64,000 bases of DNA from an uncultured Chloroflexia bacterium (GTDB lineage: Bacteria; Chloroflexota; Dehalococcoidia; DSTF01; JALHUB01), in the NCBI GenBank assembly GCA_963703345.1, contig OY969814.1:64001-128000 (forward strand), given 5' to 3'. Both the position numbers and the translations under genes were made by a program. The number at the start of each line of letters is the position of its first letter. The stretch's first letter is position 1. The notes below the pieces were generated by a model that was not told where the DNA came from, searched no databases, and saw only the letters and a program-made list of their open reading frames with translations. Below, in pieces: positions 1 through 64,000 of the stretch.

Positions 1-642
1 GCGGTCGCAATCCAAAAGGAGGATGGCGAACTCGTCGTCCGCCAGGCGCACGGCCACGTCCGAGCCGCGCTTAGCCGATTCGATAACTCCGGCGACGCGG
101 CCGAGGGCGGCGCAACCGGCTGCGTCGCCGTAAGCATGGTTGATCATCCGTAGACTGTTCACGTTCAGGACGGCCACGGAGAAAGCTTCGCCATAGCGAC
201 GCGCCCGCGAATACTCTTCGCGCAGTCGCAGCCAGAAGTACTGCTCATCAGGCAGCCCGGTGACGGCGTCGCGCGTCAGAGGCAGGCCCGTACGCACCAA
301 ACCGTTCCTTGCGCTGCGCAATCGCACGAGGGCCGTGACGCACACGACGCAGACGGCAAACGCCAACGGAAACCGCATCGCCGTTATGTAGGGCTGCGAA
401 TCGGCGCGCTCTGCCAGTCCGAGAAGCAGCGAGGAGGTGACGAGCGCGAGCGCCAGAAAGAGGTAGCGCTCCAGCTCGCGCAGTTCCGGAGGCGTCGCCC
501 GCACGGCCGCGACTTTGCCGCGCAGGTGCAGAGGATGCAGACTGGGACGGTGCCAGCCGGGCGCTTCCTCCAGGCGAGAGACACGGCGGGCGGCCGCGTC
601 TTCGCCCGAAAAGGTCTGCTGTTCCCCCAACGAATGCTTCAT
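1..642 (-). CDS. Membrane-anchored degenerate GGDEF-domain protein (3' end runs off window)
   Basis: Manual translation from ATG 642: two hydrophobic segments, then DAVTGLP...EEYSRARRYGEAFSVAVLNVNSLRMINHAYGDAAG...RGSDVAVRLADDEFAILL, a GGDEF fold with ADDEF. Confidence 0.8.
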   Translation of the reverse strand, partial: MKHSLGEQQTFSGEDAAARRVSRLEEAPGWHRPSLHPLHLRGKVAAVRATPPELRELERYLFLALALVTSSLLLGLAERADSQPYITAMRFPLAFAVCVVCVTALVRLRSARNGLVRTGLPLTRDAVTGLPDEQYFWLRLREEYSRARRYGEAFSVAVLNVNSLRMINHAYGDAAGCAALGRVAGVIESAKRGSDVAVRLADDEFAILLLDCDR

Positions 643-786
643 TGACCGAACGCTCCCGGGTCTGCCCATCCAGTAGATCATCGGCCGATTGCTGCTTACC
701 TGATGGGCGTTTGAAGGCGAAATTTGCGAAACGGGCGGCGGCGAGAAGCGGCGAGCGCGGTCTGCGGCAGTTGTAACGCCATCTCG

Positions 787-810
787 GGCCGCTCGGGTTG
801 CCGAGCGGCC
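787..810. terminator. Perfect 10-bp GC hairpin downstream of the GH31-N gene
   Basis: GGCCGCTCGG-GTTG-CCGAGCGGCC; no clear U tract. Confidence 0.4.
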
Positions 811-860
811 TCTCCCCTGCGGCGGGACCTCGTCGCTCCTGAGCGTCATCTTCGGCCGGG

Positions 861-1556
861 TCACGCCGTCTCTTTACCGCCGATCTCTGCGTATGCCATC
901 GCGATCTCGTCGCCGTCCTTGCCGAACACGACGACGTAGTCGAGATACGGATCGTCGACCCGGAAGGAGACGGTTACCGGCGAAGGAGACCCGAGCTCGA
1001 AGTCGGCCCGAGGATGGTTGAGGAAGACGCCGTAGCCTCGACTACTGGAGCACGAGGGATTCATCAGTCCCACCGCTGCCGGACAAAGAACGCGCTCCTC
1101 AGCCGACAGCTCGAAGCTTTCGTGGAAGGCGACGCGGCCGCGGGAATCGCGCGAGTAGCCAAGCGGCAGCGACACGAGGCGCGTCGGCGTTACGTCGCCG
1201 ATCTGCTGGACGATGATCTTTCGCCCCGCGAAATCGAAGACGCCGTAGTGGAAGGGACGGCGGACAACCCGTAGCTCGAGCGCCCGGCTGCGCACAACAA
1301 TCCGGCCTTCCCGCGTCTCCACTCTCACCTGCTCCGACGACTCCATCGCATCCACGCGGATCGGGCCATCAGCGACCCGTCGGCAGCGGACGCGGACGGC
1401 CTGCGGCGAGACGAAGCGGACATCCAGCGTCATCGCCTCGCCGTCGTTCGTCAGCACAGCGAAGCGGGCGCCGCCGGGCACACGATGATAGCGCTGCACT
1501 CGCGAGAGGTAGCGGTAGCTGCGCGTCGGGTCGTCGAAGATCGTGACTTCCGGCAT
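861..1556 (-). CDS. Stand-alone GH31 (alpha-xylosidase/YicI-like) N-terminal beta-sandwich domain, no catalytic barrel
   Basis: ESFELSAEER, SSRGYGVFLNHP, FELGS, SFRVDDPYLDYVVVFG...YAEIGG resemble the GH31 N-domain; GGGAGG SD before ATG. Confidence 0.6.
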   Translation of the reverse strand: MPEVTIFDDPTRSYRYLSRVQRYHRVPGGARFAVLTNDGEAMTLDVRFVSPQAVRVRCRRVADGPIRVDAMESSEQVRVETREGRIVVRSRALELRVVRRPFHYGVFDFAGRKIIVQQIGDVTPTRLVSLPLGYSRDSRGRVAFHESFELSAEERVLCPAAVGLMNPSCSSSRGYGVFLNHPRADFELGSPSPVTVSFRVDDPYLDYVVVFGKDGDEIAMAYAEIGGKETA

Positions 1557-1579
1557 GGCCTCCCTTCCGCCGTCGCTTC

Positions 1580-1648
1580 ATTCTAGGGCCGCCGCAGCTT
1601 CCAGAGAACGACAGCGTAAGGAAAGCACAGGAAAAGCGCTGGAAAAGC
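1580..1648 (-). promoter_or_regulatory. Putative activator-dependent promoter with three phased GGAAA(A)GC repeats
   Basis: -10 TAGAAT (1580-1585), weak -35 TTCTCT 17 nt upstream, repeats starting at 1620, 1630 and 1641. Confidence 0.4.
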
Positions 1649-1737
1649 GTCAAGCTCCGGATCTGCGGCAACGCTACGATGGCGGCAGCAACGGCGATTT
1701 GTGGCCGGGGGTTTTCGAGTAGACGGTGGGGCGGTCA

Positions 1738-1770
1738 AACGGGCGGCGCCTGAGCGGGCCGCCGCTCGTT
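1738..1770 (-). terminator. Putative terminator after the GH3-wHTH gene
   Basis: 11-bp stem AACGAGCGGCG/CGCCGCCCGTT directly after TGA, short T run. Confidence 0.45.
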
Positions 1771-4607
1771 CACAGGTCGAGACGAAATCCCCGGCCTCTT
1801 ATTGTCACAATGAAGAGCTTCGAGGCGCCGGCCGCGCGCAGGCGATCGCGGACACGGTGGACCAGGGCGTCGACCGCCTCATCCGAGACCCCGCCGAACG
1901 CTTCCGGCCAGGCGCGTTGAATGATATCGTCGCGCAGACACAGCTTGCCGGCGTTCTCAAAGAGATAAGCCAGCAGCGAGTACTGCTCGCGGGACAGCGG
2001 CGGCATAATCTCTTTCCCTCTAACGAAGACTTGCTGGGTTCTCGTGTTGACGTAAAGCTCTTGCTCCTCTAACGGCTCCGCGACAAGCACCGGGAGCGCA
2101 CCGACGCCGGTCGTCGCCAGCACCGCCTCTGACGGCACAATTGCAGTAACGCGTCTACGCCGCCGAACGCGCACGAGCACGACGGCGCCGGCGGCAAGCG
2201 CAACCGCGGTCGCCATCGAAATCGACAGGATGAGCGGGAGGACAAGATCCCGGCTGCCCGACCCGCCGGCGGCGAGGTTCTGCACCGTCAGCGGTTCTGC
2301 GGACCAGGCGAGATCGCCGCTCTTGACCGTCAGACCAACGTTGCCCGACTGGTCGATGGTACCCTGGGCGCCTGCAATGCCGTCGATGGCCTGGGCCGCC
2401 ATGTCCTGGATTGTGCCGTCAGGAAGGTTGAGCACAAAGTCCACTTTCGTACCGTTCGGCACGCGATGCCCGTTCTTGGCGACCAGCGTCAACGTCAGCG
2501 CGAGCGTGAACGGCTCGCCGACGAGCAATTGCGGCGGGTCGACGCTAAGGGCCGGCGTTTGTGTCGGGTCCGCAGTGACGCTATCGCTGAGGTCGTTTAC
2601 AACGTAGCCCTCGTAGATGTAGTCGACGGGGAGCTTGCCGCTCGTAACGCCGTCGCGGAGGATCGTCGGGTCCTGGAAGAGGACCTTCAGCGTCGCCTTG
2701 AGCGACGGCTCGATCTTGCTGTACGCGGCGACGAACAAGTTTACGTTGCGCAGCTCGCCGGAGTCGAGATGATAAGGCGAGTTGTAGGCGAAGACGACGA
2801 CCTTCTTCGAACGCAAGTCGAAGAGGGCCGGGCCGCTGCGCAGGAAGTCCTTCAGGACGCCGGACGAAGGGTAGTTGGGGTCGGGCTCGAGGAAGGCGAA
2901 GACGATCCATCCCGCGTCCTCAACCGCCTTCTTGACCGCCGCATCCCCCTTGCCCGCCAGCACGGCGCCAAGCTGCGTGAAGCTGATAGTGTTCAGGTTC
3001 TCCTTCGGCACGCGCCCCGGGAACATCTGGTCAACCAGGCTTGCCAGCTTGCCGCGCGGCCAGAGAGGCGGATAGCTCGTATCGGTCCCGGGCGTGGCGC
3101 AGCCGGCATCGTCCCAGCACTCGACGAAGAGGATGTGGTCGGCAGCGCCGGGAACGGGCATCTGCCGCTGGAGCTCTTCGCTTGTCGTCGGCAGGATGAG
3201 AGTGAGCGCGTCGTCGGCTATCGAGGTCACTTCGCTCAGCCTGTCCGGCTGGCCCACCTTTCCCTGGTACTCCGGCATCTTCGTGATCGTCGCCGCATCG
3301 AAGCCGCCGTACAGCCGCGACTTGAGCGTGAGCACCCGACGGGCGGCGTCGTCTATGCGCGCCTTCACCATCGGGTCGGCGTCGTAGCGGCTGACCAGGT
3401 AGTCAACGGTTGCGGTCAGATCCTCCCACTGCCAGGGACGGATCAGCGGCAGCAGGTCGTTTCCGGCCATCAGCGCTTCCAGCGCCAAGTCCGCCTGACG
3501 GTAGGTGCCAAACTTCAGTTGCGCGTAGGCTTCGACGGCGCCGGTTGCCAGGTCGTCGGCAACAGTCACGCCGCCCGCCTGCCGCCAGGCAGCGAAGTAC
3601 GGCAGCCCGAAGAACGATTGCATGCAGGTGGGGCTGAAGCCGACCGGCGTCCCCGCTTCGCAGCCGGCGACCCCGGAGTAGCTGAGATGCGAGATCATGA
3701 TGCCGTCGGCGGTCCCCTTGTCACCCGGCTTCCCCTGCGAGACGGTGGCGAATGGAAGGAGGTCGACTTGCGCCAGCGCGTCCAGCGTCTTTCCTACGAC
3801 AACCGGCACGTCCACGGACTCCACCGAGCGCGTGCTCTCCCCGTGACCCGGGAAGTGCTTGGCAACCGCGGCCAGCTTCCCGCCGCCGCACTGCTGGATG
3901 CCGCTAACGTAGGCCGCGCCCATCTCGCCGACCCAGCGCGGGTCGCCGCCGAACACCCGTATCCCCTGGTCCCCGGCGCCGCCCGAGCGCGGCAGGTCGA
4001 GCACGTCGAGATCGGGACCGAAGAGCATGTTGACGCCCACCGCCGAAAGCTCCTGGCCGACAATGCAGCCTATCTTCTCCGCCTGGGCCGGATCGAAGGT
4101 GGCGCCGATCGTCATGTTGCTAGGGATGGGCGTGAAGCGATTGAGCAGTCGCGTCGCCGGCCGGTCGTCGCCCTCGTGGTCGATGCTCACCAGCAACGGC
4201 AGGCAGTACGTCACGCCGTTGACGGTAACGCTCATGGAGGAGCAGGCGGTCTTTTGCAGATCGTTCGTCAGGCGGGCTACCTGGGCGGGCGTGTCGGGAT
4301 CAGCTTCAGCGGGAAAGCCGCATCCCTGCGGATCGTGGTTCGTGCCGTTGAAGATGTTGCAGGTCTCGCGGCTGAGGTAGACGCCGCCGAGTTGATGGTC
4401 GTTGATGAACTGGCGCACATCAGGCGTCACCTCGTCGCCCTGGAAGCCGCTGATGAAGAGCTGCTCGACCTTTTGCCGCGCCGTCAGAGCCGCCAGTATC
4501 TTGTCGACGACATCGCTGGTTTGCGGGGTCGAGCGGGCGTACGCCGTCGGCGCGTTAAGGAACACGCCGCAGAGAAGCAGCGCCAATAGGACTCGTCGCG
4601 GTCCCAT
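1770..4607 (-). CDS. Secreted GH3 (NagZ-like) glycoside hydrolase fused via a TM helix to a C-terminal OmpR/PhoB-type winged-helix DNA-binding domain
   Basis: Signal peptide MGPRRVLLALLLCG...AYA; IDHEG, GPDLDVL, KHFPGHG, ADDL, GKLPV; TM LVLPLILSISMATAVALAAGAVVLV-RVRRRRR; PPLSREQYSLLAYL...AWPEA...VDALVHRVRDRL...IVTIRGRGFRL. Confidence 0.9.
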   Translation of the reverse strand: MGPRRVLLALLLCGVFLNAPTAYARSTPQTSDVVDKILAALTARQKVEQLFISGFQGDEVTPDVRQFINDHQLGGVYLSRETCNIFNGTNHDPQGCGFPAEADPDTPAQVARLTNDLQKTACSSMSVTVNGVTYCLPLLVSIDHEGDDRPATRLLNRFTPIPSNMTIGATFDPAQAEKIGCIVGQELSAVGVNMLFGPDLDVLDLPRSGGAGDQGIRVFGGDPRWVGEMGAAYVSGIQQCGGGKLAAVAKHFPGHGESTRSVESVDVPVVVGKTLDALAQVDLLPFATVSQGKPGDKGTADGIMISHLSYSGVAGCEAGTPVGFSPTCMQSFFGLPYFAAWRQAGGVTVADDLATGAVEAYAQLKFGTYRQADLALEALMAGNDLLPLIRPWQWEDLTATVDYLVSRYDADPMVKARIDDAARRVLTLKSRLYGGFDAATITKMPEYQGKVGQPDRLSEVTSIADDALTLILPTTSEELQRQMPVPGAADHILFVECWDDAGCATPGTDTSYPPLWPRGKLASLVDQMFPGRVPKENLNTISFTQLGAVLAGKGDAAVKKAVEDAGWIVFAFLEPDPNYPSSGVLKDFLRSGPALFDLRSKKVVVFAYNSPYHLDSGELRNVNLFVAAYSKIEPSLKATLKVLFQDPTILRDGVTSGKLPVDYIYEGYVVNDLSDSVTADPTQTPALSVDPPQLLVGEPFTLALTLTLVAKNGHRVPNGTKVDFVLNLPDGTIQDMAAQAIDGIAGAQGTIDQSGNVGLTVKSGDLAWSAEPLTVQNLAAGGSGSRDLVLPLILSISMATAVALAAGAVVLVRVRRRRRVTAIVPSEAVLATTGVGALPVLVAEPLEEQELYVNTRTQQVFVRGKEIMPPLSREQYSLLAYLFENAGKLCLRDDIIQRAWPEAFGGVSDEAVDALVHRVRDRLRAAGASKLFIVTIRGRGFRLDL

Positions 4608-4665
4608 GCTAGGCAGAGTATAGGCTCCAGCAGCGCTGAAGCATAGGGGTCTAGGGATGCTTTTC

Positions 4666-6168
4666 CTAACGAACCCAGTGCCTGGCGCGATCCACGGCTT
4701 GCTTCCAGCCGGCGTACATCTCCTCGCGCCTGGCTTCGTCCATCTGCGGCTCAAAGACGCGGTCGGCGTGCCAGAGCCGGCCCAACTCGTCGCGACTCGA
4801 CCAGAAGCCAGCGCCCAGTCCGGCCAGGAACGCCGCGCCCAGGGCGGTCGTCTCCAGCACGGCGGAGCGCAGCACGCGACGCCCCAGGATGTCGGCCTGG
4901 ATCTGCATCAGCAGGTTGTTGCGGGCGGCGCCGCCGTCGACGCGCAGCTCCGGCATGCTCACACCCGACTCTCGCTCCATCGCCTCGACGACGTCGCGCG
5001 ACTGGAAAGCGATCGCCTCCAGCGTCGCGCGGGCGATGTGGGCGGCAGTCGTGCCCCGCGTCATGCCGAGGATGGCGCCGCGGGCGTACTGGTCCCAGTA
5101 AGGCGCGCCAAGGCCAACGAAGGCGGGCACCATATAGACGCCATCGCTGGACTCGACGCCGGAAGCGAGCGATTCGACTTCGCTTGACCTGCCGATTACC
5201 CCGAGCCCATCGCGCAGCCAGGCGACAGCCGCGCCGGTGACGAAGATGCTCCCCTCCAGCGCATATCCCAGCTCATCGCCGAGCTGCGAGGCGACGGTCG
5301 CAAGCATCGTCTGCGACGGCGCGACCCGGTCGCCGGTGTGCATGAGGACGAAGGAGCCGGTGCCGTAGGTGTTCTTCGCCATTCCCGGGCTGAAGCAGCC
5401 CTGGCCGAAGAGCGACGCTTGCTGGTCGCCGGCGATGCCCGCCACGGGCGCTTCGATCCCCAGCAGCGACTTCTCGGTGGTGCCGACGGCGCCGCTGGAG
5501 GGCCGGATCTCAGGCAGGACGGCCTCCGGCACATCCAGCTCGCGCAGCAGATCGGGGTCCCAGGCGCCGCGACGCAGATTGTAGAGCATCGTGCGGGAGG
5601 CGTTCGTGGCGTCGGTCACGTGAGCGGCGCCGCCGGTGAGGCGGTAGGTGAGCCAGCTATCAACGGTTCCGAACGCCAGCTCGCCCCGCTCCGCCTTTCG
5701 CCGCGCCCCGTCGACGTTGTCCAATATCCAGCGCAGCTTCGTACCCGAGAAGTAGGCGTCGATGACGAGGCCGGTGCGTTCGCGGACAAACGATTCCATG
5801 CCCCGCGCGCGCATCTCGTCGCACATCGAAGCGGTGCGCCGGCACTGCCAAACGATGGCGTTGTAGACGGGCCGGCCGCTGGCGCGCTCCCAGACGATCG
5901 TCGTCTCCCGCTGGTTCGTTACGCCGACCGCGGCGACGTCCGAGGCGTCGATGCCCGTCTGAGCGGCCTTTCGCAGCACCTGCCTGGCGGCAGCAAGCTG
6001 GGAGGACCAGATCTCCTCGGGGTCGTGCTCCACCCAGCCGGCCTGGGGGTAGATCTGCCGGAAGGACTCGCCGGCCTCAACGACCGGTTTCCCGACTTCG
6101 TCGAAGAGGACGGCGCGGGAGCTGGAGGTCCCCTGGTCAAGCGATAGGATGTAGCGGGCCGTCGCCGT
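4666..6168 (-). CDS. glpK: Glycerol kinase (start codon non-canonical or uncertain)
   Basis: [57 protein letters not shown]; N-terminus extends upstream of the ORF-track start. Confidence 0.93.
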
Positions 6169-6282
6169 TCCCTCGAGCGTTTTGCGTCAGTATAAGCCAG
6201 CCAAGCCGCATGAGGTCAACGCCTATATTCATCGCTCCCCACCTTGGCTCCGAGTGGAGTATCATGCGAACGGAGGCGCAAG

Positions 6283-7710
6283 ATGCCCGTATTCCGAAGG
6301 ACGAAGATCGTCGTTACGCTGGGGCCGGCCACAGACCGCGGCGAAACGCTGCGCCATCTCCTGGAGGCCGGCGCCGACGTCGCCCGCCTCAACTTCTCCC
6401 ACGACACCACCGACTCGCATGCCGCCCGCATCGCCAGCGTCCGGCAACTGGCCCACGAGACGGGGCGGGTGGTCGCCGTCATGCAGGACTTGCAGGGCCC
6501 GCGCATCCGGACCGGCCCCCTCGTCGATGGGCATGCCGTCACGCTGCACGAGGGCGCGCCCTTCGTCCTCACCACCCGGCCCCTGGCGGGCACGGCGGAA
6601 CGCGTCTCGACCAACTTCGCGGCGTTGCCGCAGGCGGTGGCCGCCGGCGACCGCGTCCTCATCAACGACGGCCTCCTTGAGCTGCGCGTCGACCGCGTGG
6701 CCGGCGACGAAGTGCGCTGCACGGTCGTCCACGGCGGCAGGCTGGCGGAGCACAAAGGGATCAATCTGCCCCAGGCGCGAATCGCCATCGCCGGGCTGAC
6801 GGACAAGGACCGCGACGACCTCCGCTTCGGCCTGTCGAAGGGCGTGGACATGGTCGCGCTCAGCTTCGTCAGCGGGCCGGAGGACGCCCGCGAAGCGCGA
6901 CAGATCATCGACGAAAGCGGCCAGAAGGTTCCCCTGCTGGCGAAGATCGAGCGGCCGCAGGCGCTGGAGCGGCTCGATGCCGTGCTGCGCGCTTTCGACG
7001 GCGTGATGGTTGCCCGCGGCGACCTGGCGATCGAGGTGTCGGCGGAAGTGGTGCCGGTCGCCCAGAAGCGCATCATCGAGCGGGCGAACTACTTCGGCAA
7101 GCCGGTCATCACGGCGACGCAGATGCTCGACTCCATGACGCGCAACCCTTCGCCCACGCGGGCGGAAGCCTCGGACGTCGCTAACGCGGTGCTCGACGGC
7201 ACGGACGCGGTGATGCTCAGCGGCGAGACGGCGGTCGGCCGCTACCCCGTGGCGGCGGTGCAGGCGATGGACCGCATCATCTGCGAAGCGGAGACTCTGG
7301 CAACGCCGGTCGTGTCCACGGGCGTGAGATATCGCCGCACGCACGCCCATGCCGTCTGCGACGCCGCGGTCACGCTGGTCAGGGACATCGAAGCCGACGC
7401 TCTCGCCGCGCACACGCGCTCCGGGCGCACCGCGCAGATCCTCTCCAAGCTGCGTCCGCCGTCGCCCATCTTCGCCCTCACCGAGCGGGAGCCGATAGCG
7501 CGAAGGCTGGCGCTCTGGCGCGGCGTCGTGCCGCTGGTGATGAAGCGGCGCAATCGCGGCGAGGAGATGTTCAGTTGCATCGCCCGCGAGCTCGGCGGCC
7601 GCCGGGTCGTCGACGACGGCGGCATCGCGGTCGTCGTCGGCACCGCGCCGCAGGGGCCGCCGGGCCACACGAACTTCATCCGGCTTCTGCACGTCGCGGG
7701 CGGTCGCTAG
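6283..7710 (+). CDS. pyk: Pyruvate kinase
   Basis: RRTKIVVTLGPA, RLNFSH, DLQGP, KIE, MVARGDL, TATQMLDSM, DAVMLSGETA; GGAGG SD. Confidence 0.97.
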   Translation: MPVFRRTKIVVTLGPATDRGETLRHLLEAGADVARLNFSHDTTDSHAARIASVRQLAHETGRVVAVMQDLQGPRIRTGPLVDGHAVTLHEGAPFVLTTRPLAGTAERVSTNFAALPQAVAAGDRVLINDGLLELRVDRVAGDEVRCTVVHGGRLAEHKGINLPQARIAIAGLTDKDRDDLRFGLSKGVDMVALSFVSGPEDAREARQIIDESGQKVPLLAKIERPQALERLDAVLRAFDGVMVARGDLAIEVSAEVVPVAQKRIIERANYFGKPVITATQMLDSMTRNPSPTRAEASDVANAVLDGTDAVMLSGETAVGRYPVAAVQAMDRIICEAETLATPVVSTGVRYRRTHAHAVCDAAVTLVRDIEADALAAHTRSGRTAQILSKLRPPSPIFALTEREPIARRLALWRGVVPLVMKRRNRGEEMFSCIARELGGRRVVDDGGIAVVVGTAPQGPPGHTNFIRLLHVAGGR

Positions 7711-7800
7711 GCGGAGATCGCCCAACCCCGCAAAGCCCGCCCGGCGATCCGCTTCGGCCTGCACACATCGCCCGTTCGGCCGATTATTCATTAGAGGCCG

Positions 7801-8250
7801 ATGAAGAAGAGCGAAGCCTACAAGGTCCTCAATATCAGTCCGCCCGCCGGCCGCCGCCAGGTCGAGGACGCGTACTGGCAGCAGGCGCACGACTGCCGCG
7901 AGGGCTTCGGGCATCAGCCGAACGCGCGCGAGCGGCTGCTGGAGTTGAACGAGGCATACTCCATCCTGACGAACCGAGAGCGCCTGGCCCCGCTGGAGAT
8001 AATCGAGAGGCCGCCGGAGCCGGACCCCTGGTCGCTGGGCTGGGAGGCGTTCGTCTCGTGGGTGCGAGGGCTGATTGGAAGCACCGCGGCTCGCTGGCCG
8101 GGACGCGGCGCCGAGATCGCCGCCCTCACCGCCTGCCTGCTTTCCCTGGCGGGACTGGCCATCGCGAACGGCGCCGGCCTGCTCTGGACCCTGCTGCCGC
8201 TGGCGGCGGGCCTCGTCGTCATCCGGGCGCCCTGGCGACGCCTCGGGTAG
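7801..8250 (+). CDS. J-domain-like membrane protein lacking HPD
   Basis: AYKVLNI...VEDAY...LNEAYSIL J-domain pattern; two C-terminal hydrophobic helices. Confidence 0.6.
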   Translation: MKKSEAYKVLNISPPAGRRQVEDAYWQQAHDCREGFGHQPNARERLLELNEAYSILTNRERLAPLEIIERPPEPDPWSLGWEAFVSWVRGLIGSTAARWPGRGAEIAALTACLLSLAGLAIANGAGLLWTLLPLAAGLVVIRAPWRRLG

Positions 8251-8255
8251 CCACG

Positions 8256-8711
8256 TCAGGCCGCCAGGAACCGTCCTCGCCTCAGTTGTCGCCGCAGGAA
8301 GCCGGCGGCGATGAAGTAGACTCCCGACACCACGAGTGACCCCAGCAACGCCGCGGCGAACCCATCAACGTGAAAGCCGATGTTCAGCTTGCCGGATATC
8401 CATGCCGTGAAGGCGAACACAAGCGCGTTGATTACGACGATGAATAGCCCCAGCGTCAGTATCTCGAGAGGACAGGTCAGGAGGATGAGCAGCGGACGGA
8501 GGACGGCGCGCGCTAGCATGAAGATCGCCGCCGCCGGCAATAGCGCCTGCCAGCCGTCGATGTCCACGCCTCTGACGAGGGCGGCCGCCGTCAGCAGCGC
8601 CAACATCGTGATGCCCCAGCGGACCGCGATGCGGAATATCCAGGGGACGTTCGCCCGCTCCCAGCGCGGCTCCGTCTCTCCCCAGTAACGGACGATAATC
8701 ATCCGCCTCAT
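8256..8711 (-). CDS. Phage holin family (4-TMS, YvlD-like) membrane protein
   Basis: LRPLLILLTCPLEILTLGLFIVVINAL, FHVDGFAAALLGSL. Confidence 0.85.
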   Translation of the reverse strand: MRRMIIVRYWGETEPRWERANVPWIFRIAVRWGITMLALLTAAALVRGVDIDGWQALLPAAAIFMLARAVLRPLLILLTCPLEILTLGLFIVVINALVFAFTAWISGKLNIGFHVDGFAAALLGSLVVSGVYFIAAGFLRRQLRRGRFLAA

Positions 8712-8820
8712 GGTCTGAGTATAGCAAACGCCGGCGCCCACCGCCCGACGCACGCCTTCTTGATGGTGACTCCAGCCTCGGCTACCCTTGGGGAAACCGC
8801 CTGGGACAGGGAGACGTTGC

Positions 8821-10362
8821 TTGAGCTACTTCCGAAAGCCGCTGGAGCGGCTGAGTCGAGCGTCCGACGGCCCGAATCACAAGTGGTGGGCCTTCACGGC
8901 CGTGTCGATCGGCATCTTCATGTCCACGCTGGACGTGAGTATCGTCAACATCTCGCTGCCGCGCATCATGACGGGCCTCAACGCCAGCTTCGACGCCATC
9001 CAGTGGGTGGTGCTCGCCTACCTGCTGACGATAACTTCTCTCCTGCTGGCTTTCGGGCGCCTTGCCGACCTGGCGGGCCGAAAGAAGGTGTACATAGCCG
9101 GGTTCGTCGTCTTCGTGCTGGGCAACCTGGCGGCCGGCCTCTCTCGCAACGTGATCGACCTCACGATCGCGCGCGCCGTCGCCGGCATTGGTGGCGCGAT
9201 GATCCAGGCGAACAGCGTGGCCATCACCGCCGCCGTCTTTCCGCCCGAAGAGCGCGGCGCGGCGCTTGGCCTGAATGGCACGATAGTCGCCGCCGGCCTC
9301 GTCGCCGGACCCACCGCCGGCGGCCTGATCACCGACGCCTTCGGCTGGCGCTGGGTGTTCTACATCGCCATTCCGGTGGGCCTGCTCGCCATCCCGTTCG
9401 CTCTAGCGGTCCTGCGGGAGAGCCGCATTTCCGTGGCGTCGCGCGGGCGGCGCGAGCCTTTCGACTGGACGGGATCGGTGCTGTGGGCCGCCTTTCTTTT
9501 CGCCCTGCTTTTCGCGCTGAACCAGGGCTCAGCGATGGGCTGGAGCTCGCCGCTGATCGTTACCCTGTTCGCGGCCAGCGTCGCGCTTGTGCTGGCCTTC
9601 GTCATCGTGGAGCTACGGACGGCCTTCCCGGCGATGCGCCTGGGCCTTTTCCGCGTCTGGGGTTTCTCCGCGGGCTCGACGGCGCTGTTCTGCAGCTTCA
9701 CCAGCCAGCAGGTGCCGGTATTCCTGATGCCTTTCTACTTGCAGCTCGTCCGCGGCTTCAGCGCCGAGAAGGCCGGCGTGCTCCTGACCGCCGTCCCGCT
9801 GGCGATGGCGCTGGCCGCGCCGATCAGCGGCCGCCTCTCCGACCGCTACGGCTCGCGCGGCCTTTCGACGGCCGGCCTTCTCGTCTTCGCCGCCGGTTTC
9901 CTCCTCCTCGCGCGTGCAACCACCGCCGGCCAGACGGACCTTCCGCTCATCGGGACGTTCATAGTGCTTGGCATCGGGCTGGGGCTGTTCCAGTCGCCGA
10001 ACAACAACTTCATATTCGCCTCCGTGCCGCGCCAGCATTACGGCATCGCCTCCGGCTTCATCGCGACCATCCGCAACGCCGGCAGCTCGTTGGGCATCGC
10101 CGTCTGGGGCGCTATCCTGGCGTCCAAGCTCACGAGCCACGGCTTCACCGGCGACCTGGAGGCCGCGGCGAACAATCCGACCCTTACCGGCAAAGTGACG
10201 CCGGTATTCCTGGACGGCCTGCACGTCGCGATCTACGCTGCCGTTGCCGTGCTCGTCATCGGCGTCGTCTTCTCGGCGTTGCGCGGGCCGCGACCGACCC
10301 AAGAGCAGCCGACGGCGCCTACATTCGGAGAAGGGCGGCCGGAAGGAAGAGATGTCCGCTGA
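8821..10362 (+). CDS. MFS transporter, DHA2 (EmrB/QacA) family, 14 TMS
   Basis: LDVSIVNISLP, GRLADLAGRKK, GRLSDRYGSR, FQSPNN; TTG start after GGGAG. Confidence 0.92.
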   Translation: MSYFRKPLERLSRASDGPNHKWWAFTAVSIGIFMSTLDVSIVNISLPRIMTGLNASFDAIQWVVLAYLLTITSLLLAFGRLADLAGRKKVYIAGFVVFVLGNLAAGLSRNVIDLTIARAVAGIGGAMIQANSVAITAAVFPPEERGAALGLNGTIVAAGLVAGPTAGGLITDAFGWRWVFYIAIPVGLLAIPFALAVLRESRISVASRGRREPFDWTGSVLWAAFLFALLFALNQGSAMGWSSPLIVTLFAASVALVLAFVIVELRTAFPAMRLGLFRVWGFSAGSTALFCSFTSQQVPVFLMPFYLQLVRGFSAEKAGVLLTAVPLAMALAAPISGRLSDRYGSRGLSTAGLLVFAAGFLLLARATTAGQTDLPLIGTFIVLGIGLGLFQSPNNNFIFASVPRQHYGIASGFIATIRNAGSSLGIAVWGAILASKLTSHGFTGDLEAAANNPTLTGKVTPVFLDGLHVAIYAAVAVLVIGVVFSALRGPRPTQEQPTAPTFGEGRPEGRDVR

Positions 10363-11194
10363 CCAGTCGATTGGCGTTATCTTCGGCGCTGGCATCCTGG
10401 CGGGACTGATGGGCTCGCTGACCGGCCTGGGCGGCGGCGCGCTCATCGTGCCGCTGCTGACGATCGGCTTCGGCCTGGACATTCGCGTCGCCGTCGGCGC
10501 AAGCATCGTCTCGATAATAGCCACCTCCAGCGGCGCGGCTGCCGCCTACGTCCGCGATCACCTCACGAACATCCGAATCGGTATGCTGCTGGAGCTGGGG
10601 ACGACGCTCGGCGGGTTGAGCGGCGCCTATCTGACGACCTACCTGCCCAGCGGCGCTCTTTTCGTGCTATTCGGCGTCGTGCTGCTCGCTTCGGCCCTGC
10701 CGACGGCGCGACGGCTGGGCGAAGAGCTGCCGCACGGCGTCGTCAATGACCGGTGGGCGGGCGTCCTGAGACTGGCCGGCAGCTATCCGGACCGCGTCAT
10801 CGGCGAAGAGGTCGCCTACCAGGTGCGCGGCGTGCCGGCGGGCTTTTCGATGATGTACTTCGCCGGCGTCTTCTCCGGACTGCTGGGCATCGGCGCCGGC
10901 GCGCTGAAAGTGCTGGCCATGGACACGCTGATGCGCCTGCCGATGAAGGTTTCGACGGCGACGAGCAACTTCATGATCGGCGTGACGGCGGCGGCGAGCG
11001 CGGGCGTCTACTTCTGGCGCGGCGACGTCGTTCCGGCTGTGGCGGCGCCGGTGGCGCTGGGCGTGCTGATCGGCGCCTCGGCCGGGGCGCAGTTGCTGGT
11101 GCGCTTTCCGAACGTCACAGTGCGCCTGATATTCATCCCTGTGCTGGTCGGCGTCGGCATCGAGATGCTCCTGCGCGGCCTGGGGGTGGCGTAA
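10352..11194 (+). CDS. Sulfite exporter TauE/SafE (TSUP) family protein
   Basis: GSLTGLGGG, ATSSGAAAAY, SGLLGIGAG, KVSTATSNFMIGVTAA. Confidence 0.9.
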   Translation: MSADQSIGVIFGAGILAGLMGSLTGLGGGALIVPLLTIGFGLDIRVAVGASIVSIIATSSGAAAAYVRDHLTNIRIGMLLELGTTLGGLSGAYLTTYLPSGALFVLFGVVLLASALPTARRLGEELPHGVVNDRWAGVLRLAGSYPDRVIGEEVAYQVRGVPAGFSMMYFAGVFSGLLGIGAGALKVLAMDTLMRLPMKVSTATSNFMIGVTAAASAGVYFWRGDVVPAVAAPVALGVLIGASAGAQLLVRFPNVTVRLIFIPVLVGVGIEMLLRGLGVA

Positions 11195-11596
11195 ATGGAA
11201 GACATGTCATCGACTCCCGTCCGCTACGGCGGCCGCCCGATGGAGCTGTGGATAAGCCGCGTCCTCCTCTTCGGCGTCCTGCTTGCGACGGCTATCATCC
11301 TGGCCGGGCTGACGCTCTTCCTGGCGAAAGGCGGCGGCAGCGGCGAGTCACTGAGCGGACTCGTCGACCAGCAGCGGATGGCAGCGAACCTCGGGTCCAT
11401 CCTGCACGGCATTGCCCGCGCCGACGGCAAGTCGCTCATCCGGCTGGGCTTGCTGGCGCTCATCCTGACGCCCATCGCGCGGGTCGCGATGAGCCTATTC
11501 CTCTTCCTCCGCGAGGGCGACCGCGTCTTCGTGCTGATAACGGCCGCAGTCCTCTTCATTTTGCTGGGCGGCCTCATCGCCAGCGCGCTTACGTAG
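11195..11596 (+). CDS. DUF1634 membrane protein (usual TSUP partner)
   Basis: ISRVLLFGV, GLLALILTPIARV, EGDRVFVLIT. Confidence 0.85.
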   Translation: MEDMSSTPVRYGGRPMELWISRVLLFGVLLATAIILAGLTLFLAKGGGSGESLSGLVDQQRMAANLGSILHGIARADGKSLIRLGLLALILTPIARVAMSLFLFLREGDRVFVLITAAVLFILLGGLIASALT

Positions 11597-11607
11597 AGGT
11601 GCTGAAG

Positions 11608-11645
11608 GCCCTCGTAGGCCAGGCTGCTGGTACCGAGGGCTTTTT
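11608..11645 (+). terminator. Rho-independent terminator
   Basis: GCCCTCG/CGAGGGC stem with inner CCAG/CTGG, followed by TTTTT. Confidence 0.7.
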
Positions 11646-11697
11646 GACACGCGCTCCGGGCTGCCGGTAGCTAGGCCTCAGACACGCGCTCCGGGCT
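11646..11697. repeat. Two exact 17-nt direct repeats GACACGCGCTCCGGGCT
   Basis: Copies at 11646-11662 and 11681-11697. Confidence 0.85.
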
Positions 11698-11735
11698 TTC
11701 CCAGCCTGGCCCGTAACCTGCGTGATTCGCTTGCG

Positions 11736-14006
11736 TTATTTTTCCGGCGTCGCGGGTTGCACCAGCACCTCGAGATCGCCCTCGATCCTCAGGACGTCGA
11801 CGGCCACGCGCGTCTCCGCCGTCCGCTCGAAGCGAAGGTCGGCGCGCGCATCGCCGACGCGCAGGTCGTGCAGCTCAAGGTCGTGAACGAAGTCGGGAAG
11901 CGTGGGCCGGACGATTCGCAGACGCCTTTCGAACGCGTCGGGAACGAGGCCGAGCAACGTCTCCACCAGGTAGGGGACAGATCCCGCCGCCCATGCCTGA
12001 GGATGACAGGCGACAGGGTATTGGACCGGAACTTCGTAGTCCTGGCGAGAGAAGCCGGAGAACAGCTCCGGCAGGCGGTAGTTGTCGAAGTAAGTCGCCG
12101 CTTCGAAGATGCCCTTCATCACCTGTCGCGCCGCCTGATCGAGCCCGTAGCGGCGGAAGCCGGCAGCGATAATCGAGTTGTCGTGCGGCCAGACAGTGCC
12201 CAGGTGATAGCCGACGGGGTTGTAGCGACGTTCCTTCTCGGAAAGGGTGCGGATGCCCCAGCCGCTATACATATCGGGCTGCATGAGGCGCTCGGCAACC
12301 TTCTTCGCCCTCTCCCGGCTCACGATGCCCGTCCACAGCGCCTGACCCATATTGGAAGCGACGACGGCGATGGGGCGCAACCCGTCCTCCAGGGCAAAGG
12401 CGTAGAAGCACTTGTCCTCCAGCCAGAACCTCTCCTCGAAGCGCTTGCGCAGTTCCTCCGCCTCGCGCTCCAGTCGGGCGGCAACGTCGGCCTCGCCGGC
12501 GCGTCGGTACACTTCCGCAATGACCCGCTTGGCGCGGTAGACGTAGCCCTGCACCTCGACGACGGCGATGGGCGGCTTTGCCAGTTCGCCGTCCTCGCGG
12601 ACCAGAGCATCACCGGAGTCCTTCCACCCCTGGTTGACGAGCCCGTTCTCTGAGTCGGACCTGTACTGGACGAAGCCATCGCCCGTGATGTCGCCGTACC
12701 TATCTATCCATTCCAGCGCCCGCTCGACGTTGCTTCGCAACTCGTGGAAGAGGTCCAGCTTCCCCGTCCAGCGGGCGTGCAGGCCCGTCAGGATGAGGAA
12801 GAGCGGCGTCGCGTCGACGGTGCCGTAGTAGCGGGAGTGCGGTATCTCACCCAAATTGGCCAGCTCGCCGACCCGCAGCTCGTGGATGATCTTGCCCGGC
12901 TGCTCGTCGCGCCATTCGTCCACTTCTTTCCCCTGGAACGCCGCGAGGAGGCGGAGCATGTTCTGGGCGATGACGGGGTCGTAGGCGAGCGACTGGATGG
13001 CCGTGATGAGGCTGTCGCGGCCGAAAAGCGTCACGAACCAGGGTATGCCGGCGTCGAAGTACTCGCGTCCTTCGAGCGTATTGCGAAGCATGCGGAGGTC
13101 GCGGAAGGAGCGCTCGATGAGGCGGGTGAGTGCCAGACTGTCGCTTTCGACCACCGTCTGCCGCTTCAGCCAGTCGCCGGCGGAGCGGTGCAGGAGCAAC
13201 TCGATGCGCTTGAGGTCGGGCATCTCCCACGGCCGCGGCTGTATCTCTTCCCTGTTCTCCGATTCGGTGACGACCAGGGAGACCAGAATTTCCTTCGTCT
13301 CTCCGGGCTGGAGGGAGACTTCGAACTGCGCCCGGCTCCCCAGCCTGCGATCAGGCGTCGGCGAGAAGCGAATGTTGACGCCGCGGTAGATGCCGTCGGC
13401 GCCGTCGTAAGAGAAGAAGAGGATGAACTTGTCCCACCGAGGCGGATTGAGCTTGCCCGGCCGCTTCGTCAGCAGGCTGCGAACGACAAACATATCTTCG
13501 AAGCCGGAGCTAAAGCGGAAGGTGAGCGTGAAATCGAGCGGGGCCATGGCGAAGTTCTGCAAAGTGATGACGTCGCGCAAGGCCGAGCGTTCGCTATCGA
13601 TCATGCGCTCCCACTTGATGCCGATGCTTTCTTTCTGGACCTTGCCGCCGTCCTTGGTCTCGAAGTCGGGGTTCGTCAATTCGAAGACGGCTTTGAAGCC
13701 CGCTGCCGCGGTGCCGACTAGGGGCTGCGCATGGGCATCAGCTATTAAGAGCTCGTAGCCGTTTAGGAAGCGACAGTCGTGGTAGTACAGACCGAGGCCG
13801 TGGCCGTCGTTGACAGGGATGTTGCCGTCTGGATTGGTGAGAAGGAAGATGGGGCCGTCTTTGAGGACGATGGCATCGGCAATTGCCGCCGTGGTGGAGG
13901 GCACGGCGTGAGTCAGGACGCGCTGCTTGCGCTCCCGCCTCTCCTTCTCGTCTTGCGGCGTACGTTGGTCCTGAGATTCGGGCGGTTTCACCGGCGACAC
14001 AGCCAT
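11736..14006 (-). CDS. Amylo-alpha-1,6-glucosidase / glycogen debranching family protein
   Basis: GLYYHDCRFL N-domain; AGIPWFVTLFGRDSL, EQPGKIIHELR, YYGTVDATPLF, NQGWKDS, YHLGTVWPHDN, LPELFSG, ACHPQAWA. Confidence 0.93.
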   Translation of the reverse strand: MAVSPVKPPESQDQRTPQDEKERRERKQRVLTHAVPSTTAAIADAIVLKDGPIFLLTNPDGNIPVNDGHGLGLYYHDCRFLNGYELLIADAHAQPLVGTAAAGFKAVFELTNPDFETKDGGKVQKESIGIKWERMIDSERSALRDVITLQNFAMAPLDFTLTFRFSSGFEDMFVVRSLLTKRPGKLNPPRWDKFILFFSYDGADGIYRGVNIRFSPTPDRRLGSRAQFEVSLQPGETKEILVSLVVTESENREEIQPRPWEMPDLKRIELLLHRSAGDWLKRQTVVESDSLALTRLIERSFRDLRMLRNTLEGREYFDAGIPWFVTLFGRDSLITAIQSLAYDPVIAQNMLRLLAAFQGKEVDEWRDEQPGKIIHELRVGELANLGEIPHSRYYGTVDATPLFLILTGLHARWTGKLDLFHELRSNVERALEWIDRYGDITGDGFVQYRSDSENGLVNQGWKDSGDALVREDGELAKPPIAVVEVQGYVYRAKRVIAEVYRRAGEADVAARLEREAEELRKRFEERFWLEDKCFYAFALEDGLRPIAVVASNMGQALWTGIVSRERAKKVAERLMQPDMYSGWGIRTLSEKERRYNPVGYHLGTVWPHDNSIIAAGFRRYGLDQAARQVMKGIFEAATYFDNYRLPELFSGFSRQDYEVPVQYPVACHPQAWAAGSVPYLVETLLGLVPDAFERRLRIVRPTLPDFVHDLELHDLRVGDARADLRFERTAETRVAVDVLRIEGDLEVLVQPATPEK

Positions 14007-14688
14007 GTTCTGGTTCCTCGGCTCCTCAAGAGACTGTTGTCAAAGATCGCCATTGGAGCGAGCGGGCCGTGTGGAGCCGGGATTGGGGATAGACAGGGCG
14101 TCCTTGCCCTGATAACGGCCGTCAACAAGTCCTTCATAAGCCGCGCTGCCGCCGCGTCCGCCTGGCCGATGCACTCTCGCTCCCCGCTTTCGCCTCGATC
14201 AGCACAATCGTTGTCCTGATCCAGGCAAGCGTGCCGTCGGCTTCCGCCGAGACCGCCCCGGACGAATGGCGGCAAGCCCTATCCCTCGATTCGAGCGTCC
14301 TGTCTCGAATCGCTTCCCTGTGAATGGCACGATATTGGATGCGCTTCGTTTGAACAATACCGCCCTTATGTGAAGGACTCATGAATCGCGGTCGCCGGTA
14401 CGTAAACAGGCCGTGAAGGGCGAGCGCTTGAGCAGACGGCGCTGGCACGAGAATTGCCGGGGAACCGAATTCGCGTCGCGATGGTAATTGACAAGAATTG
14501 CGCAGACCTGTTCCACATAGCGTCAAGGAGTGCGATGATGCGTCCGATAATGAATGTAGTGGTTTCTCCGCATATTTCCTTGTGCCCTTCAGGACGCAAG
14601 CTTAGCATTACACAAAGTTCCCATAGGTCGGCGCCGGGAGAAGTACCAACGATCCCGGATAAAAGTGTTACCTGAAAGGAGACCAACT

Positions 14689-16380
14689 ATGCGGAGGAAG
14701 GGATTCTGGTGCCTCACCCTCGTGGCACTCACCGCCACTCTGACTCTAGCGATTGTGGCATGTGGGGGAAGCACAAAGACGAGCTCCACAGCGACACCGG
14801 GCACGGGAGGCGCGGCGCCTGCCGCTCAGCAGAACCTGATCGTCCAGAACAGCGAGCCCGAGTTCTTCGACCCGCAGCGCTCCAACTTCGAGCAGGACAT
14901 CGCCATTGAACGAATGCTGTTCCGCGGCCTCTACGAACTCCAACTCGACTCCAGCGACAACGTGGTGGCTGTGCCTGCCATGGCTGCAGGCGACCCCCAG
15001 GTTAGCGGCAACGTATACACCATAAAGCTGAAGAGCGGCCTCAAATGGTCTGATGGACAGCCGCTGACGGCAAAGGACTTCGAGTACAGCCTCAAGCGCG
15101 AGTGCACTGAAGCCACGGCAGGCCCCTACCAGTACGTCCTCGGTGCCGGCATGCTCGACCTCGTCGGCTGCGACGACCTCTTCACCGGCAAGGGCACCGC
15201 CGACGCCGTCGGCGTCAAGGCCGTCGACGACACGACGCTCCAGATGACGTTGAAGGCGCCCAAGCCCACCTTCGAGACCATCATGTCACTCTGGGCCACC
15301 TTCCCCGTGCGCCAGGACGTCGTCGAGAAGTTCGGCGACAAGTGGACAGACCCGGGCAACATCGTCGTCAACGGGCCGTACACCCTCACCGAGTTCGTGG
15401 CCAAGGACCACGTGACGCTGGCCCCGAACCCGAACTGGGCGCTGGACCCCAAGCCCCAGCTTCAGAAGATCACCGTCAAGTTCATCGACGACCAGGAAGT
15501 GGCGTTCCGCGCCTTCCAGACCGGCGAGCTCGACATGACAACCATCCCGGCGACAGAGATTCCGACCATCCTGAACGATCCCACGCTCAAGTCGGAATAC
15601 CTGCAGGTCGGCTCTCTCCGCATCTGGTCCGTCGAGATGCAGATGAACAACGAAGTCCTCAAGAACCCCAAGGTGCGGCTGGCGCTCTCCCGCGCAATCG
15701 ACAGGACATCGTTGGTCAAGGTCGTCTACAACGACGCTTACCTGCCCGCGACCTACTGGCTCGTCAAGGGCATACCCGGCTACCAGGGCAACGGCCCCTT
15801 TGAGAACATCATCGGCTATGACCCGGCGGCTGCCAAGCAGGCGCTCGCCGACGCCGGCTACCCCAACGGCCAGGGCTTCCCGACGCTGACGATAACCGTC
15901 ACGGACAACCCGGTGCGAAAGGCCGAGGGTGAGTTCTTGCAGCAGGCCTGGAAGCAAACTCTGGGTATCAACACCACCATCCAGGCCGTTGATGCCAAGA
16001 CGCGCTCGGACACCTTCAACTCGAAGAACTTCCAGCTCTTCCCGGGCGGCTGGCAGAATGACTACCCCGACCCCGAGAACTCGCTCATCGGGCTCTTCAA
16101 CACCGGCGGCGGCAACAACGAGTACGACTGCAGCGACCCGGACATCGACGCCAAGCTGTCGGCAGCGGGAGCCGAGACCGACAACGCGACGCGCATCAAA
16201 GACCTCCAGGACGCCGAGACCCTCATAGTCACCAGGCTTTGCGGAGCTGCTCCCCTCTGGCAGGGAGCTTTCCTCTACCTGGTCGACCCCAAGGTCGGCG
16301 GCGTTCGCGCCAACGGCGCCATCGACGCCGCGATGCCCGGCAACTGGTGTCCGGAGTGCTGGTTCATCAAAGCGCAATAA
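14689..16380 (+). CDS. oppA: Peptide ABC transporter substrate-binding lipoprotein (family 5)
   Basis: Lipobox IVAC; KWSDGQPLTAKDF, NGPY, VRLALSRAIDR, GWQNDYPDP; AAGGAG SD. Confidence 0.92.
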   Translation: MRRKGFWCLTLVALTATLTLAIVACGGSTKTSSTATPGTGGAAPAAQQNLIVQNSEPEFFDPQRSNFEQDIAIERMLFRGLYELQLDSSDNVVAVPAMAAGDPQVSGNVYTIKLKSGLKWSDGQPLTAKDFEYSLKRECTEATAGPYQYVLGAGMLDLVGCDDLFTGKGTADAVGVKAVDDTTLQMTLKAPKPTFETIMSLWATFPVRQDVVEKFGDKWTDPGNIVVNGPYTLTEFVAKDHVTLAPNPNWALDPKPQLQKITVKFIDDQEVAFRAFQTGELDMTTIPATEIPTILNDPTLKSEYLQVGSLRIWSVEMQMNNEVLKNPKVRLALSRAIDRTSLVKVVYNDAYLPATYWLVKGIPGYQGNGPFENIIGYDPAAAKQALADAGYPNGQGFPTLTITVTDNPVRKAEGEFLQQAWKQTLGINTTIQAVDAKTRSDTFNSKNFQLFPGGWQNDYPDPENSLIGLFNTGGGNNEYDCSDPDIDAKLSAAGAETDNATRIKDLQDAETLIVTRLCGAAPLWQGAFLYLVDPKVGGVRANGAIDAAMPGNWCPECWFIKAQ

Positions 16381-16411
16381 TATACGGTAAAGAAAGCGAC
16401 GTGTAACATAA

Positions 16412-16442
16412 GTGTGGGGTCCGGGCAACCCGGGCCCCACAC
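16412..16442 (+). promoter_or_regulatory. 14-bp intercistronic stem-loop (mRNA stabiliser or attenuator after the SBP gene)
   Basis: GTGTGGGGTCCGGG-CAA-CCCGGGCCCCACAC. Confidence 0.65.
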
Positions 16443-16450
16443 GGCATGAG

Positions 16451-17407
16451 ATGACCAGCTACATCATCAGGAGGATTCTCCAGCTCATCCCGGTCCTCTG
16501 GGCCGTGGCGACGATTACCTTCATCCTGATGCACATGGTCCCGGGCGGACCGTTCACCCAGGACAAAAAGCTGCCGGCGACCATCATGGCGGCCCTGAAC
16601 CGTCGCTACAACCTCGACGAGCCGCTGTGGAAGCAGTACCTGCTCTACCTCTGGAACCTCCTCCACCTGGACCTGGGCCTCTCCTTCCGCGGCGACCGCG
16701 ACGTCTCCCAACTCATACGCGACGGCTTCTTCGTGACGGCGCAGCTTGGCATCATCGCCTTCATCGTCGCTTCGGTCGTCGGGCTGACTCTGGGAGTCCT
16801 CTCGGCGCTAAACCAGAACGGCTTCCTCGACTACGTCGGTGTCTTCTTCGCGACCGTCGGCGCCGCGCTGCCGAGCTTCGTCATGGCGTCGTTCCTGATC
16901 GTCATCTTCGCCGTCAAGCTGGGCTGGTTCGAGATCCTCGGTTGGGGAGGGCCGATCCAGATCAGTCAGACGCTCGATCCTTCCGCCTGGGAGTGGAGGA
17001 AGATGGTGTTGCCCGTCATTGCCCTCAGCACACTGCCGGCGGCGTTTATTGCGCGTGTGACAAGAGCGAGTATGCTGGAGGTCCTCAATCAGGACTACAT
17101 CCGAACCGCCCACGCCAAGGGGCTCTCCAAGCTGACCGTAATCCGACGCCATGGCATCAAGAACGCCATGATTCCGGTGCTCACCGTGATGGGACCTTAT
17201 GCCGCCATCCTGATCACCGGGTCCTTCATCATCGAGAATATCTTCTCCATTCCGGGCGTCGGCCGCGCCTTCGTTGACGCGGTATTGCGGCGCGATTACG
17301 CGATGATCATGGGCTCCACGCTCTTCTATGCCGCCATAATCGCTTTCGCCAACCTGGTCGTCGACGTCTTGTACGCCGCCGTCGACCCCAGGATCCGCTA
17401 CAGGTAG
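16451..17407 (+). CDS. oppB: Peptide ABC transporter permease
   Basis: YIIRRIL, PGGPF, DYIRTAHAKGL, IENIFSIPGVG, DPRIRY. Confidence 0.95.
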   Translation: MTSYIIRRILQLIPVLWAVATITFILMHMVPGGPFTQDKKLPATIMAALNRRYNLDEPLWKQYLLYLWNLLHLDLGLSFRGDRDVSQLIRDGFFVTAQLGIIAFIVASVVGLTLGVLSALNQNGFLDYVGVFFATVGAALPSFVMASFLIVIFAVKLGWFEILGWGGPIQISQTLDPSAWEWRKMVLPVIALSTLPAAFIARVTRASMLEVLNQDYIRTAHAKGLSKLTVIRRHGIKNAMIPVLTVMGPYAAILITGSFIIENIFSIPGVGRAFVDAVLRRDYAMIMGSTLFYAAIIAFANLVVDVLYAAVDPRIRYR

Positions 17408-17411
17408 AGAC

Positions 17412-18341
17412 ATGGAGGAACTGGAATACCGGGCCGAGCTGATTGAAGAGGCGGACTGGGCGCCCATGCGGCAGCGCGGCCTCTGGAGCGACGCGTTTCG
17501 TGCTCTACGGCGCAACCGCATGTCGATGGCGGCCGTCGTCATTCTGCTGATTCTGGCCGTCCTCACTGTCAGCACCGATTTCACGCAACTCATATCCCGC
17601 TACAGCTATCGCGATCAGGTCTACGCCCACGTCGGGGAAGCGCCGTCCTGGGCGCACTTCTTCGGCACCGACTACCTCGGGCGAGACAACTGGAGCCGCG
17701 TTCTCTGGGGCGTCAAGATATCGCTGGAGATCGGCATAGGAACGCAGATCATCGTCCTGATCGTAGGCATGTCCGTGGGCATCTCCGCCGCGCTGGGAGG
17801 CCGCTGGGGCGACAGCGTGCTGATGCGCCTGACGGACGTAACATACGCCTTCCCCGACCTCCTGTTCATTATCCTCATACGCTCTGTTCTGTCCGGGGTT
17901 CACGCGCCGGTCATCGCTGACCCGCGGCTGCAGGTGATGCTGGCGATCGCAATGGTGAACTGGACGACCATCGCGCGATTGGTGCGCGGCCAGATGCTTT
18001 CGCTGTCGCAGCGCGACTACGTCTTGGCGGCGAGGACGCTTGGGGCCGGCAACTTGCGCATCGTGACGCGACATATGCTGCCGAACACGCTGGGGCCCGT
18101 CACCGTCGCCTTCGCCTTCGGCATACCCTTCGCGATCTTCGCTGAGGCGGCGCTGGGCTTCCTCGGCTTCGGTGTGCCGCTGCCCACCCCCAGCTTGGGA
18201 ACCCTCGTCACCGACGGTTACAACCACATTGCCGACATATGGATCATAGTCTTCCCTGCGGGCGCCATTGCCGTGCTGATGCTCTGCTTCACGTTCCTCG
18301 GCGACGGCCTGCGCGACGCCCTTGACCCGCGCCAGCGCTAG
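17412..18341 (+). CDS. oppC: Peptide ABC transporter permease
   Basis: GTDYLGRD, ARLVRGQ, HMLPN, GDGLRDALDP. Confidence 0.95.
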   Translation: MEELEYRAELIEEADWAPMRQRGLWSDAFRALRRNRMSMAAVVILLILAVLTVSTDFTQLISRYSYRDQVYAHVGEAPSWAHFFGTDYLGRDNWSRVLWGVKISLEIGIGTQIIVLIVGMSVGISAALGGRWGDSVLMRLTDVTYAFPDLLFIILIRSVLSGVHAPVIADPRLQVMLAIAMVNWTTIARLVRGQMLSLSQRDYVLAARTLGAGNLRIVTRHMLPNTLGPVTVAFAFGIPFAIFAEAALGFLGFGVPLPTPSLGTLVTDGYNHIADIWIIVFPAGAIAVLMLCFTFLGDGLRDALDPRQR

Positions 18342-18384
18342 GGACGTAGGTCCCCGAGGGAGTCGACAGACCACTTTGCAAACC

Positions 18385-18412
18385 TTGACAACCGCCCAGG
18401 CGATGTTATAAT
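18385..18412 (+). promoter_or_regulatory. Consensus sigma70 promoter
   Basis: TTGACA-N16-TATAAT with extended TG. Confidence 0.75.
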
Positions 18413-18479
18413 CGCGGCATTGGTGGCTGGCTACTGATTCTCCCCGCTTATTGACCCCCGCCAACAAGGAGGTTGCGCG

Positions 18480-19706
18480 ATGCGTGTCGTCGCTGCTGTA
18501 CAATCGCGAATCCGTCTCCGCAGTATCCTACTAGCCGTCCTCCTATTGCCAATGGTAGCAGTACTTACTGCACGCGACGCCCAGGCGATTCCCACCGTCA
18601 TTGCCACAATCGACACCGGGGCCAATATCTACGCCGTTGACGTCAACCCGATAACGAATCGTATATACGTGACTCATGCCAACGGCCCCGAGCAATGGGG
18701 GTCGTGCAGTGCAGGCTACACGTCAGTCGTCAACGGCGAGACTAACACGGTGGTGTCCACAATAGAACTGCCAAACACCGAGTTTGACATCGCGGTTAAC
18801 CCCAACACGAACCGCATCTACGTGACCAGCCACAATTGCTGCATCCTATCAGTAATCGATGGCGCGACGGACACGAAGATGGCAGATATTCCGCTTGGAG
18901 GTGGGACGTGGGGAGGGTGTTGGGGCGTAACCGTGAACCCTGCGACGAACCGCGTCTACGCCAACAAATGGAGCACGCTGTACGTCATTGACGGCGACAC
19001 GAACGCCATAGTCGGAACCACCGGCGTGGCGTCAAACGCCTACTTCATGGATACCAACCCCCTCACCAACCGCATATACGTGTCGGACTTTGACTACGGC
19101 GTTTCCGTAATCGACGGGTCAACGAACGCTGTGGTCGCCAACATTCCCCTGCCCACTCACCCGCGTGGAGTGGCAGTTGACGCCAGCGCTAACAGAATCT
19201 ATGTGGCGAGTGCCGGCGCGGGGGTCGTGTCAGTCATCGATGGAGTTGCCAACGCAGTTGTGGCCACGATACCGGTAGTAGGGGCCCCAATAGGTGTCGC
19301 ACTGAACTCGGCTACCGGCCGAGTCTACGTTGCCGACGGCTGGAGTGACGATATCACCATCATCGATGTGGCCACCAACACGGTGCTGGGCAGGGTGGCA
19401 GTGGGGGACAATCCTAGCGGTGCTGTTGCCGACGTGGCGGTGAACCCCACCACTGGCCGCATTTACGCGTCCAGCTACAGCGATGGCACGGTGGCCGTAA
19501 TGCAGGATGTACTTCCGCCCACACCAACGCCGCGTACGCACGGAGTCGGCGGCAAGGTCAAGCTTCCGCCAGCCGCCATCGCAGCGGAGTCTGGCGCGTC
19601 GGCCGAGGACTCCGGCTGGACGGCACCAGCCTATGCAGCTTTGGTGGGCGGTGCTCTAGTGCTGGCGGCTGGCGCTTGGTACGTGAGGAGGCGTTGGCTG
19701 ACTTAG
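18480..19706 (+). CDS. Secreted YVTN/YncE-type 7-bladed beta-propeller protein with C-terminal membrane anchor
   Basis: Signal peptide ending AQA; seven xVNPxTNRIYV-type repeats; PT linker, TM and WYVRRRWLT; AAGGAGG SD. Confidence 0.88.
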   Translation: MRVVAAVQSRIRLRSILLAVLLLPMVAVLTARDAQAIPTVIATIDTGANIYAVDVNPITNRIYVTHANGPEQWGSCSAGYTSVVNGETNTVVSTIELPNTEFDIAVNPNTNRIYVTSHNCCILSVIDGATDTKMADIPLGGGTWGGCWGVTVNPATNRVYANKWSTLYVIDGDTNAIVGTTGVASNAYFMDTNPLTNRIYVSDFDYGVSVIDGSTNAVVANIPLPTHPRGVAVDASANRIYVASAGAGVVSVIDGVANAVVATIPVVGAPIGVALNSATGRVYVADGWSDDITIIDVATNTVLGRVAVGDNPSGAVADVAVNPTTGRIYASSYSDGTVAVMQDVLPPTPTPRTHGVGGKVKLPPAAIAAESGASAEDSGWTAPAYAALVGGALVLAAGAWYVRRRWLT

Positions 19707-19728
19707 CTCGCGCCGCTTGCCACACCGC

Positions 19729-19757
19729 TTGCCAGACGACCCGAGACGACGTACAAT
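19729..19757 (+). promoter_or_regulatory. sigma70-type promoter for a non-coding transcript
   Basis: TTGCCA-N17-TACAAT; -35 overlapped by tandem CCGCTTGCCA x2 (19713, 19725). Confidence 0.6.
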
Positions 19758-19763
19758 CCGGTC

Positions 19764-20043
19764 GTCAGATGTCACGCGGGCAAGACCGCAGGATTCGTCC
19801 TCGTAGAGCGCCATCTGACCCTTCCCGCAGATTCGGCGAATAGCGTCGAGTGTGGGCCGAACGGCAAACGGACTTTTAATCCTCATGTCGGGAGTTCGAG
19901 TCTCCCCTGGCCAGAGTGCCATTTCCGGGTGGCAATCGTCGCGACGCTGTGCTCTAATGGATGCGTCCGCACCCGATCGCCACCGGCGACCGGCGGGCCG
20001 GGGATCGCCCCCTCCGACAGTCAATCAAACAGGGGCGCTTTTT
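19764..20043 (+). ncRNA. Candidate structured ncRNA containing a tRNA-Lys 3' half
   Basis: Stem GTCAGATG/CATCTGAC starts at the predicted +1; UUCG-capped hairpin; further stems; CGCCCC/GGGGCG plus TTTTT at the end. Confidence 0.4.
19870..19913 (+). pseudogene. 3' half of tRNA-Lys(UUU) (att-site remnant or tRNA-like module)
   Basis: GGA-CTTTTAA-TCC anticodon loop, ATGTC variable loop, GGGAG-TTCGAGT-CTCCC T arm, CTGGCCA; no D arm. Confidence 0.7.
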
Positions 20044-20130
20044 CAGATTCACAGACCCGCTGATTTTCCCAAACAAATTCAATCAAAGCCCCCGATAGAG
20101 CCCCAAAAACAATTGAATTCAACCGGTCAA

Positions 20131-20709
20131 TCAAGCGCCTGAGCGCGCCAGCAGAGCCGGCCTGCGACAGCAGTAGGAAAGTCGCGACGACGCCGGTTGA
20201 CTGTCTCCAAAGCTTAGAATCTCGACCGACGGCGCCTCCGGCATGATGCGTACGTCCGGTGGCCGCCCCAGCGCGTCTACCGCCTCCTCCGCTATCTGCG
20301 ACCGGGCGACCAGCAGCACGTCGCGACCGCTGTTCCACGCTTCGACCGCCTCCTGGCAAATGCCGCCCCCTGCCAGCTCCAGCGGCCCGAACTCGTCGAT
20401 TACGATGAGGTCGAAGGGCTGACGGACCGCACGCTCCAGCGCCGCCCGCGCCAGGTCTAGACCCTCGCGACGGATTGTCGTGTTGCGGGCGCGGCGGTCC
20501 CAGGGCACGGGCGCGATCGACCGGGCGATGGGCACGCTCTCCTCGGTCGCGAGATCGACGGCGTCGGCACCGACACGGTTGCCGCCATAGTGCACGGCCG
20601 GAGCGAGCACGCCGCCAACCTTCAGCCCGTCCCGTCGCGCCGAGTCGATCATTCGCCGGCAGAAGCTGGTCTTGCCGCAGCCTGATTCACCGGTTACCAG
20701 AATCCTCAT
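20131..20709 (-). CDS. THEP1-like nucleoside triphosphatase (NTPase_1/DUF2478)
   Basis: Walker A GESGCGKT, VGGVLAP, Walker B LIVIDEFGPLE. Confidence 0.82.
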   Translation of the reverse strand: MRILVTGESGCGKTSFCRRMIDSARRDGLKVGGVLAPAVHYGGNRVGADAVDLATEESVPIARSIAPVPWDRRARNTTIRREGLDLARAALERAVRQPFDLIVIDEFGPLELAGGGICQEAVEAWNSGRDVLLVARSQIAEEAVDALGRPPDVRIMPEAPSVEILSFGDSQPASSRLSYCCRRPALLARSGA

Positions 20710-20951
20710 CTCACACCATCCTGTCATCATCGCCGCCGTCATGGCGACTGCGAACCCGCGTTTGCGGCGTTCCTAACGACATTACATTTGGAAGGTGCAC
20801 GTAACGTGAAGGCAAGCATCGCTTACATGCAGGAAACATGAAACCAGCGCTCGACGAAACGCGAGCTGCGGCGTTGGAGTCCCTTCACCACGTGTCGGCG
20901 GGAATCGACGTTCTTGCTGCAGCACGGGGGAGGGCCGCTCGGTTGGCGAGA

Positions 20952-22874
20952 CTACGCCTGCTGCTCAGCGAGCTGCGCGCTCATCTGCCGCCACGCCTCC
21001 CGCGCCTCTTCCACCGAGCCCTCGTCCTCGATCGTCGAGACATCGCCCGGGTCTTTGCCGGACACAACCGCCTTCAGCACTCGGCGCATAATCTTGCCGC
21101 TGCGCGTCTTCGGCAGCATCTCCACGAAGTTGAGGTCGCCGACGACGACGAGGGCTCCCAGTTGCTGGCGCACGGTCTGCAAGAGCTCCTTGCGCAGCTC
21201 CTCCGACGGCTTCTGCCCCTGCTTCAGCACGACGAAGGCGGATACGACCTCGCCGCGTAGCTCATCGGGGCGGCCCGTCACGCCCACCTCCGCGCAGGCG
21301 GGATGATGCAGGAAGGCCGTCTCTACTTCAATCGTGCCGATGCGGTGCGCCGCGATCTTTATCACTTCGTCGGCGCGGCCGCTGAACCAGACGTAGCCGT
21401 CATCGTCGATGGATGCGGCGTCGCCGGTCGAGTAGACACTGGCGTTCGCGATGCGCTCCCAGTAGTCCAGGCCATAGCGCTCCGGCTCGCCCCAGAGCGT
21501 CGACGTCAGGCCCGGGAACGGACGCTTGATGACGAAGAGGCCCTTCTCATTCGCCGCGCAAGGCTCGCCCTCCGCCGTCATGATCGCCGCCTCGATGCCG
21601 GGCAGAGGGATGCCGCCGGAGCCGGGCTTTATCGGCAGGAGCCCGAGGCCGTACGGGTTGCCGACGATTGGCCCGCCCGTCTCCGTCGCCCACATGTGGT
21701 CGATGACCGGCACCTCGTCCCGAAGCACCTCCTTTTGCAGCCACTCCCAGGCCGGCGCGTTCAGCACCTCGCCGGCACAGAAGACGCGCTCCAGCGAGCT
21801 CAGGTCGGAGGCGCGCGCGGCGTCGGCGCCGTAGCGCATGAGCAGGCGCACCAGCGTTGGCGACGTGAAGATGCCGCTCACCTTGTTCTCCTCAATGATG
21901 CGATAGAAAGTCTCCGGGCCCGGATGGTCGGGCGCGCCCTCGAAGGCGATGGTGGCGCAGCCGTAGAGCAGCGGCGCGTGCACGATGTACGCATGGCCCA
22001 CAATCCAGCCGATGTCTGAGGTCGACCACCAGACATCGTTGTCCTTCAGCCCGAAGAGCCAGTTGGCCATGCTCCACGTGTGCACCTGATAGCCGCCGTG
22101 CGTGTGCGTTGCCAGCTTCGGCTTGGCCGTCGTGCCGGAGGTAGGGAGAATGTAGGCCGGCTCGTTCGCCTCCATCACCTCGTAGCCGTCGTTCTGGCCT
22201 TCGCCGAGCGCCAGGAAGTCGTCCCAGGTGATGTCGCGACCCGCCTGCATCGGGATGTCGGCGTCGCTGCGACGCAGCACTACGACGCGCTCGACGACCT
22301 GGTCCGCGCCCTCGGCAAGGCAGGCATCGACAATGTCTTTCAGGGAAACGTCCTTGCCCTTGCGGTAGACGATGTCGGAGGCGAAGATTGCCCGCGCGCC
22401 CGTGCGGACGACGCGGTCGGCGAAGGCGGCAGCGCCGAAACCGGCGAAGATGGCGACATGGATGGCCCCAATGCGCACCGCGGCCAGCATGACCATTATC
22501 GCTTCCGGGCAGGTGGGCATGTAGATGGCAATGCGATCGCCGCGCTTGATGCCCATGCCGCGAAGGGCGGCCGCGACGCGTTTCACTTCATAGAGAAGCT
22601 GCGCGTAGGTGTAGACGCGCCGGCCGCCGCGCTCGTCCTCGGCGATGAGCGCCGCGCGCCCGCCGCGTCCGCGCTCGACATGATAGTCGAGGCAGTTGTA
22701 GCAGAGGTTCGTTTTGCCGCCCAGGAACCAGCGAAAAGTGGGCGGCGTCCATTCGAACACGGTGTCCCACTTGCGGAACCAGGGGAGCCGGTCGGCGGCA
22801 TCGGCCCAGAAGCGCTCCGGGTCGTCAACGGCGGAGCGACAGAACTTGCGCACTAGCGGGTTGATCACTTCCAT
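20952..22874 (-). CDS. acs: Acetate--CoA ligase (AMP-forming acyl-CoA synthetase)
   Basis: TSGTTAKPK, DIGWIVGH, WATETGG, GRADEVIK, LPKTRSGKIMRR; substrate could also be propionate. Confidence 0.88.
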   Translation of the reverse strand: MEVINPLVRKFCRSAVDDPERFWADAADRLPWFRKWDTVFEWTPPTFRWFLGGKTNLCYNCLDYHVERGRGGRAALIAEDERGGRRVYTYAQLLYEVKRVAAALRGMGIKRGDRIAIYMPTCPEAIMVMLAAVRIGAIHVAIFAGFGAAAFADRVVRTGARAIFASDIVYRKGKDVSLKDIVDACLAEGADQVVERVVVLRRSDADIPMQAGRDITWDDFLALGEGQNDGYEVMEANEPAYILPTSGTTAKPKLATHTHGGYQVHTWSMANWLFGLKDNDVWWSTSDIGWIVGHAYIVHAPLLYGCATIAFEGAPDHPGPETFYRIIEENKVSGIFTSPTLVRLLMRYGADAARASDLSSLERVFCAGEVLNAPAWEWLQKEVLRDEVPVIDHMWATETGGPIVGNPYGLGLLPIKPGSGGIPLPGIEAAIMTAEGEPCAANEKGLFVIKRPFPGLTSTLWGEPERYGLDYWERIANASVYSTGDAASIDDDGYVWFSGRADEVIKIAAHRIGTIEVETAFLHHPACAEVGVTGRPDELRGEVVSAFVVLKQGQKPSEELRKELLQTVRQQLGALVVVGDLNFVEMLPKTRSGKIMRRVLKAVVSGKDPGDVSTIEDEGSVEEAREAWRQMSAQLAEQQA

Positions 22875-22913
22875 CGGTCTACCTCCAAGAGCGAGCGGGT
22901 TGCGGTGAGAAGA

Positions 22914-22942
22914 ATGCTACTCGGCAGTCGATCAGTGGTCAA
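22914..22942 (-). promoter_or_regulatory. sigma70 promoter for acs
   Basis: TTGACC-N17-TAGCAT. Confidence 0.55.
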
Positions 22943-23065
22943 CGGCGGCAAACGGGGGCGTCATCTAGAGGGCCTGCTTGAACCACGTGGTGGGCGCTGA
23001 GACTGGTCGCCGGGGCGCCGGCGCGCATCTTCATCGGACGCGAGACCTTTGCTATGATGCTTCGC

Positions 23066-23803
23066 GTGGAAGTCGAAGGAAAGGTCGCGATAGTTACAGG
23101 CGCGTCGTCGGGCATCGGCCTTGCGACGGCAAGGCTGCTCGCCGAGCGCGGCGCGAAGGTCGGCCTGGTCGCTCGGTCAGTGGACAAGCTGAACGCGCTG
23201 TCGCGGGAGCTGCCCGACTCCTTCGTCGCCGCCGCGGACATGAGCGTCGAGGGCGACGTGAGGGAGATGGTGAGACGCGTGGAGGCGCACTACGGCCGCA
23301 TCGACATCCTGGTCAACTGCGCCGGTCGCGGCTACGATGCCCCCGTGGAACACATCGACACGGACGAGTTCCGGCGCCTGTTCGAGCTGGACGTCGTCGG
23401 CCCGCTGGTCGCCATGCAGTCCGTCATCGCCATAATGCGCCGGCAGGGCGGCGGCGCAATCGTGAACGTCAGCTCCGGGACGTCGCTGATGAACCTGCCG
23501 TACATGGGCCCCTATTCCGCCCTGAAGCGGGCGCTGAACGGCCTAACGCTCGGGGCACGCGAGGAGTTGAAAGACGACGGCATTGTGGTGAGCGTGGTCT
23601 ACCCATACATTACGGCGACCGACTTCGAGGAGAACACGATCGTCGATAGCCACGTGCCGCAGTGGGAAGGCGACGGCGAAGGGCTGCGGCCGCCCGATTC
23701 AGCGGAGCATGTCGCCGAGCGCATCCTGAACGTGATCGCGAGCGGCAAGGCCGAGCAGTTTGCGCACGACTGGATGGCGCGACTCGGCTCGTCGGGCGCC
23801 TGA
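23066..23803 (+). CDS. SDR family oxidoreductase
   Basis: TGASSGIG, NCAG, NVSS, YSALK. Confidence 0.93.
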   Translation: MEVEGKVAIVTGASSGIGLATARLLAERGAKVGLVARSVDKLNALSRELPDSFVAAADMSVEGDVREMVRRVEAHYGRIDILVNCAGRGYDAPVEHIDTDEFRRLFELDVVGPLVAMQSVIAIMRRQGGGAIVNVSSGTSLMNLPYMGPYSALKRALNGLTLGAREELKDDGIVVSVVYPYITATDFEENTIVDSHVPQWEGDGEGLRPPDSAEHVAERILNVIASGKAEQFAHDWMARLGSSGA

Positions 23804-23828
23804 GTCAGGCGGTCAACGGGAACACTCC

Positions 23829-25271
23829 CTACGCGTCCGGGGACTGGTCCTGCTCCTCCAGCCAGCGGTAGTAGCCGGTGTACTTGTAAAGCGCCCGGCA
23901 GGCCCGCTCGATGGTCTTAAAGACGGGGATTTGCGCCTTGAGGAGGCGCGCGGTTACCTGCAGCCGGTCCTTCTCAGTCTCCAGCCGCTCCGACGTACAG
24001 CGTATCGCGACCACGAACGGCTGACGGTGTGGCTTCTTCGCAAAGCGGACGAAGTACTTCGCCAGGTCGCGGGCCCCGCCCCACCACGGCACGTTGCGCG
24101 GGAAGACCTGCGCCGTCATCAGGATTATGTCGATTACCGGGTCCTTGGCGACGGTCTCGACGACGCGGATGAAATCCTCCGGCCCGCGCAGTTGCATCGC
24201 CACGTCGAGCGGGTTTCGTACGCTCGTGCCGGCGACGCCGATGAAGCCGCGCAGCTCCTTCTGAATGTCCTCCGAGATGTCGGGCACGGATAGGCCCTCG
24301 CGGACGCAGATGTCGGTCGTGATCACGCCGTTACCGCCGGCGCTACCGATGAGCGCGGCGCCCCTGCCCGTACACGGCGGCAGCCGGACGAAAGCCTGAA
24401 GCACATCGACCATCTCTTCGATTGAGTCAACTCGGATGGCGCCAGACTGGGCGAAGAAGGCGTTCCAGACGGCATCCTGCCCGGCGAGCGAGCCGGTGTG
24501 GGAGGCAACCGCCCTGGCGCCCGCCGCCGTGAAGCCGCCCTTGAGAACGACGATCGGCTTCCTGGGCGAGATGCGCTGCACCATTCGCAGCAGCTTGCGG
24601 CCGTCGCGCACGCCCTCGAGGTACATGCCGATGTACTTGGTCTCGGGGTCGTTCTCAAAGTACTCCAGGTAGTCGGTGCAGTCGAGGACGTAGCCGTTGC
24701 CGTAGGAGATGACTTTGCTCATGCGGAGGTTGTAGTCCGGCGCCATGCGCACGAACTCGCTGCCGAGCGCGCCGCTCTGCGTGAGCATCGCTATCGGGCC
24801 GACCTCCGTCGGGAGCGGGCCCCAGGGCGAGATGCGCCCGCGCGGCGAGTAGATGCCCATGCAGTTCGGTCCGACGATGTTCAGCTTGCCGCGGGCGGCT
24901 ATCTCGCGCAGCTTCTCGGCCAGCGCGGCGCCTTCCTCCTCGCCGGTCTCGGCGAAGCCGGCGGTGAACATGTGGATGTTGTGGACGCCGCAGTCGATGC
25001 ACTCCTGCAGCGCGTCCTCGGCCCTCGAGGCGTTCACAGCCATGATGACCAGGTCGGGCTTCTCCGGCAGCGACGCCAGCGAAGGATAGCACTTCAACCC
25101 CATGATCTCTTCGGCGGATGGATTGATAGGGTAGAGGTTGCCTTCGTACCCCATGGACATGATCGACCAGATGAACTGGTTGCCGCCGCCGCGCATTCTG
25201 CTCCTCGAAGCGCCGAGAACAGCGACGGACCGGGGCGTGAAGGCCATCTCCAGCTCGGGATTCCAGGCCAT
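23829..25271 (-). CDS. NDP-forming acyl-CoA synthetase, alpha (CoA-binding) subunit
   Basis: PRSVAVLGAS, GFAETG, GPNCMG, QSGA, YLEG, SHTGSLAG, NPLD; no ATP-grasp domain. Confidence 0.88.
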   Translation of the reverse strand: MAWNPELEMAFTPRSVAVLGASRSRMRGGGNQFIWSIMSMGYEGNLYPINPSAEEIMGLKCYPSLASLPEKPDLVIMAVNASRAEDALQECIDCGVHNIHMFTAGFAETGEEEGAALAEKLREIAARGKLNIVGPNCMGIYSPRGRISPWGPLPTEVGPIAMLTQSGALGSEFVRMAPDYNLRMSKVISYGNGYVLDCTDYLEYFENDPETKYIGMYLEGVRDGRKLLRMVQRISPRKPIVVLKGGFTAAGARAVASHTGSLAGQDAVWNAFFAQSGAIRVDSIEEMVDVLQAFVRLPPCTGRGAALIGSAGGNGVITTDICVREGLSVPDISEDIQKELRGFIGVAGTSVRNPLDVAMQLRGPEDFIRVVETVAKDPVIDIILMTAQVFPRNVPWWGGARDLAKYFVRFAKKPHRQPFVVAIRCTSERLETEKDRLQVTARLLKAQIPVFKTIERACRALYKYTGYYRWLEEQDQSPDA

Positions 25272-25277
25272 GCGGCG

Positions 25278-26093
25278 TCAGCTCTCCTTCCCTTTTCGAC
25301 CGTCCGGCACGCCGGCGAGGAAGTCAAAGACGATGCGGCTGAACTCCTGCGGCGCTTCCAGCGCGGGCGTGTGACCGGTCGGCAGGAGCTTGAGGCGGCT
25401 GCCCGTGATGGCCGCCTGCGCTGCCTTCGCCATCTCGACGGACATGAAGGCGTCGCGCTCGCCGGCGATTATCAGGACCGGGCAGGAAAGGCGGCTCACG
25501 TCCGGCGGCGGCGCCTGCATGACGGCGAGCCACACTCGGGCAAAGGCGCGGGGGTCGTTCGCCAGCTTGATTCGCTTGTAGCGCTCGAACAGCGCCGTGT
25601 CGCGCTCGTTGAGGCCGGGTGAGAACGACGACGCCGTCATCTGCTCGGCCACCGTCTCCAGGTCGCCGCGTTCCAGCGCCTCGATGAGCTGCCGCCTTCG
25701 CTCGTCGGCGCCAGCCGGCCGCGGGCCCACGCCGATGCCGCTGCTCGACAGGATGAGCGCCCGCACCATTTCCGGCTGCTCGATGGCGAGCTGCAGAGCG
25801 ATACGCCCGCCCATGGAGTGGCCGAGAGCGAAGGCGTAATCGATATCGAGGGCGCGCAGGAGCTCGCGCAGGTCGGCGGCAAGGAGCGACACGTCTACCT
25901 CCGCCTCGCCGAGTTCCGTCTCGCCGAAGCCGCGTATGTCGTAGGTCAGGACGCGGTAGCAGCGGGAGAACTCCGCGACCTGCGCGTCCCAGAGGCGAAG
26001 GCTGTCGCCGGCGCCGTGGACGAGGACAAGGCATTCGCCCTCGCCGGCCAGCTCGTAGTTCATCAGGATGCCGTTTGCGCGCAGCTTCGACAC
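25278..26093 (-). CDS. Alpha/beta hydrolase (enol-lactonase-like)
   Basis: LVHG, YDIRGFG, GHSMGG, GERD, GH. Confidence 0.9.
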   Translation of the reverse strand: MSKLRANGILMNYELAGEGECLVLVHGAGDSLRLWDAQVAEFSRCYRVLTYDIRGFGETELGEAEVDVSLLAADLRELLRALDIDYAFALGHSMGGRIALQLAIEQPEMVRALILSSSGIGVGPRPAGADERRRQLIEALERGDLETVAEQMTASSFSPGLNERDTALFERYKRIKLANDPRAFARVWLAVMQAPPPDVSRLSCPVLIIAGERDAFMSVEMAKAAQAAITGSRLKLLPTGHTPALEAPQEFSRIVFDFLAGVPDGRKGKES

Positions 26094-26220
26094 GTCGTCT
26101 CCGTGTGGAACAGCAAAGGTCGGCCGGAATGGAGCGCGGACAGGGATATTGTGGGTTCAGGTTGCGGATGAAGTCAACCGCGGACGACACGGGGCGGAGA
26201 TGCCGTGGCAGCGGCCGCCC

Positions 26221-27435
26221 CTACAGCAGCAGGGTCACAGGCGATTCCAGCAATCGTTTTATCTCGCTGAGGAACTGCGCGCCCAGCGCACCGTCGGTGA
26301 CGCGGTGGTCGCCGGAGAGGGCGGCGCGCATCACCTCCGCAGTCTCGACAACTCCATCGCGCGCGACCGGCTGCGACTTCACGCGCCCGACACCCAGAAT
26401 CGCGGTCTGCGGCGGCTGGATGATGGCGATAAGCTCGTCGATGCCGTACATGCCCAGGTTGCTAACGGTGAAGGTTCCGGCGCCGTACTCGTCCGGCTTG
26501 AGGCTGCCCGATTTCGCCCGTTCCGCCAGGCTGCGACTCGCCTGGGCGATCTCGACGAGGCTCTTGTGGCCGCAGTCGAGGATGGCCGGGGCGATCAGCC
26601 CTTCCTCTAGCGCAATGCCGATGCAGACGTTTTGCGCTTCCTGCTGCTGGACCTGCTCGTCCACGAACCAGGTGTTGAATATGGGGTAACGCTGGAGCGC
26701 CTTCGCCGACGCTTTGACCAGCAGGTCGTTGACGGAGATATGCGCCTGGTCGCCGAGGGCGGCGTTGAGCTGCGCCCGGAAGCGCCGCGCCTCCGTCATG
26801 TCGATATCCACCGTCACGTAGTAATGGGGTGCCTCGCGCTTGCTCTTCGCCATGCGCCGCGCGATGGCCTGCCGCATCCGGCTCATCGAGGCTGGGGGCG
26901 ACTCCTTTGCCATCTCCAGGGGCTTAGGCGAGGGCTGCGCCATTCGCGTTTGAAGGAAGCCTTCGACATCCTCGCGCGTGATGCGCCCTTCCGGGCCCGT
27001 GCCGTGGACCTGGGCCAGGTCGACTCCCTTCTCCTCAGCCATGCGGCGGGCGACGGGCGAGGCGTGGACGCGTCCGTCACCGCGACCCGGTGGCTCGCGC
27101 GCGGGCGCCTGGGCGGCGGAAGGTCGGGCCACCGTCGCCATCGCCGGCTCGCGCTCGCGGGCGGCGGTAGGCGCCTCGTACTTCGATATGTCCTCGTCGG
27201 GAGCAGCGAGAACGGCGATCACCTGGCCCACGGCAACAACGTCGCCGGGCTGGGCCAGCGCCTTGCGGAACACGCCGCCCTCGAACGCCTCGATCTCGAT
27301 ATTCGCCTTGTCCGTCTCGATCTCCGCTATGGCCTCGCCGCGCTGTACCTCATCGCCCTCTTTCTTCAGCCAGCGAATGAGGGTGCCTTCCTTCATGTCG
27401 GCCCCCATCTGAGGCATCACGACCTCGTAAGCCAT
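26221..27435 (-). CDS. pdhC: Pyruvate dehydrogenase E2 dihydrolipoamide acetyltransferase
   Basis: Lipoyl ETDKA, ASPVARR...GTGPEGRI, SNLGM, DHRVTDG. Confidence 0.93.
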   Translation of the reverse strand: MAYEVVMPQMGADMKEGTLIRWLKKEGDEVQRGEAIAEIETDKANIEIEAFEGGVFRKALAQPGDVVAVGQVIAVLAAPDEDISKYEAPTAAREREPAMATVARPSAAQAPAREPPGRGDGRVHASPVARRMAEEKGVDLAQVHGTGPEGRITREDVEGFLQTRMAQPSPKPLEMAKESPPASMSRMRQAIARRMAKSKREAPHYYVTVDIDMTEARRFRAQLNAALGDQAHISVNDLLVKASAKALQRYPIFNTWFVDEQVQQQEAQNVCIGIALEEGLIAPAILDCGHKSLVEIAQASRSLAERAKSGSLKPDEYGAGTFTVSNLGMYGIDELIAIIQPPQTAILGVGRVKSQPVARDGVVETAEVMRAALSGDHRVTDGALGAQFLSEIKRLLESPVTLLL

Positions 27436-27448
27436 GGTCCTCCTCCTC

Positions 27449-28420
27449 TCAGCGCATGGCCAGCGCCGCGTCGACGATCTGTTGCTCGCTGGGCAGGGCG
27501 GCCGTCTCCAGCTCGTGGGCGTAGGGCATGGGCACGTCGGCGCCACAGACGCGGGCGACCGGCGCGTCGAGGTAGTCGAAGGCGCGCTCCTGAATGAGGG
27601 CGACGATCTCGCCCGCAAAGCCGCCGAAGCACCAGTCGTCCTCTACGACAATGGCGCGACCGGTCTTCTTGACCGAGTTGACGATGGTGCCAACGTCCAG
27701 GGGGCGCAGAGTGCGCAGGTTGAGCACTTCGGCGTCCATATCCTGCCCGGCCAGCATATCCGCCGCCCGCAACGCCTGGTGAACGCTGCCCGAATAGCCG
27801 ACAAGCGTGACGTCGGCGCCTTCGCGCATCACCTGCGCCTGACCGAAGGGGACGGAGTAGTCCTCCTCCGGCACTTCGCCGCGCAGGCCGTAGATGGCGG
27901 TGTGCTCGACGAAGATGACGGGATTCTCTTCGCGCAGGGCGGTCTTCAGGAGGCCGCGGGCGTCGAAAGGCGTGGAGGGCGTCGCGACCTTGAGGCCCGG
28001 CACGTGGGCGTACCAGCCGGCCAGGTCGTGTGAGTGCTGCGCGCCGAGCTGGCTGCCGCCGCCGCTGGCCATGCGAATGACCAGCGGAACGTTGATCTGG
28101 CCGCCGGACATGTAGTGCAGCTTCGAGGCGTTGTTGATGATCTGGTCGAAGGCGAGGAAGCTGAAGTTGATGGTCATCAGCTCGATGACGGGGCGAACGC
28201 CTCCCATCGCGGCGCCGATGCCGCAGCCGACGACGACCGACTCCGAGATCGGCGTGTCGTAGACGCGCTCCTCGCCGAACTCCTCCAGCAGGCCGCGCGT
28301 AACGCCGTAGGAGCCGCCGTAGGCGCCGATGTCCTCTCCCATGAGCACCATGCGCTCGTGCTGATGCAGCTCTTCTCTTAGCGTCTGTCGAAGGGCTTCC
28401 CGTATTGTCGTCTCAGGCAT
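27449..28420 (-). CDS. pdhB: Pyruvate dehydrogenase E1 beta subunit
   Basis: GEDIG, DTPISE, DQIIN, AQHS, LRTLRPLD, DVPMPY. Confidence 0.93.
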   Translation of the reverse strand: MPETTIREALRQTLREELHQHERMVLMGEDIGAYGGSYGVTRGLLEEFGEERVYDTPISESVVVGCGIGAAMGGVRPVIELMTINFSFLAFDQIINNASKLHYMSGGQINVPLVIRMASGGGSQLGAQHSHDLAGWYAHVPGLKVATPSTPFDARGLLKTALREENPVIFVEHTAIYGLRGEVPEEDYSVPFGQAQVMREGADVTLVGYSGSVHQALRAADMLAGQDMDAEVLNLRTLRPLDVGTIVNSVKKTGRAIVVEDDWCFGGFAGEIVALIQERAFDYLDAPVARVCGADVPMPYAHELETAALPSEQQIVDAALAMR

Positions 28421-28424
28421 CGCC

Positions 28425-29417
28425 CTACTCCTTGTAGACGTTCTCGTATAGTGTCAACGGATCGGGCGGCGGACTCTCTTCGGCGAATTGCGCCGCCTCA
28501 TTGACCACGGCCTCGATCTCATCCTGCAGGCGCTTGATGGCCGCGTCGTCGATCAGGCCCCATTCGCGCAGCCGCTGCTCGAACAGGACGATGGGGTCGC
28601 GGGCGTGCCACTGCTGCACCTCCTCCTTCGTCCGGTAGAACTCGGGGTCGGCCATGGAGTGACCGCGGAATCGGTAGGTAACGGACTCCACGAAGTAGGG
28701 GCCCTTTCCTTCACGCGCGTGCTGGGCGGCCTTCCTAACCACGTCGCGGACGGCGAGCACGTCCATGCCGTCGACTTTCTCGGCCGGGATATTGTAGGCG
28801 CAGGCGCGGCGATAGACTTCGCTTTCGGCGGATACGCGGCTAATTTGGGTGCCCATGCCATAGAAGTTGTTCTCGCAGAAGAACACCACAGGCAGTGACC
28901 AGACAGCGGCCAGGTTGAGCGACTCATGAAACTCGCCCTGGTTCACGGCGCCGTCGCCGAAGACGCAGAGGGCGATGCGGCTGGTCTTCAGGTGCTTGGC
29001 GGCGAAGGCGAGGCCGCAGGCGACCGGCAGGTGGCCGCCGACGATGGCGTAGCCGCCCATGAAGTGACGGGATACGTCGAAGAGGTGCATGGAGCCGCCG
29101 CGACCCTTGCTGACGCCGGTTATGCGTCCGAAGAGCTCCGCCATCACGGCTTTGGGATCGAGGCCGCGGGCGAGGGCCTGGCCGTGGTCGCGGTAGTGGC
29201 TGACCACGTAGTCGTCAGAAGCGACGGCGGCGATGGCGCCGACACCGGTCGCCTCCTGGCCGATGTAGAGATGCAGAAAGCCGGCGATACGGCCGCGGGC
29301 GTACATCTCCGCCGATTTCTCCTCGAAGCGACGGATGAGCATCATCTGGCGGAGCAGCTCGACGAGCTGTTCCGGCGAGCCGGCCTGCTCTCGCGTTAGC
29401 GCTTTCGCTGTTGTCAT
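28425..29417 (-). CDS. pdhA: Pyruvate dehydrogenase E1 alpha subunit
   Basis: GFLHLYIGQEA, GGSMH, TPP motif GDGA...ENN, YRFRGHSMADP. Confidence 0.95.
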   Translation of the reverse strand: MTTAKALTREQAGSPEQLVELLRQMMLIRRFEEKSAEMYARGRIAGFLHLYIGQEATGVGAIAAVASDDYVVSHYRDHGQALARGLDPKAVMAELFGRITGVSKGRGGSMHLFDVSRHFMGGYAIVGGHLPVACGLAFAAKHLKTSRIALCVFGDGAVNQGEFHESLNLAAVWSLPVVFFCENNFYGMGTQISRVSAESEVYRRACAYNIPAEKVDGMDVLAVRDVVRKAAQHAREGKGPYFVESVTYRFRGHSMADPEFYRTKEEVQQWHARDPIVLFEQRLREWGLIDDAAIKRLQDEIEAVVNEAAQFAEESPPPDPLTLYENVYKE

Positions 29418-30826
29418 GTCGTTTCCCCCCTCGAGGGTTCCGACCAGAAGTGGATGGCCTTGCCCCCGGCCGCAAGCGCGGCCTCTTTCACCGCCTCGGA
29501 AAAGGTTGGATGCGCGTGCACCGTCCGCGTCACATCGTCGAGAGTACTCTCCATGGCCAGCGCGAGCGCCGCTTCGGCGATGAGGTCGGTCGCGTCAGCG
29601 CCGATGATGTGGACGCCGAGCAGCTCGCCGTAGTCGGCCTCGGCCACCACCTTGACGAAGCCTTCAACGTCAGCAGCGGCCGTCGCCTTGCCGTTGGCGC
29701 GAAACGGGAAGCGGCCCGTCTTCACCTGATAGCCGCGTTCGCGCGCCTGGGCTTCCGTCAGGCCGCAGGCCGCGACCTGCGGCCGGCAGTAGGTGCAGCG
29801 CGGCATCTTGACGTAGTCGGGCTTCGCGGGCTCCAGGCCGGCGATGCCCTCGACGGCGATGACGCCCTGGTCGGAGGCGACGTGGGCCAGCATGAGCTTA
29901 CCGGTGACGTCGCCGATAGCGTAGACGCCGGGAACGTTCGTCTTCATGCGGTCGTCGACCTGGATGAAGCCGCGCTCGGTCGCCACGCCCAGCGCTTCGG
30001 TTCCAATACCTTCGCTCTTGCCGCCGAAGCCGATGGCGATGAGCGCTTTGTCGGCGGTCACTTCCTTCTCGCCGCCGTCGACGGTCACGGAGAGACGCGC
30101 CCGTCCACTTTCTACGCGCAGCTCTTTCACTGTCGCGCGCGTCATGAAATCGATGCGCTGCTGCTTGAAGGACCGCTCGAGCTGGCGGGAGACGTCCTCA
30201 TCTTCCAGCGGCAGCAGGTGGTCGAGCAGCTCGACGATAGTGACGTGGGCGCCGTAACTGGCGTAGAGATAGGCGAACTCGACGCCGATGGGCCCGCCGC
30301 CGACAATGGCGATGCTCTCCGGCACCTGCCGCAGTTCCAGCGCTTCGCGGCTCGTCATCATCGTCGAACCGTCGATTGCCACGCCTGGAAGCGTCCGCGC
30401 GAAGCCGCCGCTGGCGATGATGACGTTTTTCGCCTGCACGAGGTCGCCGGACGGCTCGACGGCAACTTCGCTTGCGCTCTTGAGAGAGCCCGCGCCCTTG
30501 ATGACGTCCACCTTGTTCTTCTGGAGCAGGAACTCAACGCCGCTGACCATGCGGTCGACGACCTGGCGGCTGCGGTCGACAGCGGCGGCGAAGTCGAAGC
30601 GCGGGTTATCGCAGGCGATGCCGAACTCCTGCGAGCGCTGGATGAGGCTGACGAGCTCGGCGTTAGTGAGGAGCGCTTTGGAGGGAATGCAGCCCCAGTT
30701 GAGGCAGACACCGCCGACCCGGTCTTTTTCGATTAGGGCGGTCTTGAGGCCTAGCTGGGCGGCGCGAATCGCAGCGACATAGCCGCCGGGCCCGCCGCCG
30801 ATGATCGCTACGTCGTACTCCGCCAT
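29414..30826 (-). CDS. lpdA: Dihydrolipoyl dehydrogenase (E3)
   Basis: GGGPGGY, GGVCLNWGCIPSK, GGGPIG, HAHPTFSE. Confidence 0.96.
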   Translation of the reverse strand: MAEYDVAIIGGGPGGYVAAIRAAQLGLKTALIEKDRVGGVCLNWGCIPSKALLTNAELVSLIQRSQEFGIACDNPRFDFAAAVDRSRQVVDRMVSGVEFLLQKNKVDVIKGAGSLKSASEVAVEPSGDLVQAKNVIIASGGFARTLPGVAIDGSTMMTSREALELRQVPESIAIVGGGPIGVEFAYLYASYGAHVTIVELLDHLLPLEDEDVSRQLERSFKQQRIDFMTRATVKELRVESGRARLSVTVDGGEKEVTADKALIAIGFGGKSEGIGTEALGVATERGFIQVDDRMKTNVPGVYAIGDVTGKLMLAHVASDQGVIAVEGIAGLEPAKPDYVKMPRCTYCRPQVAACGLTEAQARERGYQVKTGRFPFRANGKATAAADVEGFVKVVAEADYGELLGVHIIGADATDLIAEAALALAMESTLDDVTRTVHAHPTFSEAVKEAALAAGGKAIHFWSEPSRGETT

Positions 30827-30895
30827 GAAGGTCCTCCCCGGGGTGCTTGACCAGGGACACTGAGAGTCGAGGGAAAAACACTCGGCTCCGCTGCT

Positions 30896-30947
30896 CTGCA
30901 ATTGCAGGCCTCATTTCCATTGAACCATCGGCCGATCGGGTTGTCAA
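30896..30947 (-). promoter_or_regulatory. sigma70 promoter of the lpdA-pdh operon plus downstream 12-bp palindrome
   Basis: TTGACA-N17-TTCAAT (30947-30919); CTGCAATTGCAG at 30896-30907. Confidence 0.55.
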
Positions 30948-31103
30948 CGCGAAATATCGTGTCGTGAGCGACGGTGCTGCTAGTGGCGCTGCCGCTTCTG
31001 CAAAGCAACGTCCACTTTCCCACCCGCCCGCCCGCGCCTTCCTGGAATCGGAAGATTCCCCGATCCGTCCGACAAGCAAGAGAGGGGCCTCGTTCCGACG
31101 GCT

Positions 31104-31430
31104 TCAGGGCTTGATCATGATGAGCAACATCTTGAAGCGGGACGGCGCTTTGAGGGCATGCGGCTCGTTGGCCGGCATCACAATCATGTCGCCCGCATGC
31201 AGTCGTGAGGGGTTGCCGGAGATCGCGACCTCCGCCTCGCCGTCGAGGACGTAGACGAGGGCGTCGAAGGGCGAGGTGTGCTCCGTCAGCCCTTCGCCCG
31301 CGTCGAAGGCGAAGAGGGTCACGTTACCGCCGCCGGCCTTCATTAGCTGGCGGCTCACAACCGAGCCCTCCTGGTAGTCGATGAGATCCGTCATTCGACT
31401 GACATCCGGGCCGCGGTCCTGTTCTGTCAC
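31104..31430 (-). CDS. Cupin domain protein
   Basis: GSVVSR, TLFAFDAGEGLTEHTSPFDA, MPANEPHAL; GTG after AAGGAG. Confidence 0.9.
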   Translation of the reverse strand: MTEQDRGPDVSRMTDLIDYQEGSVVSRQLMKAGGGNVTLFAFDAGEGLTEHTSPFDALVYVLDGEAEVAISGNPSRLHAGDMIVMPANEPHALKAPSRFKMLLIMIKP

Positions 31431-31446
31431 GTCTCGCTCCTTCCGC

Positions 31447-32673
<1,227 letters not shown>

Positions 32674-32914
32674 CTCAAAAGTCCCTTTCGGACCCGCGTG
32701 GTCGGAGCGCCATCTTGCCGCCCGCGCAGTGGCGCGCGGCACAGCCGGAGATGGCCCCGCTCAAAATGAGATGCTACGCGCGCGACATGAAGAGCGCGTG
32801 AAGCGGGCGACTGCAGCCGTGAAGAAGACGTGATCCGCAGCGGGCTTCCAGGAGACGATGCGGGCTGCTATGCTTCAGTCGCCAGAGGAATTTCGATGCG
32901 CGGAGGTAGGACGC

Positions 32915-33745
32915 ATGCAAAGCGAAGGCACGTTCAAAGGCACCGGCGATATCGACCTATTCCGCCAGTGCTGGAAGCCTGACGGCAAGCCGAAGGCTGC
33001 GGTGGCAATCGTCCACGGCTTTCGCGAGCACAGCGGCCGCTATGCCCCCATGGCCGAGCACCTGACATCGCACGGGTACGCCGTCTACAGCTTCGACAAT
33101 CGCGGCCACGGGCGCTCTCCCGGGCAGCGCGGCCACATCAACGCCTGGGAGGAGTACCGCGGCGACACGGAGGCGTTCCTGGCGCTAATCCGCCGCGAGG
33201 CGCCTGATCTGCCGCTGTTCCTTCTCGGGCACAGCATGGGGGCGCTTATTGCCCTGGACTTCCTCCTGTTCCATCCGGAGAGCCTTCGCGGGGCGATTAT
33301 CAGCGGCGCGCCGCTGGAACCCATCGACGCCACAAAGCCGGTCCAGTTGGTCGTGGCGCGGGTGCTATCACGCATCCGGCCGAGGCTATCGATGACGTCG
33401 AAGTTCGGCGGCGAGGCGGTCTCCCGCGACCCGGCGGTGGTGCGAGCCTACGACACAGACCCGCTGGTTCACAATCAATCGAGCGTGCGCTGGGGGATGG
33501 AGTTCCTGGCCACCATCGACCGCGTGAAGTCGCGCGCGGCGGGGGTAAAGCTGCCGGTTCTGATGCTGCACGGCGGCGACGACCCAATCGTGTCGCCTCA
33601 TGGGTCGCGGCGCTTCTTCGAGCAGATAAGCTCGGCGGACAAGGAGCTGAAGGTCTATCCGGAGCGCTTCCACGAGCCGCACAACGATATCGGGCGGGAG
33701 CAGGTGCTATCGGACATCGCGAGCTGGCTCGACGGGCATCTGTGA
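32915..33745 (+). CDS. Lysophospholipase / monoacylglycerol lipase (alpha/beta hydrolase)
   Basis: HGFREHSGRY, DNRGHGRS, GHSMG, HGGDD, HE. Confidence 0.9.
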   Translation: MQSEGTFKGTGDIDLFRQCWKPDGKPKAAVAIVHGFREHSGRYAPMAEHLTSHGYAVYSFDNRGHGRSPGQRGHINAWEEYRGDTEAFLALIRREAPDLPLFLLGHSMGALIALDFLLFHPESLRGAIISGAPLEPIDATKPVQLVVARVLSRIRPRLSMTSKFGGEAVSRDPAVVRAYDTDPLVHNQSSVRWGMEFLATIDRVKSRAAGVKLPVLMLHGGDDPIVSPHGSRRFFEQISSADKELKVYPERFHEPHNDIGREQVLSDIASWLDGHL

Positions 33746-33767
33746 ATCGATGCAGCGGAAGCGGCCG

Positions 33768-34553
33768 TCACAGGCCGTTGGAAGAGGTCGTTCCTATTGC
33801 GACGAGCGAGATGTCGCCAAATAGCTCCTCTTGCTGCCCCCAGACGCGACCCGCCTTGATCAGCTCCAGCACGGCCAGAAAGGAGACGATGACTTCGACG
33901 CGGGAACGGCAGGCCAGCACCAACCGCCGGAAGCTCACCTGGCCGGTCTCGTGCAGTGCCGTCTCTATCTCCCGCACCTTCTCCTTCACCGAGACAATGT
34001 CGCGGGGGATGGCGGCGACGGGCTCGGAGGGCTGACGGGTCATGGCGTCGCGGAAGAGCGCCATTAGCTTGTCGAGCGTCACTTTGTCGAGGCCGGAGGG
34101 AAGCGGAACGTCCGGCGGCGGCGCGTTGCGTCGGTAGGCGCGCAGCCCTTCGTCTTCGATCTCGCGCAGCGCCAGCGCGACGTCCTTGAAGCGCTTGTAC
34201 TCCCTCAGCATCTCCGTCAGCTCACGACCGACGGCCTCCTCCTCCGCTTGCTCCGCCTCAGTCGGCGGACGCGGCAGGAGGGCGCGCGACTTGAGGTAGA
34301 TGAGCTTGGCGCCGATGGAGACGAAATCGGAAAGGGCGTCGAGGTTGATCTGCTCCCAGGAGTGTAGTTGCGCCAGGTACTGGTCGGTGACCTGGACGAG
34401 AGAGATGGTTGTTATGTCAAGCTCGTCCTTCTCGATCAGATGGAGGAGGAGATCGAGAGGGCCTTCGAAGTAGGGCAGCTTGAGCTCATACATGGCGGTG
34501 AGGGCCCCGGGCGATTCCGCACGCGAGGCCCCCATTCTCCTGGATTGCTCCAT
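33768..34553 (-). CDS. scpA: Segregation/condensation protein A (kleisin)
   Basis: FEGPLDLLLHLI, VTDQY, KSRALLP, FLAVLELIK, QEELFGDI; start could be 34535 or 34493. Confidence 0.92.
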   Translation of the reverse strand: MEQSRRMGASRAESPGALTAMYELKLPYFEGPLDLLLHLIEKDELDITTISLVQVTDQYLAQLHSWEQINLDALSDFVSIGAKLIYLKSRALLPRPPTEAEQAEEEAVGRELTEMLREYKRFKDVALALREIEDEGLRAYRRNAPPPDVPLPSGLDKVTLDKLMALFRDAMTRQPSEPVAAIPRDIVSVKEKVREIETALHETGQVSFRRLVLACRSRVEVIVSFLAVLELIKAGRVWGQQEELFGDISLVAIGTTSSNGL

Positions 34554-35575
34554 TAGACGCGAGCAAGCGGCCGCCGCACCGCCTCGCTCAACGCCCGCAC
34601 GCCGTCCATCAAATGGGCGAAGTTGGCGAACGTCAGGCTCTGGGCGCCGTCGGAGAGGGCGCGGTCCGGATCGGGGTGGATCTCGATCATCAGGCCGTCC
34701 GCGCCGGCGGCGACCGACGCCAGGGACATCGGCTCCACCAGATACCAGCGACCCGTCCCGTGGCTCGGGTCGGCGATGACCGGCAGGTGGCTGAGTCGCT
34801 TCGCCAGCGGTATCGCGGCGACGTCGAGGGTGAACCGCGTGCCGGTCTCGAAGGTGCGGATCCCGCGTTCGCAAAGGATCACCTGCTGGTTGCCGCGCGC
34901 GAGGACGTACTCGGCGCAGAGCAGCCACTCCTCGACGGAGCAGGCCATGCCGCGCTTCAGCAGAACCGGCTTGTCGCAGTTGCCCACCTCGTCGAGAAGG
35001 TAGTAGTTCTGGGCGTTGCGGGTGCCGATCTGAAGGAGGTCGACGTGCTCGGCGACGATCTCGACGTCGCGGGGGTCCATGACTTCGCTGACCGTCGGCA
35101 AGCCGACCGCCGCGCCGGCTTCGGCCAGGATGCGCAGCCCTTCGTCGACGAGGCCGCGGAAGGCATGCGGGCTGCTGCGCGGCTTGAAAGCGCCGCCGCG
35201 AAGGAGGTGCCCGCCGGCCGCTTTCACCGCCCGCGCCGTCTCCAGCATCTGCTCCGGCGTATCGACCGAGCACTGGCCGGCGATGACGACGGTTGAGCCG
35301 CCGCCTATTTCGACGTTGCCGACTTTCACGATGGTGTCGTTCGGCTTCAGCTCGCGGCTTGCCAGCTTGTACGGCTTGGAGATGGGAACGGTCTCGTCGA
35401 CGCCGGGGAAGGCACGCAGCTCGTCCGCCAACTCCGGGTAGATGTGACCGATAACGCCGATAACGGTCCGCTCGACGCCTACACTCGTATGGGCGGAAAG
35501 TCCCCCCTCCTGCAGGTGGTCGAGCACCGCCCGCAGTTCCTCTTGGCTATGCTCTTTTTTCATTACGACCATCAT
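34553..35575 (-). CDS. aroF: DAHP synthase (type I-beta, N-terminal regulatory domain)
   Basis: KPYKLASR, IAGQCSV, RGGAFKPRSSP, LLKRG, CERGIRTFE, DPSHGTG. Confidence 0.95.
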   Translation of the reverse strand: MMVVMKKEHSQEELRAVLDHLQEGGLSAHTSVGVERTVIGVIGHIYPELADELRAFPGVDETVPISKPYKLASRELKPNDTIVKVGNVEIGGGSTVVIAGQCSVDTPEQMLETARAVKAAGGHLLRGGAFKPRSSPHAFRGLVDEGLRILAEAGAAVGLPTVSEVMDPRDVEIVAEHVDLLQIGTRNAQNYYLLDEVGNCDKPVLLKRGMACSVEEWLLCAEYVLARGNQQVILCERGIRTFETGTRFTLDVAAIPLAKRLSHLPVIADPSHGTGRWYLVEPMSLASVAAGADGLMIEIHPDPDRALSDGAQSLTFANFAHLMDGVRALSEAVRRPLARV

Positions 35576-35594
35576 TACTTCTTTGCTCCCTGCC

Positions 35595-35969
35595 TCATCC
35601 TTGCGGATTGTACTCTCTGTCGGGCCGGAGAACGCGGGCGCCTTTGAGATATATGTGGACGATCTCGTCGGCGCGCTTCTCCGTGTTGATGAGGAGGAGG
35701 ATGCGCAGGCACCGTTCGAGACTGCCTGGTACTGCGACTTCGTTGGCGCAGATTAGCGGCGCATCCTTCCAGCCCATCTCGCGGGCGGCCCTGGCGGGGA
35801 ACTCGGCGTCGAGGTCGCTTGTGGTGGTGAAGAGCGCTGCCGCGACGTCTTCGGGGTGAACGTCGTTCGCTGCGACCATCTCTTCGAGGAGCTCACGGCC
35901 GGCTGCCAGGATGTCGTGCGTGGTGTTGCTATCTACGGTGATAGCGCCTCGGATACCTCTGCAGAGCAC
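35595..35969 (-). CDS. aroH: Chorismate mutase, AroH class
   Basis: CRGIRGAITV, FTTTSDLDAEFPA, VPGSLERCLR, HIYLKGARVLRPD. Confidence 0.93.
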   Translation of the reverse strand: MLCRGIRGAITVDSNTTHDILAAGRELLEEMVAANDVHPEDVAAALFTTTSDLDAEFPARAAREMGWKDAPLICANEVAVPGSLERCLRILLLINTEKRADEIVHIYLKGARVLRPDREYNPQG

Positions 35970-36270
35970 GCGGCTACCAGCTCTCGAACACGCCGGCTGT
36001 TCCCGTTCAAGGGGGCCCTGCGTGAAGCGGACCAAACAGGCCGGCCAGGAAGGCATACGGGCGGCTACGACGGCGAGCGCGGCCTTCCGCCTCAACGCGG
36101 TTCGTCGTAGCCTTTGACCTTGTTCCTCCCATGGCCGGTGAGCACCTCGTGGTATGGTTTTGCGCTCTTCGCCTGATTATCGGATTGCCTCTCCGCGATC
36201 CGGAGCATTCCGCCACACGCAGACAGCAACGCCTGACGGCAGCGGAAGCCGTCACGATGGTGCTATCCTA
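35970..36270 (-). promoter_or_regulatory. Long structured 5' leader of aroH-aroF with a 41-codon uORF
   Basis: TG-TAGGAT -10 at 36265-36270; several perfect stems; uORF 36132-36007. Confidence 0.4.
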
Positions 36271-36319
36271 CCACAACTTCACCCGCCTGCACAGCCCCCG
36301 CGAGATCGGCTCGAGAAGC

Positions 36320-37081
36320 CTAACGGTTGGCGAGGGTGGCGATGAAGCTGATGAGGTTGAAGATGAAGTGGGCGGATATCGTCGTCCACAGGGAGCCGGT
36401 ATAGGCGTAGCCAGCGGCGAAGAGCATTCCGACGAGCGTGAATGGAATGAGCGTCGTCGGCTGACCGTGAGCGAGGGAGAAGAGGAAGCCGCTGATCAGC
36501 GCCGCCGTGAAGAAGCTGAAGCGCCTGGACAAGCCGCCGAAGAGAAAACCGCGGAAGAACGTCTCTTCGACCAGCGGCGCCATCAGCAGCGCCAGGACGC
36601 CGGCCAGTACGACGAAGGTCGTCTGATCGAGGATGTCCTGGTTCAGATTGCTCTTCGGCAGGAAGTTGCTGCCGCCGATAGCCTGGGCGACGACGGCGTA
36701 GACTTCAACACTCAGGAACGCGCCGACGACGACGGCCAGCGGCACCCAGGCCAGGTTGAGCGGAAGCGGTCGAAAGCCAATGGAGCGCAGGTTTGCCCGC
36801 TTGCCGCCAACGGTCAGCGCCAGCGCGATGACGAGCAGCGTCAGCTCGAACGGCAGGCTGGCGGCCAGGGCCACCTGCTGCGCGTGCTTCGAATCAGTGA
36901 CGTCGATGCCCAGGATGGCGGCAACAACGACGGCGATCGTCGGTATGAAGAGAACGGCCGCGGCACCCAGCGCGAGGCCGATGAGGACTTCTCGCGGCCC
37001 CCAGACCACTTCCGAACGCCAATCGTCCAGCGACAGTTGCTGACGCTCCGGCTGCGGCTGCGGCTCCAGGTCGCTTGTCAT
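36320..37081 (-). CDS. CPBP family intramembrane glutamic endopeptidase (CAAX protease-like)
   Basis: APLVEETFFRG, FSLAH, AHFIFN. Confidence 0.92.
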   Translation of the reverse strand: MTSDLEPQPQPERQQLSLDDWRSEVVWGPREVLIGLALGAAAVLFIPTIAVVVAAILGIDVTDSKHAQQVALAASLPFELTLLVIALALTVGGKRANLRSIGFRPLPLNLAWVPLAVVVGAFLSVEVYAVVAQAIGGSNFLPKSNLNQDILDQTTFVVLAGVLALLMAPLVEETFFRGFLFGGLSRRFSFFTAALISGFLFSLAHGQPTTLIPFTLVGMLFAAGYAYTGSLWTTISAHFIFNLISFIATLANR

Positions 37082-37197
37082 CGACGACAGTCCTCTTCAA
37101 GAAAGGGCGCCCTCAGGGGCGATGTCTCATTATCGGCGACGAACGGGCGCGGGAGCAATGATGGACGCGCGCAATACCGGGCGCTGACGCACTTTCG

Positions 37198-38049
37198 CTA
37201 GACCATAAGCTCGCGCGCTTGGCGCTTTACGTCGCGCGCAGTGATCAGCTCCTCGCCGGCAAGGATCGCTTGAACGCCGCAGTCCGCCACGCGCTCGGTG
37301 TCCGCTCGCTCGCCGAAGCCGTGCTCGCTGATGACGACAACGCCCTCAGGGATGAGCGGTCGCAACCGCTCCGTCGTCGTGAGGTCGGACGTTTGCGTCT
37401 CGTAGTCCAGGTTCTCGATGCCGATCATGACGGCGCCGGCATCCAGCGCCCGCTGGACCTCAACTTCGTTGCGAACTTCCAGCAGGCATTCCAGATCGAG
37501 CTCCGCTGCCAGCGTCATGAGCTCGCGCAGCTCGCGGTCGGAGAGGATGGCGGGCAGCAGCGCGATGGCGTCGGCGCCGAAAGCACGCGATTCCCATATG
37601 TGGTAGGGGTCGAAGAGGAAGTCGCGGCGGAGGATGGCGGGACGGCCGCCGGGATAGTAGCCGTCGAGGATGTTGCGCGTCTGGAGCAGGTGGTCGATGT
37701 GCCCCATATAGTGCTTTGCCTCGGTGACGACCGCAACCGCGGTGACGCCGCTGTGCGTGTAAGCGCGGGGGAGGCCCTGGCGCTCCAAGTCGTTGACCAG
37801 CCGTCCGCGACCGGGCACGGCCTTCTTGACCTCGGCGATGAGCTGGACGCGTTTGCCACCGTTCAACGGACCGCGCGGCCCTTCCAGGATTGCCCGCATG
37901 AGACTCCACTGCTCCGCGCGGCCCTCCTTCTGGTCCGTGAGCTGCTTTATCCGTCGCTTGAGAGAGTCGAGCGGCTCCTTCTGCTGTCGATTGGACAGCT
38001 CTTCGCGCTTGGCGGCGACGACGGCTTCGAGGAACGATTGACCGGTCAT
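37198..38049 (-). CDS. trpC: Divergent indole-3-glycerol-phosphate synthase (TrpC-fold) protein
   Basis: IAEVKK, LRRDFL, GADAI, LLEV, DLTTTERL, ISEHG; several catalytic positions substituted. Confidence 0.65.
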   Translation of the reverse strand: MTGQSFLEAVVAAKREELSNRQQKEPLDSLKRRIKQLTDQKEGRAEQWSLMRAILEGPRGPLNGGKRVQLIAEVKKAVPGRGRLVNDLERQGLPRAYTHSGVTAVAVVTEAKHYMGHIDHLLQTRNILDGYYPGGRPAILRRDFLFDPYHIWESRAFGADAIALLPAILSDRELRELMTLAAELDLECLLEVRNEVEVQRALDAGAVMIGIENLDYETQTSDLTTTERLRPLIPEGVVVISEHGFGERADTERVADCGVQAILAGEELITARDVKRQARELMV

Positions 38050-38250
38050 AGCGCTCTCAGTATGCGGGTGAAGGCTGCTTCTGGTCGAGGCGGCGCTAGA
38101 GGTCGTATGTGTCTTCGGAGCGGCGGCGAATGCTCGGTACCACGATGAGCTGGATCGCGTCCGATACAGTGTGGAGCGGCCGGCAACTGCCGATGCGGAG
38201 TCTCCAGGTAAGCCAATTGGCAGGGCGTCAATCGGCGAACGGGAGAGGTT

Positions 38251-39540
38251 CTAAAGGATGGGCTTGACGATGATCGCCTGCTCGCGCTCCGGGCCAACGG
38301 AGACCAGCGCCACCGGCACGCCGATTAGCTGCTCCAATCGTTTCACGTAGTCGCGCGCATGCCGCGGCAAGTCCTCGAAGCGACGGACGTGCGTTGTCGG
38401 CTCCTGCCAGCCCGGTAGCTCCTCGAAGATGGGCTCGCAGCAGGCAAGGCGCCCAAGGCTGGCCGGGAAGCGGTCGACGGGCACGCCGTCGATCTGGTAG
38501 GCGGTGCAGACCTTCACGCTGGCGAACGTGTCCAGCACGTCGAGGCGGGTGATCACGGCGCCGGAAAGGCCGTTCAGGCGCGCGGTGTAGCGGGCGGCGA
38601 CGGCGTCGAACCAGCCGCAGCGACGCGGACGGCCCGTGGTGGCGCCGTACTCCTGTCCCTTCTCGCGCAGCTCATCGCCAAGACCGCCCTTCAACTCCGT
38701 CGGCATAGGGCCGTTGCCAACGCGCGTTTGATACGCCTTGTAAACGGCGACCACGCGCGTGATCTGCGTCGGGCCGATGCCGATGCCCAGGCCGGCGCCG
38801 GCGGCCGTCGACGAGGGAACGGACGAGGTGACGTACTCGTAAGTGCCAGAGTCGAGGTCGAGCAGCGAGCCCTGCGCGCCCTCCAGGAGGATCGATTCGC
38901 CGCGCGCCAGCGCCTCCTGGACCATGTCGGCGGTATCGGCGACGAACGGGGCAAGGCGGCGGCCGTAGTCGCGGTACGGCTCGTAGACTTCGTCGAATGT
39001 AAGCGGCGGGAGGCCGTACAGCTTCTGCAGCACGGCGTTCTTGTAGGGGAGCACCAGCGACAGGCGCTCGCGGAAGGCGTCGGGATTGATGAGATCGACC
39101 ATACGGACACCGATGCGGCCGACTTTGTCGACAAACGCCGGTCCGACGCCGCGGAAAGTGGTGCCGATTGCCGCCGCGCCGCGCAGTTCCTCGTCCGCGC
39201 GGTCGATGAGGACGTGATAGGGCATGATGATGTGGCAGCGATTGCTGACGTAAAGGTTCTTGACGCTGACGCCCTTCGACTGGAGCCCTTCGATCTCCTC
39301 CAGCAGGACCGCCGGGTCGATGACGACGCCGTTGCCGATGAGGCAGGCCTTGTCGCCGTAGAAGATGCCGGCGGGCACCAGGTGGAGGCGGAATGTGCCC
39401 ATGTCGTTGACGACCGTGTGTCCGGCGTTGTTCCCGGCCGAGTAGCGGGCAACGATGGAGGCGTTCTGGGCGAGGAGGTCGATAGTCCTGCCCTTGCCTT
39501 CGTCGCCCCACTGGCCGCCGATGACTACTATTACCGGCAT
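38251..39540 (-). CDS. purA: Adenylosuccinate synthetase
   Basis: GGQWGDEGKG, NAGHT, EGAQG, TRVGNGP, GATTGRPRRCGWFD; alternative GTG start at 39567. Confidence 0.97.
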   Translation of the reverse strand: MPVIVVIGGQWGDEGKGRTIDLLAQNASIVARYSAGNNAGHTVVNDMGTFRLHLVPAGIFYGDKACLIGNGVVIDPAVLLEEIEGLQSKGVSVKNLYVSNRCHIIMPYHVLIDRADEELRGAAAIGTTFRGVGPAFVDKVGRIGVRMVDLINPDAFRERLSLVLPYKNAVLQKLYGLPPLTFDEVYEPYRDYGRRLAPFVADTADMVQEALARGESILLEGAQGSLLDLDSGTYEYVTSSVPSSTAAGAGLGIGIGPTQITRVVAVYKAYQTRVGNGPMPTELKGGLGDELREKGQEYGATTGRPRRCGWFDAVAARYTARLNGLSGAVITRLDVLDTFASVKVCTAYQIDGVPVDRFPASLGRLACCEPIFEELPGWQEPTTHVRRFEDLPRHARDYVKRLEQLIGVPVALVSVGPEREQAIIVKPIL

Positions 39541-39782
39541 GAATTTACCCCGATGGGATCGGGGCACACCTCCTTCCTCGCATACGGGATCCGAGCCGCC
39601 GCAGAGTATAGCAGAGAGAGCGATCCAATGGAAGGGCGCTCTCGCGTCGCCTTCCAGGCCGACCGGTCTTGCCCGACACGACCTTGCGCCCGCGTTGCGG
39701 CCGTACTATGATCTTACTGTCGGTTTCACGGGGACCCGCTTGAGGCGGACAAGGTGTGGCTGCCCAAGGGCAGGAGGTTTGT

Positions 39783-41240
39783 TTGACCAGTCCCCGCGAG
39801 TATTGCGGCGTCTTTGGGGTTTACGCTTCCGGTGAAGATGCCGCAAGGGTGACCTTCTACGGCCTATACGCGCTCCAGCACAGAGGTCAGGAGAGCGCGG
39901 GAATCGTCACAGCCGACGGCCACGAGCTCCACAACCGCGTCGGCATGGGCCTTGTCTCCCAGGTTTTCGACGAAGAGGACCTTGCTCACCTGCGCGGCAA
40001 CCTGGCAATAGGCCACACCCGCTACTCCACTACCGGCTCCAGCCAGCCAAAGAACGCTCAGCCTTTCCGCGTCTCGGGACCGAACGGCGAGATAGCCCTC
40101 GGCCACAACGGCAACCTGGTCAACGCCGAGATGCTGCGGATCGACCTCGAAGAGGAGGGCCACGAGTTTCGCACGGCGACCGATTCTGAGGTGATGGCGC
40201 GAATTCTCGCCTTCGCGCCGGGGAACTCCTGGCCCCAGCGCTTCGCCCACATGATGCGACGCGTGCAGGGCGCGTATTGCGTGGTCGTCCTCACGCCCGA
40301 GGCCCTCTTCGCCGCGCGCGACCCCCTGGGTGTGCGTCCGCTCTGCCTGGGGCGGCTGAACGGCGGCTGGGTGGTCGCCTCCGAGAGTTGCGCCTTCGAT
40401 CACCTGGGCGCCACGTTCCTGCGCGAGGTCGAGCCGGGCGAAGTCATCCAGATCAACGGCCGCGGCGTTCGCAGCTTCCGGCCGCTGGAGAGCAACCGAA
40501 GCGCCTTCTGCGTGTTCGAGTACATCTATTTCGCCCGCCCCGATAGCGTGATTCGCGGCAAGCTGCTCTACCCGGTGCGCATGGCCATGGGGGCCCGCCT
40601 GGCGCGCGAGTACCCGGTGGACGCCGACGTCGTGATGGGCGTGCCGGACTCCGCCATCGCAGCCGCTATCGGCTACTCACAGGAGTCGGGCATACCGTTC
40701 GTCGAGGGGCTGGTCAAGAACCGCTACGTCGGCCGGACGTTCATCATGCCCGACCAGCGCATCCGCGAGGTCGGCGTGCAGCTCAAGTTCAACCCGCTGC
40801 CGGAGATACTGGGCGGAAAGCGGGTCATCGTCGTCGATGACAGTATCGTTCGAGGGACGACGACGCCGCGCGTGGTCGAGATGCTGCGGCACGCCGGCGC
40901 CCGCGAGGTGCACATGCGAATCACGGCGCCACCGATCACGCATCCCTGCTTCTTCGGCGTGGACATGGCGGCCCGCTGGGAGCTGATCGCCGCAAAGAAG
41001 ACGGTGCCCGAGATACGCGAGCACATCGCCGCCGACAGTCTGGGCTATCTGAGCCTGGAAGGCCTCGTCGAGTCGATAGGCCTGCCGCAGGACACGTTCT
41101 GCCTGGCCTGCTTCACGGGCGAGTACCCGCTGCCGGTGCCTTTGCAGATGGACAAGCTTGCGCTGGAAGCCCCGGCGACCGCCCGCGACCGGCACGACTT
41201 CGAGTGGGTGGAGAGCGCGCCGGTCCCATTCTCTAGCTGA
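39783..41240 (+). CDS. purF: Amidophosphoribosyltransferase
   Basis: CGVFG, LQHRGQESAG, GHTRYST, FEYIYFARPDS, VDDSIVRGTT. Confidence 0.97.
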   Translation: MTSPREYCGVFGVYASGEDAARVTFYGLYALQHRGQESAGIVTADGHELHNRVGMGLVSQVFDEEDLAHLRGNLAIGHTRYSTTGSSQPKNAQPFRVSGPNGEIALGHNGNLVNAEMLRIDLEEEGHEFRTATDSEVMARILAFAPGNSWPQRFAHMMRRVQGAYCVVVLTPEALFAARDPLGVRPLCLGRLNGGWVVASESCAFDHLGATFLREVEPGEVIQINGRGVRSFRPLESNRSAFCVFEYIYFARPDSVIRGKLLYPVRMAMGARLAREYPVDADVVMGVPDSAIAAAIGYSQESGIPFVEGLVKNRYVGRTFIMPDQRIREVGVQLKFNPLPEILGGKRVIVVDDSIVRGTTTPRVVEMLRHAGAREVHMRITAPPITHPCFFGVDMAARWELIAAKKTVPEIREHIAADSLGYLSLEGLVESIGLPQDTFCLACFTGEYPLPVPLQMDKLALEAPATARDRHDFEWVESAPVPFSS

Positions 41241-41299
41241 CCTCCGGGCGCGTCTGCGTCGAACGCGGAGCACGATTTGCCCGGCTCCAAAGGACTTCC

Positions 41300-42349
41300 G
41301 TGAGCACAGCCAGCGATAGCGGTAAGGCGTATTTGGCCGCCGGCGTGGACATCGATGCCGGCAGCCGACTGGCCGCCCGAATCAAAGAGATCGTCGCCAC
41401 GACGCGCCGGCCGGAGGTGCTTGCCGGCGTCGGGCCATTCGCCTCGCTCTTTCGGCTGGGCGAGTACCGCGAGCCGGTGCTTGTCGCCAGCGCCGACGGC
41501 GTCGGCACGAAGCTGAACGTCGCCGTCGCCATGCGCCGCTTCGACACCATCGGCGTCGATCTCGTCAATCACTCCGTCAACGACATCCTGACCACCGGCG
41601 CCGAGCCGCTGTTCTTCCTGGATTACATCGCCAGCGCGAGCCTTACTGAGGACGACAAGGTGGCGATTATGCGCGGCATGGCTTCCGCCTGCCGGGACGT
41701 CGGCTGCGCGCTGACGGGCGGCGAGACGGCGGACATGCCGGACGTCTACTTGCCGCGCGCCTTCGACCTCGCAGGGTTCATCGTCGGCGTCGTGGAGCGC
41801 GACGCGATCATCGACGGCAGCGCCATCCGGGAGGGCGACGCGCTCCTCGGGCTGCCGTCCAACGGGCTGCACACGAACGGCTATTCGCTGGCCAGGCGCG
41901 TGTTCAACGTCGGCCTTGGCGGCGATCCGGAGACGGAGAAAGCGGCGCTCTACCACACCTACCCGGAGCTCGGCGTCACCCTGGGCGAGGCGCTGCTGGC
42001 GCCGCATCGCTGCTACTATCGAGAAGTGAAGCCGGTGCTGCCGCAGGTGAAGGGCATTGCCCACATCACGGGCGGCGGCCTGATCGACAACGTGCCGCGC
42101 ATTCTGCCGGAGGGCCTGGCCGCCCGCATCGGCAGGGGCACGTGGAAGGTGCCGCCCATCTTTACGCTGATCCAGCGAGAGGGTAACGTGAGCGACGACG
42201 AGATGTACCACGTCTTCAACATGGGCCTGGGCATGATACTCGTCTGCGCCATGTCCGAGATCAAGCGGGTGCGCTCGCGGTTGCCAGAGGCGCGGCTTGT
42301 TGGCGAGGTCGTCGCGCAGGCTGGCGAGAAGCGCGTGATCATTGCGTAG
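41300..42349 (+). CDS. purM: Phosphoribosylformylglycinamidine cyclo-ligase (AIR synthetase)
   Basis: AGVDI, DGVGTK, PLFFLDY, GGETA, GLHTNGYSL, HITGGG, FNMGLG. Confidence 0.97.
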   Translation: MSTASDSGKAYLAAGVDIDAGSRLAARIKEIVATTRRPEVLAGVGPFASLFRLGEYREPVLVASADGVGTKLNVAVAMRRFDTIGVDLVNHSVNDILTTGAEPLFFLDYIASASLTEDDKVAIMRGMASACRDVGCALTGGETADMPDVYLPRAFDLAGFIVGVVERDAIIDGSAIREGDALLGLPSNGLHTNGYSLARRVFNVGLGGDPETEKAALYHTYPELGVTLGEALLAPHRCYYREVKPVLPQVKGIAHITGGGLIDNVPRILPEGLAARIGRGTWKVPPIFTLIQREGNVSDDEMYHVFNMGLGMILVCAMSEIKRVRSRLPEARLVGEVVAQAGEKRVIIA

Positions 42350-42367
42350 ATTGAACCGACCGGGGGA

Positions 42368-43897
42368 ATGATGAAGGGAATCATCAGCGTTCATGACAAG
42401 GCGGGACTGTCTGAGTTCGCGCGCGGGCTGGCCGCTGTCGGCGTCGAGCTGTACTCCACCGGCGGAACCTACGCGACGCTCGATCGGGCGGGCGTTGCGG
42501 TCAAGTCCATATCCGCGCTTACGGGCTTCCCGGAGATCCTCGACGGCCGCGTCAAGACGCTTCATCCGATCGTTCACGCCGGCATTCTCGCCCGCCGCGA
42601 GCTGGCGGCCCACCGCGAGGAGTTGGAGCGACAGGGCATCAGCCCCATCGACCTCGTCGTCGTCAATCTCTACCCGTTCGTCCAGACCGTCACCAAGCCG
42701 GGCGTCACGCTCGAGGACGCGCTGGAGAACATCGATATCGGCGGGCCGACGATGCTGCGCGCCGCCGCGAAGAACTTCCCGAACGTCATCGTCGTCGTCG
42801 ACCCGGAGGACTACGAGCCTCTGCTGGAGATGCTGCGCGCCGGCTCAGTACCGCAGCCGGAGCGCCGTCGCCTGGCGCAGAAGGCCTTTCAGCACGTCGC
42901 GACCTACGACTCCGCCATCGCCCAGTATTTGCGCGAGCCGCAGGACATCCTGCCGGAATCCTTCACTATCGCCCTCAGCAAGCTCTTCGACACGCGCTAC
43001 GGCGAGAACCCACACCAGCGCGCGGCCTTCTACCAAGAGGAGAGCGTCGTCGAGCCGAAGCCGGGCGGCATCGTCGGCGCCGAGCAACTACACGGCAAGG
43101 AGCTCTCCTACAACAACGTCATGGACGCCGATGCGGCCTGGAACGCGGCCTGCGATTTTCCGGGGCCGACCGTCGTCGTCGTCAAGCACACGAACCCCTG
43201 CGGACTGGCCAGTCACGCGGACCTGGCGGAGGCATACCGTCACGCCTTTGCCGGCGACCCCGTCTCCGCCTTTGGGGGCATCGTCGCCGTCAACCGGCCC
43301 TTCACTCTGGCCGTCGCCGAGGAGATCGGCAAGACGTTCTATGAGATCATCATCGCACCAGACTACGAGGAGGAGGCACTGGCCCTTCTGCGGAAGAAGC
43401 GCGACCTGCGCATCCTGCGGGCCGCGGCGCCGTCGTTGGCCGGCTTGGACTACCGGCGCGTGGTCGGTGGCCTGCTCGTCCAGGAGCGCGACAACGTCCC
43501 CGACGAGCGCATTGAACCGAAGGTGGTGACGCAGCGCCTGCCGACCGACGCCGAAATGCGCGACCTGCTGTTCGCCAATCGGGCGATCAAGCACATCAAA
43601 TCGAACGCCATCGCCTTCGTGAAGGACGCGGCGCTGCTGGGGATGGGCGCCGGCCAGCCGAATCGCGTGACCAGCGTCATGCTGGCAGCGCGCGCAGCCG
43701 GCGAGAAGGCCAGGGGCGCGGTGATGGCCTCCGATGCCTTCTTCCCGTTCCCGGACGGGATCGAGACGGCGGCGGCGGCGGGAATCACGGCCGTGATCCA
43801 GCCCGGCGGCTCGATCCGCGACCAGGAGGCGATTGCCGCCGCTGACGCGCACGGTATGGCGATGGTGTTCACCGGCCAGCGCCACTTCAAGCACTAG
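42368..43897 (+). CDS. purH: Bifunctional AICAR transformylase/IMP cyclohydrolase
   Basis: STGGT, GRVKTLHP, IDIGGP, RYGENPHQ, KHTNPCG, SDAFFPF, RHFKH. Confidence 0.97.
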   Translation: MMKGIISVHDKAGLSEFARGLAAVGVELYSTGGTYATLDRAGVAVKSISALTGFPEILDGRVKTLHPIVHAGILARRELAAHREELERQGISPIDLVVVNLYPFVQTVTKPGVTLEDALENIDIGGPTMLRAAAKNFPNVIVVVDPEDYEPLLEMLRAGSVPQPERRRLAQKAFQHVATYDSAIAQYLREPQDILPESFTIALSKLFDTRYGENPHQRAAFYQEESVVEPKPGGIVGAEQLHGKELSYNNVMDADAAWNAACDFPGPTVVVVKHTNPCGLASHADLAEAYRHAFAGDPVSAFGGIVAVNRPFTLAVAEEIGKTFYEIIIAPDYEEEALALLRKKRDLRILRAAAPSLAGLDYRRVVGGLLVQERDNVPDERIEPKVVTQRLPTDAEMRDLLFANRAIKHIKSNAIAFVKDAALLGMGAGQPNRVTSVMLAARAAGEKARGAVMASDAFFPFPDGIETAAAAGITAVIQPGGSIRDQEAIAAADAHGMAMVFTGQRHFKH

Positions 43898-43913
43898 ACG
43901 GCCGCGACGAATC

Positions 43914-45014
43914 ATGTCCGCGCGTGACGAGTCAGAAATCGGCGACCTTCCCGAGATGGTCGCGGCCCTTTCCGACGGCGAGAAGGCCGTCTTCCGCCGC
44001 ATCTTCCGCGTCGACGCTGTCGAAGGGCGCATCATTCCGCCGGATTCGATGCGACCCTGGATAGAGCGGCAGTTCGGCGCAGTCGAGCCGACCCTCTCCC
44101 AACGAATCGTCCGCGTCACCAACCTTGTTACCGGCCGCGGCGCTCTCTTCAACCCCCTCCGCTCGCGACGCCCGCACTCGCCGAGCGACCAGACGGCGGC
44201 CGGCCTGGAATCGGCGGTCGCCAACGACCGCGACGACCCGCTGACCGACGCCCTGGGGAACACGCCGGCGGACATCTTTGGGCGAATCGAGGGGAAGTAC
44301 TGCGTGACGGGCGCCAACGTCGCCAAGTTCGACGGTTTCCACTCGCTGATCATCTTCAAGGAGCACAACCCGCTTCGCTTCTACCGCGAGATGCTGCACG
44401 ACTACATCGACACCGGCGTTCGCTGGGCGCAAGCGGCGCACGCGGTCGAGCCGGCGGCAAGGTATTTCCTCTTCGTGTGGAACTGCCTCTGGCGGGCCGG
44501 CGCGTCTCTCGTGCACGGGCATGCGCAGGTTCTGCTCGGGCGGGAGGCGCACTATCCGGCAGTGGAATTCCTTCGCCGCGCGGCGCTGGCCTATCGCTCT
44601 CGTTATGATCGCGACTACTTCGACGACTTGTACCGCGCTCACGCGGCCGTCGGTTGCGGTGTGGAGAAAGAGGGCGTGCGCATCCTGGCGAACCTGGCGC
44701 CGCTGAAGGAGAACGAAGTCCTGCTCCTGGCGCCGGCGCTCGACGTCTCGCTGAAGGACCGCGCCTACGAGGTGCTGGCCTGCCTGCGCGACCGGCTCGG
44801 CGTCGTCTCATTCAACCTGGCGCTTTACCTGCCGCCGATTCCGCCGGTCGATGAGGATTGGAGCGGCTTCCCGGCCATCGTCCACATCGTCGACCGGGGC
44901 GACCTGGCGCAACGGACGAGCGACATCGGCGCAATGGAGCTATACGCCGCAAGTGTCATAACCGGCGACCCCTTGCAGTTGGCGCGTCTGCTGAAGGATA
45001 CTTTGGGCGCATAA
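43914..45014 (+). CDS. GalT-like (HIT superfamily) nucleotidyltransferase/hydrolase
   Basis: FNPLRSRRP, WNCLWRAGASLVHGHAQ resembles the GalT N..G.S..HxHxQ motif. Confidence 0.6.
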   Translation: MSARDESEIGDLPEMVAALSDGEKAVFRRIFRVDAVEGRIIPPDSMRPWIERQFGAVEPTLSQRIVRVTNLVTGRGALFNPLRSRRPHSPSDQTAAGLESAVANDRDDPLTDALGNTPADIFGRIEGKYCVTGANVAKFDGFHSLIIFKEHNPLRFYREMLHDYIDTGVRWAQAAHAVEPAARYFLFVWNCLWRAGASLVHGHAQVLLGREAHYPAVEFLRRAALAYRSRYDRDYFDDLYRAHAAVGCGVEKEGVRILANLAPLKENEVLLLAPALDVSLKDRAYEVLACLRDRLGVVSFNLALYLPPIPPVDEDWSGFPAIVHIVDRGDLAQRTSDIGAMELYAASVITGDPLQLARLLKDTLGA

Positions 45015-45032
45015 ACGCAGGAGGAATACCCG

Positions 45033-45758
45033 ATGGCGAACGTCGACGTAGTCATCCCCGTCTACAACGAAGAGCACGTGCTGGCTCAGAGCGTCGCGAC
45101 CTTGCGGGAGTTCCTGCGCGACAATCTGCCGCACATCTGGCGCATCGTCATCGCCGACAACGCGTCAACGGACGGGACGCTGGCGGTGGCACAGCGCCTT
45201 GCTGAAGAGCACGTCGACGTTGTGCCGTTCCACATCCCGCAGAAAGGGCGCGGCCGCGCGCTGCGGGCGACATGGCTGGGAAGCGAAGCGGACGTCCTCA
45301 CGTATATGGACGTCGATCTCTCAACCGACATCGCCTTCTTCCCTCCACTTGTGGCCGCCATCGCCGAAGAGGGCTACGACGTTGCGACGGGTTCGCGCTT
45401 GAAGAAAGGCGCCCAGACGACGCGCTCGCCTCGCCGCGAGTTCACTTCCCGCGTCTACAACCTCATGATCAAGGCGTCATTCTGGCCCAGCTTTGAAGAC
45501 GCGCAGTGCGGCTTCAAGGCGATAAGCCGCCAGGCCGCGCGCGAGCTCATCCCGCTGATCAAGAACGAGGAGTGGTTCTTCGACACGGAGCTGCTCATCC
45601 TGGCGGATAAGGGCGGCTACCGCATCAAGGAGATACCGGTACGCTGGCGGGAAGACCCGGACACGCGCGTCAACATCCGCAAGACGGCGATGGAGGACAT
45701 TCGCGGCCTGACGCGCCTGCGCTTCACGAAGATCCCCAAGAAGCCGCCGCGCGAGTAG
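45033..45758 (+). CDS. GT2 polyprenyl-phosphate glycosyltransferase (dolichyl-P glucosyltransferase-like)
   Basis: VIPVYNEE, DNASTDGT, KGRG, MDVDLS, DAQCGFKA, WFFDTELL. Confidence 0.9.
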   Translation: MANVDVVIPVYNEEHVLAQSVATLREFLRDNLPHIWRIVIADNASTDGTLAVAQRLAEEHVDVVPFHIPQKGRGRALRATWLGSEADVLTYMDVDLSTDIAFFPPLVAAIAEEGYDVATGSRLKKGAQTTRSPRREFTSRVYNLMIKASFWPSFEDAQCGFKAISRQAARELIPLIKNEEWFFDTELLILADKGGYRIKEIPVRWREDPDTRVNIRKTAMEDIRGLTRLRFTKIPKKPPRE

Positions 45759-45831
45759 CGCCCCACCCCTCTCCCGCTCGTCAGGCGCCCCAAGTCCACA
45801 GTCGAGCCGAAGAAACCGTCCGCCGGGCTCG

Positions 45832-45860
45832 TTGACAGGATATGCGGGCCTCAATATAAT
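45832..45860 (+). promoter_or_regulatory. Consensus sigma70 promoter for rpsU-yqeY
   Basis: TTGACA-N17-TATAAT. Confidence 0.8.
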
Positions 45861-45906
45861 TTGCCAACCGACAAAATGTAAGCCCGTCGGCGACAGGTTC
45901 ACCGGG

Positions 45907-46086
45907 TTGACGGAAGTAATCGTCCGCGAAAACGAGAGCTTTGAGGCGACGCTGCGACGCTTCACGCGGAAGGTGCAACAGTACGGCATCCTGTCCGAAG
46001 CAAAGCGTCGTGAGCGCTTCGAGAAGCCGAGTGTAAGAAGAAAGCGGAAGGCCGCCGCCAAGCGTCGCAAGAGCGAGCGGCGCTGA
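45907..46086 (+). CDS. rpsU: 30S ribosomal protein bS21
   Basis: VIVRENESFEATLRRF...FEKPSVRRKRK; TTG start. Confidence 0.95.
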   Translation: MTEVIVRENESFEATLRRFTRKVQQYGILSEAKRRERFEKPSVRRKRKAAAKRRKSERR

Positions 46087-46129
46087 CCCGTCCAACATCC
46101 GCAGCGAGAAAGCAGAGCGCAGCATCACC

Positions 46130-46579
46130 ATGCCCATCAAAAACCAGCTCAACGCTGACCTGACTCAGGCCCTCAGAGAGGGCGACGAGACCCGTAAGCG
46201 GACCCTCCGCCTTCTCCTCTCCGTCGTTCACAACGCCGAGATCGAGAAGGGCGGAGAGCTCGACGACAACGGCGTCCTGGGCGTCATCGCCAAGCAGGTG
46301 AAGCAGCGCCGGGAGAGCGCCGAGGAGTTCCGGCGCGGCAGCCGCCAGGACCTCGTCGACAAAGAGGAGGCAGAAGCGGTCGTCCTGCAGACTTACCTGC
46401 CGCCGGCGATGTCGCGCGAGGACATCGAGGCGGCGGCACGCAAAGTGATCGACGAGGTCGGCGCCCAGGGGCCGCGCGACATGGGCAAGGTCATGGGGCC
46501 GCTCACCGCTCAGCTACGCGGTCGCGCGGACGGCGCCGAGGTGAGCGCGGTCGTGCGGGAGCTCCTCGGGCGGATGTGA
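46130..46579 (+). CDS. yqeY: GatB/YqeY domain protein
   Basis: [24 protein letters not shown]; usual position after rpsU. Confidence 0.92.
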
Positions 46580-46605
46580 CGGTAGGTCGCGCGGCGGCCG
46601 AGCGC

Positions 46606-46635
46606 TTGACACTCTTGCGTCATATCACGTAAAGT
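46606..46635 (+). promoter_or_regulatory. Putative str operon promoter
   Basis: TTGACA-N18-TAAAGT. Confidence 0.5.
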
Positions 46636-46808
46636 ATGTGTTTGGCGCTGAACGACAGAGCCAAGTAAGGTCGAAAGACCTCAGATTGACTACGGTCAGC
46701 GATAGTGGAGCGCCTCGCGCTTCACGCTGTACTGGCTCAGAATCAGGCTTTCGGCCTTTTGCTGTCCTGAGAACCAGCCAGTCCAAGATTCCTGAGAGAG
46801 GTATATCC

Positions 46809-47237
46809 GTGCCCACGATAAGCCAGTTGGTGCGCAAGGGCAGGAAAAAGCTCATCAAGAAGACGAAGGCGCCCGCCCTGCGTTTCACGTATAACGCTCT
46901 GAAGAACCGCACGGAGAAGGGCGCGGGTTCGCCGCAGAAGCGCGGCGTTTGCACGCAGGTCCGGACGATGACGCCGAAGAAGCCGAACTCGGCGCTGCGG
47001 AAGATAGCGCGTGTGCGGCTCACGAACGGCATTGAAGTGACAGCGTACATTCCCGGAGAAGGGCACAGCCTGCAGGAGCACTCGGTCGTGCTAATCCGCG
47101 GCGGACGCGTCAAAGACTTGCCCGGCGTGCGCTATCATGTCATTCGCGGTGCACTCGATGCCCAGGGCGTCGACGGGCGCAACCGCGGTCGCAGCAAGTA
47201 CGGGACGCGCAAAGCCGGCGGAAAGTCAAAGACATAG
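46809..47237 (+). CDS. rpsL: 30S ribosomal protein uS12
   Basis: [31 protein letters not shown]. Confidence 0.98.
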
Positions 47238-47259
47238 TCGATAGCGGAGAGAGCCGAAC

Positions 47260-47730
47260 ATGCCAAGGCGGGCCAAGGTTGTCAGACGCATAATAGCGCC
47301 GGACGCCAAGTACCAGAGCGAAGACCTTGCGAAGTTCATCAACCGCATCATGTATAGCGGGAAGAAGAGCACGGCGGAGCGCCTCGTTTACAGGTCGATG
47401 GATTTGCTGGAGGCGCAGAACCGCCGCAACCCTATCGACACGTTCGAGCAGGCGCTGCGAAACGTGACGCCGGTCGTCGAGGTGAAGCCGCGACGCGTCG
47501 GCGGCGCGACCTATCAGGTGCCCGTGGACATTCGGCCCGAAAGGCGGGCGACGCTGGCCATGCGTTGGCTAATCGCCTCCGCCCGCGCTCGCAAAGGGCA
47601 TTCGATGGCGGAGAAGCTGGCTGCGGAGCTGGCCGACGCCGCCTCCGGCCAGGGCGCGACCGTCAAGAAACGGGAAGACACACACAGAATGGCGGAGGCC
47701 AACCGGGCCTTCGTCCACTATCGCTGGTAA
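47260..47730 (+). CDS. rpsG: 30S ribosomal protein uS7
   Basis: [26 protein letters not shown]. Confidence 0.98.
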
Positions 47731-47821
47731 TATCGCGCGGCGAACTCGCCACCATAACTGAGGGGCAATACCAAGAACATTGATCGCATCGACGAAGCCC
47801 CGTTCGCGGGGGATAGAGATC

Positions 47822-49909
<2,088 letters not shown>

Positions 49910-49954
49910 GGAGGTCCGGAGATCGTCAGGTTCTAGTGGACGGGGCAGCTTAAC

Positions 49955-50266
49955 ATGGTTTCAAGGCAGAAGATACGGATCAGGCTGAAGGGCTACGACC
50001 ACCGGCTCCTCGATCAGTCGGCAAGCCAGATTGTGGAGGCAGCGGAGCGAACGGGCGCAGCCGTGGCCGGCCCGATCCCTCTGCCGACGGAGATCAAGAA
50101 GTTCACGGTAATCCGCTCTCCGGTCATCGACAAAGACTCGCGGGAGCAATTCGAGATACGAACTCATAAGCGACTGATAGACATCTTGGAGCCGACGGCA
50201 AAGACGGTCAACACGCTGATGCGGCTGCAATTGCCGGCCGGCGTGGACATCGAGATCAAGCTGTAA
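49955..50266 (+). CDS. rpsJ: 30S ribosomal protein uS10
   Basis: [29 protein letters not shown]. Confidence 0.98.
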
Positions 50267-50925
50267 TGGAAATCGAAGGCATCATCGGCAGGAAGATAGG
50301 CATGACCCAGCTCTTCGATGAGAAGGGCGAAGTCCACGGCGTAACGGTCGTCGAGGCCGGCCCCTGCACCGTCGTTCAGGTCAAGAGCACCGAAACCGAC
50401 GGCTACCGCGCGGTCCAGTTGGGCTTGGGCACGGTGAAGCGAGTCAACGAGCCGATGAAGGGTCATTTCCGCGGCCTGGGCGATTTCCGCTACCTGCGCG
50501 AGGTGAAGGTCGATGACCCGTCGCAATGGAAGACGGGGCAGAAGGTCGGCGCGGCGCTTTTCCAGAGCGGCGACCACGTCAACGTGACCGGCGTTTCCAA
50601 GGGACGCGGTTTTGCCGGCGGCGTGCGACGGTGGGGTTTCCGCGGCGGACCGCGCACGCACGGTCAGTCGGACCGAACGCGTGCGCCGGGGTCCATCGGG
50701 CCGGGCAACTCGCCGGGACACGTGCGGAAGGGACTGCACATGGCGGGCCACATGGGCGACGCCCGCGTCACGGTGCGAAACTTGCGGGTCGTAGAGAGCG
50801 ATCCCGCCAAAGGGCTGCTCTTCATCGAAGGAGCGGTACCCGGCGGAAAGAATGGGCTCCTGCGCATCCGATTGTCGGCGAAGACGGAGCGCGCCCGCGC
50901 GAAGGCGCAAGCCAAGGCGCAGTGA
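50266..50925 (+). CDS. rplC: 50S ribosomal protein uL3
   Basis: KIGMTQ, SKGRGFAG, RAPGSIG, GAVPG. Confidence 0.97.
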   Translation: MEIEGIIGRKIGMTQLFDEKGEVHGVTVVEAGPCTVVQVKSTETDGYRAVQLGLGTVKRVNEPMKGHFRGLGDFRYLREVKVDDPSQWKTGQKVGAALFQSGDHVNVTGVSKGRGFAGGVRRWGFRGGPRTHGQSDRTRAPGSIGPGNSPGHVRKGLHMAGHMGDARVTVRNLRVVESDPAKGLLFIEGAVPGGKNGLLRIRLSAKTERARAKAQAKAQ

Positions 50926-50948
50926 GCGCGAGGGTGTTTGAGAGAGCA

Positions 50949-51776
50949 ATGAAACTGGAAGTAGTCAACAGGGAAGGCAAAGAGGTCGATTCGATCGAGG
51001 CGGATGCCGCCGTATTTGGAATCGAACCGAACTCGTTTGTCATCCACCAGGCGCTTCTGGCGCAACTCGCCAACAGGCGCGCCGGCTCAGCGAACACGAA
51101 GACGCGCGGCGAAGTTGCCGGAAGCACGGCCAAGATTCGGCGGCAGAAGGGCACCGGGCGGGCGCGCCTGGGTGCGGCGCGATCGCCGGCGATCCGGCAC
51201 GGCGGCATCGTCTTCGGGCCAAAGCCGCGCAGCTTTGCCCAACGCCTGCCGAAGCGAATGCGGCGTCTGGCCATCCGGTCGGTGCTGTCGGCGAAGGTCG
51301 CGGAAGGGTCGTTGCGGGTGCTCGACGCGCTGGCCTTCGAGCCGCCGCGCACGAAAGACATGAAAATGGTGCTGGAGGCGCTGGGATTCGACCGTTCGAC
51401 GCTGGTGGTCACGGAGAATTCGGACAGCAGCGTCAAGGTCAGCGCGCGGAACCTTCAGAAGGTTGACGTGCTGCAGGCGTCGTACCTGAACGTGGGCGAC
51501 ATGCTGTCGCATCGAGACGTGCTGATGACGGTAGGAGCGGTGCGACAGGCGGAGCGTCTGTGGGGAGGCGAACGGGCGCTTCGGCGCCAATCTCCGATTC
51601 CGGAGCTTGAGCCCGTCGCTGAGCGGCCTCCGTCTGCCCCAAGGCGGACGCGGCGCCGCCCGGCAGCGGTCGCCCCCGTCGAAGCGCCGGAGCCAGAGAA
51701 GAAGACCGTCGTGCGAAGGCGTCGTAAGGCCGCGCCCGAAGCGTCAACCGACGAAGCGGAGGCGGCGAATGCCTAA
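50949..51776 (+). CDS. rplD: 50S ribosomal protein uL4 with C-terminal extension
   Basis: KTRGEVAG, RQKGTGRAR, GGIVFGPKPR. Confidence 0.96.
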   Translation: MKLEVVNREGKEVDSIEADAAVFGIEPNSFVIHQALLAQLANRRAGSANTKTRGEVAGSTAKIRRQKGTGRARLGAARSPAIRHGGIVFGPKPRSFAQRLPKRMRRLAIRSVLSAKVAEGSLRVLDALAFEPPRTKDMKMVLEALGFDRSTLVVTENSDSSVKVSARNLQKVDVLQASYLNVGDMLSHRDVLMTVGAVRQAERLWGGERALRRQSPIPELEPVAERPPSAPRRTRRRPAAVAPVEAPEPEKKTVVRRRRKAAPEASTDEAEAANA

Positions 51777-52065
51777 GGAGCTGCATCCATACGCCGTCAT
51801 CCTGCGTCCGCTGGTCACCGAGAAGAGCACAATCCTTGCCGGCCAGAGCCAGTACGCCTTCCGCGTTGCCCGGGCCGCCAATAAGCATCAGATAAAAGCG
51901 GCCGTCGAGCTGGCCTTCAGCGTCGAAGTAAAAGCGGTCAACGTTATGAACGTGCGGGGCAAGGCGAAGCGCAACCGGCTGGGGTCAGGTTCTGCGCCGG
52001 ACTGGAAGAAGGCCGTGGTGACGCTGAAGCCCGGACACAAGATCGAGCTAATCGAAGGCGTCTAA
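51769..52065 (+). CDS. rplW: 50S ribosomal protein uL23
   Basis: PLVTEKS, ANKHQIK, WKKAVVTL. Confidence 0.96.
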   Translation: MPKELHPYAVILRPLVTEKSTILAGQSQYAFRVARAANKHQIKAAVELAFSVEVKAVNVMNVRGKAKRNRLGSGSAPDWKKAVVTLKPGHKIELIEGV

Positions 52066-52095
52066 TGACAACGATCACGACACGAGGCGGATCCG

Positions 52096-52923
52096 ATGCC
52101 CGTTAAGCAGTACAAGCCGACGTCGCCGGGCCGGCGCGGCATGACCGGCTTCACCTTCGAAGAGGTGAGCAAGAAGAGGCCGGAGAAGTCGCTGCTGGCG
52201 CCGCTGAAGAGCAAAGCCGGACGCAACAACCAGGGCCGGATCACCGTCCGGCATCGCGGCGGCACGAAACGGCGCCTGCGCATCATCGATTTCAAGCGCG
52301 ACAAGACCGGCGTGCCCGGTCGCGTCGCCAGCATAGAGTACGACCCGAACAGGACCGCGCGGATTGCTCTCATCCATTATCGCGACGGCGACAAGCGCTA
52401 CATCCTGGCGCCGCAGGGGCTGAAGACAGACGACGTCGTAGAGGCGGGCCCTGACGCCGAGATCCGGCCGGGGAACGCCCTGCCGATGCGCAACATGCCG
52501 ACAGGCACGTCTATTCATAACATAGAGCTGCATCCCGGCAGAGGCGGCCAGATAGTGCGAAGCGCCGGCTCCACGGCGCAGCTAATGGCAAAGGAAGGCG
52601 AGTTCGCTCTCGTGCGGCTGCCTTCGGGAGAGCTGCGGCGGATCCCTATCGATTGCATTGCGACGATAGGGCAGGTCAGCAACGTCGAGAACAGCATGGT
52701 CAAGCTGGGCAAGGCGGGACGCTCTCGCTGGAAGGGCCGGCGTCCGACGGTCCGCGGCTCGGCCATGAACCCGCGCGACCATCCGCATGGTGGCGGCGAG
52801 GGCAAGGCGCCGGTGGGCATGCCCGGCCCAAAGACACCCTGGGGCAAGCCCGCCCGCGGTCTGCGGACGCGGCGTAGGACCGATAGCGATAAGTACATTG
52901 TGAGAAGCCGGCACAAGGCCTAG
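52096..52923 (+). CDS. rplB: 50S ribosomal protein uL2
   Basis: [31 protein letters not shown]. Confidence 0.98.
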
Positions 52924-52932
52924 GAGCTAGCT

Positions 52933-53235
52933 GTGTCACGTTCGACGAAAAAGGGACCCTACGTTGAGCCCAAGCTGTTGAAGAGAGCGGACGCGATCCG
53001 TCGCTCCGGCCAGCGCACCGTCATCCGCACCTGGTCGCGCGCCTCGACGATCATGCCGGAGATGGTCGGGCTAACCATCGGCGTCTACGACGGCCGGCGG
53101 CACGTGCCAATCTTCATCACCGAGAACATGGTCGGACACAAGCTGGGCGAGTTCGCCATTACGCGGCTGTTCCGTGGGCACGGCGGTCGTTCCGCCCAGA
53201 CAAGCAAGGTCGTTCGCCAGGCGGGGAAGCGATAA
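52933..53235 (+). CDS. rpsS: 30S ribosomal protein uS19
   Basis: [21 protein letters not shown]. Confidence 0.97.
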
Positions 53236-53583
53236 ATGGAAGTAAGCGCCAGGGCAAAGCAGGTTCGCGTCTCACCGAGGAAGGTGCGCCTTGTGTTAGA
53301 GCACCTGCCCGGCAAGCGAGTGGAGGACGTCCTGAACATGCTCCGTTACATGCCCACGCCCAGCGCCAGACACGTTGAGAAAGTGGTGAAGTCAGCGGCG
53401 GCCAACGCCGAAAACAACTTCCAATTGGCACCCGGCGATCTGCGGATCAGGGCCGCTTACGCCGACGAGGCGCCGCGCTACAAGCGCATGCGACCGCGGG
53501 CGCGCGGCCGGGGGTCGCGCATCCTGCATCGTACCAGCCACATCACAGTGATTGTCGAAGAGGAGGAACAGCGTGGGTCATAA
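53236..53583 (+). CDS. rplV: 50S ribosomal protein uL22
   Basis: [26 protein letters not shown]. Confidence 0.97.
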
Positions 53584-54322
53584 GGTTCATCCCATCGGGT
53601 TCCGCCTGGGCGTCATCTTTGGCTGGCAGAGCAAGTGGTACGCCGACCGTCACTATGCCGATCTCGTCCACGAGGACCTTACCATCCGCACCTCGATCGC
53701 CAAGACGCTCCGCGACGCCGGTGTTTCTCGCGTCGAGATCGACCGCAACGCAAACATGGTGCTCGTCACAGTGCACACCGCCAGGCCCGGCATCGTCATC
53801 GGGCGCGGCGGCCAGAAGGTGGATGAACTGCGGCAGCGACTGGAAGCGCTGACGGGACGTCGCGTCCGCGTCAACATCGTCGAAATCCGCCAGCCAGAGC
53901 TTGACTCTACGCTCGTCGCCCGCAGCGTCGCCGAGCAGCTAGAGCGGCGCGTCTCGCACCGTCGGGCGATGAAGCAGGCGGTGACGCGTACAATGCAGCG
54001 CGGCGCCGAGGGCATCAAGATAATCGTCGGCGGACGACTTGGCGGCGCGGAGATGTCGCGTCGGGAGACCGAGAAGTCTGGACGCGTGCCGCTGCATACA
54101 CTTCGCGCCAACATCGACTACGGCACCGCCGAGGCGGCCACGACATTTGGTCGCATCGGCGTCAAAGTGTGGATATACAAGGGCGAGATACTCCCCGAGC
54201 CGAAGGCGACTCCCGTCGTGGAAGCGCCGGTGGCGGAGGAAGAGGCGCCCGTGGTCGAGGAAGCGGCGGCTCACGTCACCGAAGAGGCCGCGCCCGTAGG
54301 GGAAGAAACGGCATCGGAGTAG
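53573..54322 (+). CDS. rpsC: 30S ribosomal protein uS3
   Basis: [33 protein letters not shown]. Confidence 0.97.
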
Positions 54323-54325
54323 GAG

Positions 54326-54745
54326 ATGCTTCAACCGAAGCGAGTCAAACACCGGAAGCAGCATCGAGGGCGGATGAGGGGCCGCGCGCCCGGAGGAAAT
54401 GAGGTTACCTTCGGTGAGTTCGGCCTGCAGGCCCTCGAATGCGCCTGGGTGGATAGCCGGCAAATAGAGGCGGCCCGTCGCGCCATAACGCACTACGTTC
54501 GCCGCGGCGGCAAGGTGTGGATACGCATCTTCCCCGACAAGCCGGTCACGGCCAAGCCGGCGGAGACGCGCATGGGAAGCGGAAAAGGCGCTCCCGACCG
54601 CTGGGTCGCCGTCGTCAAGCCGGGGCGCATGCTCTTCGAGCTATCCGGCGTAAGGCCGGAGGACGCCCAGGAGGCCATGCGCCTCGCCTCGCACAAGCTG
54701 CCGATCGAGACACGCTTTGTCGTGAGAGAGCACGAGGGAGTATAG
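54326..54745 (+). CDS. rplP: 50S ribosomal protein uL16
   Basis: MLQPKR, QIEAAR, IRIFPDK, RMGSGKG. Confidence 0.98.
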
Positions 54746-54746
54746 G

Positions 54747-54992
54747 ATGGCGCGCCGTCGCAAGAAGACCGTGTCGGAAGAGCTTCGCGCTCTTTCCGAT
54801 GAGGAACTGGCCCGCCGGCTGGAAGAGACCTACCGGCAGCTCTTCACGCTGCGCCTGAAGCTCTCAACGCGACAGCTTGCCAACCATCGCGAACTACCCA
54901 AGGTACGACACCAGATCGCCCGCATCAAGACGTTCCAGCGGGCGAGGGAACTGGCCGCGGCCTGGGAGGCGGCGCAAAGAGAGGTGAGCTAA
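54747..54992 (+). CDS. rpmC: 50S ribosomal protein uL29
   Basis: [21 protein letters not shown]; operon position. Confidence 0.93.
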
Positions 54993-54995
54993 GAG

Positions 54996-55490
54996 ATGTA
55001 CACTCGCCGGAAATCGCGAATGGGCATCGTGATAAGCGACAAGATGCAGAAGACGCTCGTCGTCGCCGTCGAGAGTCGCAAGCGGCATCCCCTGTACAAC
55101 AAGACGATGCGGAGCACGACGCGCTACAAGGTCCATGACGGCAACGAGCTTGCCAAGACCGGCGACATCGTTCGGATAGTTGAGAGCCGGCCGATCTCGC
55201 GGGAGAAGCGCTGGCGGCTGGCCGAGATCGTGACACGTCGCGAGGTGGCGGAGATTGCGCCGCGCGAGATAGACGCGTCGATGCTGGGCATCCACCGGCC
55301 GCACACGGAAAGCCACGCGGCAACGGCGGAAGCGGCTCCGGCTGAGGCGGAGATGCCCGCACCTGAGGAAGCCGTCGAAGCGCCGGTCGTCGAAGAGACG
55401 GAAGCGCCGACGTCGGAAGCGGAAGCTCCGCCGGCCGAACCCGAAAGCGAAGCGGAAGAGGCGGAACAATCGGAAGAACAGGCTGAGTAA
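54996..55490 (+). CDS. rpsQ: 30S ribosomal protein uS17 with acidic C-terminal extension
   Basis: [29 protein letters not shown]. Confidence 0.96.
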
Positions 55491-55858
55491 TGATCCAGAT
55501 CTATTCGCGCCTCAAAGTCGCTGACAACACCGGCGCTCGCCAGATAATGTGCATTCACGTCTCCGGCGGCACGGGGCGTCGCTACGCCCGCGTCGGCGAC
55601 GTGATAGTGGCCAGCGTGAAGCAGGCGCAACCCGGCGGAAGCGTTAAGAAGGGCGACGTCGTGAAGGCGGTCATCGTACGCACGGCCAAGACGTACGGAC
55701 GCAAGGACGGCTCCTACATCCGCTTCGACGACAACGCGGCCGTCATCCTCAGCGACAAGGAGAATCCCAAGGGCAGCCGCATCTTTGGCCCGGTCGCCCG
55801 TGAGCTGCGGGAACGCAACTACATGAAGATCGTCTCCCTGGCGCCAGAGGTGGTGTGA
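55490..55858 (+). CDS. rplN: 50S ribosomal protein uL14
   Basis: [24 protein letters not shown]. Confidence 0.98.
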
Positions 55859-55860
55859 GG

Positions 55861-56175
55861 ATGAACAAGATAAAGCGCGAAGACCTCGTGCTGGTCATCG
55901 GCGGCAGGGACCGCGGCAAGCAGGGAACCGTCCGCACCGTGTTGGCGCGTGAGGGCCGCATCATCGTCCAGGGCGTGAACGTAGTGAAAAAGCACCAGAA
56001 GCCGAAGGCCCAGGGGACCCAGGCCGGCATCATCGAAAAAGAGGCACCGATTAACGTCTCGAAGGTGATGCTTGTCTGCAAGAGCTGTCGAAAACCGGTG
56101 CGGGTCGGATTCGGCATTCGGCCCGACGGCCACAAGTCCCGCGTCTGTCGCAAGTGCGGGCAGTTTATCGACTAG
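55861..56175 (+). CDS. rplX: 50S ribosomal protein uL24
   Basis: GRDRGKQG, GVNVVKKH, EAPI; alternative GTG start at 55855. Confidence 0.96.
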   Translation: MNKIKREDLVLVIGGRDRGKQGTVRTVLAREGRIIVQGVNVVKKHQKPKAQGTQAGIIEKEAPINVSKVMLVCKSCRKPVRVGFGIRPDGHKSRVCRKCGQFID

Positions 56176-56184
56176 GAGCGACTG

Positions 56185-56730
56185 TTGGCGCCGAGACTGA
56201 AGGAGTTCTACCGCCAGGAAGTGACGCCGGCTCTGACGAAGGAGTTCGGCTACAGCAGCGTCATGGCAGTGCCGCGGCTGGAGAAGATCGTCGTTAACAT
56301 CGGGCTGGGCGAGGCGCTGCAAAACCCGCGCGCCCTCGACGCGGCCAGCGCCGACGTTGCGACGATAACCGGTCAGAAGCCGGTGGCGAATCGGGCCAAG
56401 CGGTCGATTGCCAACTTCAAGGTGCGCGAGGGCAATCCGATCGGCCTGAGCGTCACCGTCCGGGGAGACCGCATGTGGGAGTTCTACGACCGCCTGGTCA
56501 ACGCCGCTTTGCCGCGCATCCGCGACTTCCACGGGGTGTCGAACAAAGCCTTCGACGGGCGCGGCAACTACAGCGTCGGCCTGCGGGAGCAGTTGATCTT
56601 CCCGGAGATCGAGTTCGACAAGATAGACCGCATTCGCGGCATGCAAATAGTGATCGTGACGACCGCCCGCAGCGACGAGGAAGGCAAGCGCCTGCTGCAG
56701 TTGCTGGGGATGCCTTTCAGTCACAACTGA
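56185..56730 (+). CDS. rplE: 50S ribosomal protein uL5
   Basis: KIVVNIG, ITGQKP, LPRIRDF, FDGRGNY. Confidence 0.98.
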
Positions 56731-56753
56731 GAGGCGAGTTAGAGGAGCAGGCA

Positions 56754-56939
56754 GTGGCTAAAACTTCGAAGATAGTCGCCTCCCGACGGCCGCCCAAGTA
56801 CTCGACGCGGCAGAAGAACCGCTGTCGTATCTGCGGCAGGCCGCGGGCTTACATGCGTATGTTCGGCATGTGCCGCATCTGTTTCCGCCACTTGGCCTTA
56901 GAGGGCCAGTTGCCCGGCGTCAAGAAGTCGAGCTGGTAG
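56754..56939 (+). CDS. rpsZ: 30S ribosomal protein uS14, type Z (Zn-binding)
   Basis: RCRICGRPR...CRICFR...PGVKKSSW. Confidence 0.96.
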
Positions 56940-56999
56940 GGGAGAGAAGGTGACTTCGTGCAGAGGGCAGCGGAAGTACTTTCCCGAGGGGGCGAAGGC

Positions 57000-57398
57000 A
57001 TGAACATGACCGATCCCATCGCCGATATGCTCACACGCATTCGTAATGCCATCATGGCGAGGCACGACGAGTTAAAGCTGCCGAGCTCAAAGATGAAGAT
57101 CTCCATAGCCCGCGTCCTCAAGGACGAAGGGTTCGTGAAGGATTTCGAAGAGATCGTCGATGGGCAGCGCCGCTTCCTGCGCATTCGCCTGGCTTACACA
57201 GGAAAGAAGGAACCCGTCCTGACGGGCCTTCAGCGCGTGAGCAAGCCGGGGCTGCGTGTCTACGTGCAAAACAGGGAGATCCCACGCGTCTACGGCGGCC
57301 TCGGAATCGCGATACTATCGACGCCGCAGGGTGTAATGACCGGCCAGGCGGCCTGGCACCGGCACATCGGCGGCGAAGTCATCTGCTACGTGTGGTAG
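57000..57398 (+). CDS. rpsH: 30S ribosomal protein uS8
   Basis: [30 protein letters not shown]. Confidence 0.98.
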
Positions 57399-57423
57399 GA
57401 GAAACGAAGGAGCAAAGAGACGC

Positions 57424-57972
57424 ATGTCTCGGGTAGGCCGGATGCCCGTAACAGTGCCGGAGAAGGTGAAGGTCGAGATCGACGGCTGTCGCGTCACCGT
57501 GCGCGGTCCCGGCGGCGAGCTATCGCGCGAGGTCGCTCCGGAGATGGAGCTGCGGCTGGAGAACAACCAGGTGCTGGTCAGTCGCTCCAGCGACGCCCCG
57601 CGCGAACGAGCTTTGCATGGCCTTACCCGTGCGCTGATCGCCAATATGGTGACCGGCGTCGATAGCGGCTTTTCGAAGATGCTCGAGCTCCACGGTGTTG
57701 GCTACCGCGGCGAGATGCGCGGCGCGAACCTGGTGCTCAGCCTCGGTTACTCGCATCCGGTCGAGGTGTCGCCGCCGCCCGGGATCACCCTCCAGATGGA
57801 AGGGACGGGTCGGCTGCGCGTCCTCGGCAGCGACAAGGAGCAAGTCGGACAGGTGGCGGCGGACATCAGGGCTCTACGACCGCCTGAGCCGTACAAAGGG
57901 AAGGGAATCCGCTACGCCGGTGAGTACGTCCGCCGCAAGGCAGGCAAAGCTGGTAAGGCGGCTAAGGCTTAG
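57424..57972 (+). CDS. rplF: 50S ribosomal protein uL6
   Basis: [23 protein letters not shown]. Confidence 0.98.
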
Positions 57973-57977
57973 CGATA

Positions 57978-58346
57978 GTGGCTAAAGGAAAGACACCGGT
58001 CGCCGCCAGGCAGAGGCGGCATGAGCGCGTCCGCAGGAAGATACGGGGGACCGCTTCCCGGCCGCGACTCTGCGTGTTCCGCAGCCTGTCGCACATCTAT
58101 GCGCAGGTCATCGACGACGACGCTGGCCGAACGCTGGCCGCGGCTTCGGACGTCGAGAAGGCGGAGGCCGGGAACAGCGACGGCAAGAAGAAAATGGACG
58201 TCGCGGCGCTCGTCGGCGACCTCGTTGCCAAGAGAGCGCGGGAGAAAGGCGTCGAGCGGGTCGTCTTTGATCGCGGCGGCTACCGCTTTCACGGGCGCGT
58301 CAAGGCGCTCGCAGAGGCGGCGCGCAAGGCCGGTCTACGTTTTTAG
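57978..58346 (+). CDS. rplR: 50S ribosomal protein uL18
   Basis: [24 protein letters not shown]. Confidence 0.97.
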
Positions 58347-58358
58347 AGGAATTGAGCG

Positions 58359-58880
58359 ATGGTTTTTGAACAGGCAGCACCTCCAGAAGTCGAAATAGCC
58401 GAGAAGGTCGTCCACATCAACCGCGTCGCCAAGGTCGTAAAGGGCGGACGCCGCTTCCACTTCAGCGCCATCGTCGTAGTCGGCGATGGCAGGGGGAAGG
58501 TCGGCATCGGCATGGGCAAGGCTCGCGAGGTGGCGGAGGCGATTCGCAAGGGCTCGACGATCGCGCGCAAGAACATGAAGCAGATACCGCTCGCCGGCAG
58601 CACGATTCCGCATCAGATCGAAAGCAAGTACTGCGCGGCGAAGGTGCTCATGAAGCCCGCCGCACCCGGCACGGGCGTCATCGCCGGCGGGGGAGTGCGC
58701 GCCATTATGGAGGTTGCCGGTATCCACGACGTCCTGGCGAAGTCGCTGGGCAGCGCCAATCCGATCAACGTTGTCAAGGCGACGATGCTTGGTCTGACGC
58801 GATTGCGCCAGCCGGCTCAGGTGCGGGCGTCGCGACGGGCGGCGGCCAGAGGAGCGGAGACTGTCGGTGGCAGAGCTTAG
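58359..58880 (+). CDS. rpsE: 30S ribosomal protein uS5
   Basis: [23 protein letters not shown]. Confidence 0.98.
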
Positions 58881-59049
58881 GATTACCTGGGTGAAGAGCG
58901 CCATCGGTCACAAGGAGGACCAGAAGCGGACGATTCGCGCGCTGGGGCTGCGACGCCTCGGCCAGACCGTCGTCCATGGTGACTCGCCGATGATGCGTGG
59001 TATGATACGCAAGGTCAACCATCTCGTATCCGTGGAGGAGGCCGACTAG
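58867..59049 (+). CDS. rpmD: 50S ribosomal protein uL30
   Basis: [21 protein letters not shown]. Confidence 0.95.
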
Positions 59050-59501
59050 TGCGGCAGAATGAACTGCGGCCGGCCCCCGGGTCTCGTCATGCCCGAAAGC
59101 GGGTGGGACGGGGTAACGCCAGCGGGCACGGCACGTACTCCGGTCGGGGGCTAAAGGGCCAGAAGGCGCGCGCCGGCGGTGGCGTCAAGCGCGGCTTCGA
59201 AGGGGGCCAGCTTCCGCTCGTCCGGAGGATGGCGCGCAAGCGTGGCTTCACCAACGTCTTCCGCGTCGAATACGAGCCGATCAACGTCTCGCGACTGGCC
59301 CGCTTTCCTGCGGGGAGCGAAGTGACGGCGGAGACTCTCGCCGGCGCGGGCATCATCAAGGATACGAAGAAGCCCATCAAAGTGCTTGGTGACGGTGAGT
59401 TGAAGGCAGCTCTCACCGTGCGCGCGCAAAAGTTCTCGGCGACGGCGCGACAGAAGATAGAGGCGGCCGGCGGCAAGGTGGAGGAGGTGGCAGCGAAATG
59501 A
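59049..59501 (+). CDS. rplO: 50S ribosomal protein uL15
   Basis: RVGRG, GRGLKGQKAR, FEGGQ, KIEAAGG. Confidence 0.97.
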   Translation: MRQNELRPAPGSRHARKRVGRGNASGHGTYSGRGLKGQKARAGGGVKRGFEGGQLPLVRRMARKRGFTNVFRVEYEPINVSRLARFPAGSEVTAETLAGAGIIKDTKKPIKVLGDGELKAALTVRAQKFSATARQKIEAAGGKVEEVAAK

Positions 59502-60841
59502 CGCAGAGTCGCGCGAATCAGCCCGTCCTACCGCGACTGGCGCAGGCGCTGGTTCAGGCGTTCCAGCAGCCGGACATCCGGAAACGGCTGCTGTTCACCT
59601 TCTTCATACTCGCCGTCTTCCGCTTCGTCGCCCACGTACCGATTCCGGGCGTTGACTCACAGGCTCTCAGCGACGCCTTCGCCGGGAACGCCATTCTCAA
59701 CTATTTGAACCTGTTCTCCGGCGGCGCCCTGAGGAGGCTGAGCGTGGCTTCCATGGGCGTCTACCCGTACATCACTTCGACCATCATAATGCAGCTCCTC
59801 ATACCGATCGTGCCCTCCCTCTCGGCTTTGTCGAAGGAGGGCGAGCAAGGACGCAACAAGATTACTCTCTATACATATTGGTTGGCCGTGCCGCTGGCTA
59901 TCGTTCAGGGATACGCACAACTCCAGACGCTGCAACACTCGACGAGCGGCACGCCTGTGATCTCCCACATCGGTTTCACCGGCGGCGATCTCTTGCCGAC
60001 CATGGCGGCTCTGGCCTCCTTGACGGCCGGGACCATGTTCCTGGTCTGGCTCGGTGAGCTGATCACGGAGAATGGTATCGGCAATGGTATCTCGCTCATC
60101 ATCTTCGGCGGTATCGTTGCCGGCATGCCCCTCTATTTGCCGAGCATCGCGAGCTCATCGCTGGGGTTCGCCGGCATCGTGCTGCTGTTCATTCTCATCA
60201 TCCTGCTCGTCGGACTCATTGTCTACTTCTACGAGGCGCAGCGCCGTGTGCCGGTGCAGTATGCGCGCAGCCTCTTCCGCGGCGGACGGATGTACCGGCA
60301 GTCCGGTCAGACGCATATACCGCTGCGCGTCAACTCCGCCGGTATGATCCCGCTGATCTTTGCCTATGCGCTGGTCATCTTCCCGGCGACGCTCGCGAAG
60401 GCGTTCGAGACGTCGAGCACCACGTGGGTGCGCGACGTGGCTAAGTTCATCACCGGCACGTTCAGTCCAGGAAACGTGCCTTACTATGTGATGGTCTTCT
60501 TCCTTGTCCTAGCCTTTGCCTTCTTCTACACGCTCGTGATCTTCCAGCAGCAGAACCTGGCGGAGAACCTGCAACGGCAGGGCGGCTTCGTGCCCGGCAT
60601 CAGGCCGGGCCGGCCGACGCAAGACTACATCATGCGTGTGCTCGTGCGCATTACCTGGGCGGGAGCCATCTTCCTGGGGTTCGTGGCTATCGTCCCCTTC
60701 TTCGCGACGAAGTTCGCTAACACGCAGGCGTTGACCATCAGCAGCACTGGCCTTCTCATCATGGTCGGTGTTGTGCTGGATACGATGAAGCAACTGGAAG
60801 CGCAGCTTCTGATGAGAAACTACGCCGGATTCATTCGCTAG
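59498..60841 (+). CDS. secY: Preprotein translocase subunit SecY
   Basis: GVYPYIT, WLGELITENGIGNG, AGMIPLIFA, PGIRPG. Confidence 0.98.
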   Translation: MTQSRANQPVLPRLAQALVQAFQQPDIRKRLLFTFFILAVFRFVAHVPIPGVDSQALSDAFAGNAILNYLNLFSGGALRRLSVASMGVYPYITSTIIMQLLIPIVPSLSALSKEGEQGRNKITLYTYWLAVPLAIVQGYAQLQTLQHSTSGTPVISHIGFTGGDLLPTMAALASLTAGTMFLVWLGELITENGIGNGISLIIFGGIVAGMPLYLPSIASSSLGFAGIVLLFILIILLVGLIVYFYEAQRRVPVQYARSLFRGGRMYRQSGQTHIPLRVNSAGMIPLIFAYALVIFPATLAKAFETSSTTWVRDVAKFITGTFSPGNVPYYVMVFFLVLAFAFFYTLVIFQQQNLAENLQRQGGFVPGIRPGRPTQDYIMRVLVRITWAGAIFLGFVAIVPFFATKFANTQALTISSTGLLIMVGVVLDTMKQLEAQLLMRNYAGFIR

Positions 60842-60858
60842 GATATGAGGAAGGAATC

Positions 60859-61506
60859 TTGATACTCATACTGTTGGGACCTCCGGGCGCAGGCAAGGGG
60901 ACGCAGGCGGTGGCGATCGCGCAGCAGGCGGGAATCGCCCACGTGGCCACCGGCGACCTGTTCCGGGAGAGTATCCGCAATCAGACGGAGCTGGGCAAGC
61001 AGGCGAAGGTCTACGTCGACCGCGGCGAGCTGGTGCCGGACCAGATAACGGTCGGGATGCTGCTCGACCGGCTGGAGCGACCGGACACGCAGAAGGGAGT
61101 CCTTCTCGACGGCTTCCCGCGGACGGTCGACCAGGCGCGGGCGCTGGACGAGGCGCTCAAAGAGCGCGCTCAGGCTGTCGACAAGGTGCTCTACATCAAC
61201 GTTGGCGAAGAAGAGGTCGTGCGGCGGCTGGCGGGTCGCTGGACGTGCCGTCAGTGCGGCGCCGTCTATCACCAGGTCTTCAGCCCGCCGAAGGAAGCTG
61301 GCAAGTGCGACCAGTGCGGCGGCGAGCTCTATCAGCGCGACGACGACAAGCCGGAGACGGTCCGAAACCGCCTGGGCGTGTATAACCAGCAGACCGCTCC
61401 GCTCATCGATTACTATCAACGTCAGGGCAAGCTGGTGGAGGTGAACGGCGAGGCGGGTGCCGAGGCGGTAGGCAAGGACTTGCTCAAGGCGGCGGGACTT
61501 TCCTGA
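60859..61506 (+). CDS. adk: Adenylate kinase (Zn-lid)
   Basis: GPPGAGKGTQ, LDGFPR, CxxC...CxxC lid, QRDDD. Confidence 0.98.
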   Translation: MILILLGPPGAGKGTQAVAIAQQAGIAHVATGDLFRESIRNQTELGKQAKVYVDRGELVPDQITVGMLLDRLERPDTQKGVLLDGFPRTVDQARALDEALKERAQAVDKVLYINVGEEEVVRRLAGRWTCRQCGAVYHQVFSPPKEAGKCDQCGGELYQRDDDKPETVRNRLGVYNQQTAPLIDYYQRQGKLVEVNGEAGAEAVGKDLLKAAGLS

Positions 61507-61529
61507 ACTGCCTGAGGCGTCGGGGCTAG

Positions 61530-62279
61530 ATGCCCATCATAATAAAGTCGGAAGAAGAGATAGCAATCATCCGTGAAGCGGGCCGCGTTGTCGGCCAGGT
61601 GCTTCAGATACTGGCCCGGGAGGCAAAGCCGGGCGTCAAGGGCAAGCAACTGGACGCGTTGGTACGAAAGGAGTTCGCCAGCCGGGGCGTCGAGCCGACT
61701 TTCCTTGGCTACATGGGCTACCCGGCCAGCGTTTGCCTGTCGGTAAATGACGAAGTCGTCCACGGCATCCCCGGCGAAAGGGAGCTGAAAGACGGCGACG
61801 TGCTAAGCATAGACCTCGGTGCGACCTGCAAGGGGTTCGTCGGCGACGCGGCGATCACGGTCGGCATCGGACGGATCAGCAGCGAGGCGGAACGCCTGAT
61901 CCGGACAACGGAGAGGGCGCTTTACAAGGGAATACAGGCCGCCAGGGCCGGCAGGCCACTCGGCGCCGTCTCTCATGCGATACAGACGGAGGTCGAGGGC
62001 GAGGGGTTCTCGGTGGTGCGCGAGTACGTCGGACACGGCGTCGGCCGCGCGATGCATGAGGACCCGCAGATACCGAACTTCGGGCCGGCCGATAGAGGGC
62101 CCATCTTGAGGAAGGGTATGGTGCTCGCCATCGAGCCGATGGTCAATGCCGGCGGCTGGCGCACGAAGAGGCACGAGGACGGCTGGACGGTCAGCACGCT
62201 CGACCGAAGCCTCTCGGCCCATTTCGAGCACACCATCGCCGTGACGGACGGCGAGGCGGAGATACTGACGTTGCCCTGA
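61530..62279 (+). CDS. map: Type I methionine aminopeptidase
   Basis: SVNDEVVHGIP, GHGVG, HEDP, AIEPM, AHFEHT. Confidence 0.97.
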   Translation: MPIIIKSEEEIAIIREAGRVVGQVLQILAREAKPGVKGKQLDALVRKEFASRGVEPTFLGYMGYPASVCLSVNDEVVHGIPGERELKDGDVLSIDLGATCKGFVGDAAITVGIGRISSEAERLIRTTERALYKGIQAARAGRPLGAVSHAIQTEVEGEGFSVVREYVGHGVGRAMHEDPQIPNFGPADRGPILRKGMVLAIEPMVNAGGWRTKRHEDGWTVSTLDRSLSAHFEHTIAVTDGEAEILTLP

Positions 62280-62316
62280 GGCAGCGTCGGACGGCAAACA
62301 ATAATTCGGGGAGGTT

Positions 62317-62535
62317 ATGCCCAAGAAAGAGACGATCGAAGTAGAGGGGGTGGTGAAGGAGGCTCTGCCGAACGCAATGTTCCGCGTAGACCTGGCAAAC
62401 GGACACAAGGTCCTTGCCCACGTCTCCGGAAAAATACGGCTTCACTTCATCAGGATTCTGCCGGGAGACCGTGTCCTGGTTGAGCTCTCTCCTTACGATC
62501 TGTCACGCGGCCGCATCACCTACCGATTCAAGTGA
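62317..62535 (+). CDS. infA: Translation initiation factor IF-1
   Basis: [25 protein letters not shown]. Confidence 0.98.
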
Positions 62536-62563
62536 GTCGAACGAGGCGGCAAAAGAGGATATA

Positions 62564-62677
62564 ATGAAAGTTCAAGCATCAGTGAAAGTGCGCTGTGAGA
62601 AGTGCCGCATTGTCCGGCGCCGGGGCGTCGTCATGGTGATCTGCCCCAACCCCAAGCACAAGCAGCGTCAGGGTTGA
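62564..62677 (+). CDS. rpmJ: 50S ribosomal protein bL36
   Basis: [14 protein letters not shown]...[12 protein letters not shown]. Confidence 0.97.
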
Positions 62678-62690
62678 CCCAGGAGGAACG

Positions 62691-63074
62691 ATGGCACGTA
62701 TTGCCGGCGTAGACATACCAAATGACAAACAAGTTAGGGTCGCCCTCGGCTATATCTATGGCATCGGGCGAACGCGCTCTCAGAAAATCCTAGGCCAGAC
62801 CCAGATCGACCCAACCGTGCGTGTGCGGGACCTGACCGATGATGAGATCAACCGCATCCGTGAGGTCATCGACCGCGAATACGTGGTCGAAGGGGACCTG
62901 AGGCGCGAGGTGCGCCAGAACGTCCAGCACTTGATCGAGATCAACTGCTATCGCGGCATTCGGCACCGTCGCGGCCTGCCGGTGCACGGCCAGAGGACGC
63001 GCACGAACGCTCGTACCAAGCGAGGCGCACGCCGCACCGTGGCCGGCAAGCGGCGGTCGGTCGCCAAGAAGTAG
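62691..63074 (+). CDS. rpsM: 30S ribosomal protein uS13
   Basis: [26 protein letters not shown]. Confidence 0.98.
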
Positions 63075-63089
63075 GAGAGGATAGCATAC

Positions 63090-63485
63090 GTGGCTGAGAA
63101 GAAGACGAAGAGCCGGGTCCGAAGGCGCGAACGAAAGTCGATCCCGAAGGGAAAGGCCTACATTCAGTCCACCTTCAACAACACACTGATAACGCTCACC
63201 GACCCTACGGGCAACGCAATTGCCTGGAGTAGCGCCGGCACGTCAGGCTTCAAGGGGTCGCGGAAGAGCACGCCGTACGCCGCGCAGATGGCCGCTCAGC
63301 AGGCGGCGCGCAAGGCAATGGACCAGGGCATGCGGCAGGTGGACGTCTTCGTCAAAGGGCCGGGCGGCGGTCGAGAAGCGGCCATTCGCGCCCTCCAGAG
63401 CGCCGGCCTGGCTGTTCTCAGCATACGCGACGTAACGCCGATACCGCACAACGGCTGCCGTCCGCCAAAGCGGCGTCGGATCTAG
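63090..63485 (+). CDS. rpsK: 30S ribosomal protein uS11
   Basis: [26 protein letters not shown]. Confidence 0.98.
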
Positions 63486-63511
63486 GGGTGGGGCAAAGGA
63501 GACGACTGTAG

Positions 63512-64000
63512 ATGGCTCGATATACAGGACCCGTGTGCCGCTTGTGCCGTCGTTTCGGCGAAAAGCTGATGCTGAAGGGCGACCGGTGCTATCGAAAGTG
63601 CGCCGTGGAGCGGCGAACCCAGCCGCCCGGCTTCCGCCTCGCGCGCCGCCGCCGCATATCCGACCGCGCCGTCCAGCTTCGCGAGAAGCAGAAGGCGCGG
63701 TTCACCTACGGCATCCTGGAGCGACAGTTCCGTCGCTACTATGCCGAAGCGGTGCGCCGGCCGGGCGTCACCGGCGATAACCTCATCCGTTTGCTGGAGA
63801 TGCGGCTCGACAACATCATCTACCGCCTGGGGCTCGCCGATTCGCGGGCGCAGGCCAGGCAACTCGTCAGTCACGGCCACGTGGTCGTCAACGGACGCAA
63901 GACAGGTATTCCTTCGGCGCAAGTCAAGGTGAACGACATCATCGGCTGGAGTCAGAGGGGAAAGAAAAGCGAGTACTACAAGGTGGTCGAGGAAACCGCG
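63512..64000 (+). CDS. rpsD: 30S ribosomal protein uS4 (partial, runs off window)
   Basis: Manual translation [14 protein letters not shown]...LREKQK...LEMRLDN...ARQLVSHGH. Confidence 0.96.

Follow-up and report, generated by a model that had tools for sequence, protein, structure and literature searches.

A GH3-type ectodomain joined through one transmembrane helix to an OmpR-type winged helix: a candidate one-component receptor conserved in Chloroflexota

Gene limits and domain architecture

Within the window, the whole stretch of 64,000 nucleotides that was analysed, the minus strand carries at 1770..4607 a gene for a 945-residue GH3-Ig-TM-wHTH protein, which runs from an ATG at 4607-4605 to a TGA stop at 1770-1772. 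The earlier note had described an uninterrupted 945-residue ORF here, and each of the elements that it listed was recovered where it had placed them. An alternative TTG start at 4754 gives a longer ORF overlapping the end of glpK; this start is unlikely, because a −10-like hexamer, TATACT (4617..4622, minus strand), stands 9 nt 5′ of the ATG, as in the orthologues. A hexamer of the same kind is present in 26 of 29 orthologous loci, against an expectation of 0.027 per 100 nt; it was recognised through the orthologue comparison, and a consensus promoter scan at the gene start gave no match. On this comparison, TATACT is likely the gene's own promoter, and the mRNA would be nearly leaderless.

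The protein was dissected by Pfam, hydropathy, and an AlphaFold2 model (mean pLDDT 76.4, pTM 0.68), which together bear out the order of domains, from signal peptide to winged helix (wHTH), that had been read from the letters; the barrel, the α/β domain, the β-sandwich, the transmembrane (TM) helix, and the wHTH are all present in the model. All features below lie on the minus strand. Only two regions have 19-residue windows with KD values of at least 1.6, namely residues 6-24 (AYA/RS) and residues 786-815. The first belongs to a Sec signal peptide predicted by hydropathy (residues 1-24, MGPRRVLLALLLCGVFLNAPTAYA / RS; 4536..4607), and an N-terminal hydrophobic stretch is also found in the A1 members with a full N terminus. 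Next comes a GH3 N-terminal (β/α)8 barrel of the NagZ type (residues 44-428; 3324..4478), identified by PDB sequence matches, the model, Foldseek, and Pfam Glyco_hydro_3 (PF00933; E 1.2e-34, 120.6 bits against a cut-off of 27). It is followed by the second α/β domain of the two-domain NagZ fold (residues about 431-660; 2628..3317), recognised from the model and by Foldseek, with GKLPV (residues 657-661) at its end in the model. The Ig-like β-sandwich stalk (residues 685-776; 2280..2555) is defined by model strands with pLDDT 85-92, and weak Big_1 and weak PKD matches to this region each occur in 4 of 27 relatives.

The TM helix core (residues 788-812; 2172..2246), placed by hydropathy and by the model (helix 790-816), contains Pro, Ser, and Gly and runs directly, as the earlier note had it, into RVRRRRR (residues 813-819; 2151..2171), a positive-inside cluster whose Arg residues have a counterpart after the TM helix in 13 of 13 aligned orthologues. 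The cytoplasmic linker (residues 820-849; 2061..2150) is variable, with 17-67% identity and differing lengths among the orthologues, and is predicted to be disordered (pLDDT below 50; disordered stretch 817-847 in the model). Signal-peptide cleavage and the N-out/C-in topology are predicted from these sequence features.

The C terminus forms an OmpR/PhoB-type wHTH (residues 850-945; 1773..2060) with the recognition helix SDEAVDALVHRVRDRL (1839-1886) and the wing RGRGFR (1782-1799). Pfam Trans_reg_C (PF00486) matches residues 870-943 (1779-2000; E 2.8e-15, 56.6 bits against a cut-off of 26.2), in agreement with the earlier reading of this domain, and the PDB sequence matches of the C-terminal part are the DNA-binding domains of RegX3, VicR, and WalR. 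The model gives this fold with pLDDT 83-91, as N-terminal strands (851-854 and 859-862), three helices (873-884, 892-899, and 909-925), and a C-terminal hairpin (933-936 and 940-943). Neither a Response_reg or receiver domain with a phospho-acceptor Asp nor a kinase domain was matched by Pfam in the protein, as had been claimed from the sequence; since Response_reg has no match, the 945-residue protein is not a response regulator.

Conservation of the fusion

Both PF00933 and PF00486 were present in all 27 proteins found with the C-terminal part as query. A match reaching the wHTH occurs in 16 of 301 genomes sampled from the class, and a match at E ≤ 1e-80 was obtained for 32 of the order's 93 genomes (for 25 of 48 when only high-quality genomes are counted), so that the fusion recurs in other Dehalococcoidia, where the earlier note had proposed to look for it. 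Across 13 orthologues, the wHTH is 48-91% identical to that of the window; in the eight most distant ones it keeps 48-52% identity, against 40-44% for the barrel, and the linker and Ig domain fall far below both. The recognition helix and wing of the wHTH hardly vary. The wHTH is thus the best-kept domain in the distant orthologues, rather than the decaying appendage of a singleton that had been considered as a contrary outcome.

The genome is a single 2.28-Mb contig. Of the sampled words, a fraction of 0.44 occurs in run X1 (DNA from freshwater sediment, Logan contigs), and no RNA run was listed. Ten short X1 contigs lie on 1600-4800, nine of them at ≥99% identity, with 7 of 30 bins uncovered. 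One 151-nt contig spans 2177-2327, and the X1 contigs cover the gene in pieces, none of those listed crossing the whole TM-to-wHTH junction. The junction, which the earlier note had wanted secured against a chimeric assembly, is thus upheld by the independent assembly of the same fusion in many genomes, but not by any single listed X1 contig. A chimeric assembly, or a recent accidental fusion with a disused wHTH, for which nothing was found beyond the piecewise X1 cover, is exceedingly improbable, the former being ruled out by the independent assemblies of the same full-length architecture together with the single-contig genome, and the latter being opposed by the conservation of the wHTH. The fusion is real and conserved, neither an assembly artefact nor a singleton.

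The window's genome contains no paralogue of the gene, its other eight Trans_reg_C matches being response regulators or a fused kinase-regulator. Synteny around the gene extends within the same genus or the same family only, and no neighbour gene is shared between families among the 96 neighbour proteins, from 13 loci, that were scanned and clustered; with neighbours differing from family to family, gene context gives no reading of the regulon. Envelope genes occur sporadically nearby, namely pbpC with A2M at L028, an AT3-SGNH acyltransferase at L018, and PMT_2 or GT2 at L024 and L025. Searching 1 of the 64 parts of the genome contigs with patterns that proved too general brought up nothing but generic GH3 genes.

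Fold and pocket of the GH3 ectodomain

The GH3 part gave PDB sequence matches to 6k5j, 4zm6, and YbbD. In Foldseek, its best matches were B. subtilis NagZ/YbbD (4gyj; TM-score to target 0.72) and 6k5j (0.85), each with probability 1.00 and spanning about 700 columns, which cover both ectodomain domains (model mean pLDDT 76). The NCBIfam NagZ equivalog scored 71.8, below its threshold of 207, and residues 430-785 matched only unnamed Chloroflexota clusters in the ESM Atlas. A family-specific Cys-rich insert lies at about residues 80-135.

The KHFPGHG motif and the catalytic loop (residues 250-266; 3810..3860), a loop of low pLDDT, read ESTR-SVE where NagZ has x4-D-S-H; the NagZ Asp-His dyad (D-[ST]-H, four residues after GHG; DTDVDSH in YbbD) is missing from the window's protein. 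Across the family, this site reads S/x-V/T-D/E, with the loop Ser and Arg invariant, and none of the 58 wHTH forms (58 of 58) has a His in the 14 residues after HFPGHG. DSH is kept in six stand-alone GH3 genes of the same class. With the dyad missing, catalysis cannot be taken for granted, nor can a NagZ-like specificity. Its loss extends across the subfamily, including forms without a cytoplasmic domain, and so is not by itself a mark of a switch to sensing. A pseudoenzyme reading from the dyad loss alone was not adopted, since the loss is subfamily-wide and a conserved carboxylate occupies the site.

Asp351 (codon 3555..3557) aligns with the Asp in the 6k5j nucleophile motif and is invariant in all 27 relatives from the C-terminal search and in all 72 signalling or anchored forms. 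We take this position to be that of the NagZ catalytic nucleophile, with which the D318N in the title of 4gyj agrees. Further, D143, R217, K250, H251, S258, R260, D/E263, H307, and D351 are invariant throughout the 58 wHTH, 6 kinase, 2 cyclase, and 6 anchored forms. It is about equally probable that the ectodomain cleaves its ligand, with carboxylate 263 replacing the His, and that it only binds it, as fungal Ngs1 does.

The same ectodomain precedes other outputs

Among the best 120 relatives of the GH3 part, the C-terminal domain is Trans_reg_C in 58, Pkinase in 6 (one of them with Guanylate_cyc as well and one with an α/β hydrolase), and Guanylate_cyc in 2. Of the others, 39 have 2-3 TM helices alone at the C terminus, and 6 stop directly after the TM helix; the subfamily also has secreted forms without a TM helix. 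Because of the 39 forms with multi-TM anchors only and the 6 that end after the TM helix, the ancestral role of the subfamily may have been that of a plain anchored enzyme. The GH3 part comes first and the output last in all nine output-bearing proteins scanned. The kinase and cyclase relatives share the ectodomain, the Ig stalk, and the TM helix, after which comes a Hanks-type kinase, a class III nucleotide cyclase, or both, and one N-truncated protein runs from TM helix through cyclase to wHTH. In the tree, the kinase and cyclase forms branch from within the wHTH clade; the grouping of the wHTH protein P0038 with the kinases, (P0038,(P0040,P0041)), has an SH-aLRT of 100. A single wHTH clade is rejected by an AU test (p 1e-10), for which the group was chosen in the light of a first tree.

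The long proteins scanned among the best 150 of 3094 matches to this wHTH (30 by Pfam, 19 by hydropathy) included no other type-I protein; they were N-truncated pieces of the GH3-wHTH family, response regulators, or STAND-NTPase-wHTH proteins. The presence of the same ectodomain on kinase and cyclase outputs in relatives argues that the GH3 part is a receptor module. The earlier note had proposed a whole glycosidase as the sensor; its sensing role is strengthened by these relatives, whereas its being a whole glycosidase is uncertain with the dyad absent.

Candidate operator repeats

Upstream of the gene, 2-4 CCTTGCG-like units at 11-bp phase are found in 4 of 29 orthologous loci. In the genome of one relative, G190, the CCTTGCG tandem pattern has 11 matches against 2 for the control, and seven of eight repeat regions are promoter-proximal, including those of the GH3-wHTH gene, a class A PBP, and an M23 peptidase. 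In the window's genome, CCTTGCG-N4-CCTTGCG is not enriched (46 matches against 56 for the control, with up to 2 mismatches), and the tandem is absent upstream of both the GH3-wHTH gene and the class A PBP. The repeats provide a lead, drawn from relatives, to a putative wHTH operator, and they could belong to another OmpR-family regulator in those relatives.

Proposed mechanism and alternatives

The protein likely switches genes in response to cell-wall-type sugars. In the mechanism that we propose, the two-domain NagZ-type GH3 module would be exposed on the cell surface as the signal input, with the wHTH held in the cytoplasm. The ligand would be a glycan with terminal β-GlcNAc, and the most plausible candidate is a fragment from peptidoglycan turnover, for example GlcNAc-MurNAc-peptide. 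We propose such a ligand because (i) the ectodomain has the fold of NagZ/YbbD, the muropeptide enzyme that B. subtilis secretes, and (ii) the organism has peptidoglycan genes, its own genome containing three transpeptidase and two FtsW/RodA matches, which indicates that peptidoglycan is present. With its pocket occupied by a sugar, the receptor would pair differently with a second molecule, and the membrane-tethered wHTH domains would then be able to bind DNA. Signalling by dimerisation is put forward because each of the three output types works as a dimer: wHTH domains of the OmpR family act in pairs on direct repeats, class III cyclases have their active site at the dimer interface, and Hanks receptor kinases are activated through dimerisation. 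We lean towards such a one-component transmembrane receptor, controlled by pairing, as the probable mode of action.

More tentatively, the NagZ-type GH3 ectodomain, Ig stalk, and TM helix might together be an unrecognised type-I receptor module of Chloroflexota that reports peptidoglycan fragments, its ligand-dependent pairing serving interchangeable wHTH, Hanks kinase, and cyclase outputs, a generalisation that we regard as possible though somewhat doubtful. If true, bacteria would have in this module an equivalent of receptor kinases, comparable in function to PASTA kinases and made from an enzyme fold.

The protein could instead be chiefly an enzyme, that is, a membrane-anchored exo-glycosidase harvesting cell-wall or chitin-type sugars, with the wHTH only as an autoregulatory add-on coupling production of the enzyme to its state (a 'trigger enzyme') and no wider regulon. 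We consider this unlikely. In its favour, the pocket and nucleophile residues are invariant, the subfamily includes secreted, multi-TM-anchored, and cytoplasmic-domain-less forms, and the phased repeats precede the gene itself in the four loci mentioned above. Against it, the NagZ catalytic His is absent, the G190 repeats also precede other genes besides the class A PBP and the M23 peptidase, and kinase or cyclase outputs cannot be simple autoregulators.

Regulated proteolysis is a still less likely explanation, whereby ligand or wall stress would cause shedding of the ectodomain and intramembrane cleavage, freeing a soluble wHTH to regulate genes; RsgI or RseA-type anti-sigma factors are processed by shedding and cleavage within the membrane. 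The Pro, Ser, and Gly of the single TM helix and the long linker, disordered in the model, would suit such processing, as would the autoproteolysis and RseP cleavage described for RsgI-type carbohydrate sensors (PMC10328401, PMC12203970). However, neither a cleavage motif nor a partner protease gene was found nearby. Moreover, kinase and cyclase outputs on the same ectodomain and TM helix gain nothing by release, so that one conformational or dimerisation mechanism common to all of them is the simpler assumption, and ToxR-type regulators work while tethered to the membrane. If the ligand is a muropeptide, a large uncultured group of peptidoglycan-bearing Chloroflexota would monitor its own wall in this way, and the GH3 receptor module could be reused as a glycan biosensor.

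Comparison with known systems

PMC10269533 defines transmembrane transcription regulators (TTRs) broadly, as one-component proteins that have a DNA-binding domain and one or more TM regions, and the window's protein falls within this definition. Like the TTRs ToxR, CadC, and TcpP, it combines in one polypeptide an OmpR-type wHTH, a single TM helix, a flexible tether, and an extracytoplasmic sensor, with no phosphorelay. Unlike ToxR and CadC, it has the reversed order that the earlier note had pointed out, with the signal peptide and sensor in residues 1-780, the TM helix at 788-812, and the wHTH at 850-945, so that the sensor is N-terminal and predicted outside and the wHTH C-terminal and predicted inside (type I rather than type II); it lies outside the narrow-sense ToxR/CadC class, defined by an N-terminal wHTH and type II topology. 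Its sensor is also a glycosidase-fold module of roughly 750 residues with an Ig stalk, rather than a small periplasmic domain, and Pfam matched none of the sensor domains of ToxR or CadC. The TTR census (PMC10269533) has in its supplement neither a Glyco_hydro_3 row nor a GH3 and wHTH pair. It does list, in file 2, 15 'Glyco_hydro_18,LytTR' rows with 1-2 TM regions, which likewise have the GH domain first and the DNA-binding domain last, but which involve another GH family and another DNA-binding family and are table rows only; our literature search returned no characterisation of these proteins.

Among enzymes, B. subtilis NagZ (YbbD) and the Paenibacillus GH3 β-N-acetylglucosaminidase (4gyj, 3bmx, and 6k5j) share the exported two-domain GH3 fold, and the window's protein keeps the KHFPGHG motif, the Asp at the nucleophile position, and the pocket residues of NagZ/YbbD and 6k5j. 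It differs from NagZ in having S-V-E in place of the D-S-H dyad and in its added Cys-rich insert, Ig stalk, TM helix, and wHTH. The 4gyj structure was solved with GlcNAc-MurNAc, and PMC8054146 describes NagZ as acting on GlcNAc-MurNAc outside the B. subtilis cell.

Three sensing systems invite closer comparison. Ngs1 of Candida albicans, described in PMC5063960 as a GlcNAc sensor that drives transcription, joins a dyad-less NagZ-like GH3 domain to a GNAT domain, and its structural relative 4zm6 is the second-best PDB sequence match of the window's protein. Both proteins have a NagZ-homologous domain without the dyad His, and Ngs1, like the receptor proposed here, unites sensing and transcription control in one polypeptide (PMC5063960); yet Ngs1 is eukaryotic and intracellular and acts by histone acetylation, whereas the window's protein is predicted to be extracytoplasmic in its sensor, with a DNA-binding output across the membrane, and its family has a conserved carboxylate at the dyad position, so that activity may be retained. 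SusR of Bacteroides, according to PMC3878776, is a membrane regulator with periplasmic sugar binding, a C-terminal DNA-binding domain, and direct repeats as its predicted sites. It resembles our protein in its external sugar sensor (predicted here) and in the position of its DNA-binding domain; however, the sensor and DNA-binding domains are unrelated to ours, the SusR sensor has no enzyme fold, and the SusR-like family is described there as confined to Bacteroidetes. The RsgI anti-sigma factors of Clostridium thermocellum, as described in PMC10328401 and PMC4711584, likewise use carbohydrate-active modules outside the cell (CBM or GH) as the sensor of a single-pass TM signalling protein, but they have an N-in topology, and their output is sigma-factor sequestration relieved by proteolysis rather than a DNA-binding domain.

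The earlier note did not recognise this architecture as described, and this stands for the pairing of GH3 with the wHTH, of which our literature search found no instance, but not for the design principle, which has precedents in SusR, Ngs1, and the GH18-LytTR proteins. What is new, judging from the domain assignments of the relatives, is the apparent wiring of the same GH3 ectodomain to a wHTH, a Hanks kinase, a class III cyclase, or both of the latter. Descriptions of one-component membrane regulators mostly concern the ToxR layout with a small sensor, whereas here a glycosidase-fold input, a reversed layout, and three output classes come together, and one input on three outputs amounts to a natural experiment on the passage of signals across the membrane by a single-pass bacterial receptor.

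Domain architecture and conservation of the GH3-wHTH protein

The GH3-wHTH protein is encoded by a single 945-codon open frame on the minus strand (window 1770-4607), which runs from an ATG at 4607 to a TGA at 1772-1770. Pfam matched residues 44-428 to Glyco_hydro_3 (PF00933; E 1.2e-34) and residues 870-943 to Trans_reg_C (PF00486; E 2.8e-15), both well over their curated cut-offs, and returned neither a receiver nor a kinase domain. The nearest NCBIfam models, namely NagZ-type beta-N-acetylhexosaminidase and PhoB-type regulators, all scored below the equivalog threshold. Hydropathy gave only two strongly hydrophobic stretches: residues 6-24, which read as a Sec signal peptide (…NAPTAYA/RS), and residues 786-815, whose 25-residue core (788-812) leads into RVRRRRR. 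A topology with the ectodomain outside and the wHTH inside is predicted because of (i) the signal peptide, (ii) the positive-inside cluster, and (iii) ten invariant cysteines in the protein's N-terminal part. The earlier note, which had read from the sequence one ORF with a signal peptide, GH3, a TM helix plus RVRRRRR, and a C-terminal Trans_reg_C-like domain, without receiver or kinase, was correct in every element listed.

The AlphaFold2 model, for which 27 family members were used (mean pLDDT 76.4, pTM 0.68), reproduced the proposed domain order: the barrel and the alpha/beta second domain, which extends to GKLPV (657-661), are both confident, and they are followed by a beta-sandwich (685-776; pLDDT 85-92), a helix (790-816), a disordered stretch (817-847), and a wHTH in which strands, three helices, and a hairpin wing follow the OmpR-type order (850-945; pLDDT 83-91). 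In a Foldseek search of the PDB, B. subtilis NagZ/YbbD (4gyj, solved with GlcNAc-MurNAc) ranked first, with a TM-score to target of 0.72 over ~700 columns, alongside a Paenibacillus GH3 beta-N-acetylglucosaminidase (6k5j; TM-score to target 0.85). This ranking argues that the first two ectodomain domains adopt the two-domain NagZ fold of Gram-positive bacteria. B. subtilis NagZ is described in PMC8054146 as a secreted exo-enzyme that cleaves GlcNAc-MurNAc extracellularly.

The GH3-wHTH membrane protein is real and conserved. A search with its C-terminal part (residues 790-945), restricted to lengths of 519-1654 aa, gave a set of 27 proteins with the query counted in, each 897-993 aa long and with both PF00933 and PF00486, and a fresh Pfam scan found both domains in 27/27. 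A chimeric or accidental-fusion artefact is ruled out by these proteins together with the genome itself, which is one 2.28 Mb contig. In genome tallies that take in one unpublished genome (G230), on which no other result depends, a match at E <= 1e-20 was present in 23/301 genomes of the class sample, and 16 of these matches extended to the wHTH, with identity down to 36-41% and several families represented. At order level, 32/93 genomes had a match at E <= 1e-80 (25/48 among high-quality genomes), distributed as 7/8 in genus g1, 20/36 in family f3, 2/16 in f4, and 0/21 in f2. Identity to the window protein across 13 orthologues was 48-91% for the wHTH, 40-89% for the barrel, 29-90% for the second domain, 24-80% for the Ig domain, and 17-67% for the linker; in the eight most distant ones the wHTH was the best-kept part (48-52%), and its recognition helix and wing are almost invariant. 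None of the outcomes that the earlier note had set against itself, among them a singleton with a decaying wHTH, is therefore borne out.

One ectodomain with several outputs

A search with the GH3 part (residues 40-470) yielded 306 proteins at E <= 1e-30, and output classes were assigned to the best 120 of these 306 from precomputed Pfam labels and a hydropathy script. Among these 120, Trans_reg_C lies at the end of 58, Pkinase is present in six (accompanied by Guanylate_cyc in one and by an alpha/beta hydrolase in another), and Guanylate_cyc alone in two, whilst six end <=40 residues past a single TM helix, eight are partial or have no TM helix, and one is cut inside the wHTH. Some of the six that end just past the TM helix are probably truncated, since P0028 is a near-identical sister of a wHTH form. 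The other 39 have two to three C-terminal TM helices and no cytoplasmic domain, and make up a sister clade of the GH3 subfamily (P0059, P0064-P0073, and others).

In a Pfam scan of 25 of these 120, all nine output-bearing proteins had GH3 first (~45-430) and the output last, as in P0029 (Guanylate_cyc, 843-995) and P0039 (Pkinase, 871-1124). A signal-peptide-like start was found in most of these proteins and a TM helix separating ectodomain from output in all; one N-truncated protein comprises an ectodomain piece, a TM helix, Guanylate_cyc, and Trans_reg_C, in that order. Ectodomain-only trees nested the kinase and cyclase forms within the wHTH clade. FastTree (111 rows, ectodomain columns) required seven changes of the wHTH label, and IQ-TREE (42 rows) grouped the wHTH form P0038 with the kinases P0040 and P0041, and the kinase P0039 with the cyclase P0045, at SH-aLRT 100. 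Forcing all wHTH forms together in the latter cost 705 log-likelihood units (AU p 1e-10), the group having been named after the first tree was seen. Such a pattern, in which classical signalling outputs are swapped repeatedly behind a single extracytoplasmic module, is what a sensor domain usually shows. We suggest, as a new finding here, that these proteins share the glycosidase-fold ectodomain as a receptor module whose outputs can be exchanged.

A conserved sugar pocket without the NagZ dyad

Alignment to 6k5j and YbbD showed KHFPGHG to be kept and placed D351 at the nucleophile-motif position, which we take to be that of the NagZ catalytic nucleophile. NagZ enzymes carry D-S-H, with the Asp-His acid/base dyad, four residues past GHG; the window protein has ESTR-SVE there, in a loop (253-266) of low model confidence, and its relatives have x-S-[TDN]-R, then x-x-[DE]. 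No histidine was found within 14 residues past HFPGHG in any of the 58 wHTH forms, and six stand-alone GH3 genes, taken from genomes of the same class, retain DSH. Residues D143, R217, K250, H251, S258, R260, D/E263, H307, and D351 are invariant in 58 wHTH, six kinase, two cyclase, and six anchored forms. This invariance points to strong selection on the sugar pocket, yet the NagZ acid/base pair has been lost. Position 143 is variable in the sister clade with two to three TM helices; it is Asp in all signalling forms.

The dyad is essential in NagZ according to PMC5063960. The window protein belongs to GH3 but, lacking the dyad, lies outside canonical NagZ. For the same reason the earlier note's "whole glycosidase" is uncertain. 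Either a carboxylate has taken over the histidine's job, or the GH3 domain binds without cleaving, by analogy with fungal Ngs1, in which, as reported in PMC5063960, the dyad histidine is Leu, hydrolase activity was not found, and GlcNAc binding drives transcription.

Proposed mechanism and ligand

What we infer for the receptor concerns its mechanism, its ligand, and its regulon. A ligand-dependent change in receptor pairing would be transmitted to the output via Ig stalk and TM helix. Direct repeats are bound by pairs of OmpR-family wHTH domains, the catalytic site of a class III cyclase arises at the interface between the two subunits of a dimer, and dimerisation switches on Hanks receptor kinases; because all three output types work as dimers or pairs, a pairing change would be the simplest mechanism to serve them. 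Proteolytic release of the wHTH would also carry a signal to DNA, but we rank it lower because it would be of no use to kinase or cyclase outputs. The fold suggests a terminal beta-GlcNAc glycan as the ligand. A peptidoglycan fragment is most plausible, since the genome has peptidoglycan genes (three matches to transpeptidase, two to FtsW/RodA) and the domain would lie in the space that separates membrane and wall.

Probable promoter, repeats, and neighboring genes

A -10-like hexamer, [TCG]ATA[AC]T, lies upstream of the gene at 26/29 orthologous loci (100 nt examined), vs 0.027 expected, and at a 27th (L007) it lies 8 nt before the ATG; the window copy is TATACT (4617-4622). Since ATG or GTG follows this hexamer after 6-9 nt at most loci, the gene is likely transcribed from a promoter of its own into an mRNA with almost no leader. 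Genus g1 also has a fixed CTATGC 18 nt upstream of the hexamer.

Upstream of the -10 at 4/29 loci (families f4, f52, and f28) are two to four CCTTGCG-like units in 11-bp phase, the geometry expected for an OmpR-type site, which makes them a lead to a candidate operator. In G190, a relative with such repeats, the tandem pattern gave 11 matches vs 2 for the reversed control. By rough gene calls, 7/8 repeat regions were promoter-proximal, before the GH3-wHTH gene, a class A PBP (Transgly + Transpeptidase), an M23 peptidase lipoprotein, two more exported proteins, a glutaredoxin-reductase fusion, and an E1 dehydrogenase; the remaining region falls within an RNA polymerase subunit gene. Counting against this lead, in the window's genome the pattern is not enriched (46 matches vs 56 control), and none precedes the GH3-wHTH gene of the window or the class A PBP of that genome. 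The repeats could also belong to another regulator. In G190, intergenic arrays of three to four units of an 11-bp CCTTGCGCTTT-like repeat (G190:C1:2218510-2218549, L159, and 705832-705860, L157) precede genes for an E1 dehydrogenase and a PD40 lipoprotein. Six f3 loci (L124, L128-L131, and L134) have two elements in common ~30-80 nt upstream of the -10, a conserved GGTTAACCTT[TC]CG and a palindrome-like GTTACGTATG[CT]AAC, as a candidate operator distinct from the CCTTGCG repeats.

No gene neighbors are conserved between families. Envelope genes near orthologues are sporadic, and at L028 a class A PBP gene and an alpha-2-macroglobulin gene lie divergent to the GH3-wHTH gene. Just upstream in the window, glpK (start region 6151-6189, minus strand) encodes a glycerol kinase frame with FGGY_N and FGGY_C; from the stop at 6189-6187 up to the conserved N-terminus it contains neither ATG nor GTG nor TTG. 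ACG (6162-6160), with GAGGGA 6 nt upstream, stands where a same-genus relative has ATG, so that either translation begins at a non-canonical codon or the gene has lost its start codon. Downstream, a 231-aa ORF (861-1556, minus strand) without a Pfam match, kept in a same-genus relative, appears to be a relic fragment; over residues 168-228 it matches the N-terminal region (~199-268) of GH31 YicI-type alpha-glucosidases of ~775 aa. Next on the minus strand comes a membrane-associated GGDEF diguanylate cyclase gene (1-864), which is cut at the window edge and is syntenic in the same genus only. A separate locus of the genome, L002 (G000:C1:726085-729372), encodes in a single 1073-aa frame PAS-like and histidine-kinase parts, a receiver, and an OmpR-type wHTH, an entire two-component pathway within one polypeptide.

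Comparison with known systems

Our literature search found no description of a membrane protein combining GH3 with an OmpR-type wHTH. A census of transmembrane transcription regulators (PMC10269533) has no GH3-wHTH entry: 25 rows of its supplement carry a Glyco_hydro domain, none of them Glyco_hydro_3, and 15 are 'Glyco_hydro_18,LytTR' proteins with one to two TM regions, for which our literature search found no characterisation. In the wide sense, the GH3-wHTH protein is a transmembrane transcription regulator, of the one-component kind. It is no member of the narrow ToxR/CadC type, because its sensor is unrelated and its domain order, as the earlier note had proposed and Pfam and hydropathy bear out, is reversed, with the sensor first and the wHTH C-terminal. 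As working analogues, we take (i) SusR, which binds sugar in the periplasm and has a C-terminal DNA-binding domain (PMC3878776), (ii) Ngs1, a GH3-like GlcNAc sensor driving transcription (PMC5063960), and (iii) RsgI anti-sigma factors with CBM or GH sensors (PMC10328401, PMC4711584).
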